Shown piece by piece: positions 1 through 64,000 of a DNA stretch of 64,000 nt. The stretch covers positions 18,166,001 to 18,230,000 of the forward strand of contig OZ249439.1 in assembly GCA_965235115.1 (NCBI GenBank). The letters run 5' to 3'. The notes under the pieces are model-generated. The model did no database searches. It was not told where the DNA came from and saw only the letters and a list, made by a program, of their open reading frames with translations. A program made the position numbers and the translations under genes. This DNA comes from Laetmonice hystrix. Taxonomy: Eukaryota. The first letter of the stretch is position 1. Every line of letters starts with the position of its first letter.

Positions 1-3000
1 TTCACACCGTATTATGGTTTAATGTAGGACACAGCAGCCAGGTGAGAATTCCGGGAATGTGTCGCGCTCCATCCCACTCGGTGGCAGATGTCTCCCAGAT
101 TGGATGACCTGCCTGACAACTACCACCCTGAGGACGACATGCAGTCACTCTCTACCTGACACAGCCAGAGTCAATCATATATTCTAGTCTGAGGTCACAG
201 GCTCAATAAAGGTTATAAACACACGTTTCACTATAAGTGACATATAGTACTGGGCACCACAATGCTGCGGTACCAATGCTGGCGGTAAACTCTTGGTTCC
301 AAATATATTCTGATCTTTAAATGATCACGATATACAGTTCTTTACCTCTCGCTCACAATCCACAACATATAATAGGCCTACACCAAGTACCCGGATACTA
401 AATCCACTAACACAAAGATTTTCAATAATACCCCTTGGTCAGCCAAATCTCCCAGACAAACAGCCTTGATTATCAAAGGACAGCTCAGACACATCTTCAA
501 CTATTAACGAGTTGTGTCAAACCCACTCGAACCCTGGCTGGTATTCAGTTGTGTCTGTCAAGTGTGTGGCGCCTGCCCTCAGTGGAGATGAAGTACCTCG
601 TCCTGCACGAGTGCCCCCGTCACAAACAGTGGGGAGCATGTATTGTTGAGCAGCTGTAACCATCTGCTCGAGGCTGTCCCCTGACTGAAGGCGGGAGCCG
701 TTATCGCAGCGTTCCCGTGGCGTTACCTTGGTGTCACGAGGCGGCACGCGGCTGGCCAACTCCCGCGTCTCACTACGAGACTGAGCAGCTGACTACACAA
801 CGATATATATATAACTTACCTCAACCCCTACACGTCGAATTTACATTCTATTCACCGATCGCATGTTTTCAATCTTACCGTCTGCCGGGTTCTTCAAGTA
901 ACTTCTTCTATAACCAATATATCATTTAACTCGATTCCCTCATATAGCTAGGTCGATCCTCGTATACAGTGTATATAGTACTGGGGATCACAGTGTTAGC
1001 CCAGTGACTCTCCTCCCAATGGCCATACAAAGGTTAATTAGCGTCATCAAGAAATAGGAAATCTGGGTTGGTCCAATCATTACATTACAAATCTCACTCA
1101 GAAACTCAAGACGCACTGACAATAGCTAAAAGAATGCGACAGATTATCCTTGGTATCTGCGGTATTGGCTCTGCCCGATAACAGATTTTAAATCAATAGT
1201 TGAAATCTGCGTTCTAAAAATTCCCAAGCAGTTTCATAGCACTAAAATCAATCATGTTAGCAGGTATGGCGGACGGATACACGCAAGTTTTCACATGTAG
1301 GTTGTATCAAAGGTCAGAAGCCTAAGGCCCCACATTGTGGTGGTTATATGGTATGACTAATGTACCGTACTCAATCTGTAGAAAACATAAAATAAGAATA
1401 AAGCTTCTATTTCTTTCCTATTCCCTGCTGTTTTGACATTCTAAACCAGAGAACTAACCCACGCCAAGAGTTAGTAGCTGGGACCGACGGGCCTAAAATG
1501 CCAAGATCATTATGCATCAGTTGTTGACGTACAATAACTGACTGAATGTGAAGCACGTGGAGACCCTGCTCAAGTCCCCCACGATCTCCAGACCGATGAC
1601 AAATGTCATAACTATCACATATCTTTAACACACAATTCCCCATCACGACTGCTGGTAGACATGTCAAGATTAACCCCATACTCAGGTGTGGGGCTGAGAG
1701 AGGCAGCAGGCGAGATAACACGTGAACAAGACACATATTTGTTTCTAGTCAATCTCTGGTATGTTGGTCCCAAGAATCCCGTCCGACTTACGTAACTCTC
1801 TTGGATATAGGACATTAAACTCGAGTCTCATTACTCGGTGTTATAACGACTGCTGAAATCATAACCTCTGACTTTAGGATGTCACAGTACTCTTTTCTGT
1901 GTGCTCTCGACTTTCCTATAAACCCCACAATTTGCCATCCCCTGCTGTACACCTAAAACATTGCCATATCGTGTCTTCTATCAAAGGACCAAAGCCAAGA
2001 CCAACTAAATGACCAGGCCTGGCGCAGCCACAACATATTTATCTCTTTGGTGGGTAACCAGCATCCTCTAATCTGGGTAGTTTCAAGGCAGAGGAAGATT
2101 TAATTAAAGTAATAGTTAACCAAACAAAGAATTTCCAGGAAGCTCAGGACATCCTGGGCTGGCTGGGATAAGATAAGATAGCACAGATCCTGTTTGTCGT
2201 ACCGACTGACAGATAACGCGGGTAATCATAGATGTCAAGACGACATGTACGTGACAGAGATTTGTCACATAAGTACCGGTATCAAAATCTATGTATAATT
2301 TACACCTTACATTATAGGACTTTACTGACTACATCTTCATCGACAAAGGTGTTGGGTATCTGATCGTGGGCCATTAATAAAACCCAGGCCCATCATCACC
2401 CATATTTATACACTGCAACCTATGTGGTACGAACTGAAAGCATTGTTACTCCATACGGAATCCTAACAACTTAACTACATAATTATTTCCACTGCAATAA
2501 CACACTACTTTAATTATTTTCTTAATTAAAGAATTGCCCCCTTCGTGAAGAGCATCTAAACAGCGTGACATGTGGGATGACGGTGGTCATAGACCACAGA
2601 GGTAAACCACAGTGGAGTGTCCTCGTGTCGACGACCTACATGCTCCCTGACATCTGGCTGGAACCCCTCTAGCTGCTGCTCCTGTTGACGGCCCAGGGCA
2701 AGCCGAGCAGGTGGCAGTTCACAATACACGCTTCACCCACCCCACAACTCAACCTTTACTGTAAACTTATGGATTTATTGTTATCATTACCAACTTCTGA
2801 CCGTGATTACTGGACCATTGACGACGGTGTGTAGGTACATGTGTCAGGTGTCAACCTGCTCCTTGTGGAGGGCCAATATATGGCTGGAGAAAGGATGCTG
2901 GGAGCTGGCTGTGTGATCGACGCCAGCTGATGCTGCACTCCACAGATGGGAAATAATTACCTGTCCATCACATTACTAAACATACATGGTACCTATACAT

Positions 3001-3331
3001 ATTGGAAGGCCAAATTGAAGCATTGTTCAGTGGTCCATGAGGCGTATGTGAAGACAAAGGTGTATCTATTATACATGGCCTATCCAGATGGACCGCAGGT
3101 TACACTAAGTAAACAATGGGTTCACAGTTTACCCCAGGCCAGAGTACTTTCTAGGTAAATATATTCACTGTATGTCAGCACACAGGTACTGACACTACTG
3201 GTCTATCAAGAATTTACAGTTCATGTACTTTTCACTGTTCTGACACAAATGCCGTGTTTTCATGACCTATCCCATGTAAGCCGACAAAATTCATGTTATT
3301 CAACCCCGTGGCCGACCTGTCTGCTTCCTAC

Positions 3332-3508
3332 CTTGTGTATCGAAAGTGTTCCGTGTATTGGTGCCGTACTTGTTGCTGTTGTTGCTGATGTTGCTGGTGT
3401 TGTGATTGGTGATGGTCATGGTGATGATGATGTACCAGATATTCCTGTCTCTGAGAGACTTGGTAGACCTTGTGGCCGTAGATTACCGGCATCTTGGATG
3501 TCACACTC
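3332..3508 (-). CDS. Candidate 177-nt phase 2-2 exon with poly-His/poly-Gln tract (SVTSKMPVIYGHKVYQVSQRQEYLVHHHHHDHHQSQHQQHQQQQQQVRHQYTEHFRYT)
   Basis: Acceptor ctgtctgtggtggtag|; donor AAG|GTAGGA; the CAN triplet run is in frame with the phase-2 reading. Confidence 0.45.
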
Positions 3509-4506
3509 CTACCACCACAGACAGGCCTAGCTGAGTCACTCAACTCTTCCACACAGGGCGTGTGTGTGTCTGGGGTAAGAACCCTGCACTCCAGTAGCTC
3601 TCTACTCCAGTAAGTGTATCCTTCGGGGTGTGTTCCCATATACGTCTGACCCTTCACTCAACCGGCCAGCTCAGTGCGAGTTGATGTACTACAGTAGGGG
3701 TTCTTTGTGAAGCCCGGACTTGGGACCACTGGCTCGGAGCCAGCACTAACACAATACCAGTCAGCTGCTGAGAAATTAACCAAACAATCCCCGGGACAAA
3801 GCTCAACTCGGCTACCGCCACTCCGAATCTACCAACTTTCATCATTTGGGGCTGCAGTGTGGCTTGATGGACCTAACCCAGTGCTCACTAACTAGGGCAC
3901 AGATGTCGACTGGCAAATGAGGAGAGCCGACTTATCAAGCATGCAACTGGGTCATAACCCTTGACTGCAGCCAATCAGCTGGCACCTAAAGCGGGGCTCG
4001 TCAGCCGCTATTTTGAGTATGGACATGTAAATACCACCCGGTACATGTGATGTAAGAACTGGGGATCTCCCATGGTGGATTACATGGTGGATTGGTTGGT
4101 TACAATGTTTCGGATTGTGTTACACTGACTCATCACCCCATACACAGAATGTAGCCATGTGTATTACACGGTGTGCTGCGTGCACGTGTTGGGAGTGTCA
4201 CGGTAACTCTACAAACAATCTGGGATTATGTAATCGATATGATATATAAATTATACATGCTATGGCAACCTTCTCTCTGTTTTTACTATAGTTTACAGTG
4301 CCCTGTCGGATCACAATAACACTGCTGATTCAGAATCTCTTCAACTACATGGCAAAGGGACCTTTGTTGCTGATCCTGCAATCAACAACCATCATCCAGA
4401 CTCCTGATACCTTGATATAAGGAACACACACTGTCACTGATACCACTGGCAACATTACAGGCTCCATGTTTAAATCTTTAAATGACCTATATTAAATACA
4501 ATTTAC

Positions 4507-4827
4507 CCTTTTTCACGTATCCTCATTGTAAGTTGATTATTATATTTGACACGGAACCTCCAGCAGTGCCACCTAGTGAGCAGTGCTCGACCTAGGAACT
4601 GATATTGTCTGATCACCGCCTCCCCCGCCCCACACACATGCCCCCGTCCGACCAACATCCTGGTGTCGGTACCAGACACTAACCATACGTCGTTATGTCT
4701 GTCAGCATCTCGCATCCTCTGACCCCTCCCCCCCCCCTCCCTCCAATCACAACCAATGTCCTCCAGTGCCTCTAAAGTGACAAGCACGAGTTCTATGTAC
4801 TCCAGCCAGGATTCCTGGTATTCTCCC
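4507..4827 (-). CDS. Weak candidate 321-nt phase 2-2 exon (GEYQESWLEYIELVLVTLEALEDIG...IREK)
   Basis: Acceptor tttttacggtaacttacag|; donor after GG, |GTAAAT; 107 codons open. It contains a poly-G tract and W/C-rich sequence unlike the rest of the protein. Confidence 0.2.
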
Positions 4828-4952
4828 CTGTAAGTTACCGTAAAAACATGTCCAAAAACCTACGTCAAATCAAAACCTTACTTTTTCCTTGTTCCAAACC
4901 ATACATGCCTAGTGTCAGTATCTATTCTCTGTGAGATCTATAATAAACCTAC

Positions 4953-5042
4953 CTTGCATTGTTAACACGTCTGTGTCTGGGCAAGGTCCTTGACTGATAA
5001 TACTCGCTGTAATACACTGTTATATGTTTCCTCCCCGGCATT
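4953..5042 (-). CDS. Candidate 90-nt phase 2-2 exon (MPGRKHITVYYSEYYQSRTLPRHRRVNNA)
   Basis: Acceptor cccttgaccaacag|; strong donor AAG|GTAGGT; open in phase 2. Confidence 0.4.
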
Positions 5043-5738
5043 CTGTTGGTCAAGGGTTTCCACGAGAGTGAATCATTCCCCAGGTTGAGGGTCCCGGAGA
5101 ACCAAGAGACCAGGCTGCTACATTGCTAGCATTCTATTGGTAGAATCATAGTGACAGTGGCGTCACTGCTTCATTTAATTTACTTTAAATCAGGCCACAG
5201 GTCACTAGCCGAGCCAAATAAGGCTCTTCGTTTCACAGTTGATTAAGTGTGGCATAATTATCAAATTACATCATGGCAATGTGCCAGATTATGAAATATT
5301 CCTCGTCGGTCCCATACTAACAGTATGCGGCTATACTTCCGGTCTCCATACCAATGTTATAAAGAAACCAGAGTGAGGTTTTCTCCAGAGTGAGGTTTTC
5401 AAGTCGTGGTTTCAATCTATTTCCCCCCAGAAACAGACATGAGTTGCCAAACCCAACTGATGAGAGCGTATCGTCAATGTTCTTCACAAGGTGGCAGCAC
5501 GGGTTTTACACCGCAAACTTCTAGCACAGTGCACTATGCTGACCTATGACTTTCACACGTTTTACCCCAGGTTATAACTGCACGGTGGCCTCGATAATAC
5601 AATAGTTCAGGGAAGGTAGCGGTTACCACAAGGCCCGTCCTACACAGTACGTCGGTGGGTTGGCACGGTAACAAGATGACCTACGGCTGACCGTCACAAG
5701 TTTCAACCCACTTGGCAGCCACCAGTCTCCCAGATTAC

Positions 5739-5798
5739 CTGCTCCCCTTCCCAACTCGAACCGATGGTAAGGCCAAGGTAGAGCCATGCGGAACGGAG
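5739..5798 (-). CDS. Candidate 60-nt phase 2-2 exon (SVPHGSTLALPSVRVGKGS)
   Basis: Acceptor cccctctcatgtcgtttgaaag|; donor CAG|GTAATC; length divisible by 3 and open in phase 2. Short enough to be chance. Confidence 0.35.
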
Positions 5799-6271
5799 CT
5801 TTCAAACGACATGAGAGGGGTCAACTGTTTTATCAACATTCTCGTTGTAATTGAACTCTGAGAATCAAACTGGTTGAAAAGTTCAACATAACCAGATTCA
5901 ACCACCTCTTTATCACGTTTCCTTTGTTCCCTTTGGCCAGACCTCTAAGTGTGTCATGACACAATGTAAATATTGACACAAACAACTGATGGCGTCCAAA
6001 TATCTTTTTTAACTCTGTCACAGTAACGGCCAAAATGGTTTGTCCCCTGTCAGTGTGAATCAGCCATGTCCTGGTCCTGGCCACTATGCTGCCACCTGGC
6101 GTAAAAGTCGTACACCACTCTGATCACTCTCATACTTTTCCCGATGCATCACGATTCCGCGATAAACCCTGTGTGTCTCCACATTATATATGTGAAATAG
6201 GGCGAAATAATCTGTAGCTAATCCGTAACCTGAAAATATGTATGTATCAAAACGAAATTTGTAAGGCTTAC

Positions 6272-6366
6272 CTTGAACTATATTCGTACGTCTGTTTGGG
6301 GTATGTATGTGTGGAATCCAGAGGTTCTGAATTATCTGTCCTCTCGGGGCTGGAGCCCGGGGAAGT
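6272..6366 (-). CDS. Shroom: Next downstream exon (95 nt, phase 0 to 2): TSPGSSPERTDNSEPLDSTHTYPKQTYEYSS
   Basis: Strong acceptor tctttttattttacttccag|; donor AAG|GTAAGC. Phase 0 matches the giant-exon donor, the frame is open, and the composition is S/T/P-rich like the giant exon. Confidence 0.8.
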
Positions 6367-6600
6367 CTGGAAGTAAAATAAAAAGATACAATGTTATAAA
6401 ATCCTATCATGTATACAGGGTTACCTTCTGAAATTAGAAACCATATTCAGAAATCATATTCAAGTCTTTGCACAAACGGAGAAAATATGAGGCAATAAGC
6501 GTAGTTTTCTGTTAGCATAAAATAATACAAGTTAAATATATATTAATGTTCTGTTTTGGAAGATATTTCTTTAGGAGTTTCACAAACCGAGTTTCCTTAC

Positions 6601-9600
6601 TTGTAATCCAGGTTTATGGTTGGTGGAAGCCTTGTCGTCTTGTGCTGCCTCCTGGCGGCCCTGGTCGGTACTACCAGAGACCCTCCACTCGCCCTCTGTT
6701 CTATCGGTGGCAGGGGAGATCACAGCGTAATTGTCCACGTGTGGAGACTTCTCCCCGGCCCGGTACGGCCACCTCGGGGCTGAGCGCCGCCGCTGTCTCT
6801 GCTGGGGACCCGCCACGTCAGCCTGGTCCTCAAGGTGAGACGATATGTCCCACGGCATGGACTTGGATTTCTTTATGGCTGCCAAGATATGCTCTTGTTC
6901 TTCTTGAGATTTATGAGGAGGTGAGCCATCCTGAGTCCCACCTACCAGGAAGTCGCTGCTTGTGCTGCCCCTACTGCTGATACTTCCATACTTGTCCTTG
7001 GGCAATCCCCGGTCACTGCCGTTACCCGAGCTATCCATACTGCTCGAACTCAGTCTCTTCCCGGTCTTCATCTCAAAGAAGTTGATGACGGCCATGTGCT
7101 GAACCTTCTTCAGTTCGGGGTCGGAGGTACGGTGGCCATCGAGACTGCTCGTACTGGTAGACCTGCCAGAGCTTGGTCTGGTGTGTACCACAGTGTCGTG
7201 CGACCCACGGAACAGGTCGGAATCCCCGGACATCCTCTGGTCCTGTGGCGTGGACGGGTCAGATAAACGATGCTGGGACAACTTTCGGTATTCCTCAACA
7301 GATGGGTCTGAACTCCGATGGAAATGATCACGGTCTGGAGTGTTACCGTACTGGGTTGGATCGGAGTTCTTGTGGCGCTGGATGGGGTCCGACAACTTGT
7401 GAGGTTTGTCCTTAGGCTCGACGTCTGAAACCTTCTGCTTGTCGCCACTTCTCTCTTGGTCACCAATTCTTTCCTTCATGGGACGGATCTGTTCTGAAGT
7501 TGTCCGTTTGAGTTTCTTGGACTGTATGTCGTTTGAATTCAGCTTTGTGGACGACTTGCTACTGGTACTGGCCAGGTCCCACTCCTGTGAGAAGCCGGTA
7601 CCGTCGTGATGCTGTCCTGACTCCCGTCGCACCTCGTCGCCCCGTGGACGGTTGTACCATCTCCTGGGTTTCTCCTTCTGTTGAGGCTCGCACTGCTGCT
7701 GAATGTCTCGGATCTCCTTGTAGTTCTGACGGGAATGATTGCCTGAGGGAACGTTGGACATGGAAACGGATTTCTTGTGACTTCCTAATGACCTTATACT
7801 ACTATAGTCATCCACATTTTCAATCTCCTCAAAAATGCCAAAAGCCTTTCTTAAGGATAGCTTTTTGCTGCGGTCAAACTTAGTACCACCGCTCTTTTGT
7901 CTCTTTGTTGCTTCCTTGTCTGTGGAAGAACCACTTTTACTGTTTGTATCCTGGCTATTATCAGCAGTCTGTCCCTGTATATGTGTGGCCTTGGTGGCTA
8001 CAGCCTGGCTGGCCTCCTGGTTCGTTGCCTCAGAGTCCGGTGACCAGTAGTCCTTGGCCATGTGCCGATGGAGCACGGGGTCCACGGTCCTCCTGCGGCC
8101 CACCTCGGAGGACGGTTCCTGGGGGGCGAGCAGGCGGCCATGGTTGGTCTGCCGCTGGTCTGGGCCGTACCTAGAGTAGCCCAGGCCAGACTTCGCCTGG
8201 TTACCAAAGAACTCCTGCGACAGCTTCCTCAGCATGGAGGTCTGACTGGGCGAGTGGTCATTGATCTGTTGGAGGATCGTGTCCTTAAGGTCACCACTCC
8301 CCTTGCCATCCCCTCGACCGTTCTCCTGAAGTCCAACCTCATATTTCTTTGGACTTTCCTCCCGAATTGTCTCCGGGATGCGGTTGCCTTGCTCCATTTT
8401 ATCAACAATGGGCGCAGTGCGATGCTGGTTTATACCTGACACAGACTGGATACTACTGAGATCAGCATAGTTGTCATGCCCCATGCTGCCGGCTGCTGCC
8501 TGTAACCCATCACTTGTCACATCTGACAACATTGACGGCTGCACCTGACAGCCTTGGTCAGCCTTTTTATGTTTTCTCCTCTCCAGGGTGGACATCGGGG
8601 TGGCAATAGGGGTGACCGTCACCAGGTCCATGTTGACCTGGATCTCCACATTACGGAAGAGAGGTTCAGTGACGACAGGAGCGGCCGCCGTGCGGGGAGA
8701 CATGACTGTATGGGTCGGGTAATACTGATGAGAACTGTGGGCCAGGGCAGCAGACGCTACCTCTGTCTGAGTACCCGTGTTATAATAAGGTTTTTGACGA
8801 ACTATAATGGTATGACCTTGCCCCGACCTTTGCTTGGAAGGCATTGGTGGCGGAGCAGTCTGTGGTAATGGCGGTGCACTCTGGGCGGAGGGTGGGGCTG
8901 ATTTGGGAAGGGATGGGGCTGGACTGGACGGGCTGTTCTGGTCAGTTCTGCGGCTATGGTCACCGTATTGATGGAGTAAACTATCCAGACTGGATGTGTC
9001 CTTCGCACTCTCTCCTTTCCTTTCGGTTTCCTTCCCCGAGGGAAGACCATAGTCCCGCTCAGTTCTCGACTCATACACATACGGGTAGGAGGGTTTCACA
9101 TTGTACAGGTTCTTAATCTCAACCTCCCCCTTCGAGTCTAATAGGAATGATGTAAGCCCAAGTTCATTATCATCACCGTCAACTTTACCCCCAAAAGAAT
9201 GTTTGATAAATTCGTCGGGCCCTATGCCACTGTCTGCCTTCTCCTCAACATGAGGATTGAGGCGGGGTTGGTACGAGGCCCACGAGTTGGCGCGCGACCC
9301 TGTCTTTGTCTTATCCTCCTCTGGACTGGAAACTGGCCACGATGGTATCCGCTCGTGGCTCAGACTGGACTTCATGTACCTGACCTTGGAGTCCTCCCGT
9401 AATGGAGGAATGGGCGGTACAGGAGATGTTATAGACATCCCTACCCCAGAGTCCTCACTCAACATTTTACGGTGGTCTGCCCCATCTTTAGGCCAGGGCG
9501 GGATTTCTGGTGGCTCTGGGCTGTGGTCATTTCGCAAGAACCCATCTGGAAACGTTCTGGAGTGTGTAAGGTTAGAGTAGGAATGTGAATACGCTTGGGC

Positions 9601-10444
9601 TTGTATGGGACTAGCATGAGACGCAGGACTCGTGGCAGCTGCTGCATTTCGGGCTGCCTCAAAAGCATCAATGTTTTCATAGTTATTGGCCTTGTATGGG
9701 GTGGGCCTACTCCAGTAGCTATAGTCCCGTGTGTACATGGGTGTCCTGTAAGCCGCCGAGTGGCCCTTGTCGGCCGAGGCGGGGTCTCCATGCCGTATAT
9801 CCTGCATAGAGTGCGCTGTCACCACGTTTGGCTGACTCGGACCATAGTTGCCATGAGACTGGCCGTGACCAGGCAGAACACTGTGTGACTGCGAATAGGA
9901 CGATGACAAACTAACACTGTTGGTATCCTCAGACAGGTCGTTAAATATGCCTGACCTAGAGCGCGGAGAGAAAGGTAATCCGGAATCTCTACTCGACATG
10001 TCGTACGACGATGACGACGCCTTGCGCCGAGAATCGATGGGTTTGTCCTCCTGAGGGCTCCCACTCACGCTAATGTTGGACATGGAGTTAGGAACTCCGT
10101 GCCATGACATGGACGGCGGAATGCCCGCCGCCGGCCCTGTCGACGACCCGCCCCGGTGGCTGTCGTGCACCCCCAGCGTACTCGCCGACTTGGTGGGGCC
10201 CAAGTTTTGTAGACTCTGGAAGCTTGCATAGCTGCTCATGCTCAGTGAGTCTGCAGAGTTGGCCACATACTGCATGCTGTTGTTCAGCGAATGTTTCGTT
10301 GCTGGTCCACTCTTGACCTCATTGGGCAACTTGCTACCTTTCTTCTCAGCAGGCCTCACTTGCGCCACCTGCTGGTTCTTGTTTGCATCAATGGGATGCC
10401 ACGATACCGGCCGGTCCCGTTTAGTGGCACTGGTGCTTCGAATA
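6601..10444 (-). CDS. Shroom: Giant internal exon (3844 nt, phase 2 to phase 0, ~1281 aa) of a Shroom-family protein
   Basis: Part of the 1308-aa ORF 6580-10506. Acceptor ttctgtctttgcag|T at 10445/10444; donor CAA|GTAAGG at 6601/6600. S/P/H/Q-rich disordered sequence. Ordered motifs match my recollection of vertebrate Shroom2/3: RPVSWH (RPHSWH); SSRDSG (KRDSA); PPLREDS..ERIPSW (PPARSDS..ERPSSW); PSQTSMLRKLSQE (PQETPLLHSLTQE); PELKKVQHMAVINFFEMKTGKR (PELKQFQQSALADYIQRKTGKR, end of ASD1). The family call is from memory, not a database search. Confidence 0.85.
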
Positions 10445-11294
10445 CTGCAAAGACAGAATGGAGAGTAACACATTAGAACTATGAGCTCACAATTTGTTGA
10501 GTACACTAAGAATATACCTGATCTGATCCAATGTTACATTGTATGGACAGGAGTATTACTAGGTAAACAGGACTATGTGTGAGGGCAGTCTTCACGTTAT
10601 ATTCCCCCACCTTATATATACAACAGTCCTGTTATCCATCGTCTCACGGCCGCCCACCGTTACAGTGGTTTAACTTTGACATGTTATTGTTACATTTATC
10701 AATAACCCTTCCTCCTCATACACACACCACTGTCACTATTCTCGTCACAGCAGCGACAACAACACCCAGCTCAGTGTGACAACAGTAATAGGGAGCACCT
10801 GTCACCTCCACGCCTGTCAGTCTCACCTGGCCACACCTGGTCCAAGCCTATACACCCAGCCTAACTCGGGCTTTCTAATACTTCCTGGGTACCTTTCCGC
10901 CCAGCATAAACCAAAAGTGGAAATGTCGACTTTCCGGGGTTTAATTTTTTTTTTTTGCTGAAGCGGTTTTCCTACTACAATCGAAGGTCAAGGCAGTGCG
11001 GTACGTCAGCCTCTATTTACTGAACATGCGCACCAAGCATGGAATATATCTAGAGATATCTAAATAATGACACGTCACAGCTAATAAATAGGTCAACACC
11101 TTAACCTAGAGAAATAGAGAGAAGAAAGGCTGAATCTATCACGAGACCTTACTTATAATCTCTACGAAGAGGAACAAAGAAATTTTAAGGAGACTTTCAA
11201 AGCGAAGATGAGTAATGAAAGATTAAATTTAACCAAATATCACATTTCGCACCCATGCCACAGGACGCGACACTGTTCAGTAAATCATACTCAC

Positions 11295-11312
11295 CTCTGT
11301 CCTTGGCCCATT
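11295..11312 (-). CDS. Candidate 18-nt micro-exon A-ATG-GGC-CAA-GGA-CAG-AG (MGQGQ+S), phase 2-2
   Basis: Acceptor gttatatttgctcag|; strong donor GAG|GTGAGT; strong Kozak context AGAATGG; 850-nt intron to the giant exon. Confidence 0.55.
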
Positions 11313-11717
11313 CTGAGCAAATATAACGATCACATTATACAGGCAGTATCATATTGTATGGGTGTGGTCTTTTGTAAAGACCTACAAACTGTCATTAACT
11401 TTGGTCAATTTGTACGAGTCTTGTTAGGTTTTCGTGTATTCGTGACACTGTCCGTTACAAATAAGGCAGAGTTTGGCACATCGTCTGCAACAGTTACCCC
11501 TTGGTAACGCTGAACACACCAACATTGGGTCGTTACATATCGTAACCAGTGCCAGGACACCACTGATTGTATACCGTCAGCTTGTTTATACACCTTTCTG
11601 TATTCTGTTCTGATCCCAAACGTATAATTTCCAGCACCTGTTGACCTGTTCTCTAACATTCCGACATATATTCATATAACTGGGTTGTGTACATGTTGCA
11701 ATACCAATCCTCGTAAC

Positions 11718-11905
11718 GTCTTATTTCCACTCCCGTCACGGGACACTTGGGGGTATGACATGGTGTGTATGTACATGTAGTTCACATGTCCATCATGAAC
11801 CGAGGATCTGTAGTCTTATTTCAACTCCCGTCACGGGACACTTGGGGGTATGACATGGTGTGTATGTACATGTAGTTCACATGTCCATCATGAACCGAGG
11901 ATCTG
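11718..11905. repeat. Tandem duplication, 95 bp x2
   Basis: Near-identical copies start at 11718 and 11813. Confidence 0.95.
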
Positions 11906-11927
11906 AAGGTTGTGATCCAAGACCAGA

Positions 11928-12431
11928 GAATGCCAGTGAAAACGTCCCCATGCAAGGACGTCCCTAAGTGAAAACGTCCCCAGCCACCACCGGTCCTATG
12001 TCCGCCCCTCGGCATGCTCCCGCTGATCCACTGGTTGGAAAATGTATTCCATGAAAAGAATGATTTTACTTTGGGCCATATATACTTTGTACTTTCGAAG
12101 GCCGATGTCATGAAATGTGTTCCGCGAGGAGGTAGGGAAGGGAGAGGAGGGCTTGGATATGCCGGGAACACGGGCGGCAGGGTGGGGCGGACACGACCGG
12201 GCGGATTTTGCGAGACCGGGGTGGATATGTTGGGCATTCTCTCAATCTAATATAACTTTATAAGGCCTGTAACAAGGTATCACACTAACATGTAACAAAC
12301 AACTCACAAATAGAGTCTATGATATAGGCCTATAGGAACAATACATAGGCCTAATGCCAATGGGGACGTTTCACCTTGGGGACGTTTTCACTTAGGGACG
12401 TCTTTGGTTGGGGACGTTTTCACCTGACACC
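11928..12431. mobile_element. Non-autonomous DNA transposon (MITE, hAT-like), ~504 bp
   Basis: ~47-bp inverted repeats GTGAAAACGTCCCCA-N6-GACGTCCCTAAGTGAAAACGTCCCCA at 11936-11982 and (reverse complement) 12377-12423. An 8-bp direct repeat AGACCAGA at 11920-11927 and 12432-12439 lies exactly 8 nt outside the IR core on each side. No transposase ORF. Confidence 0.7.
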
Positions 12432-15400
12432 AGACCAGATATTCCGTCAATACAGTTTCAATCCCATGTGTTCCGATGAAGGAAATGTATCCATGTGTCT
12501 GACAGCTTTGTTTAAGGAAGACAGTAAAGTTGATTTGTCATGCCTACCTTCTCTGCTGAACTGTCATACCTCCGTTAGTCGTAGTACGATTCTTACATCC
12601 ATATACGTTGGCAGTCACTAGATCCTGTTTAATATGGAAGTAATAGACCCGTGCCAGTCGTCACCCCCGATCTCCCACTCCTTCACCTATGAACAGTCGT
12701 TTCCCCGCCGGTGACTTATTAGCCATATATTTCTCTGGCTCTGTGTCCTAGTGCATGACAGTGGCCTGACTGGGACGGTCTGTGGGGTTCTACAACCATC
12801 CACGTGCTCGTCACCTCTGTGGTATTCTGTCAGTGTATATTCTGGGCTGGCGCACGTGACCACAGCTAGTGTCTGTCACGACCGCGTGGGGGCGTGCCCG
12901 GTTGGTCTGAGGACGACTGGTTGGGGAGGGTGGGGTGACACCACGGCAAGTTGTGGTTGGACCACGATTCCTTACTGTAAGGGAGTAGTAGGCCTACTGG
13001 GGCTCTAGTTTAAGGGCCTTTGTAGGAGCTCCTTAGTTTGTGTCGGATGTGTGGTGCAGCCGTATATAGACACGGTCATAATGTGACTGAATACCAAACA
13101 ACTGTGGGGCCAAGTTTCTCCTAGCTACCACAAACACGTGCTGGCCACTTGGTCTCCACCAGCGTACTTAGTCGTCTGACGATAGGCACTCAGACGGGAC
13201 GCTGACATCATGATGTGACATCATGATGACACTTCCGCCGTGAAGGTTTGATTGGATACACGGAGAGGGCAATGATCGGGATCAATACAAACCACGTTAA
13301 TCGATCTCAAGTAGGAGAGCCACAGCGCGATTAGAGTTTACACTACAACCTATATGAACAATGCCAGTATGACTCACCCAACAACCACAACTAATCTGGC
13401 TCAGCCGGCGTGAGCAAAATCTTTCTGTCATAATGGGCCAGTTGTACGAAACGTTACGGACACTCTATACCCCGCTTAACGAATGCTTTGGTTAGAGATT
13501 ATCCGCGGCGTACATAGTAATTATACAACATTGATTACCGATAACATGCACTCTGTGTTCCTCTCCTACATTTGCAGTTCTCTTTTCATCTGATCTCCTT
13601 TAGCGAAATATTTATAGATGTGACAATTAATGAACTATTGTGTGTCACTTAGGCCTGGCACCGTTCTGGCTCAGCCCCTGACTGCCGACTGTGACAGCCT
13701 CCACTTATCTTACCTAAGCATGGCCAGCTCCCCAGATCACCGGTCAGTTTTGCTGGCCGCCCACCTGTGAAGGTATCTATTATAATTCACCATACCATCA
13801 GGTCCACAGCCACTGTCAGTGTCACAGTGATAGAGGGCGCTGTGGTCAGGCCGAGAAACCCCCAAGTCACCTTTATAAGGAACGTGGAATTACCATTGAT
13901 AGCCGACGTCATCTAAATGCTGATTCAAATGCAAAACCTTTCGACAAATTTTAACATTCCTAAAGGAGTATAGGTTTACGAGTTCGTCACCTGTCTACCG
14001 TAAACAAACACGTGTGAGTGAGGAGAGAATGAATGCAGCAAGCAGAGAATAGCCATGGGTTTTTTCCTGACTTGATTTATGGCCCCACCTGGCCACCGAC
14101 TTGGGACTTTACGGTGGTAACGATTTATTATAGGCATGTCCCAGTACGGAGAAAAAAAAACACATCTTTGCCTTTTATTTGTCAAATTATTTCATCTGCG
14201 CATACTAGCCTTGTAAAAAATTATATTGTGCCCCCCCAAACAAAAAAATCAAAAGCTCTTTTCAAAATTCTATAGGAGTGACCTCAGCTGCTCCCCATAA
14301 TGACCCCGGTGGAGAGCGGCCTCCCAACATTCCTTGCCACTTGCTGCCTTCCGTTCGCTTCGGCCCACCGTGTAATTTGTACATAAAGGACATACAGCAA
14401 CCACCATGCCACCACTGGGAGCCCCCCATGTCAATACACCGGCGGTTTGCTGTAGTTTTTTTTACCGAGGACACCCAGCGCACCCTGAGGGTCGGACTTG
14501 ACACGGCGCTGACATAACGAATTCCCCAGCGGCCATCAGGGGGAAATATAACCACTAGAGCAGGCCTGGGCCTGTCATGATGGGCCATGCCACATCTTAC
14601 ACCTGTCAATTATAGTCCCCTACCTCTTTGGAGTCTCATTATTTAAATTCAAGTCTATAAAATAGCATTCATATCATCGATTACTAACTAACAGACTGAT
14701 TGTGGCATGCTCATCTGATTTGGACAACCTTTTTACCCTCAGGTCGATGCGACGTCTTAGCTTTTTTGGTCCGACAGTGGAAAAGTTGTTGTTAAACCAG
14801 CAGATTAAGATTAAAGTTTTGTGATAATGGTATTCTCATAGATTTCTGATGCAGGACACCAGCAAGAACCGAACAATTCAAAACTTTTTTCAACGAAATG
14901 AAATGTTGCAGTCGGGTTTGTACGCTGTTTATAACGATCGCTCTAGGGAATATCCTTTGACCAGCATTCAGAAACCCAACGCCATTCTCGCTGGGAACAG
15001 ACGTAACGTATCACAACAGTTCGTGCGACAAAAGCCATTATTTTAAGAGCTTGTTCTATATTTTACCCGGTGGGTCTTTGTGTGATGCCGGTCTATCAGA
15101 GCGTGAAGTCACTGGCCAACTTTCCGTTGTTTGACACCAGAACACCGAGCTTATGTCCTGTTATTCCACACTTTTAGTCTGAGAATAAGTAAGCATAAAA
15201 AACGTCACTTTTGTATGCACTTAGCTTACATCCGTTTTTTACGATGGAAACCTTGTTTATGATGGAAACGTATCTGATATCGACGTGAATACATATAGTA
15301 TCTGGTCTCTTTGTGTTGTCTTTAGTTTCGTGTCCAATTCTCACTCCAGCTAAGTGCATACAAAAGTGACTATCTATTTCAGTTGGCCCACACTTTAATA

Positions 15401-17125
15401 CCTAAAGCCAGCTTTATTTTGGGTTTGGGTTGATCTTTCCCTGTAAATGACCCGACTACTGACATACGATCTACACTATTTACCCGAGAAGTGAGAATAG
15501 AACGCCCACAATGATTCTGCTCCCCGACCTCTGATACTGGCCAGGCCGTCTCTGACGACTGTGTGGCTGGCTGGCTGGCCGGAGGTTGTGGGGTTTAGGA
15601 TCAGGCTATACTTAACGTTACCACCTGATCAAAGCTGCCGACCGTGTTAGTAAGGTAGCATTTCCTGCGCCGAGCTGCACAAAGCTCACTCTAATCCCGA
15701 CTTAGTGCCAGACATAGGTCCCCAATGTATTCAGCTTGCATCATCTACTTCAAACTTGGCTTTTGCCTCAATCGTAGTTGACTGACGACCATGGGTATTA
15801 TGCTGTAAACATTTGAACTAATCAATGATAAACATAGTCGGGCACCATGGTGCAGCCATAAAAAAAAGGCATCAAACATCTTATGACGTATTACCTTTCT
15901 AAACGTTCTCTAGGGAGGTCATTCAGTCAGGCCGCGCTCGTAACTCTCAATAACTTTACCCTTTGGTAGATCTCCTTATCCTGTGGGTTCCCCGTCCCAG
16001 CGTCCATCCATTGGTGGCAGACCACAGATACAGTGTCCCCTATTAATGACCTGGCAGAAGAACCCCAGGAAGCAGGCACAGGGCCATCCTCCACTGCCCA
16101 CCCCACCCCCTCCCACGTTCTTCACCTTGATTCCATGTGACAAAACCATCAGGTCCACTTCTCTCTCTTTCTGTCACATTGTTACTGGTGGCAGCCACGG
16201 ACATTAGGAGTCCCATCAAATTACAATCTGCAAACTTCTCGACTGGCCCACATGGGAGCTAAGGTCACATTCCTCGACTGTTTCCTCTGGACGGTTCCCA
16301 CCCCGTGGTGGAACTCTCGGCTCACCCAGTGACCACACACACTAAGGTGGACTCCCACCAACAATGGGCCACCACAGTTACGAGTTCCATTCATGTGCTA
16401 ATTGTTTCATTAAGCTCCATCTCTGAGTCATATTTGGTGGCGGGGGATTATGAAGTCAGACCAGTATTGTTAAACTTTTGATGTGTTCGGGGCAAAGTGG
16501 AGCCAGCCTACACTGCAGCACAGATCTATCATTACATGCCGTTTGCCAAACACCTCTTCTTGACACCGACTTCTTGTTAAGAATACCATGGTTGTAAGTC
16601 CGGCCCTGGAAGCCTACACACTCAGTGTATCACTGCCGCCAAGCTTTCTGTCTGCTGGGTTCCCTGGAATGTCCCACAACGTACCGCCTCCACAGTCTAC
16701 ATCCTCCACGCCATATTGCACGGATCACAAACATTTCCTATATGCATACAATTCAAAACACCAAATAAAATATGGATATTTTATATATATAAAGATGTTT
16801 TACCTAACATTTTCATTTGGTGATGCTCTCAGTCGATGGCAGCACCCTCCAACAACTTTTCCCAGTACCTGGGGAACCATACATTTCTAAGTGAGCCCAT
16901 TCAGGGTGAGTCATTGCCACCTAGCCAAACACCTTTCACCATGAATAATTTAGGAATTGATTGATAAAGTAAACCTAACCTATTGACGGTTGACCCACGG
17001 TCTGACCCGACCTACATGCCCACACTGGCTGTGAACATGACCTGTGATCAAATGTTCTTCCAAACAGACACCAACCTAATGACCCCTACAATGTCACCAT
17101 ACGCAGTCGAGACGGCCTCCTGGTG

Positions 17126-17358
17126 GAGGCTGCGAGAACCCGTGGCTACCCTCGCCCCCCCCACGTCATCCCTGACCAGTGCATCCTTGATCATGTCCGG
17201 CAAGAGGCTGCGAGAACTCGTGGCTACCCTCGCCCCCCCCCCCACGTCATCCCTGACCAGTGCATCCTTGATCATGTCCGGCAAGAGGCTGCGAGAACCC
17301 GTGGCTACCCTCGCCCCCCACGTCATCCCTGACCAGTGCATCTTTGACCATGTCCGGC
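17126..17358. repeat. Tandem repeat, ~78 bp x3
   Basis: GAGGCTGCGAGAACCCGTGGCTACCCTCG(C)nACGTCATCCCTGACC...; the C-run differs between copies (8/11/6). Confidence 0.95.
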
Positions 17359-17785
17359 GAGAGATGAACAGGTGTCCCCTCCCGGACTGCCCACTCCACC
17401 ACTGGCGCCATTTATCAACACCAGTCCTCCTATTCACCAGGATGTCTGTGGTCCTCCACCATCTGTGGATTTTTGTACCGTTTTGTGTTGGTAAGATGGG
17501 CGTAGAGTTCCTGGGTAGAGGGGCGGGTTGGCTTCACAGGGAAGCATTGCATTAAAGATGGGGAGATTACACGTGAAAGAGGATGCCATCACATACGTCG
17601 AGTTCACATCAAGATTTCTGCTTCAAGTTCTTCACATAAAGGTCCTGCTGGTGTCAAATTTCTTCCCCCATTACCTTTTAGAATAGAGATAATTTCAAGT
17701 ACCACCCAAAACAGGAACTCCGCCCTGAATATGCTCAGAGCCTGGGCTCCCTCAGACACTACATTCTGAGTAACGCCTTTCTGTT

Positions 17786-17817
17786 GGTGGGGGTGGGGAT
17801 GGGGGGGGGGGGGGGGT
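17786..17817 (+). other. G-tract cluster, potential G-quadruplex
   Basis: GGTGGGGGTGGGGATGGGGGGGGGGGGGGGG. Similar tracts occur at about 31431-31470 (+) and C-tracts at about 55537-55572. Confidence 0.6.
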
Positions 17818-18558
17818 GCAATGAATTACAGCAGCCATCTTATGTTTGGAACGGCTTGGCGTCTGTCCAAACTACCGTGGGCAGACGGTCACAGCCACCC
17901 AGGTCTGTTTGACGGGCATCACTCCAATCTCCTGATATCATATATCATAAGTCATATATCACTCGCCAACCCTCCACTTCTCCCGACCTACGGTCCCGTC
18001 AGATACCCAGATATTGGGTACGACCCCTGCATGCCTCCAGTCAGCCACAACCACACGGTCCACTTCTATCCCTATATACTATGTGTTGTCCACAAATACT
18101 ACTCACCTCATCCAAGCTCGCCACCTTTCCGGGTCCCTTTTATATTTTTAACTACCAACTTTCCGTTGCCTATGTTCGTTCCAGTGCCCCTGGCCATGCG
18201 TCCAGCAGCAGGGACTCGGTGTCATCCTATGAATGGCCATACCAGACAGCGGGTTCTAAGTGGTCACATCCCGGCGTGCTGATAGCCTCTTGAGGTGTAT
18301 CCTTTATGACGACAGTCGGTGAAGTGAAGACGTTACAGTGGAGGAGGTATGTGAGGCGAGCCGAGGGGCTGTGTTCTGTTCCGACCAACCACCAGCTCCG
18401 GCTGACATGTCAAGAACCCACTGGCCGGACACGGTGAATTCTTGCCACCACTAATTGCTTCTGGCAGCGCAAAAAGAACTTGGGAAGAATAACACCGGAC
18501 ATGTGCGACACCTGAATCAGGTTCTGCGAGTTCTTCCAGGTGCGTGTGAGCGGCTGGT

Positions 18559-18578
18559 TGTGTGTGTGTGTGTGTGTG
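18559..18578. repeat. (TG)10 microsatellite
   Basis: Direct reading. Confidence 0.9.
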
Positions 18579-20960
18579 ACAGGTATTGTTGGACATTTCT
18601 GGAGATTTCTTTTTATCAGAAATCGGATCAGCATACCAGTGGACTGACTTCTGAAGGACATGATATTGTCCAGCACCACACTCCCACCTACAATAATAGT
18701 GAGGAAGGTCCAATGACCTGACAGGTCTGACTGACACGGCCCAAACCTGTCCCGTGCCAACCAACAGGCTTTCTATCAATATAATATACTACCGTATGTT
18801 CACCAATCATCGACTCAGATGCTGTCTGACATCGATTAGCTTTAACAATACAAAATGTAATATCCTGCATGCTGGAACCACAGGTCGTCATAATAACATT
18901 CACCTTAATCCACTGGCAATGAATTTTCATCCCCTTCTCAGTTTAACACAGCCTGTTCTGGACCTTTAATTTCGCCCCCCCCCCCCCTTGGCAACACACA
19001 TAAACCAGATCAAATCAAGGTTGCTACTTTATTGATAACAGCTTAAGGAGCGCGTCAGCTTTCGATCCCTGGCGTCCACCCTTTGTGAGAGCAGCCAGGT
19101 GTGTGGGGGGTACAGGTGTCAGTCTGTCATCAGGTAGGCATCCCTAACATCACACCTGTCCCTGGGTAAACCTTCCCGATACATACCCCTGGCCTCCCCT
19201 TTGATCGTCAGATCACCACACTGACAGTTCCACCTTATCAAACCTCAACACCTCACTGCCTACTCGGCTAAGTTTCGCAGTGTTTTGTGCCAGTATTCTA
19301 GTATGTCTATTTCACGGCTGCCCTATCTTGATTGGCCTAATACCAGGAGATGATTATCAAATACCCTCACGGTCACCAGGAGCTTTTCTGTTTCCTTGGC
19401 GACAGGCTTTCTCTACCAAGCCAACAAAATCCCGAAAGATAACATCCTACAGTTGGTACCTCTCCACAACAATGACACGCAGTCAGGCCTTGTCATTCAG
19501 CCATCTCAGAGAACGTCACTTTCTCTCTATCCTGACCTCTGACGTAAGAAACGTTCGAATTCTGAACGTCCAGGTGCCATTCAACCATCCAACTGCAACT
19601 GATTGTTAAAATCCTCAGGGGTTCTCTATACTTGTAGGTCAAACCCAGCTGGGGTGACGCCATCCCGACGGTTGATCTATTCACGTTAGGACGTCATCAG
19701 GGCCACTCCCCGGCGGGGGTCCGGGTGGCCGTGGTCACTGCCGACTACGACTCAGGGGGTTGGTCTCACTCTCTGTACAGGAATCACCATCATTGTTCCA
19801 TTTCAGTTCTCTTTGCGGACTTAAACTTATGATTTGCTGCTGTTGAAATAAAGTATTGCATTTTCACATTCTTGCCAATTACTTTCTTTTTGTTGTTGGA
19901 CACAATCAAAATTGGAAACCCAAAATTGGCTTGGTCACAACATGAGGCACTACACACTGTCATTGTTAGACCCTGCCACCGGTTGTAGTCATTACCACGA
20001 CCATAACGGAACATTGTTCACGACACTTGGCAATGGTTGGATGCACTCGGCATGTAGGTAACACCTCAACTAAGATCAACAACATCAGTCTATGAAAACA
20101 TACGCGACTTTTTCCACGTTCGTACCTTTTGACTACGTGGTTTATCTCCCCAACTGTACTTTAAAAGGTTTTATTGTTAACTTGAGATTACGTCTCTAAT
20201 GCTCGATAATCAACACAATGTAGATCACAAGATAAGGGTACCTTGTAAACAGGGGGTATGATACCGATGTAACTTCTCCTGGGTGATAGAAACACACCTA
20301 GTCTCATAAAGGTGAGAATATATTACATCTAATTCTAGGATTTGAAATGGTTCAGTGATGTAGCGTTAAATTTCTGTCCAACTGGTCCTTTGACACTCAA
20401 GAGCCTGAGTGCACAGCACTCTACAGAGCACTTCCTCTCTGGGGAAGTGATTGTTCTAGTTGACCTTTCCCATGACATATTCCCAGGAGACATAGGTGGA
20501 ACACGTACATTTCACTCCTAGTTAGTTCATTGTTCCTTTTCACTCGTTGGAATTTTACTATCTGCGTGACTTTCCGTCTAAAGAAAGTTCCATCCCTGAC
20601 AAATGTTTCTGAACATTGATACTGACAACAAAATATTGGTGTCTAGCTAGCCATGCATGCGATCGATTAATTTTAAACCGACACACCACTGAACCATCAC
20701 TGAATATTCATGTCTTTTAAAGATTGCTACACCCATTTATCATGGTACTGTAAGCCACTGCTTAAAGGTCAGGGGTCATCTCTGTCAGCGACTGTCCTCA
20801 TCTAACTCCCATCGACGGTCTTCTCCACACAAAGGGTGATGTCAGTTAGGGATTTGGTGGGGATGGGGTTGTTTTCTGATGATTTTATTCTTACCCTTAC
20901 CTTGTGATTGAACCCTGTTCATCTAGTGATCGAAACCGTGAAATCTGTCAAACCATTAAC

Positions 20961-21330
20961 ACAGACCACTGGGCAGGGGACCTGGTGTTCACTGGTGGGG
21001 GTAGGACAGATCCCAGAAAACATCTCTGTCCACAGACCACTGGACAGGCGATCCGGTGTTCACTGGTGGGGGTAGGACAGATCTGATCCCAGAAAACATC
21101 TCTGTCCACAGACCACTGGGCAGACGACCCGGTGTTCACTGGTGGGGGTAGGACAGATCTGATCCCAGAAAACATCTCTGTCCACAGACCACTGGGCAGG
21201 GGACCAGTGGTGTTAGCTGGTGGGGGTAGGACAGATCTGATCCCAGAAAACATCTCTGTCCACAGACCACTGGGCAGGCGACCCGGTGTTCACAGCTGGG
21301 GTAGGTCTGATCTGATCCCAGAAAACATCT
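20961..21330. repeat. Minisatellite, 71-78 bp x ~5
   Basis: ACAGACCACTGGGCAGG...GGTAGGACAGATCTGATCCCAGAAAACATCTCTGTCC units start at 20961, 21032, 21108, 21184 and 21262. Confidence 0.95.
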
Positions 21331-22445
21331 CAAGTCCTTCTAAATCGACCTCCACTCACTGCTACATGGTAACCTATCCTGTATTACATCCTAGAATGGG
21401 TCCTAATCTATCCATAATACCAAGGTGTAAATCCAGACTGGTGCCCTTCCAGACTGGATGGTGGGGTGGGGTCCACATCTCCCACATGTGGTTTTACTGA
21501 GACCTTAACGATAAGTTAGTGGATCCAAGCCTCGCCACCGGCCACCATGGACTGACGCCCCATGGATGACAAATATACCGGAACGTGGCCCCAGACGGAG
21601 GTATGGCTTTGTGTGATGTCCTGAACGAGCAGACGTGAGCAATGAATGTCTGCCCCGCTCACGGCCTGTGATCCACCGCCCCTCCCCCTCCTCCGGTCAG
21701 ACGTTCCTCAGTCTTTGTGCTCCAGGCTGTTACACTGGGGAGTAGGGAATAACGATAGCCTTGCTATCAATTGTGAGGGTTTCTTCTTTTATCTGGCTAC
21801 CCGGTCTTTGTGAGGTCATCTTGACTGATGTGCCAGCTACATGAATAATATATATATATCTTTTAGATCGTTTGCAAGGGGCGGGCGGATTATCCTGTGC
21901 ACGTATCTTTGTTCACATCGGCTGTCGTTTTACCATCGACAAATGACAATATGTCCATAGGTTCCTCGATCGAGTGGCCCTTACAGATTTCATATTCAGA
22001 CAGTTTATAAGCAGATCGGACAAGCTGCATTCTTTTCCTTGCATCTGGTTTTTACTGCCACTCCTAACTCCTACACCTGTTACTGATTAAGTCGTTTCTC
22101 TCAGCCAAACATCTAAGCTTGACAGAAAACTGTAGGGTCAGCGTTTGCTGGGATAGACACCCGAATCTAACCGCTTTTAGTGGTTCTAATATATACTGCA
22201 CCGGTAGTATTTTCAATATCTATTTCCAGAGAAATAGGTCTGAAGAATTTCTGGAAGTACATTCTGATGTGTTGTCAGCACGGTTGCACATGGACACCAA
22301 TTACACGTAGTCTCCTCACGCTATTTTAACTGTCCCTAACAAGCAGAAGTTCATTATGAGGCACAACAGTTCATCTTTATATATTCTCCTTCATATTCAG
22401 GTCACTGTCTATTAAATAACTGATCACCTGAGCACACTGACTCAC

Positions 22446-22531
22446 TGGTCAACTTCTTTCTCCGCCTGACATATTTCTTCAGACAAATTCTGCATTCCTT
22501 GCCCGTTACATTTTTGTCTGTTGACTGTCAT
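22446..22531 (-). CDS. Candidate alternative first coding exon MTVNRQKCNGQGMQNLSEEICQAEKEVD(H), phase 2
   Basis: Kozak ATCATGA; donor CCA|GTGAGT; Inr-like TCAGTT at 22594-22589, about 60 nt upstream of the ATG. Confidence 0.45.
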
Positions 22532-23607
22532 GATGAGTGGCAAAAAACTGGGTGGAGACACCAGGCGGAGACAAGCGACTGGCAATTAAACTGACACTCG
22601 GCCATACCAGACGTAAAACATTAATACCGATTGTTTCATTGTCTTCTGACACAAGCTACATGACTTTATGAGCTTGCTTTGAAGAGATTTGTCAGCTATA
22701 CACTGGGTCGGGTCTCTCTCTACCACATATGTAGTACTGTATTAACCATCTGATGACAAAGTTCTGAGAGAAAATCATTTCAAATTTCGTAAAGTACAAA
22801 GTTATCAAGTAACGTCTTCCCGTGAAAAATGGTAATATGAAAGAGTAAAAAAAGGTCTGGACAGCGAGGAGTAGTGGCTACCGTATGGATTCTATCTCTC
22901 ACCAGTATTCCTACAACCAACCTCCACCATGGTAGTCGTCCACGTACACCTGTCCACTGACGGAGGCTGGGGTCCACGGTAACGACCAATCCTTACAGAC
23001 CATCCAACAAAAAGTCATAGGTTCAATTCTATAGGCTCTCAAAACTGCTATACTCGGCTACTGACAATGTACTGCTTGTTTGGTTCCGGGCCGGTAAAAG
23101 ATACTATATTTATCATATAATGTTGGGGTTCCCCCCAAAACCCCTAGAGCAACGGGCCCACCTGGCAACGGTTTGGTGGATATAATCACCATACAGTGCC
23201 CCTGCCCGGCGGCCGCCAGAACTATGACAGCGAATTCTCCACAGGTCATTCATCTCAATACCCATGAATAGTTGTAATATGAACGCGTGACCAGCAGTCT
23301 GAGGACTACACTGAGCCCCTCTCAACGTTCATAGAGTTTTAAGGGTTCGTATCATAAATGATATTATTATACCTAGGCCTGGGACCGTGAGTCCGTGTGA
23401 ATCTAGTGTGGGCCATTTTACGAGGAACCATCACCGAACCTTACTTATGACGGGAAATGATAGATAACCTCCATGTAGGCCTATACACACCTGTGTTTGG
23501 CCAGTGATGCCTGGTCGTCTGTAAAATCTGCATATACCTCGCCTTGCTCTTGGTCAGCGAACTGACCAGTGTCCAAAATCGGTAAGCCTTGGGGCTGGGT
23601 TACTCAC

Positions 23608-23628
23608 CACTGACCACTGCCACCCATT
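23608..23628 (-). CDS. Candidate 21-nt micro-exon A-ATG-GGT-GGC-AGT-GGT-CAG-TG (MGGSGQ), phase 2-2
   Basis: Branch-like CTGAC plus ttcattgcttgccag| acceptor; donor GTG|GTGAGT; Kozak AGAATGG. Confidence 0.45.
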
Positions 23629-26600
23629 CTGGCAAGCAATGAAGTCAGTGACCACCCACAGCCTTACTAATGAGGCCACCTTCAGGAGGCCTGACCTGGC
23701 CCGGCCGGGCCACTTTAATGGTCAGCTACATATACCTCCCTGCTTCACTGGTCCGCAGTCACCGTCAAGATCCAAAGAATGGGAGACGGCGACACTCTTG
23801 ACGTGTGGTCAGTAATCGTATCACTCACAAGTCACACACAGGATACACACTGCCCCATTCATCAGGTAGATCTGTCTTTGAGGCTGGATGTTTGAACGAT
23901 CGGAATGTTGACATTCATAATCAAAGTCTCGTTTATCAAACGGTGATCCATTCTATCATACTGTCACGAAACTGAAGGTCAGTTAAAGACACTTCCCTGA
24001 CAGAGGACCACATACCGGTATCAACTAATGTCAACCTTCTCTTATAAATGACACGTGTACAAAACAACGTTGTACATTCTTCTACACGTATTTATTATAC
24101 ATGTACCATGTAGTGCATCTTAAAATAAACCCTGCACTTTAAGCAGATATGCCGTGTCTCCTGCATAAAGTCCACATTTGATATAACACTTATATATGCC
24201 TTGTATGCCTTGTACCACTTGTATGACTTTCAAAGTGATGCCTATTCTGTATGGGCTACAGCTGTCACAGCTGAAACCTTTTAATTCAATGCTTTTATCC
24301 AGCGCATCTTGGTAAAGTCAAACCAATTAACCCAGCGAGACACACCCACATCAGCAACATGCTCTCAATTCATTTCTGAGAAATAAAAGCTACTTTTGCC
24401 TACTTGACTCGAGAAGTTATCTGTATATTGAGCGACTTAATATCCAACATTCCACCATGGATGTCATCTTGCCGACTGACAGTTTGCTGCCTCGTAGAGT
24501 ACGAGCGAGTGCATGCACTCAGGTAGAGCGGTACCTGAGTGCATGTCACGGGAGAGTTTCCCACAAAAACACCAATCATGTGGCCTGTTGACCCCTGGCT
24601 GCTGGTACTGGTCAGTGTAAGATGTACTCATGCTAGGTCCATATATACTCTTTGTTTCTCAGAAAGCCAGCGTGGGGTGTGGACGGTGGTTGGTTTACCT
24701 GCATGGATGACATCTCCCGTGGAATGTCACACCTGACAGCTGTGGCGGCTGACCAGCCGGGTATTAATATGTACCTGGATACGCGACCAATAGGTGGGGT
24801 TTAATAACGCCCCTCCGCCAGCACCCGGGGTACAAACTGGCTACCCGTACTATTACTTCTGCACCAATTCACTTTGCTGTTTCAAACGAACAATTTAGAT
24901 TTTCATGATTCACATACCAGGGCTATCACCAAGTGAGGGGATATAACCAATATGTTAAGCTGAGCTCCATTTTGATGTCAATCTACGTGAACCAGATCAA
25001 TAATTACAAGTGTGACTGAAGCTATAGATGTTCTCGATTGGTTTGTCCACCAAACACACCACTTCACTCCAAGAACGACCCTTGCTGAGCGTTCTTGGTG
25101 TGAGCGGTACCCCCAGACTGCCTCAAGTAGGAGGATCATCCAGGTGTCTGGAGAGTGTGCTTGGTGCTGGGTATACATGTAACTTTACAGGTAACAATAC
25201 CAAGCCTGACCGCCATCCATTAGCGAGGCTGTGCCCGTATGAAACCTTCTAAGTGCTCCACCACCGTTTAATGGACGTTACTTGCGCGATCGGCTAATCA
25301 GGCAGACATAATGTGAACGGTATGCTGCTCAAAGTGCTTACTTCAAATGAATTTCCTTCTTAAGTCGACTTAACAAGCACATACCTTTTAAATGGTGAAT
25401 AAACAGACTGCAACAATATTTCAACAAGTGGCATCCCCTCCCCTTTAATCTGAAGTCTGTTCTCGCCTGCTTCATGCCGGGTACACACACCGAAGTGTTA
25501 TCAATGCAAGATAAAATGATCCAAAATATGGGAAGGAGGGAAAATACCATCACCTGTTATAACAGCAACTACGTAATAGTGCCGTGAAGGGTTGAACGTA
25601 CAACCCGTACCTGTGCGCTTGGTGTCAAGGGGTAAAACCCCTAAGTCCTCAGGTCGGTTCAAAGTAAACCAATAATTACCCTAGATTAGCCTTTCACAGG
25701 TGGCTGCCTCAGTTAATGACAGCTCCCTCTCTCCGTATTTATACACATAACTGACGTCTCCCCTTGGCAGTGTGCGGCCAACAGCCTTCATGGAGATTCT
25801 GACATCAACACAACTTTGATTTGGTGGGCACTGTGGCCTGCCAGGTTGGAAGAGTTCCTGGGGCAAACCTGACCTGACCCAACCCACTGGTCCGGTATAC
25901 TAAACACACACCACCATCTGCAACCGCCAGGTGAAAATATAACGAGGTAAAATCAAAACTAGTAAACTAAGACATCAAACGTGTAATGACCAGTCATGGA
26001 GGGTATTAATTACACGAGCGTGACCGACGGCACATTCCCAGCCCTTGCATCTGGTTAGGGCAGTCAGTAACCGCCAGGGGTCAGTAAGGTGTGACCAGAT
26101 GTCAGAGAGATGGTCAACCACTTAGTTCAGTCTGACCAACTCGTTGGTCTGACCAGGAGGTTGACTGCCGATCGGTGAAGGTCAGCGGTCAAAATACGCT
26201 GGCACGCCATTTTGTTCACCATGAAACCCTGTGAACATTCCCAGGAGGTTGCTATTGGCATGTATACTACACGATCCTCTTCAACACACATCCTCCAAAA
26301 AACGGCCTTCCAACCCTTCAGCATCGGTCACATGATATCAGTGTTTACAGACCAATATCTTCATCCTCTTTTATAGGGGTTCCTACAACCACCCTCCCGG
26401 TCCACCCATCTGTGTGTGTTTCTGACCTCCTCTTTATCAACGTGTCCGAGAATTAATGATCGACCCTGGCATATCTCATCAGACCATGTGGCCGGGAATT
26501 CCACAACCCCCACGTCCACCTCCACCCCAGTCATCTGGTCTCACGTGGGACAGGGTGGAATGCTTTACCCTACCACACCCCCATCCTGCTACCCCCATCT

Positions 26601-26884
26601 TCCACTCTACCCCCTACCATGAAAGCAATCGGTACCATTTATTCGTTCTACCCCCTCTCCCAACGCCAACCCCCACGTAGACCTGAAGGGTACCTAGCTT
26701 GTTATAAAGCGATCACTATACCTTGCTCAGACTTTGGTTAAGATGTGTTTTACGGATCAGGTCTGATTGGAACTAACTGCCCCACTACTGTAACGGTCGC
26801 CCACAGCAGGCAGAGATGACGGAGGACCAACGTGGTGCTCAGTGCCGGAGAATGTAGCAGGCGTGTTGTGTGGGTACTGGCGCT

Positions 26885-27469
26885 CCTTGGACCTACTACA
26901 CCAAACCCACCCTGACGTCCTTCTGACGTCCTTGGACCTACTACACCAAACCCACCCTGACGTCCTTGGACCTACCACACCAAACCCACCCTGACGTCCT
27001 TGGACCTACTACACCAAACCCACCCTGACGTCCTTGGACCTACTACACCAAACCCACCCTGACGTCCTTGGACCTACCACACCAAACCCACCCTGACGTC
27101 CTTGGACCTACTACACCAAACCCACCCTGACGTCCTTGGACCTACTACACCAAACCCACCCTGACGTCCTTGGACCTACTACACCAAACCCACCCTGACG
27201 TCCTTGGACCTACTACACCAAACCCACCCTGACGTCCTTGGACCTACTACACCAAACCCACCCTGACGTCCTTGGACCTACTACACCAAACCCACCCTGA
27301 CGTCCTTGGACCTACTACACCAAACCCACCCTGACGTCCTTGGACCTACTACACCAAACCCACCCTGACGTCCTTGGACCTACTACACCAAACCCACCCT
27401 GACGTCCTTGGACCTACTACACCAAACCCACCCTGACGTCCTTGGACCTACTACACCAAACCTACCCTG
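26885..27469. repeat. Minisatellite, 34 bp x ~17
   Basis: CCTTGGACCTACTACACCAAACCCACCCTGACGT, highly homogeneous, no spacers. Confidence 0.97.
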
Positions 27470-27476
27470 AGCTCTA

Positions 27477-27506
27477 CCAACGAGTATAGAATTCTATACT
27501 CGTTGG
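27477..27506. repeat. Perfect 30-bp palindrome
   Basis: CCAACGAGTATAGAA-TTCTATACTCGTTGG. Confidence 0.97.
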
Positions 27507-28718
27507 CTCTACTAATCGTTGTGTCCACGATAAGCCGCAGATTATCCTTTCATGGTGTAGATTTTGTTTTATCCATGCCTACTCAACAAAGGTCATAAAA
27601 CTGGTCAGACTGGCAAGGCCTAACAACCAATTCATTCTGGCTTGGACACAGATGACAAACTATTGCTCCAATCATCAAACCTAAAGCTGGAGTCAAATAA
27701 CATATAATACCATTCCGTAATACGTTTTCTCCTGTATAATAATAGGGTGGAAAGTCTGGTGAGGGAGATGCTGTCAGGTTACTGACCTCATTATTCTGTC
27801 ACCCTTCCATGCTCAGGTAGGGCTGTGAATCATGAGACATCCTAGATTAGACAGAGTGGGTCACGCCAACGGTAAACCTCAAACAAACGGTAAACTGGCA
27901 CATAAACACGCCTCCTCTAGCTCTGACCGAGTTTGGCTGTCAGAGGTAGCGAGCACATAAACCATACCAGACACCGTTATGACTTGACTACACTGCAGGG
28001 TGGATGGGGTCAGGGGTCGGAACCAACCTTTAACACCAGTTTTTCAAGTATATTTTAACTGAATTGACTCTGCTGGCCTCCTTTCGAACCATCACCTCGT
28101 AGAATCTCCCCCCCCCCCCCACACACACACACAGACATCTAAATTGACTACCTTTACAGAAACAAGTTCAGTATCTTTGCGTCAAAAACCTAATTCTGTC
28201 ACAGCCCTACCTGTTCAGAAAAAACCCACTGTGATACTATCCACTCGAACGCCAAAGCGTTGGCCGTGGGAGAATCAATTCTATGTTCTCACACCTGAAA
28301 CTCTTTAGTGGAAACAATCGCTCTGCTTCATCAACCTATTATCAATTAGCAACTAAACAATAGAACTTTCATCTAAGTTGCCCTTTGTAGGTACCGATAG
28401 GTGTGACTGGCTTCCGAATGTGTGGACCCTGATCACTGTCATTAGTACCTACCATCTGGTCGTGAGACAGCAGCCTCCACGGAACGTTTGGGATCAGTCC
28501 TGTTGTTGACTGCCATCTGATCAAAGAATGGGGTAGCGGTCTCATTAGCCTGTATCCTGGACGGAGGTGCCCCTTCCCAGACACCCTGACCGTTATACAC
28601 ACAGTCCCTGTTTCCGTTTCCTGTCCTCGAGGTGACGGTAAACCTCTGACCAAAGTGATCGTACCTTTCCGTTGGAATATCCCCGCGTCTGTCTGTCTCA
28701 CCTTCCTGTGGACGGCTG

Positions 28719-28726
28719 TATTTATA
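28719..28726 (-). promoter_or_regulatory. TATA box (TATAAATA) of a candidate internal promoter
   Basis: Consensus TATA followed by ~240 nt of exon-like sequence ending at donor ATG|GTAGGT (28453/28452). Motif match only. Confidence 0.3.
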
Positions 28727-30761
28727 GCAGACATACAGGCCAGTCAGGTACGTGCCTCCCATCAAGGTGTGACAGGTGATAATTGCCTGCATCTTGTAGT
28801 TAATATCTGAGACTGAGGAAAAGGATGAAACAAATACCCCCCACTGACCTACCACACGGCGTGGTTCGTGTCATGTGGGGTATATGTTGGTATCACTTAC
28901 TGCACAGACATCAATGGGGTAATGTCCAGTTAGAAAAGGCTCAGTCATTGACAGATGGAGGCAAAACAAGAGTATGAATTCCCATGTTAAGTATATTTCT
29001 CTATCATGCAAAATGGGCAAAATATTATCGCAACCCATCAATCCTGCTCATGAAAGAAACTTAGAGAATTGCAACACGAGCTGGAGCTATGAAGATGGAC
29101 GAGAGAGCTGCTGTTGATTAGCAAGGCATTTATGACCGTTTTCATAAATCATTTTTTAAACTATAGCCGGTAAAAGATATCAGGCGAGCCAGCTGCAGTG
29201 TTATCAGTGTTGAGTTAAACAAGTCAGTGGTTTACCCATTGATATGGGTTGTTCTATGCCACACTGAGTCCTCACCAACAACTTTCATCACTCTCCTCGC
29301 CACCCTAAACACTCGTATTGTGTATCTGAGTGTGGTAGTTACTTTCTGCCCATCTTTTTAAGGGAGATTTTGGTTACTACATGTATGTACATTCATTCCA
29401 GTTTCTCAATGTAACCAGCAGAGAGCCGTGAACTATTGAAAACTCTATCCTGGGAGATAATTACTGACTGTATGTGGCTGTGGCTGTCCGGACGACCTTT
29501 TGATAAACACTAGCGTTGTTTATCATCCAGGTTTTGTCGTATCACCGTCCCGAACTTCTCACACCTGACCTTGGTGAACACTTGACACTAACTAAAGTAT
29601 CTGTTGTCATCTGTTGAACGCATACCTTTCTCCTCGTACCACATTCCTGAGGATATCGTCATTGGCAAGTGGTCATCACCTGATAAAGTTTCTTACTTTA
29701 TGGACACATTTAATGATTTATGATAAACATGGTTGATAATCCCGGCCCCATACCACAACCTCCACCGTACATTGATACTCCCAGATACACTGGATACTGG
29801 TTGGTTAAGTAATTCACTCCAGTTCACATGCGGTTAGCCATGTGCTGGAGCTGAACTATACACACCTGTCCAGTGATGCATGAAATGGGTCAATGTAATC
29901 CTGCATGACCACACCAGGGAGTACGGAATGCAGTAAAGAGTCCCTGGGTGTATTGGTGTTGGACTAATTATAGGCAACTTTAAGAACTTTACTCTCTGGA
30001 CTAAATGGAACAAGGGTTGATAATGGTATGTGTTTGAGAATAGTAATTACAAATGTATTATGTGCGGGTGTTAAGTTCAGTGCACTTCGATCCCCCTTCC
30101 GTATGTAAACCTGCCAGGCTCAGTGTTGCTCCAGATTACTCTTTCCTTGTAAAAAAAAGAGCAGACATGCGAGTACGTTCCGCAACTTAACTTAAATGAT
30201 TTCACTGTATGAAAACTCGCCATTGATAGAGCACCCTTTCATATAGTAAACCTACTTATTACATTAAATTTTAATTTTATAGGCAACAGTGGGTGAATGA
30301 GAAAGAATTCTAGTAATGTAGATGACCCCACTCAGAGAGGTCCTTTGGTGCTTTCCACATGAACCCTTACAGACATACATACATGTGCATTTCCACTGTT
30401 CAGCTGTGGTGGTCTATCAATGTAATACGTTAAATAAACCTAGGTTACGCAACCTTCAGCATATGGTCCGAGCATATGTTAGATTAACGATCTGCTCTCA
30501 TCGAGCCACCCCTGTTGGCTTCCATGACAGAATCCGAGTAACTACTCCATGAATATAGAAGTTCTCTGTTATTGCACCTATTATCACCCAACCAGTATCT
30601 TTCCATCAAAGCTGTTGCCTGGTAGACTTCAGAAGCTCCTAACCTGTTCACAATGCCAATCTTTGTACAACACTTTGTGCTCTTTCCTGTTTTGTCCCCA
30701 CCGTCCGGCTAAGGCATGTTTAAATTCTGAAAAGTGTAATCGCTTGCAAATGTACACTTAC

Positions 30762-30851
30762 CTAGATTTGGGTGCTGCCTCTGTGGCTGCCCTACCACTG
30801 TGTGGTTGGTGGTGCCCAGTAGGCCCTATGTATCCAGAGGGGGCCCTACTA
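30762..30851 (-). CDS. Candidate internal phase 2-2 exon (SRAPSGYIGPTGHHQPHSGRAATEAAPKS); alternative in-frame acceptors at 30848 and 30899
   Basis: Strong donor TAG|GTAAGT; frame open for ~60 codons upstream with no ATG; S/P/G/H-rich composition. Confidence 0.45.
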
Positions 30852-33800
30852 CTAGTCCAGCAATACACACCCCGTGGTATAATGATGTCAAACCACAAAC
30901 TGTTGTGGTCAGAGATTATATTAACAGGTCCAATATTCCACTAGTGGTTGTTGTCAACTTAACTCCATGATCGCCGTGTCAGGAGCTGATCACTGACGGT
31001 TACTGACTGACTGTAGAGTGGTCACTAGGCCGACGTCTGGCTGTGGTCGGTTAGTGAATGAGCTAAGTGTCCCGGCCGCTGGCCTGGAGCCTCAGGTGGT
31101 AGTGTGGCCTCGCTGACTGCTGTACGAGGGCAGGCCAGCGTGGACTGGGAGCTCGGCATGTGGTGGCCACACATTACAAGGTGAAGGCTGACCGCAGCAG
31201 CGCCCAGTCAGTGGTGTGGTCATTGTGTGAAGCTCCACCCGGCTCTGTCAATGGCTGGCCCTGCGGTTTGGCTTCAGTCTCCACTACAGACAACTTAGCT
31301 GGATAGTCTCAGGTCCAACTTACACTGTAGATTTAGACGAGTCCCTCACCTGCTCTACACAATGGTGCTACCTCCAGGCACACTGGCCTACTGCCCCCCA
31401 GGGCTCTCAAACAGGGCAAATACAAACTGGTGGTGGTGGTGGGGGTGGGGGGGGGGTGGGGGTGGGGGTTAGCTGGGTAGGGCCACGTACGTGAGTTACA
31501 TAGATACTCAAACTATTTAAGGTTCTTACACTCATGCCTCATGTCTAATTCTATGGAGAGTGACAGATTGACTGATAACAAAATAATATAGTGTTATATA
31601 TGGGCAAATGTTGAGGAAAGATGTCAAAGTCTGTGATCACTGTGTTATCGGTCCTGATCATATTAATTGTTGTTGACATTGGGAACCAAACAGCTGCTAT
31701 ATACATGGTGTAACACTGAGTCTGATCCATCACCATGCAAAGGTGTATTTCAATACCACACATTTCAAGACATAAATTGGTAGGCAACCAAACATGAAGC
31801 CTTAAGCGAGGTTATTTCAAAGTAAGTATCTTCTTAATTCCTTCGTAACTCCCGATCCTAAGACAATGTATGGTATGGTATATTAGAGCTCAGCGCTACA
31901 ATACAAGTGAACTGATTCTCCACGCTCATGTCGGCATGCCTAGTCACATCCTTTCACTGAAGGCTAGGATCAGGGATACGGCTATCCGCATTACATAACG
32001 AATCTTTGTTAGATCAATGATTCAAGGGGTCATACCCCCAATCTTGACCCCGAGCAATGACCCTCAGGGTAGGGTATAACCAGTAAGGGCCCAGCTATAA
32101 ACATCTCGACCCTTGACAATCCCGACTTCTCACCGGCAGACTGCTAAGAATACTGCGCTCTTTAATGACATTCCTGAGGGCTATTTCAACACCTCCACGA
32201 CAATGTATGGTATGGGAGATGGCAAGTACCATGTACCATGTAACTTTATTCGGCCGTTCTGCGATCCTGGCTAACTTGTATCATAACGGCTATATATTCG
32301 CGTGAATAGTGTTGGATCAACAAGGTAGCAATCACGGCGCCTCCGTTATTAGCCGTCAAATCACTCCAGCCTATTCTTATCATGCCACAAATCAGAAGGC
32401 ATTGTCTGATTTTCTATTGCAGCTAGAGGCCTACAGCGTTCGGCCATCTACTTGCAGCTAACCAACAGAAATGGCTCCACTCCGATCGCCACAGGCTGAG
32501 AGAGACAAATCAAGGCTGATACCCTAATTACGTGGTCACCTTTTAGCCTTATTTATAGCTGATCCTAGTGAGCCAACGTCCCCGGACCCCCTCACAACCC
32601 ACCCCACCCCCCTCCCGCCCAGATGGTCGCCCCCACATTCCAGACAGGTAGACTGGCAGGTGCCCTGCATCCGATCAAATGACCGCCGCCGAGTGCCGCA
32701 TTAAGACTGCCCCGACCAGCCGTTTGGGCCGTCACCTCCCACAAAGGTAAGCTAACCCTCCTCCTTCCATCCCGACCTTACAACACCACCGGCCGGCCGC
32801 CGGACAGAATGGCATACCGGAGTCGGGGCGACAATTCTCAAGTCTAAATTGGACTTTAATTAGAACACCGACATAGCTGCGTTCGGTCTCACCACTCTCT
32901 CACCTCAGTGCATACAAATGATTAATCGGTATTTGACAAGATCAATCCCAGCACTAAGGCTGCCTTTGACTGCGGGGCGGGAGCCTGGGCCTTTGTTAAC
33001 TGTCATTTCAAGTTGGTAAATTGGATGTTTGTTGGGGCAAAGATTTGTTCCCTTGCCTAATGATCATAGGTGTGAGAGGTAACACTTTGGTCGAGGTTTA
33101 CAAAGCCCACAAGTTGACTGAACTAAGTTCTAACTTAATACTGTGAAAGACACAAACTTCAGCTTAGTGGTAGAAGGATTTATAATTTGGCTCTTATTCA
33201 TAATCATGCAGAAACATAATCCAGTTGGTTTTTATTTGGAGCCTTGATGCGAGGTTTTTCATTTTACAACTGCTGGGAAGTCTGCGTGTAACCGCCGTCG
33301 GTTGATACAATAGAAGATACTCAATCGGCTTCACCCGTCTATCAATGTCCCTCTGGGGTACATCATGGTAATCGTTACTGTTTTTCCTTTTATATTTTTA
33401 TTACTTTCGATGACATCTTCCACTGAGTCTCAGAATACAAAAACAGCCCATACCCTCCGGCAGCGTGCCCATGCGAGCACAGGTCAAAGGTTTCAAGAAA
33501 ACTAATTCTGACTTTCCACATGAGCGGCTTACGTATAATCTATCACTAAGATGTCGTAGAAGAAGAATGTATATTCATCAAAGCGGGGGCCTTGATATGC
33601 AAATATCACGCTGACTTATTACAGGAAGGGATGACAAGGTTCCTGTTTCCACCCAGTATCAATCGAAGTTTATTATGTTTACAACATGCCCTATTGCACA
33701 TTGGTGCCACCATGGTTAATGCACCTGTCGCTGCAAATTCCTGAGAATTTCCTTATTCTTGTATGCTTCAATACATTTCAGTTGGAAGCCAGGTTAGCTG

Positions 33801-34400
33801 GCCACCTGCTGCCTGCTCTGTTGAACCCCTGGCCACCCACCCTCCAACCTCGTTCAATAACCCCACCTCACCCAGCCTGACCTGGAGTCAGGGCCAGTTT
33901 CAAACCTGACTGACTTCGTTTCCACGTGGAATTCCACCAGGTGAGTCGGGTGGTGGCCTCCTGGCTCCACTTATCACATCAATACACATACCTGCCATTT
34001 ACTCGGCAACCCAAGACATTTCCGAGGAAACCCTTTCAGTTCGGACAAACTACCCCCATCTGATACCCTCTCTGAAGGTGGACACCAAGTGATCATTTCA
34101 ACAAATGTTACACCATGATGACACAAGTATTGTAAGGTCGCCCATTTTGGACTGTTTATCCTTTTTGTCGATGTAATCTGATGTACTGATTAGGGGTACA
34201 AGGACTGAACAATACTTAATCCATTCTCTGATGGCCACCTTTTGATGTGAAATATCTAAAGGCATGAACTGCTCTTTCGTAGTTTCTCCCCCGTTCGTGG
34301 TTATAAAAAAAGAGACTTACATCAATAACTGCAACCGTGCCCCACAAAATGGCCGTGAACCATGCATTCATATCCCACTCCACGACTGCATTGACCCTCC

Positions 34401-35128
34401 TCAGCCTCCCCACCCGCCAGTCTTACAGTCAGCCTCCTCACCTCCCAGACTTACAGTCAGCCTCCTCACTCCCAAGTCTTACAGTCAGCCTCCTCACTCC
34501 CAAGTCTTACAGTCAGCCTCCTCACTCCCCAGTCTTACAGTCAGCCTCCCCACCCGCCAGTCTTACAGTCAGCCTCCCCACCCGCCAGTCTTACAGTCAG
34601 CCTCCCCACCCGCCAGTCTTACAGTCAGCATCCTCACTCCCCAGTCTTACAGTCAGCATCCTCACTCCCCAGTCTTATGTCAGCCTCCCCACTCGCCAGT
34701 CTTACAGTCAGCCTCCTCACCCCCCAGTCTTACAGTCAGCCTCCTCACTCCCCAGTCTTATGTCAGCCTCCCCACCCGCCAGTCTTACAGTCAGCCTCCT
34801 CACTCCCCAGTCTTACAGTCAGCCTCCTCACTCCCCAGTCTTACAGTCAACCTCTCCACCCGCCAGTCTTACAGTCAGCCTCCTCACTCCCCAGTCTTAC
34901 AGTCAGCCTCCCCACCCGCCAGTCTTACAGTCAGCCTCCTCACTCCCCAGTCTTACAGTCAGCCTCCTAACTCCCCAGTCTTACAGTCAGCCTCCTCACT
35001 CCCCAGTCTTATGTCAGCCTCCCCACCCGCCAGTCTTACAGTCAGCCTCCCCACCCGCCAGTCTTACAGTCAGCCTCCCCACCCGCCAGTCTTACAGTCA
35101 GCCTCCCCACCCGCCAGTCTTACAGTCA
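34401..35128. repeat. Minisatellite, 28 bp x ~26
   Basis: CAGCCTCCTCACTCCCCAGTCTTACAGT and variant CAGCCTCCCCACCCGCCAGTCTTACAGT; source of the repetitive ORFs at 34264-35194. Confidence 0.97.
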
Positions 35129-36468
35129 ACCACCACCCCCTACCCCACCCCCAACCGTAACCTGGTGTCATCAGTACCTCGGTACAACAGCTGACTGCTC
35201 ACCATTAACGAAACATCTTCCAACAGCAGCAATCTCGAGTCGGACACCAAACATAAACCTTTCCGGCCTTGTATACTTCTCTTGAGTGTGGAGGATTTTC
35301 CATTTATTCCTATCAAGGGTCAATAAGGGTACACCAGTGTATCTCAGTGAAGGCATTAGGAAGAATAGGGGCAGGTATGAGATTTCTGTAGAAAAAAAAC
35401 CTGATTTGCTCAACATTTGATTTCTCAATGAAGGTGGTAAACGTGGACCAATTATAACGGGTTGGCTGATTTTACTGACTAGTCTCTTATAGTATCATGG
35501 CAGTGGTCACCTGGGCATGCTGCAGGCAGGGTCAAAAGTTAGCCTTGTCTATCTCTACCCTTGTAATTTATATACCGGTTCAGCATGTCCAACGTATCTT
35601 ACCCCCTAAAGCCTTTTAACCAACAGTGGCAACTTTGTAACGACTCTAAACACTCCAAGCCCCATTAAACTGGATGGCCTGTCTCACTTGACCACTTACG
35701 ACTCAGACATTTTGTGAAGTTGAGAGGTAGTTGAGACTTAATATAGAAAACCTATGGTGCTTTATCCGTCAGGATACAATACCTCAGGAGCGCAGGTTTG
35801 CACTCAAAACACAGTTAATTTATGGTTCCCAAAGTCAAATAGTCTTGCGGCGAATGCTTTGAGTGTTCAAACCCTGCCACGCATTGAGGAATGAAAAGCT
35901 GGGAAGTGTTATTATTATTTTCTAAGGGGATTAAAATGATTCTGTCATGTACACAGTGTATGCTTGTACTCTGGTCAAACACCATTAAACTCTGAAAAAC
36001 AATATACCCCTCTTCCAGATCATATATGATGGAATTTTAAATAGCAATTTTTTTCAGAATAACCTAACAACCTACCGTAATTTCTCAAGAGATCTTTTTA
36101 GCAGGTTTATTCCTTGGTTGTCACCTTGTACTCTGAGTTAAGCTGGCAGTATAGCCTCACAGTGTTGGTGTGGGAGAGAGAACCCTCCGACACACTGGTC
36201 ATATGTTCCAGTTCTAGTAGAATCCTGGTTAATCTGACCGACCCGGCAGGATTACCATTCACTCCTTCACACATAAACACAAGCAGGATGGAGATTATCC
36301 AGCGACTTAATCCAGTTTGTAAAGTCTGTCAAGATCGAGTTTGTCCTGACAGGATAGATACCTGGATGTACCATGGGTAGACGCTCACCCGGCTGTCAGA
36401 TTCAACAGTCAGTGGTGCTGCCCACAGACACCAGTAGTGACACAAGTACAAGAGGTAGGCCTCCACAC

Positions 36469-36710
36469 CTGGCTGGCTCATGGGTGTAGATCAACTCGTT
36501 CTGGTGTAACTCCTCAAAGGGCTTTCTGTTGTGTCTCCTGGCTTCCCGTTCACTGGCCGCATGCAGTCGGTCCCAGCTTCCAGTCACTGACTGTAATCTT
36601 GGCTGGGATTCGACCCAGTCATGTTGTGGTTCACGTGTATAAGGCGAGCGCCACCTTGCGAATGAACCTTGAACCGATCTGCCACGCCTCAGCGCACACC
36701 GTTGGTCCAT
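36469..36710 (-). CDS. Candidate alternative first coding exon MDQRCALRRGRSVQGSFARWRSP...ELHQNELIYTHEPA, phase 2
   Basis: ATG immediately after an in-frame TGA; 80 protein-like codons; donor CAG|GTGTGG (moderate); Inr-like TCAGTT at 36897-36892. Confidence 0.45.
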
Positions 36711-39700
36711 TCAGTAAACCTTCACCTAGAACCTCGACTCCCACTCCCACCTAGCGCCCAGCCCACGTTCCCTGCTTCCTCTGCCAAACTTTCAGGGCAG
36801 CCAGAGCTGTACTTTTCCACCCGACCGACATCTTTGCAATGTGTTTGTCTCGCAACTTTCAGCACGTTGCTATGTGAATGTAAGTCAGAGAAACTGACAG
36901 AGGTTTTCATACAAGTCAAGTACACGCCGAGGCATGGTAAAGCCTTGGCGGGATATATTGCCCTTTGTCCCGTTTTGGATATGCTCAGCTGATTCAGTCT
37001 GGCCGGGGGAGAAATACCTTTCTCAGACCCACTGCTCTGTCACGCTATAACTCTCTGACATTACCCGCCACCCTCCTACGTCCCCAACCCAGTATACCCG
37101 ACATATCTCAGTTTACCACAGACAGACGGTCCGTCTAGGTGACGGCGGAACAGCTCATACCACTGAGGTAAACGGCATGGATTCAGGATCCCTGAAGTGG
37201 TTGGAAAACCACAAATTACCTTTACCAGGGTGTGTGAATTAATGGATAAAAGAAGGGAGTGTCAGGGGTCCCTGAGACGAGTCATTCTCACCCGCCGGTG
37301 TGGTCAGGTGTTCACCAGGATGTTGATCGGAGAGTTTAACTTCCTGACATCTCTAGGTCCACAATACAATGACACAGACAATCGTCATCACATTTTTCTC
37401 ACAGGTCACAAACAATGCTAACGACTTCCTGATATCGGTCAGTTAGTGCACGGGTTATCAGGAGTGGCACAGTTACACTCTGACCCGCTTAGGTACGGAA
37501 TTCTCACCTGGCAGGCAGGTGATACAATAAATGTACCTGAATGAAGGGCCTCCTCCTGAGGACCTCTGCTGATAGTAGCTGACACTACTGATGGGGGCGA
37601 GGGGGGACAAGTTTCTGCTCACTGTGCCACGGGCACATTTAAAAGCTGGACAGCGACTGCCTCAAATTGAAAGGGGAAGTCTATATTTTCCTTTCATACG
37701 GGAAATGCTACAAATACCTGAACAATTAACTGTTTTTTCGAGAAAGAGAGAAATGGACAAAAAATCTAGGCCGGTATATTTTAACAAAAAATGCCATGCC
37801 TCTCTGTGTTGTCAAACAATGAGTCACTTGTTTCCTATAGCAGATGTTCAACCCGAGCGCCCTCATTAGGTGTGATTTATTTTTCTTGGCACGGAGATGT
37901 AATTCGTCATATTGATATAATCTACCCGAGATATCATGGCTGGGGCGGCGACCCATCCTCAACACGGAAGGCGCTAGGAGACCTACCGTCCAAACAATTT
38001 TACTTTAAACTGAATTAAAAATTGACCTGGTGACGAACTGCATCTTCCCTTTATAGCGTTACCTAACTCTGTTCGAAAAAGGCTGTCAGAGCAATGAGCA
38101 TGGAAAGGAGACAGAAAGCCGGCGATGCAATGAGTAAATAGAACATGTACCAGTACTGTCACCACTTCTAAGATCATTATCAAGGGAAATGACATGTGAC
38201 ATGACAAAAACGTGCAAGTTGCTTGGCCACATTTTTCATGTAGTATTGTACTGTGCAAGATACAGTGACAGAATTCCAAATGTAATACATATGTAAAATT
38301 CTACCAAATTTGTACAATACATAGGGGTCTCCCCCTCCCCCTCCAAACCCCCCCCCCCCCCCCAGTTCTTTTCTCTTTTACTGTTTGTCTATTGGTCTAT
38401 TGGCCTGGTCATCCAGGAACCATGTACTACTGATAGCTCGGGGCGTTCTCAGCCTTGTACTAGGTCAATACAATGAGACTAGACTCGTTGGTCAATATGA
38501 GATTTTCTGTCTCCCGCTTACATGGGCCTTGACCTCTCGTACCTGGTCAACTCAAGCCCTTTTACTGCGGCTCACCGCCCACTGACCATCGATTGGCATC
38601 GCTTCCGTCTGGACATTCGTGCTCCTTGCTATGTGTTAAATAAACCAGGGATAATAAATCTGCACCGGGTTTATATGAGGTCACCTGCCATACATTAAAA
38701 AAAACCACCAATCCACCTTCATTAATTGCAGCTGAAATGTATCACTGTTGCTGGATTAACATGTTTTATCATGCCAATATCTCTTTGATGTGAACAAAAG
38801 ACCCATGTCACAAATATCTTGTTTGTACACGTGGTTGCTATTTAGCCTGGATTTTTTATTTACCTTTTTATTTATGCCAACTGTTCCTTTTTCTGCAATT
38901 CATATACGACCATGTAAAAGCTTATGGTTTCAATACACCAACAATGCACTTTGTCCACAACGATTCTGTAATTGAAAACAATTTCACAGCCACCGCTCTC
39001 TCAAACCATGGCGTACAAAGGTGCAACCATTGGTAGCTGCCTTGCCTAATAAAGATGAAAGAAAGCTTTTGGAAAGTTGGAGCCTAAAGTTCAGTTTGTA
39101 ACCCTGAGCAACTGGCAGAGCAGCGGATATAGAGCATCTATTTACAGGACTATGGAACCCCTGTTCCAAGGATCGAGTCAGTTCAGGCTCCTCCGAAAGT
39201 TGGAGTCTTCAATTCATCTTTGGCACCGCCTCTGGTCCAACTGTTCGCATGTGTTTACACAAACCGTTGCACAAACCATGTGGTTCGTGCTTCAGTCTCC
39301 ACTCCTAAGGTCAGGCAGGTTTTATTTCAAGGTCAACTTCAGGTCATCAAAGAATGCCTGTGCACGCTGGAAAAAAGGGCTCATGTGTCTGTCCCAAGGG
39401 AATGGTTGTTTCTCAGATCTGGGTGGTATTAACCTAACCCCGGTAGGTGGTCGATGGGTCTTGATTGCTCGATAAACAATCCTCCATTAGGATCCGCAAT
39501 GTGTCGGACAACATCAGTGGGAATGTTTAGAACATCTGAGGTGGCAGTTTTTGTGTGTATACCTCAACAGTAGTGAGTGCTGCATCAAGCCAAACCCTTA
39601 CCAGTTAAATGTTAACAGTATCAGAATATAGGTATCTCGGTTTCCGGATTTTAAAATGAGACATTATTAACGTCGATCCGTCTAACAACTTTATGCTACC

Positions 39701-39880
39701 TATAAATTGTTCCTTTCAACGTATTAGGCAATCCAAAACTTCTTACTCATCTGTTTCAATAACCATGGAAATGTCCTACCGTATTTAAACAAATTAAATT
39801 ATAAACTACATTAACAACTCTATCAACATGTGCATCCTGCAGGGTTCCACGCTTTACTTGTAGCTACTGGACAAACTTAC

Positions 39881-40066
39881 TTGAAGCTTTCCCCCCTCCG
39901 TTGAGGTTTTAGGCGACTTCCATGTCTAGAACTTTTAGACTCCGAGTATACAATGCTGTCATCCTGTGACCTGTCCTTGTCCTTCTCTCGGTCCTTGTCC
40001 TTCAGCTCGCCAGCCTTCTTCAAGAAGGACACCGAGTGAGGGCTGGAAGGCTGCTCGAACGCACCC
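39881..40066 (-). CDS. Shroom: Upstream internal exon (186 nt, phase 2-2): GAFEQPSSPHSVSFLKKAGELKDKDREKDKDRSQDDSIVYSESKSSRHGSRLKPQRRGESF
   Basis: Acceptor gtttttattctcccaccacag|; donor CAA|GTAAGT. Open, protein-like charged frame. Phase 2 matches the giant-exon acceptor. Confidence 0.75.
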
Positions 40067-40926
40067 CTGTGGTGGGAGAATAAAAACAACCATTAATACG
40101 CATTCCCTGATATTGGCTCCACTATGTGGGGAGATTTATAAACCTTTTACAACGAGGGGATGTAGAAATTCTGACCTGAAGAAGGAAAAGGATAAATTAA
40201 CTGAAAACACCACTTGTCCTGTTCACTTCGTACCTTTCTCGTTCGTCTGAAAATCAACCGCACACGTTGTGCAAAATCACCCAACCCCTGCATGCAGAGA
40301 CCTCTGGTGGGCATTCCAACAACTAGACCGGGCTAAAGCTTGCCAAATTTTACATCTCCAGAAAAAATAATACTTCATTTCATTTGCTAAACTTGGTGCC
40401 TTTTGGTAATTTCAAAGATTATTACCTTATCTTTGTAGCCTGGTGTGTAACCCAGGGTCTTCCTGACCCACGGGTAACAGATGGGTCTTTACTTTTGTGT
40501 ACTTCATTCCCCATGACTCCTCTATCATGACGGCACATGACACGGACTAGGCGTTCCTAGAAGTTGGCCTTCTATCACAGGTCGTGTAACAACCGCAAGT
40601 CTAACAGGATTGTATATATATGTCAGAACATTGCTCATGTTCATAAGTAAATGAAACCCAATGATGTAACTATCAAATTTATCGTGTCCGTATCCATTAT
40701 AACTGATGTCCGAGTAGAGTGATCATGTACACACGGCTTGATCCAGGGCGGTCGACCTGCAGACAAGGTCACCAGAATGACTGAAACCACTGATGGGTCA
40801 GTCTATGGTGAGTGTTATACCAACACAAAGAAGATCCAAGTACTTGTAGAGGCTCCTATATTATAACTACATCAGGGTAACTGTTGACGTCCCTAACCCC
40901 GTCCTTCCACTCGGTACCATGGACCA

Positions 40927-41241
40927 GGAGCAGGGTTCCATGAAGTCTGCGGCCCCTGACGTATACCACAGCGGGTTGACGTCCCTCACACAGGTCCCAC
41001 TTGATCTCGTTGGTCCACGCCCCGCCGTATGATCAGACCATGTATATTGTACCGTATGATTATGAATCCCTAGCTGGCCCTGGAGCAGGGTTCCATGAAG
41101 TCTGCGGCCCCTGACGTATACCACAGCGGGCTGACGTCCCTCACACAGGTCCCACTTGATCTCGTTGGTCCACGCCCCGCCGTATGATCAGACCATGTAT
41201 ATTGTACCGTATGATTATATGAATCCCCGGGCTGGCCCTGG
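40927..41241. repeat. Tandem duplication, 155 bp x2
   Basis: Copies start at 40927 and 41082 and are nearly identical. Confidence 0.95.
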
Positions 41242-42777
41242 CCTCAACACGGAGCAATCACTGCTCGGCCCGCTAGCATGAGGCGGCCTCCTCCTCAACT
41301 TGACATGTCAACTAACACGCCTCGTGATTGTCAAACGTCATGCTCCTCTATGGGTTACAATACTTCCTGTCAAATAACCCTCCCGGTCCAATCTGAGGGA
41401 CCGGGGCGGGGGATCACATCAGGAGCAGACACGCGGCCTCTCTACAATGACGACTCACAAACCAGAGATTTACGATATACTCTGGTTGACCACACAATCT
41501 CAAAGGCCAACCGTTGTTTTTTTCATCCCTTCACTATCCATTATGGTGTGAATTCTACCTGAAAATGAAATAGTCATTCAATGTCATTTATTCTGGTGAG
41601 ATATCCAGAGCAAGCCCTGGGGTCAGAGGCATGTTCTGGCCTAGAGTCATAAAGTGTAGGAGGAAATGTTGCTCGGTTCCGTGTGGTATTCGGATCATAG
41701 TAACCTGGGTCCACTACCTGTACCAGCGGGTGGGTTCCGCTGTGTGACAGGCGCTGGAGGCACTGAGGTGTGAACGTTCCGGTGTGATCCCGTTTGACCC
41801 TCGTTACTGTTAGCGGAATGTCGGAGTGATGTCCAAGGTCAGCGCTCACACACCACCGGCTGACCAACCCTGATCTTTGGCAATCAGTATCGCTGACAGA
41901 CACATTTATTATACTCTTGTTGGATGGTCTGTGTGCAGGTGATACCGAGTCCTTAACAAAGGTTCAATGCTGTCTCGAGAAGAGACACATACTCGCCCAT
42001 TCATATTCAATCAGTTTGAAAATTACCATAAACGATATCCACTTTCTAACTTCTAACACAAACCATACCTTTGTGAGGCTAACTAAAGTATTCACAAGTC
42101 ACTGCACAGTGCACCAAACATGTCCGAGTCAGTTAAAACGGCGAGTCTACTGTCCGCTGACGACCGACATTTCAAGTCACACACGTGAACGTCTCGCATA
42201 CTTTATGGGCCTTAATGGTCCAATATTTATTTCACCATTAGACTTGACTAAACATGGACTGGTGATCATGCCTTCCTTGCATGTGTCACACCAACTTGCT
42301 TGCAGTAGGTCCGTCCAGAAGGCGGTCCCCTGTATGAACTGTGTCCGGGGTTTGCCCAGGCTGGTTGTGGATGGACATGTCATACATCACCATCATTGAA
42401 CAGGGTGGTATCTGTGTCAGACGTGTGCAGTCATTTCAATGGTTCACGGGGTGATAGATCCCAACACCAATCTTTGGACAATTCTCCCACTAGTGTCGGG
42501 TACAGGGAGCCCCCCCCCCTCCTCCTCCCGTCACTGGCACACTGCTTGGGTTGGCAGTCACGGCGAGCGAATACTTGTACGTTCTTACATGCTTTTATAT
42601 CTCACTGATTATTGTTCCCTAAAGAATGCAGCTCGTGTGATGATGAGAACTTCAAAACATGGCATACTTGACCATTGACCTTTGAGTGAGTACTGTACTG
42701 TACCACCTGGTACTATGTTCACATGGTACACCACTTTACCTACACGTGTCTCAATAAGGTGACGTCAAATAACAAAT

Positions 42778-43349
42778 GGCCTGGGACATGATCCCCATGG
42801 ACCACTAACTTACTCCCATGGAATGCCACCGGCCTGGGACATGATCCCATGGACCACTAACTTACTCCCATGGAATGCCACCGGCCTGGGACATGATCCC
42901 CATGGACCACTAACTTACTCCCATGGAATGCCACCGGCCTGGGACATGATCCCCGTGGAGTACCAACTTACTCCCATGGAATGCCACCGGCCTGGGACAT
43001 GATCCCCGTGGAGTACTAACTTACTCGCATGGAATGCCACCGGCCTGGGACATGATCCCCATGGAGTACTAACTTCCTACCAGAGGATGCCACCGGCCTG
43101 GGACATGATCCCCGTGGAGTACCAACTTACTCCCATGGAATGCCACCGGCCTGGCACATGATCCCCATGGAGTACTAACTTACTCCCATGGAATGCCACC
43201 GGCCTGGGACATGATCCCCGTGGAGTACTAACTTACTCCCAGGGAATGCCACCGGCCTGGGACATGATCCCCATGGAGCGTTAACTTCCTACCAGAGGAT
43301 GCCACCAGCCTCGGACATGATCCCAATGGAGCGCTAACTTACTCCCAGG
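42778..43349. repeat. Minisatellite, 53 bp x ~11
   Basis: GGCCTGGGACATGATCCCCATGGAGTACTAACTTACTCCCATGGAATGCCACC with variants. Confidence 0.97.
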
Positions 43350-43831
43350 AAAGTTGTGAATGGAAACTGTCCATAGAACTCCCTGGCATTTTTCCTGTGT
43401 GGCAGCTGGAGTTCTCCACCTGGTCGTCCTCGCTCAGATGCCTCAGATATTTGTTCATATATGGTCCGGATAACATGACAATTACAATAACTTTATCCTG
43501 CTAGTAATGACGCAAGAGATGACGTATATCACTGATGTTGTGTGTATAAAATAGTCATTAAGTCATTGTCCAGTGAAAATCCTTGACGTTCAGGAATTCC
43601 GTGTATGAAACCAATTTTTCCATGTAGGTCACCACTAGACGAAGCTAACCTGACTTTTCATTCTCCATTGTCGCTTACAGATTCACTCACGGCCTTAACA
43701 GCACACTCTGTCCTTAACTTAACAATAACAGAGTAGGGAAAAAAGATGGTCCATGTTCCCTCGATGTCGTGTGAAACAATCTCCGCCTACTGTGTAGTAC
43801 CATCCATTTCTTACAACTCATTCCATGTTAC

Positions 43832-43998
43832 CTTTGTGACAGCTTCATCAAAAGTTCTCTCCATTTATAATCCGACGCCAGGATGATACTCGTTAATATG
43901 ATCCCTATGTACGAGCCCCAAGGTGAGGATGGCACTTCTGAAGATCCCTCCGCATGGGTCCGACTGTCCACTTGGTACTGGTTAAGATCCCTCGCCAT
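43832..43998 (-). CDS. Candidate alternative first coding exon MARDLNQYQVDSRTHAEGSSEVP...ELLMKLSQ(R), phase 2
   Basis: 55 open codons; donor AAG|GTAACA; long UTR-like region upstream to about 44460. Confidence 0.3.
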
Positions 43999-44086
43999 TA
44001 ACTTCAATCATCTCCAGCGGGAAATCCTTGTAATCCATGTTAGCCAAGATGAGGAGAATCCAGCTCCTGTGAACGCTCACTCTCTG

Positions 44087-44170
44087 AACACATTGACCGG
44101 TAGACGTTGGTAGACGTTCAACCTGTAAACACATTGACCGGTAGACGATCAACCTGTGAACACGTTGATC
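44087..44170. repeat. Short degenerate tandem repeat (AACACATTGACCGGTAGACG..CAACCTGT) x ~2.5
   Basis: Visible repeated blocks. Confidence 0.75.
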
Positions 44171-46872
44171 GGGTGGGGCCAGCAGCAGTGACCGGCCATG
44201 AAGACCGACTTCAGCTTTATGACGTGGACGTTATTGTTGTGTGTGAGAGAGAGCCCAAGGTAGTGGTGGTGGCGGTGGTGGTGGTGTCCCCGTCAGCTAC
44301 TCCACCTCCTCCCCGTCGTGCTTGGATCCCAGCCTGCACGCCTCCAGCGTCCAGGCCGACCTTTCAGGTCTCTAACAGTGACTGCTGACGGCCTCTCCCT
44401 CTAACATAAGTTCTTCAGGCCTTCTGGCAGTAAACTACCGCAACCAACCACCTTCTTCACTGGGGACGTTGTGAAATTTAACGTAAACCTTTTGTCTGAG
44501 CACTAAGAAAAAAGACATTTCCTGCACTGTGATACAATACAGTGTCCATCACGCTTCCTGGACCATCGAGAACCCGTCGAGAAAACGTCACTATTGATAC
44601 TGTTGTATATTGAAAGATTTGATTTGAAGTCATCTTTGGAGGGTTGCGTGTGAGGTCCATGGTGGTTTAAAGGGGTTATCTCATGCAAAACTAAGACAAG
44701 CTGACCTGAGGCAAACCATTACTAAACTATCTAGTCGCAAAATGTTAAAATTACCGCTTTATCTATACTTCAATAAATGGAGACCATTCTCCTTGGGAAA
44801 ACAATGAAAGCATGCACATTGACAGTGTATTAGGCCTATCAAGTTTCTGAACCAGTTGTCAGATCAAAAAAACAAAGCAGACATCATAGCGCCGGTGTAA
44901 GGGCCGGTGTAACAGTAGATATTACACGACAGCAGGCCCAACTCTTAATGTACTCCATTCACCATGTAATGGCCGACATTATGTCAGTTGTGATTTGGAG
45001 ACGACAACCTAACCCAGGCCTCGTGGACAATAGTACCATTATAATATCAGACATTGCCTTCTCTCTATGGTCACACCGACATTCCATATACTGAAGGTAC
45101 TTTAATGTACAAAGAACAGCAATGCCTCCGTTCTGCCTGAGCTGATACTAACTCTACCGTTACCTAATACCTACGGCGACTTCTGGTACGATGACAAAGG
45201 CAGCCAGACATCTGTATCCAGGTTCGGAAACATGTTTTTTCTTTCCTTTTTCATTTTTTGGGGGGTAGTATATTACCGGTACTCATGTCGTCATTCTCTC
45301 ACAGTGACCCAGTACACTGCATGTCAAGACAAGATTTAAAATGGCTGTCATCAATATGCTCACGTCATGTTAATAACTCTAGTGTGACCTCAGCGTGACC
45401 TTGAACCCATATCCATATCAAATCGGGGGAAAAAAGTAAATATTTGACCCTGGATCGTAAATTATCTCAATAAGTTTATTGTATACAGCTTAGAACAATC
45501 TAATTTCATGGATAATAAAAAAAACATAATTTGCTACGCAACACGGTCTCTAATAAGCACAGTAGTTTACTTGTTTCGTATGAGGACTCGTACTCATTCA
45601 ATGCAAATATACATGATCCGAGTTTGTACAATCCGTCAAAATATCACACCCTACAGACCCAACGTGTCGCATGTTTTCTCAACTCGACTCTCTTTTTCCC
45701 TGTCATGCCCTTTGCGCCAAGCTGCATTCCCGTCTGATTTCTATCGGAGTGGTATGCCAGATCTGGTTTGATAAACCTCCCAGAGCTATGAGCAGGAGCT
45801 GTAATCAGTATGTTATGAGAAATACAAGTGCCGCCGCCCGAGACGACAGGGTCGCCTATTGTTAAACAGCCGCCTCCCCGCCCGCGCCCCGACCCTCATT
45901 AGGAGCTTCGAGACGGGCGACAACTGAGACTGGTCTGGGTCATCTGGAAACAATCTCCCCACGAGACACAATCGGCATGATCATTATACCACACAGGGGG
46001 TAGTCCTTGTCCTTCTCGGAAACGACATGCGAGAAATCATTAGGTATAAAAACCTCGGTTACTTTTTACTCTGCCATCGGACAAACATGTAGTTTGTTGT
46101 TGATACTTTTTTGATTTTGAAATAATTACTTCAGGCCCTGAGTGCTAATTATTAGAAGTCAAAGGAAATGTAACTTTTAAACGAACCCTATAGATATTAG
46201 CCAAAGCAAACATACAATCTGAGTATTTTGTAATTGCGATAGGCCTACTGGACGAGAGTACCATTCGATGGTTTCCACACCGCCACTGGGGTTGCTGGAG
46301 GCCAGTGGATGTGGAATCAGACACAAACTATCTCGACAGAAAACCACTGGCACTGCTCACTTGGTTAATTAACGCTGTCATAACTGCCATGTGTATTACC
46401 CTTCAAATCCAGTTTACATTCGTGTTTTCTTCAGGTCTTTCATGACAAGATATCATGTCTCTGACACAGCCTTCCGGTAGAGGGCGCCACATCTACCCGA
46501 CCAAACTGTTCTTGGTATGACGCCATTAATCAGTCAGTGAGCGAAACAAAACAAATCTACACGTACTGGTTGAAATACTGTGCAGCTATCATCACAGGTA
46601 TTTAAACCACTTGTTGCTCGATTGTCGCTGTCAAGACAGCTGTTAAGTATTAAACCTGGTCAAGGACAAGTGGGTGGTGCAGAATAAGTGGCACTACCAT
46701 GTGATATTTAAGGGTATCATGTTCAAGCAAACTCGGTAAAACAACACCTCATACCCAGACAGTTTTTCTCATTCCTTTCTGTATAGATCTGCTGAAGTCC
46801 ATTCAGTCCACCTGCACCAGCTTATCCTGGGCTATTTCCAATGTGATAATGGTGATTTCCATTATTTAACAG

Positions 46873-47005
46873 CCTTTACTTATTCATCAAACTTTACCTA
46901 TTCATCAAACTTACTGTCCACTGCACCAATACATCCGGCTTACTGTCAACTACACCGATTCATTACGCTTACTGTCCGCTGCACCGATCCACCAAACTGA
47001 CCGGC
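46873..47005. repeat. Degenerate tandem repeat (CTTACTGTC..CT.CACC.AT / TATTCATCAAACT blocks)
   Basis: Recurring ~20-27-bp imperfect units. Confidence 0.6.
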
Positions 47006-48117
47006 CAATTGTTTCTGGACTACTTTAGGACTGGTTCAACGATCAGGAATCCAAGAAATATCACATCACTCGTCATGCGAGCTGGCGTTTGTAGGCGGAG
47101 ACATATGAAGGTGTCAATCATTCTGCCATCAATACCAAACTTTAATGCCCAGAATAAACCATTTTGTCACTTGCAGTTTAACGAACGCCATCAATTCTGA
47201 TATCGGTACCAAAATCAATACGAGATCAGTCATATTGGTCCACCTTCTACACTCTAGACGAGAAACTTCACACAATTTTCCCACCTCTTGATTAACCGTT
47301 GGATTTCACTTTAAATTGATGAATAGCCCCCCTCATATTGCATTCATGGTACACAGCAATAAAAAAAAAGACACCTTCAAAGCCGTACTTTACCACACAG
47401 GTAATAAGTGTTCCACTTCTTTTTATAACCAATTCTAATTAAACTTTTAACTATTGCACACCGCTTTTGTGTGACACACATTCTGTGTATTACATCGCCC
47501 CATTCTCAATGTTGGCTGGATGGTTGAAGATATTTTCACAGGAATCTGGCGCTGTAATGAACCAGGTAGACGTTAAAACGGTTGCTGGGGCTAAAATTTG
47601 GCTTTTTCACCATAAATGGTAGACCCAGCCAACAACTTTATAGAGCATGTCACAACAACAATGAGGACAGCTGGATCGTCTATGACATTTTTTTCTCCGT
47701 TTAACGTTCCTCCTCTCGGCTCATTTTGCAGCATTCAAAGTCCTAATTACTTCCACCACTTCGAACTGTCACTTGTTTAGAAGAAACCCTGGGATCCCAC
47801 AACGGTGCTATCTACAGGGAGGTACTCGGCAGGACTTCTCCCACTTCGAGCCAGCACAGTCGAGTCCAAAACCAAGGGCTTCCTACACTTTGAAAAGAAT
47901 CTCAGCAGTCAGTGAGGTTTTAGAACTGCAAAATCCTCTCCGAATGAAAAGTTATTTTTTACGCGTACAGATTAAATCCACCAGATCATTCAGATATTAA
48001 CAAGGATAATCCGCCCCTCGGGGAAATAATTATATTTTAGCATTTTGAAAATCTAATATATTTTCAACGAAACATGGCAATTCAAACCTACATAAAACAT
48101 TATTTAAACATACTCAC

Positions 48118-48155
48118 ACATTCCATGTTATCTTGCTGATGTAAATCTCTGCCAT
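48118..48155 (-). CDS. Candidate alternative start MAEIYISKITWN(V), phase 2, at the end of a ~400-nt UTR-containing exon (acceptor at 48519)
   Basis: Strong Kozak ATCATGG; donor TGT|GTGAGT; upstream in-frame stop; acceptor ggttttgttgctcag|. Confidence 0.35.
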
Positions 48156-49828
48156 GATCCCGTTCAAATCACAAGATGAGACTTGGAGAAATAATAACTG
48201 CCCGTTTCCTTGTCTGATTCAGAATTACCAGCTGCTCCAAGCCGAGATCTTTGGACAACACCCTTCGTTCTATGCTGCCCATCTGGGTATGTAAGCAGGG
48301 CATCAAATTCATGGCCATCGTCTCTCTCCACAGCTCTCCTTCCGTTTACAGCTGGCTTTCAGCATACACAGGCCCATATTTCCGAGCCGTATTTTTTGCC
48401 TACACCTCTCAGAACAACATTCTGTGGATAGTCGTCCATCCTGGGATAGGAGCTCTTGGCGCACCCTTGGGGTCCCCAGCAGGCAGGTTTGTACTATAGT
48501 GTACACATGGAGGTATTCCCTGAGCAACAAAACCTAGCATTCGACAAAAGATCATCTGTGACAATAAGCAACAAAGGTTTCAATTCAACATTCACAATCC
48601 AGAGAACTTCAAATAAAGTCATGGGTCATCTCATACCTGACCGCATCGCTGGCTCCTATGCACTTTGCCTTCCATACAACTGTCCTTTTCACGTGTGCAG
48701 TCGTATGAATCCAGTGCAAATGTTTAGAGGTGCCAGAAGTTCTTTCAGCGTTTTTTGTTCCTTTTGCTTTCAATCGGTTCCTCTTGGTAAGATCCAGATG
48801 CCCGAGTATCCTTCCATCACCTGATGTTCACATTCATAACAACGACAAAAACACCATTCCGACGCTTCCTGAGCGACACCAGATGTTTGACGGAGGAACA
48901 AGCTCGGAGCCGCACATGAAGATTGTTAAACTGCCGTCCACAAGGGGGAAACGGTGGCCAAAAACATCCAGCTTACATGTGTTGAGTTATTGTCCATCGT
49001 CGACCTACGTGAACTAGGATAAATGTTTTCAGTCCAAAACATAGGAAGCCTCTTATCGTAACGTACTCCATATCGGCAAAACAATCCCAGGCCTCCGCCT
49101 CTACTGTTGACGTTATCACGACTATTTTTAACAACGTTTCCTGCCCGTACTTTTCCCATCTATGGCACTTTCTTGGACTGTATATATTTTATCCTGCATA
49201 AATTCAGGCACGAAAAAGCAGAACGTTTACTGTCTGTTCCAGTGAAAGACGCCAATGGCTCCAAAGTTCAGAGGTCTTGAAGTGTTGGATGGTTAGTGGT
49301 TGAAGAAATCTTAATCCGACAGGTTCCGGGGGCCTGGAGGTAACTTCACATTCTGCAGCCAAAGCGCATTACAAGCCTGGTCATATAGCAGCCCGGCTTT
49401 ATGATCTCTACCGAGGGACTACCTCTGGTATGTGCCGACACCGTTCACAGGGTACCATCTCTGATACCATCTGACGGCCAGACATCAATGCTCCAGAGAT
49501 CAAGGTGTGTCCCAGGTGCCCTCCGTCAGTGGTCCACTGAAGACACAAAACTCCTTGGTGGCCGCGATATACTTGTCTCTCCGTTGATTCGAAACTGCTG
49601 TACTGGTTGAGCAGACCCTTCCACTTGCTGTTCACCTCGGTGTTTAACCAGCCAGTAAAGTGCAGGTTTGAAGGTTGGTCTGCTTGGTTCGGTTTCTGCT
49701 GGACGGTGTGGAAGAGCAGTCAAGACCTTTCCAGCATGAGGATTCAAACCTGAGATCAGACTTAGTGGTGTTTAAAAAACACCCGCTGGGAGCAGAGCAT
49801 GAGTAAGCTGAAGAACCGAGCTGCATAC

Positions 49829-49845
49829 CTTGTTGTAAGTTGCAT
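49829..49845 (-). CDS. Candidate alternative start MQLTT(R), phase 2
   Basis: Donor AAG|GTATGC; GC-richer exon-like sequence upstream to about 50140. Very short, so chance is possible. Confidence 0.2.
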
Positions 49846-52730
49846 TACTTGCTGCTGAAGTGTGCAGCCGAGTGATGACCTGTTAAATGTGGCCAGGTTT
49901 GCCGTCCTCAGATTGGGAAGTGAGGCGGAGCCAAGGCTGCTGTTTTCCCCCTCCCCGACCACCGAGTGATCCGAGGCAGTGACACTGTAGGCTGCCTGGT
50001 GTCAGGCTATGAATGGAGGGTTGGCAAAGCCATCCGTGGGCCCAGTGGATCATGACGGCTGCCTCGCCGCAAGGTCCCCCTCCCGCACGGCCCAATGATG
50101 AACAGCATGGGGCTGGAAGGTGGAGGTCGTCACACACTACCTGGACAGTTATAGGTAACACTACCACCCTCAATCCTAGTCACTTTATTCATATCGCTCA
50201 ATGTATACCGTCCATTTATATTTTGACATCTCAGTTCATGAGATAGAACAGCGCTGGTTTTCTCTGGTCCTTTGCCACCTGCTGTCTCCGAGCAAAAGCT
50301 CTCCCAGCCCTCCCAATTGCTCTGGGCCGGTGGGCAAACACATGTTGGATCTCCAGCGAACGAGGACCATACTTTAAACCCTTGTGTCCCCAGGCCTCTA
50401 CTAATAACCAACGTACAGAGCACTCTAAATAACTTTTGCATTAAGAAAATTGTGGAAGGTTACCATAATTTCATGCGTTTTTAGCATTTCAACATTTCCA
50501 AATATCTCTCCTTCTTCTCCCATCCCCTTTTTCTCTTTCGTGGAGCGGGTAGATGGAGTGTCGCCGGTGCGGATATCTATGTCTCTATAACGCATACAGA
50601 CGACATCACCGGTTATCATGTATGTACTCTGCGACAGCCTAATGGTAATGGCTGAAATCCGACCTATCACATACTGTACTTTCCTTTTAACACTTCGACA
50701 CAAGTTTACACTGTTTAGTGGGACCAACCGCAATGATTCCAAAATGCGCAAAGTATATTTCCCACCTAAGTAAACGGAAGGTTCAGCCACGGTCCGAGAA
50801 GCCATCAGTTGGCTGTGGTGTGAAATCGTTTTGCCTCAACCTCTCTATTTTTCTTGCCATATCGTCATGGGTTGACTGTGCTGTGCATGCTGTCTTGACG
50901 CCAGCCCTGCACTGGTTGACTCTAGACATACCAGAAATGACTGCACGGGAAACGCATTTAAAATATATCTCAAGGGAAGCCTGTTGGCTCCTTCACTACT
51001 TCATGATTAACTATTGTTCAGTAGTCAAAACATTCTTCAATGAAAAATTAAACAACGATAATCTTCATGTTAGGAATCTGTCCCAGCGACGGCATAAGGT
51101 ACCTGGTATGTAAAGTTCTATCAAGAATAATGTCGCATGTAAACCTTACTTGGTATGATTTCCAAAGCCAGGGCAGTCTTGCTGCCGACTTTACAAATGC
51201 ATTGACGAGGGGAAGTGATTCCAACGGCTGTGTTTGGCTTCGTGTAGTGTAAACATGTTAGAATGTTGGAAGGGAGAGAAAAAAACTTACATCTGAATGA
51301 ATGTGGGTTGAACGGCGAGGTCAGGTCTAGCACTCAGGGTCTAGGGTGGTACTGCTCGTAAGGTTTAAGTGGGCAAACATCACCTTCCATCGGCAGTATA
51401 AATTTGGTGGAACAGCTGAAATTTGTATGCTTTCATTGACGGTATGTCGCTTAAGGCAACAGACAGGAAATTTATATGTGAATGATCTCCGCAGGTACAT
51501 ATGACCCCGTTAGGTTTTTTTTAAAGAACTTCAATCTTTGAGCTATTATTCCTGACAGTATTTTTCGTCACCAACGCTGCAATGAGAATGGGAACATAAC
51601 GGCATGACTACAATCTTTCAAAGATATTGCCTTAGCGTTGCCTTAAACCTAACTGATTACTTACAGGAAGTAAATGTAAAAATAGCACAGTCCTACTGAA
51701 AAAAATAGAGGTCAAAGCTCTGTGAAGAAGCGTTTTTTAAAATAAACAAAAATGAAATCCTCAAAGGTAAACAGAACATCACAAAGATAACAAAGATGGC
51801 AAGATTAGGAAGAGAGCTGCTCGACTGACTGAAACACAATATTCTTGTTGGGCATGTCCCAGTATATTTCAGCTTCGTTATTAATGATGTTGGACAAGTA
51901 CATTTACAGGTACTTTCTTATCAATGTTAGGCTGGACAAATATAATTAAGCTTCTTTCTTGGTATTTACCTCAAAACTTTATCAATGAATGGATGTCCTC
52001 CATACATCTATCGTACTGTGACTCGATTACTAGAGTAACAGCAAGGTGAAAATGAAGTAAGAGGCTGGCATAATTCCAATGGTCGGGGAATGCCTTTTGA
52101 TGAAGTATCAAGTTTCGTCCAGAGACTCGCCGAATTCTGGTACACCGTAGGAAGGTTAGTGGCCTCTAATTTACCGACACCATTTAGGGATGATTTTTTC
52201 TTAATCTTTGTTGATTATCTGCCAAATAGCACAAGAAGTGAAGTTCCTACTTTCCGAACATGTCACACCACATCAACAGCAAGGTCAGGCCAGTGACACG
52301 TCGCCATCTCACGTAACGTTGATCAGACAGACCGGGACGTCAGCTATCCGACAGTCGTGTTTTATTATCTCTCTCACCATCAACACAGCTTCCTTTTAAC
52401 TTTCATCTTCCTTATCTCCACAGGCCAACAGCCAATAACTTTGTCGTTCTCACTGTAACGGCATTATCTCTGGTCTTTTTCAATTAAAGAGGCACATGAA
52501 GTACTTATATCCATAAGAAAGAATCAGGTCACAGAAATTAGAATTTAGGCTATATTTCTTATTCCTATGATCTCAGAAAACATTCTCTGACTGTTACGTA
52601 GATGGCCAATTGCCAACACGTTCCCATTGATGAAATAACACCACCACCCCCGTACAAATTAACCCTCGGATTTAGACTTACTCCATACACTATACTGGAA
52701 TTTATCCGAAAGGTGTCCTCTGTTACTTAG

Positions 52731-53116
52731 CTCCCCACAAAACCACCAACTGTCACTCACTCCCTTTGCTCCCGATGGCACCAACCTCCCCACAAAACCA
52801 CCAACTGTCACTCACTCCCTTTGCTCCCGATGGCACCAACCTCCCCACAAAACCACCAACTGTCACTCACTCCCTTTGCTCCCGATGGCACCAACCTCGC
52901 CACAAAACCACCAAATGTCACTCACTCCCTTTGCTCCCGATGGCACCAACTTCCCCACAAAACCACCAACTGTCACTCACTCCCTTTGCTCCCGATGGCA
53001 CCAACCTCACCGCAAAACCACCAACTGTCACTCACTCCCTTTGCTCCCGATGGCACCAACCTCCCCGCAAAACCACCAACTGTCACTCACTCCCTTTGCT
53101 CCCGATGGCACCAACT
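52731..53116. repeat. Minisatellite, 55 bp x7
   Basis: CTCCCCACAAAACCACCAACTGTCACTCACTCCCTTTGCTCCCGATGGCACCAAC. Confidence 0.97.
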
Positions 53117-54047
53117 TCCATAGAACCTGCTGAGATCAAGAGACCTCGCACTGTGTTTACGTCTCCCGATTCATGGCCCCGAACGACCTTCAAATACCGA
53201 GACTGACCTCCGACTGTCAACACCCCGATGGCCAGTCATTCAGCTGACCGCTAATATCTCAAAGTGACCAATCATACCTACTGCTGTAATTGTATAGACT
53301 ATCTCAGATTGCTCCCAACACGTGTATGCTAATAACAATATAAGGCTTCAACACAAAATGATAATTATCGACAGCTCAGACTGCGCAGCTGGTTGAAACA
53401 TGAGCTAGGCTCCATTCCGTGACCCCTAAATTCTTTTTGTGACCTTTTTCTTTGGAGGGACACATGAGCGGACGAGTACCAGGTATTGCTACCCCACCTC
53501 GTCACCTCCACAACCCTTTGACCCTCCAACCCCGGCGTATGTTGTCAACAATCAGGGCGGGGAATTTGAAACAAGGAAATCTGACAGCTTCTACATACCT
53601 TGTAAACATTATTTTTGCGAGGTTGACAAATATTCCATCATTCATAGAAGAGTTCGCTCTTCCTATGACCATGGCACATACATGCCCACCTAACATAGGT
53701 TTTTTTCCTTCACCCATTTCAGTGCTTGGTCGATAGCGAACTTACTTCTAAAGCATCCTCCTTAGGCCTAAATGTCAAAATCATGTTAACAGCAGATATG
53801 TTGCTCATGTACACCCATCCTCCTTGGTCCAACAGGGAGTTCCCCTCCTTTTTTCCGAAAGTGAAAATGTTCTTATTCATCCCATGGATTTAGTTAATGG
53901 TCTGCATGTTATAAACATGGGACAGCATCATGGCCAGTACATGTTAGGAATCTTAGGACTGCATGTTACGACTCACTTCCAAAAGTGGCCACCACGTCGT
54001 GGCAATGAAGGAATTTGTCTCCACTGAATACTAGTAAGTACTTCGCC

Positions 54048-54116
54048 CTGCTGTTGTGTGAGTCACAAACGTTGAACTCACTGCTGTTGTGTGAGCCACA
54101 AACGTTGAACTCACTG
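54048..54116. repeat. Tandem duplication, 33 bp x2
   Basis: CTGCTGTTGTGTGAG(T/C)CACAAACGTTGAACTCA. Confidence 0.9.
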
Positions 54117-55043
54117 CATGGAATGTGCATCTTTTAAATACACATTGACCGCTTCAACTGTCCATCAGACTAATACAATGAACACCACTACGACTGGATG
54201 TCATGAGTCACCAACTTTTTTCTGTTGTTCTTCAGAAATGGTAGCACCTCGGCAATGACAGTCTCTAGATGCTTATTTTCCATGCCGTATATCAGCCGCT
54301 AATCAAGCGTAACGTTAGTGAACATATGTCAAACACTCGGGGCGACATATAATAGTACATCTCCTTGCTGATAGTCTCGTTTTAGTGACAAGTATATACA
54401 AGTACGATAATATTAATTTTATTACTAAACCCGTCTGACCCCCGAGTCTGCCATATCACACCAAAACTAAGCCGCTAACATACTTTGTTTCCCTGTTGTC
54501 ACACAAAACCACACTATTTTCGTGCAACCTAAAGTTATTTTTTTCAGGATGTGAATTGGCGGCCAAGTGTGAGCCAACTGAGGGTTCATAAGATTTTTTT
54601 TTTTTAAGTAAAACTCTCATATCAGCAAGAACACGGGCCAAATTTAATTATACAGAGTATCAGGAAGTAAACCACGGCAGAATGGGTGAAACCCCCGATA
54701 ACTTCTGCGGGTGAACCCACTATCTGGGGAGTCCCTGGACTGTGGGCCACTGATAAACTGGACCCTGGCGTGCCATTGTATGTAATCAAGTTTCGCGATC
54801 TTACTCCCAGGGCGAGCCCCACTTAGTCTAGGTGCTGCCCCCTGGGGGTCATACGGCACACTGATCCCGCCGAGAAGTGGGAGGTTGTCTGTGGCGAGTT
54901 ATCACCACTGACGGGGTGGAGCCTGATATTGAAGACATGTTATGTAATACATCGTCAAGCTATGCTTGTACCTTTTCGAAGAAAAAAGGTTTCTTTTATT
55001 CACTTTTAGAGAAAATTGTTTCTCCTTATCAGCCAAAACTCAC

Positions 55044-55079
55044 CCATTACCCATGGATTTGGAAGTTGCCAAGACTCAC
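55044..55079 (-). other. Candidate recursive splice site (55080/55079) with a 36-nt RS-exon containing an in-frame TGA followed by ATG-GGT-AAT-GG
   Basis: taattaatgtatgccctctttttatttgcag|GTGAGT places a strong 3'ss directly against a consensus 5'ss. A second consensus donor TGG|GTGAGT lies 36 nt downstream. Confidence 0.55.
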
Positions 55080-56442
55080 CTGCAAATAAAAAGAGGGCAT
55101 ACATTAATTACTAGATTATAAATTGTTGAAACCAGAACATATCCAACCTAGTGCTCAATTTAATGTGTGGGAAAATCGCCTGGCCCCCTCATTTTCTAAC
55201 CATTCTAACATTTATATCAGTTTAAATATAAGGTAAAACTGAGGATGACAACAACCACCCCTCAATCAGGCCTGGGGTACGACAGCTCTGTCCTAGGGGC
55301 CACCGGACGAGGTTAGCAGGGCCACACCAAGGTGGTCCTTACGCCCCTCAAGTCACATCTAATATTAGGATCATGACCACTCACTGAACAATCTAGCCCG
55401 TCCTAGTTCCTCACTTGGCCACCAGGGTGGGCAGACGGGAGGCTGGGGTGCTCATTTCCAACACTTTCATCAAAGAGTGGCCTAATGACCAGGTGTGGTT
55501 CGTGCCACACCGAGTGACACCATAACGTGCCTTTCCTCCACCCCCCCCCCCCCCATCCCTCCACCCCCACCCTACCTATCTTCCTATCTTCTGGCCCTAC
55601 GCCTGAGTGCACTCGGGGAATTTTACTTTTGAAATCGGTCCTCTGACCAATGAAATATTACCTTCTATACTGGATAGGAAATGTAACCCTAGGATAAGTT
55701 CAATCTGGCTGAGGAATTTCATACTGTCACATGTGTACCGGAAAACTGGGCTATTTTACCAATGTTAGAATTAATTCCTGATCATAACCTGATCATAACA
55801 CCACAATACAGGTTACAACAAGATACAAAACGTGAACCGTGTCCTGGAGACCGGAGTCGTGATTAACCTTGTGTCCGTTTGTGTGGGTAACCCTTCACAC
55901 CCCATCCTACCCCCAACCTCAACCCCCTAACCACACCACGGGGTGGGTGACTGGGTTCGGCAAACCACGGGTGAGATGATGAATAGGTCGGCCATGGACA
56001 GGTGGGGAAAACAATCAGTACTTGCCATACCATGGTGGCCTTTAATAACATATCTGTCGTGAAACGTGTTCATTCAACTCGCTTCTGTTGAAACAGGTGG
56101 GAGGACGAGGATGATGATAATGATAAAACCTAACGTTTTACGTCCCTGGCCGACCTGCATTGCAATCTTGCTGACAAGCACTTCATTATTCATATGATAG
56201 CGCGCCTTTTAATGTATACCGTAGTGTGTCATTATCGCTTTGAAGAAATAACAAAATATGACTGCAATTCAAAATATGCAACAGGTATAATACTGTGTTG
56301 ACAAAAGTATAGAAGGTCAGGCATTATCAAAGCAACTGCCTTGGGATGCATTCATAGAATAAAAATGGCTCTTTTAGTGTATCCGATGTGAGAGGTAATG
56401 GTATAAAGTGTGGAATGTTGTGGCCAGCCTTGATGGCCCAGG

Positions 56443-57178
56443 TACACCCGGGCCACTCCTTACCATGCCCCACATGGTCACACCCTACACCCGGGCCACT
56501 CCTTACCATGGCCCACATGGTCACACCCTACACCCGGGCCACTCCTTACCATGCCCCACATGGTCACACCCTACACCCGGACCATCCCTTACCATGGCCC
56601 ACATGGTCACACCCTACACCCGGGCCACTCCTTACCATGGCCCACATGGTCACACCCTACACCCGGACCATCCCTTACCATGGCCCACATGGTCACACCC
56701 TACACCCGGGCCATCCCTTACCATGCCCCACATGGTCACACCCTACACCCGGGCCATCCCTTACCATGCCCCACATGGTCACACCCTACACCCGGACTAT
56801 CCCTTACCATGGCCCACATGGTCACACCCTACACCCGGACCATCCCTTACCATGGCCCACATGGTCACACCCTACACCCGGGCCACTCCTTACCATGGCC
56901 CACATGGTCACACCCTACACCCGGGCCATCCCTTACCATGCCCCACATGGTCACACCCTACACCCGGGCCACTCCTTACCATGGCCCACATGGTCACACC
57001 CTACACCCGGGCCATCCCTTACCATGGCCCACATGGTCACACCCTACACCCGGGCCACTCCTTACCATGGCCCACATGGTCACACCCTACACCCGGGCCA
57101 CTCCTTACCATGCCCCACATGGTCACACCCTACACCCGGGCCACCCCACCCCTTACCATGGCCCACATGGTCACACCC
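56443..57178. repeat. Minisatellite, 43 bp x ~17
   Basis: GTCACACCCTACACCCGGGCCACTCCTTACCATGGCCCACATG; source of the ORFs at 56388-57304. Confidence 0.97.
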
Positions 57179-60100
57179 TGCTCAGCCAATCCTTCTGTCT
57201 GCCCTCAGGGTGCGACCACCTTGGTTAGTGGTAGGTATGTCAGTGACTGTCAGAATCACTTAACATCACACACAACTCCCCCTCTTTTTTATAACATTGC
57301 ATGATTTATACGTCCATCTGCACGGCATCTGGGAAATAATTGTTAAGTTTATGAAAAGGTCATGATAAACCTGCAGCAGACCAAAAGCTGAAGGGCTGAC
57401 GTAATTACAAATGTTAAAGTTCCGACCGTCTGCCGTCGATCAGGGTGACCATTGGGTGTGTGTGTCACAGAAAGGGTGGGTCAGTCACCCCACCACAGGT
57501 ATAGGTTAGGGGTCACACAGGTTATGTTCTCTATACTCCCCCACGACCCACGTGGTCTGTGGTCAGTAGACTGACCAGCCCGTACAGGACATACTTACTT
57601 CACACCACAGGAATGGTGAGGACCGACATTGACTACCGACCTCCGTGGGAGGTTTAATCAATATCGTCATTAAACCACATTAAACCCGTTGTGTTAAGTA
57701 GGCACACAAATTGGTATATCATACATGGGTATGAAACCACACCACAGATATGTCTGGCCTGGTTGAAACACATCCACGATAGCTGTCCTTCAATACATGT
57801 ACAGTCCGCGGGCAATCAGGTAACCTCAATGCCAGGGACTTTAACATCTAAATACTACCACTTTCTTTTTTAAAACATGGCCATTCAGATTCCACTTTAT
57901 TTTCTCTTTTGGAAGTTAAATTTATAAGTTGGAAGTGAGATTTATAAGATCACCGCCAATTGTCGCTAAACACATCCATGTCGACGATAGTTATATCATT
58001 GTTTTCCAGATGGCAGCACCAGTGCGGTCAGTTTTTCAATGCATTCCGCTGCCGACTTGGCCATGCAGTTGTCCCTGACCTGCGTGACAACTAAATAAGC
58101 TTTTACTTCTCCCAACCAGCAGTAAAAGTTCAAAAGGAAAAACTCCGCCTTATGACAAGTTCAGACGCTTGATAACTTCAAGTCTGGCTGAACACTTTGG
58201 GTAGTAATTGCTTGGTCAACTGCTCAATAAATATACGAAAAAACACTTCCCACCGACTTACGATCGCTAATTTGTGGCTTTATTACAGTACATATGATAC
58301 GACAGGCTCATCACTTGACTAGTTCTTCTTCAGCTCCTTTTTATTGTTTAACCAATTAAAATGCCGTGATAGCACGCAGTGCAACACCTCTCGCTATTCC
58401 CTGCCGAGCTCTGTGGTTGATGGCACGTCAGTTTGACAATGGTGTCTGCTGTAAAGAAGTCAGGACCGTAATGAGTTCTATTACTAGAGGTAGAGAAAGT
58501 ACATTACAGATGCGAGGATAACACACTGGTCTTGATGACATCGACGACCTGTTACATTAGTGAACACAACACTGTTTATTTTTACAATCAGCAATTCACT
58601 GGGGCTGGTTTAGGTATGAAATGAGATAGGTCATTAGATGGCTATACATCCAGGCCTCTATTCCCGTAATAAAGAGGTCACAACTATCTTAGATCGCCGA
58701 GAACCACGCCCTGTCTGACTGGGGTACATTCTAGAAAAGGTACCATAATGCCCCTCCGTCCAAGAAAACACTTCGCGTACCGGTACCGACAGACATTAGA
58801 AACCTTATGGAGAGTGGCTGGACACTGACGTTGTTGCTCTGAATCCTCCCCCAACAAGAAGTCAGTTAAGTGGCTGATATGTGGTCCTTGCAGGCCCTTG
58901 CAGGGGGCAGCTGATAAAGTAATGGCCGAGGAACGCATCTGTCTTTCCCAAGTGATAATGAACCCTTTTTTCTGGGCCCCCCGGTGGCCATCCCCTTGAC
59001 ACACAAAAGTGGCCCTCTCTGGCTCACCCCATCACCCGACCGATGGTCCAGTCGTCCGGCCGGGGTATCCAGTGGGTCACTGCGCCCCCAGCAGATAGAC
59101 ACCTTAATCACCGACTCCCCCGCCCCCCTAAACAACCCACACAATTGACCGATTTCTATTTTTCTTGGTGGGGAGACGGACGAGCATCTGACCTGCCGGG
59201 ATTCATTCTGAATGAGGTCAGAATGTCCCCGACTTTACAACAGGGCACGGTGCGGGGCGGCCAGGCCCCAGGCCCCTGGGTTATCTCCCCAACATCACCC
59301 TGGTCAATGCTTCACCCGGTGTGTATGTGTGTATGTTTCAGGACCTTCGGTTCGGTCACAGCACTCGGCTGATTTAAAGGGGGTTTTCAAATTAATAATT
59401 TACATGTACATGTAGTATCATATCTAACTATACTTCTCTGTAGGCCTGTGGGTATGTTATAAGGTATGCTGAACAGCTTCTCTTCTTATTTTCAAAACTC
59501 CACCCATAATTCTATCACAAAGGTAAAAAAATATGATGATAATAGCCTGGGGTGTTTTTTAATCTGATTACCAAGACAAAGTATACTGAAGTTTTACATA
59601 TATATTAACATAACTACATGATATCTGAGAAGTTTGCGGTTACAATAGTTATTTGAGAGGCGATTCTCCTTACATTGCATACATATTTTCCCGTTGTATG
59701 TGAACAGCTGCCTCACTGATCGTGGTTGTTGGAATAACAATGCACCTGAAGTGGATGAGTAGGAGATAAATGTATCAATTACAGCTTCAGTCCTGACTGG
59801 GAGACATCGAGGTGCCAACAGGACTTCAGAGGTAGACGCCAGGTGGACACCGCCCAGCCCCGCCACATTGTCAATGGGGGTGGGTGGGTGGGAGCGGTCA
59901 GCAAGCCAGGGACGACAAGAGCTTCAACATCAGGCTTGTCAACATGTTGTGCCGTGTCAGGTCCAGTGTACATCAAGCAACAACGTCCCTACTGGCCAGC
60001 CCTTCCGGTTCAACTCTCCAATAAATGTCTAATGTCACAGTGACAGGACACATTTCCTATCTGTCATTCTCAGTTGGTCTCATACAGAAATATTTTGTCA

Positions 60101-60402
60101 CTGGAGGGTCAAGTGTTAATTGTCCATTTGAATAGAAACCACGCCGAGCCTGTGACAAGTTTACTTATGGAATAAACGGATGTTAATCCCTAGGGATGTT
60201 TATGTAAGCCTTTATAAAGATGGTGACACTGAAGCTGACCCTGGAACTTGCAAACAGAGGTGACTTCCCACCTAATCCTGACATCAATCCGGGAATCGTA
60301 TTCCTTCAGTCATCTACCAGAGACAGAGTCCCTGTGGAATGGTGTGATACAACGGTTGATCGACCTGGACACAACCACAGCCTGCACACCGAAACCCGAC
60401 AC

Positions 60403-60517
60403 GGCACTGCGGGCAAGGTTTAACTGTGGGAATCACAACCCGGCACTGCGGGCAAGGTTTAACTGTGGGAATCACAACCCGGCACTGCGGGCAAGGTTTA
60501 ACTGTGGGAATCACAAC
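60403..60517. repeat. Tandem repeat, 39 bp x3
   Basis: GGCACTGCGGGCAAGGTTTAACTGTGGGAATCACAACCC. Confidence 0.95.
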
Positions 60518-61052
60518 GAATGAAAGCCTGTAAACCTCACCGACACATGGCTCATACTACCAGCATATATATGTCTCTCCCTGTTAGGTTACTCAGTACC
60601 AGAGTTCATTCATTGTTCTCGGAGGTTCGAGGGTGAGTTTTAGTCAGGTTGCTAGTCAGGTTGCTGCCAGAAGCCGTTACTGCTGGAACAGGGCATGTCT
60701 AGACTGCCCTGGGGGAGACAGTACCATTTAAAGTGGTTCAGTCACGTAACTAACCTAATCACCCGTAATGATGTCTCCAGGTGTGACATCAATTAGTGAA
60801 GTCACTGTCATGAGGCGTCACGTAACAGGTGCGACCAAAATACAAGGAATGTTGAGCGTTGACACACCCACTCCGCACCACCTGTGTGTAGGGCGTTGGT
60901 TTCACGTACAGCACAGCACAGCACCCGTACACACATTCTCTATCCTGTGGGTTTCTTTCTCAGTTTCGTTTATCAGGAGAATCCTGAGATGGACGAGTCA
61001 TTAATTGATATGTCGTTCTCACTGTGTACTTTGTGGAGCCCCCACCACTCAC

Positions 61053-61153
61053 CGTTTGACCGACCGTCCGGACGTGTACCGGGGAGAGGTGATCTGGCTG
61101 ACCGTTTCACCAGGCATCCTTCCTTCACCGTTAGCGTTGGTCTCTACTTTCAT
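61053..61153 (-). CDS. Candidate alternative first coding exon MKVETNANGEGRMPGETVSQITSPRYTSGRSVK(R), phase 2
   Basis: 33 open protein-like codons after an in-frame TGA; the second ATG has Kozak AGGATG; donor ACG|GTGAGT. Confidence 0.4.
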
Positions 61154-62113
61154 CAGTGATCAGGATCCACACTCCACAGAATACGCAGATATAACGACGT
61201 CGGTGGTTGTCCTTTGATAGGCTGGTCCGCTAATACCATCAATTACATTTCAACTTTTCACAGAATCCACCTGGGTCCTGGAGAATCACAGACTCAAGCT
61301 TGAGAAACCCACAACTATCCTGTTTCTTTCTCTGGTTCTGTCGAGACCACTCCACGTTCAGCGTTTTCATAGGGTTCCACCCGCCTTCAACATGTGGTAA
61401 TCCTTTTCAAGTACCTGCTAAGTCCCCAACTTCTGGGTATGTCAAGAACTGCCTGCATTCTTCAGATCAATGTCGGCTGGTTGTCCAGATTATCATTTAC
61501 TAAATGTGGGACCTGGTAAGTAGAATGTCTCAATAGGTTGTTTACTAACACATACACAGTCACCCATTAACCTGGTAATCCTCAGCTACATGGTACACCT
61601 CGCCTGGACGAGCTCAGCTGGGAGCCGTGATCCTCACCTCCAGAGGTAAGAATACGAGATGTAGGTATGTGGTAGCGGTGTGTTTAGTGAGATCCTCCCT
61701 GGATCAGGGGTACCTCAAGCCACACAGACTCCCCTGGGTATAAACACTCTCTGATTGTTTCTTTATGACAGTGGTGAAGGCTGCCCTTTGGGTAATCACC
61801 TTTGACAACCATGACGTCGTCCACTGCTCGGATCCACGCAGTGGATCCTCAACTGTACACATTGACAGTCAAGACAGCGCGACCATTTCTACGGTATTCA
61901 GCTATAAACAGATGGTTCGAACGGCTCACCTGTCTGCTGGTGTATGGTATATAAGCCTGATTTAGGCAGGGTCGCGGGCTGGCCCCAGTCCTCACACATT
62001 GTCTCTGGTCATTTCTCTGTATGTTAATGGGTAGGAATACGTTGTGGTACCAGCACTTTGAACCACAGGTCAGACTCGAAGGTATGACCCCTTTGGTTAC
62101 GTTCGTGAAATAA

Positions 62114-63325
62114 ATTGGTCAGCATGATTACAATGGTAGCATCGCACCATTCTGGTATTCCCCTCGTGAACACACCATGTGGGATGGACTGGTGAACACA
62201 CCATGTGGGATGGACTGGTGTGGACAAGTTACCACTGTCCATGTTGTATTGGTCAGCATGATTACAATGGTAGCATCGCACCATTCTGGTATTCGCCTCG
62301 TGAACACACTATGTGGGATGGACTGGTGTGGACGAGTTACCACTGTCCAGGTTGTATTGGTCAGCCTGATTACAATGGTAACATCGCACCATTCTGGTAT
62401 TCGCCTCGTGAACACACCATGTGGGATGGACTGGTGTGGACAAGTTACCACTGTCTAGGTTGTATTGGTCAGCATGATTACAATGGTAACATCGCACCAT
62501 TCTGGTATTCGCCTCGTGAACACACCATGTGGGATGGACTGGTGTGGACAAGTTACCACTGTCCAGGTTGTATTGGTCAGCATGATTACAATGGTAACAT
62601 CGCACCATTCTGGTATTCCCCTCGTGAACACACTATGTGGGATGGACTGGTGTGGACGAGTTACCACTGTCCAGGTTGTATTGGTCAGCCTGATTACAAT
62701 GGTAGCATCCACCATTCTGGTATTCCCCTCGTGAACACACTATGTGGGATGGACTGGTGTGGACAAGTTACCACTGTCCAGGTTGTATTGGTCAGCATGA
62801 TTACAATGGTAACATCGCACCATTCTGGTATTCCCCTCGTGAACACACTATGTGGGATGGACTGGTGTGGACGAGTTACCACTGTCCAGGTTGTATTGGT
62901 CAGCATGATTACAATGGTAACATCGCACCATTCTGGTATTCGCCCGTGAACACACTATGTGGGATGGACTGGTGTGGACAAGTTACCACTGTCCAGGTTG
63001 TATTGGTCAGCATGATTACAATGGTAACATCGCACCATTCTGGTATTCCCCTCGTGAACACACTATGTCGGATGGACTGGTGTGGACAAGTTACCACTGT
63101 CCAGGTTGTATTGGTCAGCATGATTACAATGGTAACATCGCACCATTCTGGTATACGCCTCGTGAACACACTATGTGGGATGGACTGGTGTGGACAAGTT
63201 ACCACTGTCTAGGTTGTATTGGTCAGCATGATTACAATGGTAGCATCCACCATTCTGGTATTCCCCTCGTGAACACACCATGTGGGATGGACTGGTGTGG
63301 ACAAGTTACCACTGTCCAGGTTGTA
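62114..63325. repeat. Minisatellite, 108 bp x ~11
   Basis: ATTGGTCAGCATGATTACAATGGTAACATCGCACCATTCTGG...GTTACCACTGTCCAGGTTGT, with a few 1-bp-deleted units. Confidence 0.97.
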
Positions 63326-64000
63326 TAGCGCATTACGTGATCATATGTAAGAGTCTATTAAATGAACCCACCCTGCTCCAGCATAACTACGTTAATCTGT
63401 CTTTGATGGCATGTGTTCTGATATTATCTTAGATTACTACTAAGGAACCTAACCAATGTGTGTTATTTACATTGTTTGAAGGCCTTGAATAGAACACAGA
63501 ACTGTTGTAATTCTTCCCTCTGATCGTTATGAGCGGCTGAGCCATAACGGACAGGTTCGCTCGTCTTCATTTTACTCGGCACTGCACTCTATGAAAATGG
63601 TTCTTGGTATAGTTTATCTAATTACAAACAAAAAAATCAAAGGATTGCTGTGTCGCTATAGCAAATTACCCACCATTAATCAATAGAGCAGGACGCCGTC
63701 CGTGACTCCTATTTTTGTCCATTACACCAGCTTGCCGCCACGCAGTGGGTTATGTCACCTGCTGAGTTTTCCTGCTCCTGTTCCCTACAGCTCATGCCTT
63801 TTTATATACCAGTTAATCTCACAGACCTCAGACCACATCGTTCTTCACAGCTTGAGATCTTACTAAATCATAAAGAGATACCGCATTCAAGATGTACCCT
63901 CTAATATAACACTTCCTGCTGTAGTTTTTGTCCAGAGTACGGTTACACAAACCTCAGGAACTATTAAAGTCACTATGCACCAATTGATACTCCTTAAAGT

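What the first reader, a model, noticed from the sequence alone, without database searches (positions are those of the whole stretch)
10445..11312. 18-nt exon completes a canonical MGxxxS myristoylation signal only when spliced to the giant exon
ATG GGC CAA GGA CAG AG|T ATT CGA AGC gives MGQGQSIRSTSATKR. The position-6 Ser codon is split across the 850-nt intron (AG|T). The donor (GAG|GTGAGT) and Kozak context (AGAATGG) are both strong. Basic residues follow (R8, K14, R15, R17), as in many myristoyl-plus-basic membrane anchors. This is the best-supported member of the set.
Basis: partly seen in the sequence, partly recalled or inferred. Interest (0 to 1): 0.7.

Follow-up and report, generated by a model that had tools for sequence, protein, structure and literature searches.

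The report
Conserved start-codon microexon of annelid Shroom
An 18-base exon conserved in three related worm genomes carries an ATG and, once spliced to a 3.8-kb exon of a Shroom-family cell-shape gene, gives a protein start (Met-Gly-x-x-x-Ser) that looks like a lipid-anchor signal, but no RNA data were available to show that it is spliced in or that translation starts there.

Summary
On the minus strand, an 18-nt exon (11312-11295, ATG at 11311) has a pyrimidine tract and CAG acceptor one base before the ATG. It has a GAG|GTGAGT donor, then an 850-nt intron to the acceptor of a 3,844-nt exon (10444-6601). The spliced product starts MGQGQSIRSTSATKRDR.

In one genome this could be chance. The MGxxxS-plus-donor pattern is expected 0.25 times in the 53 kb upstream. 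Conservation settles that the exon is real. Two orthologous loci (76% and 54% protein identity) carry the same 18-nt exon 0.9-1.4 kb upstream of the same acceptor. They encode MGQGYS and MGKTFS, and the exon is the only upstream element shared by all three. The full pattern is expected at most 0.007 times per locus.

The gene is a Shroom-family member. It has the only ASD2 domain in the genome, about 45 kb downstream on the same strand, and no PDZ hit within about 2 Mb on this contig.

Two things are not shown: splicing and initiation at this ATG. No RNA run exists, and the three available runs are genomic. The exon has an acceptor and is six codons long, so it could be an in-frame cassette behind an unseen upstream coding exon. 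Myristoylation is a motif-based inference. This scan also noted this same stretch once before (note s1-311000), on the same DNA.

The parts
11313..11335 (-). 3' splice site in front of the microexon: pyrimidine-rich tract (ttatatttgctc) and CAG, with AG at 11314-11313
   Evidence: Read. The equivalent tracts in L001 (ttgtgtttgccTAG) and L002 (ccctttctcccaTAG) end at the same place, one base before the ATG.
11295..11312 (-). 18-nt microexon A ATG GGC CAA GGA CAG AG: one base, then Met-Gly-Gln-Gly-Gln and the first two bases of the Ser-6 codon
   Evidence: The pattern occurs once per locus in three species, against at most 0.007 expected. Depth is flat and single-copy, and no variant lies in it in three genomic runs of one sample.
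11309..11311 (-). Candidate start codon
   Evidence: ATGGGC is identical in the window, L001 and L002. An in-frame stop lies 6-9 codons upstream in the genomic DNA of all three. Use as the initiator is not shown.
11289..11294 (-). 5' splice site GTGAGT after GAG
   Evidence: L001 has CAG|GTGAGT and L002 has CAG|GTAGGT. Reading through it gives a stop after 6 codons.
10445..11294 (-). 850-nt intron between the microexon and the giant exon
   Evidence: It does not align with L001 apart from its two ends. All SNPs and indels seen in the runs between 10445 and 11312 fall inside it.
6601..10444 (-). Giant exon of 3,844 nt. Its first base T completes the Ser codon. It then encodes IRSTSATKRDRPVSWHP... 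through 1,281 codons of mostly low-complexity protein and ends CAA|GTAAGG
   Evidence: Orthologous open frames were found in more than 20 invertebrate assemblies. The acceptor position, the phase and the first base T are the same in all 10 loci examined.

Best explanation
The 18-nt stretch is a genuine, conserved microexon of the single Shroom-family gene of this (probably annelid) genome, and it most likely carries the start codon.

Proposed mechanism:
1. The microexon is spliced behind a still unidentified, probably non-coding 5' exon.
2. It is joined to the 3.8-kb exon, which gives the N-terminus Met-Gly-Gln-Gly-Gln-Ser-Ile-Arg-Ser.
3. After removal of Met1, Gly2 would be N-myristoylated by the genome's N-myristoyltransferase.
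4. The following basic residues (R8, K14, R15, R17) would add electrostatic membrane affinity.
5. The result would be a lipid anchor at the cell cortex for a Shroom that has no PDZ domain.

Shown: the sequence features, their conservation in three species, the Shroom identity of the gene, and the presence of NMT.
Inferred: inclusion in mRNA, initiation at this ATG, lipidation, and the membrane role.
For: Sequence as described.

Conservation of the exon:
- L001 (76% identity by HMMER, 70% by BLASTP) has ...tttgccTAG|AATGGGCCAAGGATACAG|GTGAGT, 909 nt upstream of the same acceptor.
- L002 (54% by HMMER, 43% by BLASTP) has ...tctcccaTAG|CATGGGCAAGACTTTCAG|GTAGGT, 1,437 nt upstream.
- Between the window and L001 the upstream 10-18 kb aligns only at a few short colinear islands, one of them this exon (E 7.6e-7). 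None of the other islands is found in L002.
- The full pattern occurs exactly once per locus, against 0 to 0.007 expected in shuffles.

Fit to the NMT motif:
- M1, G2 and S6 are invariant while residues 3-5 differ (QGQ, QGY, KTF). Position 5 is uncharged and position 7 is Ile.
- This fits the GXXXS preference. The Lys-3 form has a precedent in ARF6, a known NMT substrate (PMC7044312).
- NMT is present in the genome.

Why translation should start upstream of the giant exon:
- The first 20-odd residues of the giant exon (S-I-R-S-T...DRPxSW) are conserved and lie before its first Met, so coding must begin upstream.
- No conserved coding exon was found in 18 kb (L001) or 8.6 kb (L002) upstream of the microexon, compared with the window's 53 kb.
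- No PDZ hit lies within about 2 Mb on this contig.
- Upstream in-frame stops lie in the genomic DNA of all three species.

Shroom identity: the only ASD2 domain in the genome lies on the same strand, with colinear exons in between.
Against: No RNA evidence is available.
- The only runs that hold this DNA are genomic, and their contigs cover the intron evenly.
- No transcript-derived protein fragment was found.
- The junction is absent from metagenome contigs and is not present as a retrocopy in the genome.

The exon has a conserved acceptor, so an upstream exon exists whose content is unknown. Its length, 18 nt, is a multiple of three. A candidate exon at 55079-55044 (ATG GGT AAT GG|) would read in frame into it.

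No comparable exon was seen within 10 kb upstream in four more distant orthologous loci (L007, L008, L009, L012). L003, L010 and L013 had too little upstream sequence.

The one annotated relative, Lamellibrachia satsuma KAI0229537.1, starts MEATMFPETNTG, not Met-Gly. That model looks poor.

Ser-6 is partly forced by splice-site consensus (AG|GT plus a conserved T).
Confidence: 0.5

Rival explanations
1. The 18-nt exon is real but is an in-frame, six-codon cassette microexon inside a longer reading frame. That frame starts in an unseen upstream exon. Met-Gly is then internal and this glycine is not myristoylated.
For: - A conserved pyrimidine tract and YAG acceptor sit one base before the ATG in all three species, so an upstream exon must exist.
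- The length of 18 nt is conserved and is a multiple of three.
- Conserved intron flanks are typical of regulated microexons.
- The candidate exon 55079-55044 ends in the right phase and would give MGNG-MGQGQS.
- In Lamellibrachia an annotated short upstream exon supplies 11 codons plus 2 nt in the same phase.
Against: - ATGGGC is identical in three species while the next three codons are nearly saturated with changes, which is unexplained for an internal Met-Gly.
- tblastn found no conserved coding exon upstream.
- No PDZ hit lies within about 2 Mb on this contig.
- The 55-kb exon has the form of a recursive splice site, whose short exons are usually not retained (established knowledge, not tested here).
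- The 23.6-kb candidate is not conserved.
Confidence: 0.27
2. The ATG is the true start, but the protein is not lipidated. In that case the Met-Gly...Ser pattern reflects start-codon context and splice-site consensus, not selection for an NMT substrate.
For: - G at +4 is the Kozak preference, which makes Gly, Ala, Asp, Glu and Val common second residues.
- The AG at the exon end and the T at the start of the next exon are splice-related and give Ser automatically.
- Only three species, two of them close, carry the motif.
- Position 7 is Ile, not the preferred Lys.
Against: - GG at +4/+5 is kept, not just G.
- All three N-termini avoid every known NMT-disfavoured residue: no charge at position 5 and no Pro at position 7.
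- A basic stretch follows in all three.
Confidence: 0.15
3. Chance: an ATG next to a GT in a long intron, not an exon at all.
For: In this genome alone, the MGxxxS-plus-donor pattern is expected 0.25 times in 53 kb. No RNA evidence exists.
Against: The same 18-nt unit, with acceptor and donor, lies at the orthologous place in two further species whose introns no longer align. The expectation is at most 0.007 per locus.
Confidence: 0.03

Closest known systems
N-myristoylation signals of the Met-Gly-x-x-x-Ser/Thr type followed by basic residues (Src-family kinases, MARCKS; ARF6 MGKVLSK for the Lys-3 form)
   Same: Gly2, uncharged residue 5, Ser6, no Pro7 and nearby Arg/Lys. The L002 form MGKTFS parallels ARF6, which has Lys3 and is a known NMT substrate (PMC7044312).
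   Different: Lipidation is not shown. Residue 7 is Ile rather than Lys. The signal is built across a splice junction from an 18-nt exon. The carrier is a large, disordered cytoskeletal regulator.
Shroom family (ASD2-defined; Shroom1/Apx and the insect Shroom proteins lack a PDZ domain)
   Same: A complete ASD2 domain sits at the 3' end of the same-strand gene, preceded by very large exons. As in insects and Shroom1, no PDZ was found (PMC1481537).
   Different: No ASD1 match was found. A predicted N-terminal lipid anchor has not been described for any Shroom in the searched literature. The 14 papers holding both 'Shroom' and 'myristoylation' have neither word in title or abstract, and I did not open them.
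Conserved animal microexons (3-27 nt, usually multiples of three, with conserved flanking intron sequence)
   Same: The exon is 18 nt with strong splice sites. Conservation extends about 40 nt into the upstream intron, and the length is invariant in three species.
   Different: Typical microexons are internal coding cassettes. This one appears to hold the start codon one base from its 5' end. Its inclusion pattern is unknown.

Membership tests
NMT substrate (N-myristoylated protein) | Gly directly after the initiator Met of the translated mRNA | tested here: inconclusive
   ATG GGC is present and conserved. In-frame stops lie upstream in the genomic DNA. However, the exon has an acceptor and no transcript could be obtained, so the content of the upstream exon is unknown.
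NMT substrate (N-myristoylated protein) | Ser/Thr (or a small residue) at position 6, no Pro at position 7, no charged residue at position 5, residue 3 uncharged or Lys | tested here: met
   MGQGQSI, MGQGYSI and MGKTFSI, judged against the GXXXS rule, the S6/K7 preference and the intolerance of charge at position 5 (PMC7044312).
NMT substrate (N-myristoylated protein) | N-myristoyltransferase encoded by the organism | tested here: met
   NMT_C (PF02799) exons on contig C12, 73.7 and 68.6 bits.
NMT substrate (N-myristoylated protein) | Covalent myristate on Gly2 | not testable with these tools
   Needs metabolic labelling or mass spectrometry.
Shroom family | ASD2 domain in the same gene | tested here: met
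   The only ASD2 in the genome lies at C4:18126924-18129630 on the minus strand, split over four exons that cover profile positions 4-289. It is on the same strand, about 45 kb downstream of the giant exon. An intermediate 437-aa exon has its orthologue directly downstream of the giant exon in L010. Continuity in one mRNA is not shown.
Shroom family | N-terminal PDZ domain (present in Shroom2-4 and in sea urchin and Ciona; not defining) | tested here: not met
   Among the 113 PDZ matches in the genome, the nearest on this contig is about 2 Mb from the gene.
Microexon | Exon of at most 27 nt bounded by AG and GT and conserved between species | tested here: met
   18 nt, YAG|...|GTRNGT in three species.
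Microexon | Inclusion in mature mRNA | not testable with these tools
   No RNA run holds this locus.

The most novel reading that the evidence does not exclude
The microexon acts as a splice switch for a lipid anchor. It is exactly six codons long and sits behind a long intron with at least one further in-frame Met-Gly exon (55079-55044). Including or skipping it would then toggle Shroom between a myristoylated, membrane-tethered form and a form with a different or no anchor. Alternative splicing would in that way control where an apical-constriction effector acts.
Probability: 0.1. Interest if true: 0.7.

Novelty: new member of a known kind. Interest (0 to 1): 0.4.

Why it matters
Shroom proteins drive apical constriction by bringing Rho kinase to the apical cortex. 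In vertebrates their placement depends on the PDZ and ASD1 regions. A PDZ-less annelid Shroom that starts with a conserved myristoylation-type signal would suggest a different, lipid-based way of placing the protein at the cortex. It would also give a compact, testable targeting peptide. The gene structure matters for annotation too. A start codon sits one base into an 18-nt exon, so gene finders will miss it. The one annotated relative found here, the Lamellibrachia model, has a doubtful N-terminus and lacks the ASD2 end. If the exon proves to be alternatively included, it would be an example of a microexon that controls lipidation.

Tried and rejected
RNA and transcript evidence:
- RNA evidence was sought and not found. 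The look-up of sequencing runs gave three runs of one sample. When laid on the window they proved to be genomic, with contigs covering the intron and no joint at 11294/10445.
- A protein search with the first 180 residues of the giant exon, meant to catch transcript-derived fragments, found nothing.
- Exact junction patterns for the window/L001 and for L002 are absent from metagenome contigs.
- The junction is not present as a retrocopy in this genome.

Other candidate exons:
- L003 candidates (MGRRGG and similar) were rejected because they lie in a G-rich tandem repeat.
- The 21-nt candidate at 23628-23608 (MGGSGQC) has no counterpart in 18 kb of L001 upstream sequence.
- Met-Gly hits at 42.8-43.3 kb lie in a 53-nt tandem repeat.
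- Distant loci L007, L008, L009 and L012 have no MGxxxS exon within 10 kb. L003, L010 and L013 have too little upstream DNA.

Relatives and annotation:
- DNA for the P0004/P0027 species could not be fetched.
- The exhaustive protein search returned only open-frame calls of the giant exon and no RNA-supported full-length model.
- The upstream exon of the Lamellibrachia model is not conserved in L007.

No informative result:
- Pfam on the giant exon: no domain.
- ESM Atlas on its conserved C-terminal part: no meaningful hit.
- Rfam on 10-13 kb: nothing.
- A nearby transcription start with TATA-like motifs about 27-39 nt before the ATG was considered. I rated it unlikely because it would leave almost no 5' leader.
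- Papers naming the two NCBI assemblies: none.

Full report
**1. Observation**

Read on the minus strand, the window shows ...ttatatttgctcag|A ATG GGC CAA GGA CAG AG|gtgagtatg...
- The ATG is at 11311-11309, and the exon is 11312-11295 (18 nt).
- The donor GT is at 11294-11293.
- The next acceptor, ...ctgtctttgcag|T ATT CGA AGC..., puts the first exon base at 10444. The intron is 850 nt.
- The downstream exon runs to 6601 (CAA|GTAAGG). It is 3,844 nt, that is one base plus 1,281 codons.
- The spliced reading is MGQGQSIRSTSATKRDRPVSWHP..., with Ser-6 split AG|T and basic residues at 8, 14, 15 and 17.

Every letter and coordinate of the finding is correct. One internal inconsistency remains. Those two bases would not be in the mRNA.

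**2. Is it more than chance?**

In this genome alone, no.
- ATGGG-N10-AG|GTR is expected 0.25 times in the 53.6 kb upstream of the giant exon (dinucleotide shuffles).
- A looser scan finds ten Met-Gly candidates against 2.9 expected. Five of them lie inside a 53-nt tandem repeat at 42778-43351.

Comparison with other species changes the picture.
- Protein searches with the giant exon found open-frame calls of the orthologous exon in more than 20 invertebrate assemblies.
- I fetched the DNA around nine of them.
- In the two closest, the same unit is present. L001 is 76% identical by HMMER and 70% by BLASTP. L002 is 54% and 43%.
  - L001: ...tgtgtttgccTAG|A ATG GGC CAA GGA TAC AG|GTGAGT, 909 nt upstream of the acceptor.
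  - L002...ccctttctcccaTAG|C ATG GGC AAG ACT TTC AG|GTAGGT, 1,437 nt upstream.
- Between the window and L001 the upstream region no longer aligns, apart from a handful of short colinear islands. One island is this exon with about 40 nt of its upstream intron (E 7.6e-7).
- None of the other islands is detectable in L002, so the microexon is the only upstream element shared by all three.
- The full pattern (YAG, one base, ATGGG, ten bases, AG|GTR) occurs exactly once in each upstream region. Shuffles expect 0 to 0.007.
- The locus is single-copy in the genomic runs. All SNPs and indels seen between 10445 and 11312 lie in the intron.

I conclude that the exon is real.

**3. What the gene is**

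- The giant exon has no Pfam domain.
- The genome's only ASD2 domain lies on the same strand at C4:18126924-18129630, about 45 kb downstream. It is split over four exons that cover profile positions 4-289.
- In between lie colinear, conserved minus-strand exons at window 6393-6271, 5125-4952, 3974-3891 and 3657-3331.
- A further 437-aa exon lies at C4:18150545-18151855. Its orthologue sits directly downstream of the giant exon in L010.
- ASD2 is the defining feature of the Shroom family. Shroom1 and the insect proteins lack the PDZ domain (PMC1481537).
- Among the 113 PDZ matches in this genome, the nearest on this contig is about 2 Mb from the gene.

So this is a PDZ-less Shroom-family gene. 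Continuity in one mRNA is inferred, not shown. I did not test that, but the only named relative is from the annelid Lamellibrachia satsuma.

**4. Does translation start here?**

Points in favour:
- The first 20-odd residues of the giant exon (S-[ILV]-R-[SRA]-...-RPxSW) are conserved across distant species and precede its first Met. The acceptor position, the phase and the first base T are the same in all ten loci. Coding must therefore begin in an upstream exon that ends in phase 2.
- The microexon is the nearest, and the only conserved, candidate.
- ATGGGC is identical in the three species, while 8 of the next 9 bases differ between the window and L002.
- tblastn of all window reading-frame fragments found no conserved coding exon upstream of the microexon. 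The targets were L001 (extended to 18 kb upstream) and L002 (8.6 kb upstream).
- In the genomic DNA of all three species an in-frame stop lies 6-9 codons before the ATG. If transcription started nearby, this ATG would still be first.

Points against:
- The conserved pyrimidine tract and YAG one base before the ATG indicate an internal exon, so an unseen 5' exon exists.
- Eighteen bases are six codons. An upstream coding exon ending in phase 2 could therefore splice either to the microexon or to the giant exon.
- One such candidate is in the window at 55079-55044 (cag|GTGAGT...ATG GGT AAT GG|gtgagt). It would give MGNG-MGQGQS in frame. It has the form of a recursive splice site, and I could not test its conservation.
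- In the more distant loci no MGxxxS exon lies within 10 kb.
- The annotated Lamellibrachia model begins MEATMFPETNTG. That model has a junk C-terminus, and its first exon is not conserved in L007.

**5. Transcript evidence**

None could be obtained.
- The only public runs holding this DNA are three genomic runs of one sample.
- No transcript-derived protein fragments exist in the protein collection.
- The spliced junction is absent from metagenome contigs and from the genome itself.

This is absence of data, not evidence against the exon.

**6. Mechanism**

If the ATG is the start, the N-termini MGQGQSI, MGQGYSI and MGKTFSI all satisfy the NMT preference:
- GXXXS is met.
- Residue 5 is uncharged.
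- Position 7 is not Pro.
- Lys3 is tolerated, as in the known substrate ARF6 (PMC7044312).

The genome encodes NMT, and a net basic stretch follows in all three. The most likely reading is a co-translationally myristoylated Shroom with a myristate-plus-basic membrane anchor.

Ser-6 is partly a by-product of splice consensus (exon-end AG, conserved first T). Its conservation is therefore weaker evidence than that of Met-Gly.

My estimates:
- The exon is real: about 0.95.
- Translation starts here, given a real exon: about 0.7.
- The protein is lipidated, given that start: about 0.8.
- Overall: about 0.5.

**7. Novelty**

The searched literature holds no paper on a natively myristoylated Shroom. 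The 14 papers that hold both words carry neither in title or abstract, and I did not open them.

The finding is a new, predicted member of the NMT-substrate class, with an unusual gene structure: a start codon one base into an 18-nt exon. It is of moderate interest and worth a simple RNA and labelling test. It is not a new kind of system unless the exon proves to be a regulated switch.

Noticed in passing
window 11920-12431: A 512-bp high-copy repeat (word depth in the thousands, against about 60 for its flanks). One contig in each of the three genomic runs skips it, so it is an insertion polymorphism or an assembly alternative. It overlaps the 138-aa open frame at 11821-12237.
   Followed up: no
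window 55044-55079 (minus strand): A recursive-splice-site-like unit, tttgcag|GTGAGT...ATGGGTAATGG|gtgagt (36 nt). Its ATG is in frame with the 18-nt microexon (MGNG-MGQGQS) and with the giant exon. It also suggests that the intron upstream of the microexon is longer than 43 kb. Conservation could not be tested because the fetched flanks were too short.
   Followed up: partly
window 23608-23628 (minus strand): A 21-nt look-alike microexon (ttgcttgccag|A ATG GGT GGC AGT GGT CAG TG|gtgagt, MGGSGQC). It has no counterpart in 18 kb of L001 upstream sequence and is probably chance.
   Followed up: yes
window 16384-16420, 17459-17510, 19077-19258, 20447-20485: Short islands colinear with L001 but not found in L002. 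They show no coding or consistent splice signal and contain TAAT-type and CAGGTG/CAGATG E-box-like motifs. They are likely intronic regulatory elements of the Shroom gene.
   Followed up: partly
window 42778-43351: A 53-nt tandem repeat of 10.9 copies. Its minus-strand reading produces several spurious Met-Gly 'exon' candidates.
   Followed up: yes
G000:C4:18150545-18151855 and 18128401-18129630 (outside the window, minus strand): Two further large Shroom exons (open frames of 437 and 410 aa). The second ends with the first 55 positions of ASD2, and the rest of the domain lies in three small exons down to 18126924.
   Followed up: partly
L008 6388-6422; protein P0028 (Lamellibrachia satsuma KAI0229537.1): The annotated gene model of the siboglinid orthologue starts in a short exon (MEATMFPETNTG) that is not conserved in the related locus L007. 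It ends in repeat-derived sequence without ASD2 and is probably a partly wrong model.
   Followed up: partly
window 15536-15538: All three genomic runs carry 34 extra bases here relative to the assembly (table 5c). This is a small assembly or haplotype difference.
   Followed up: no
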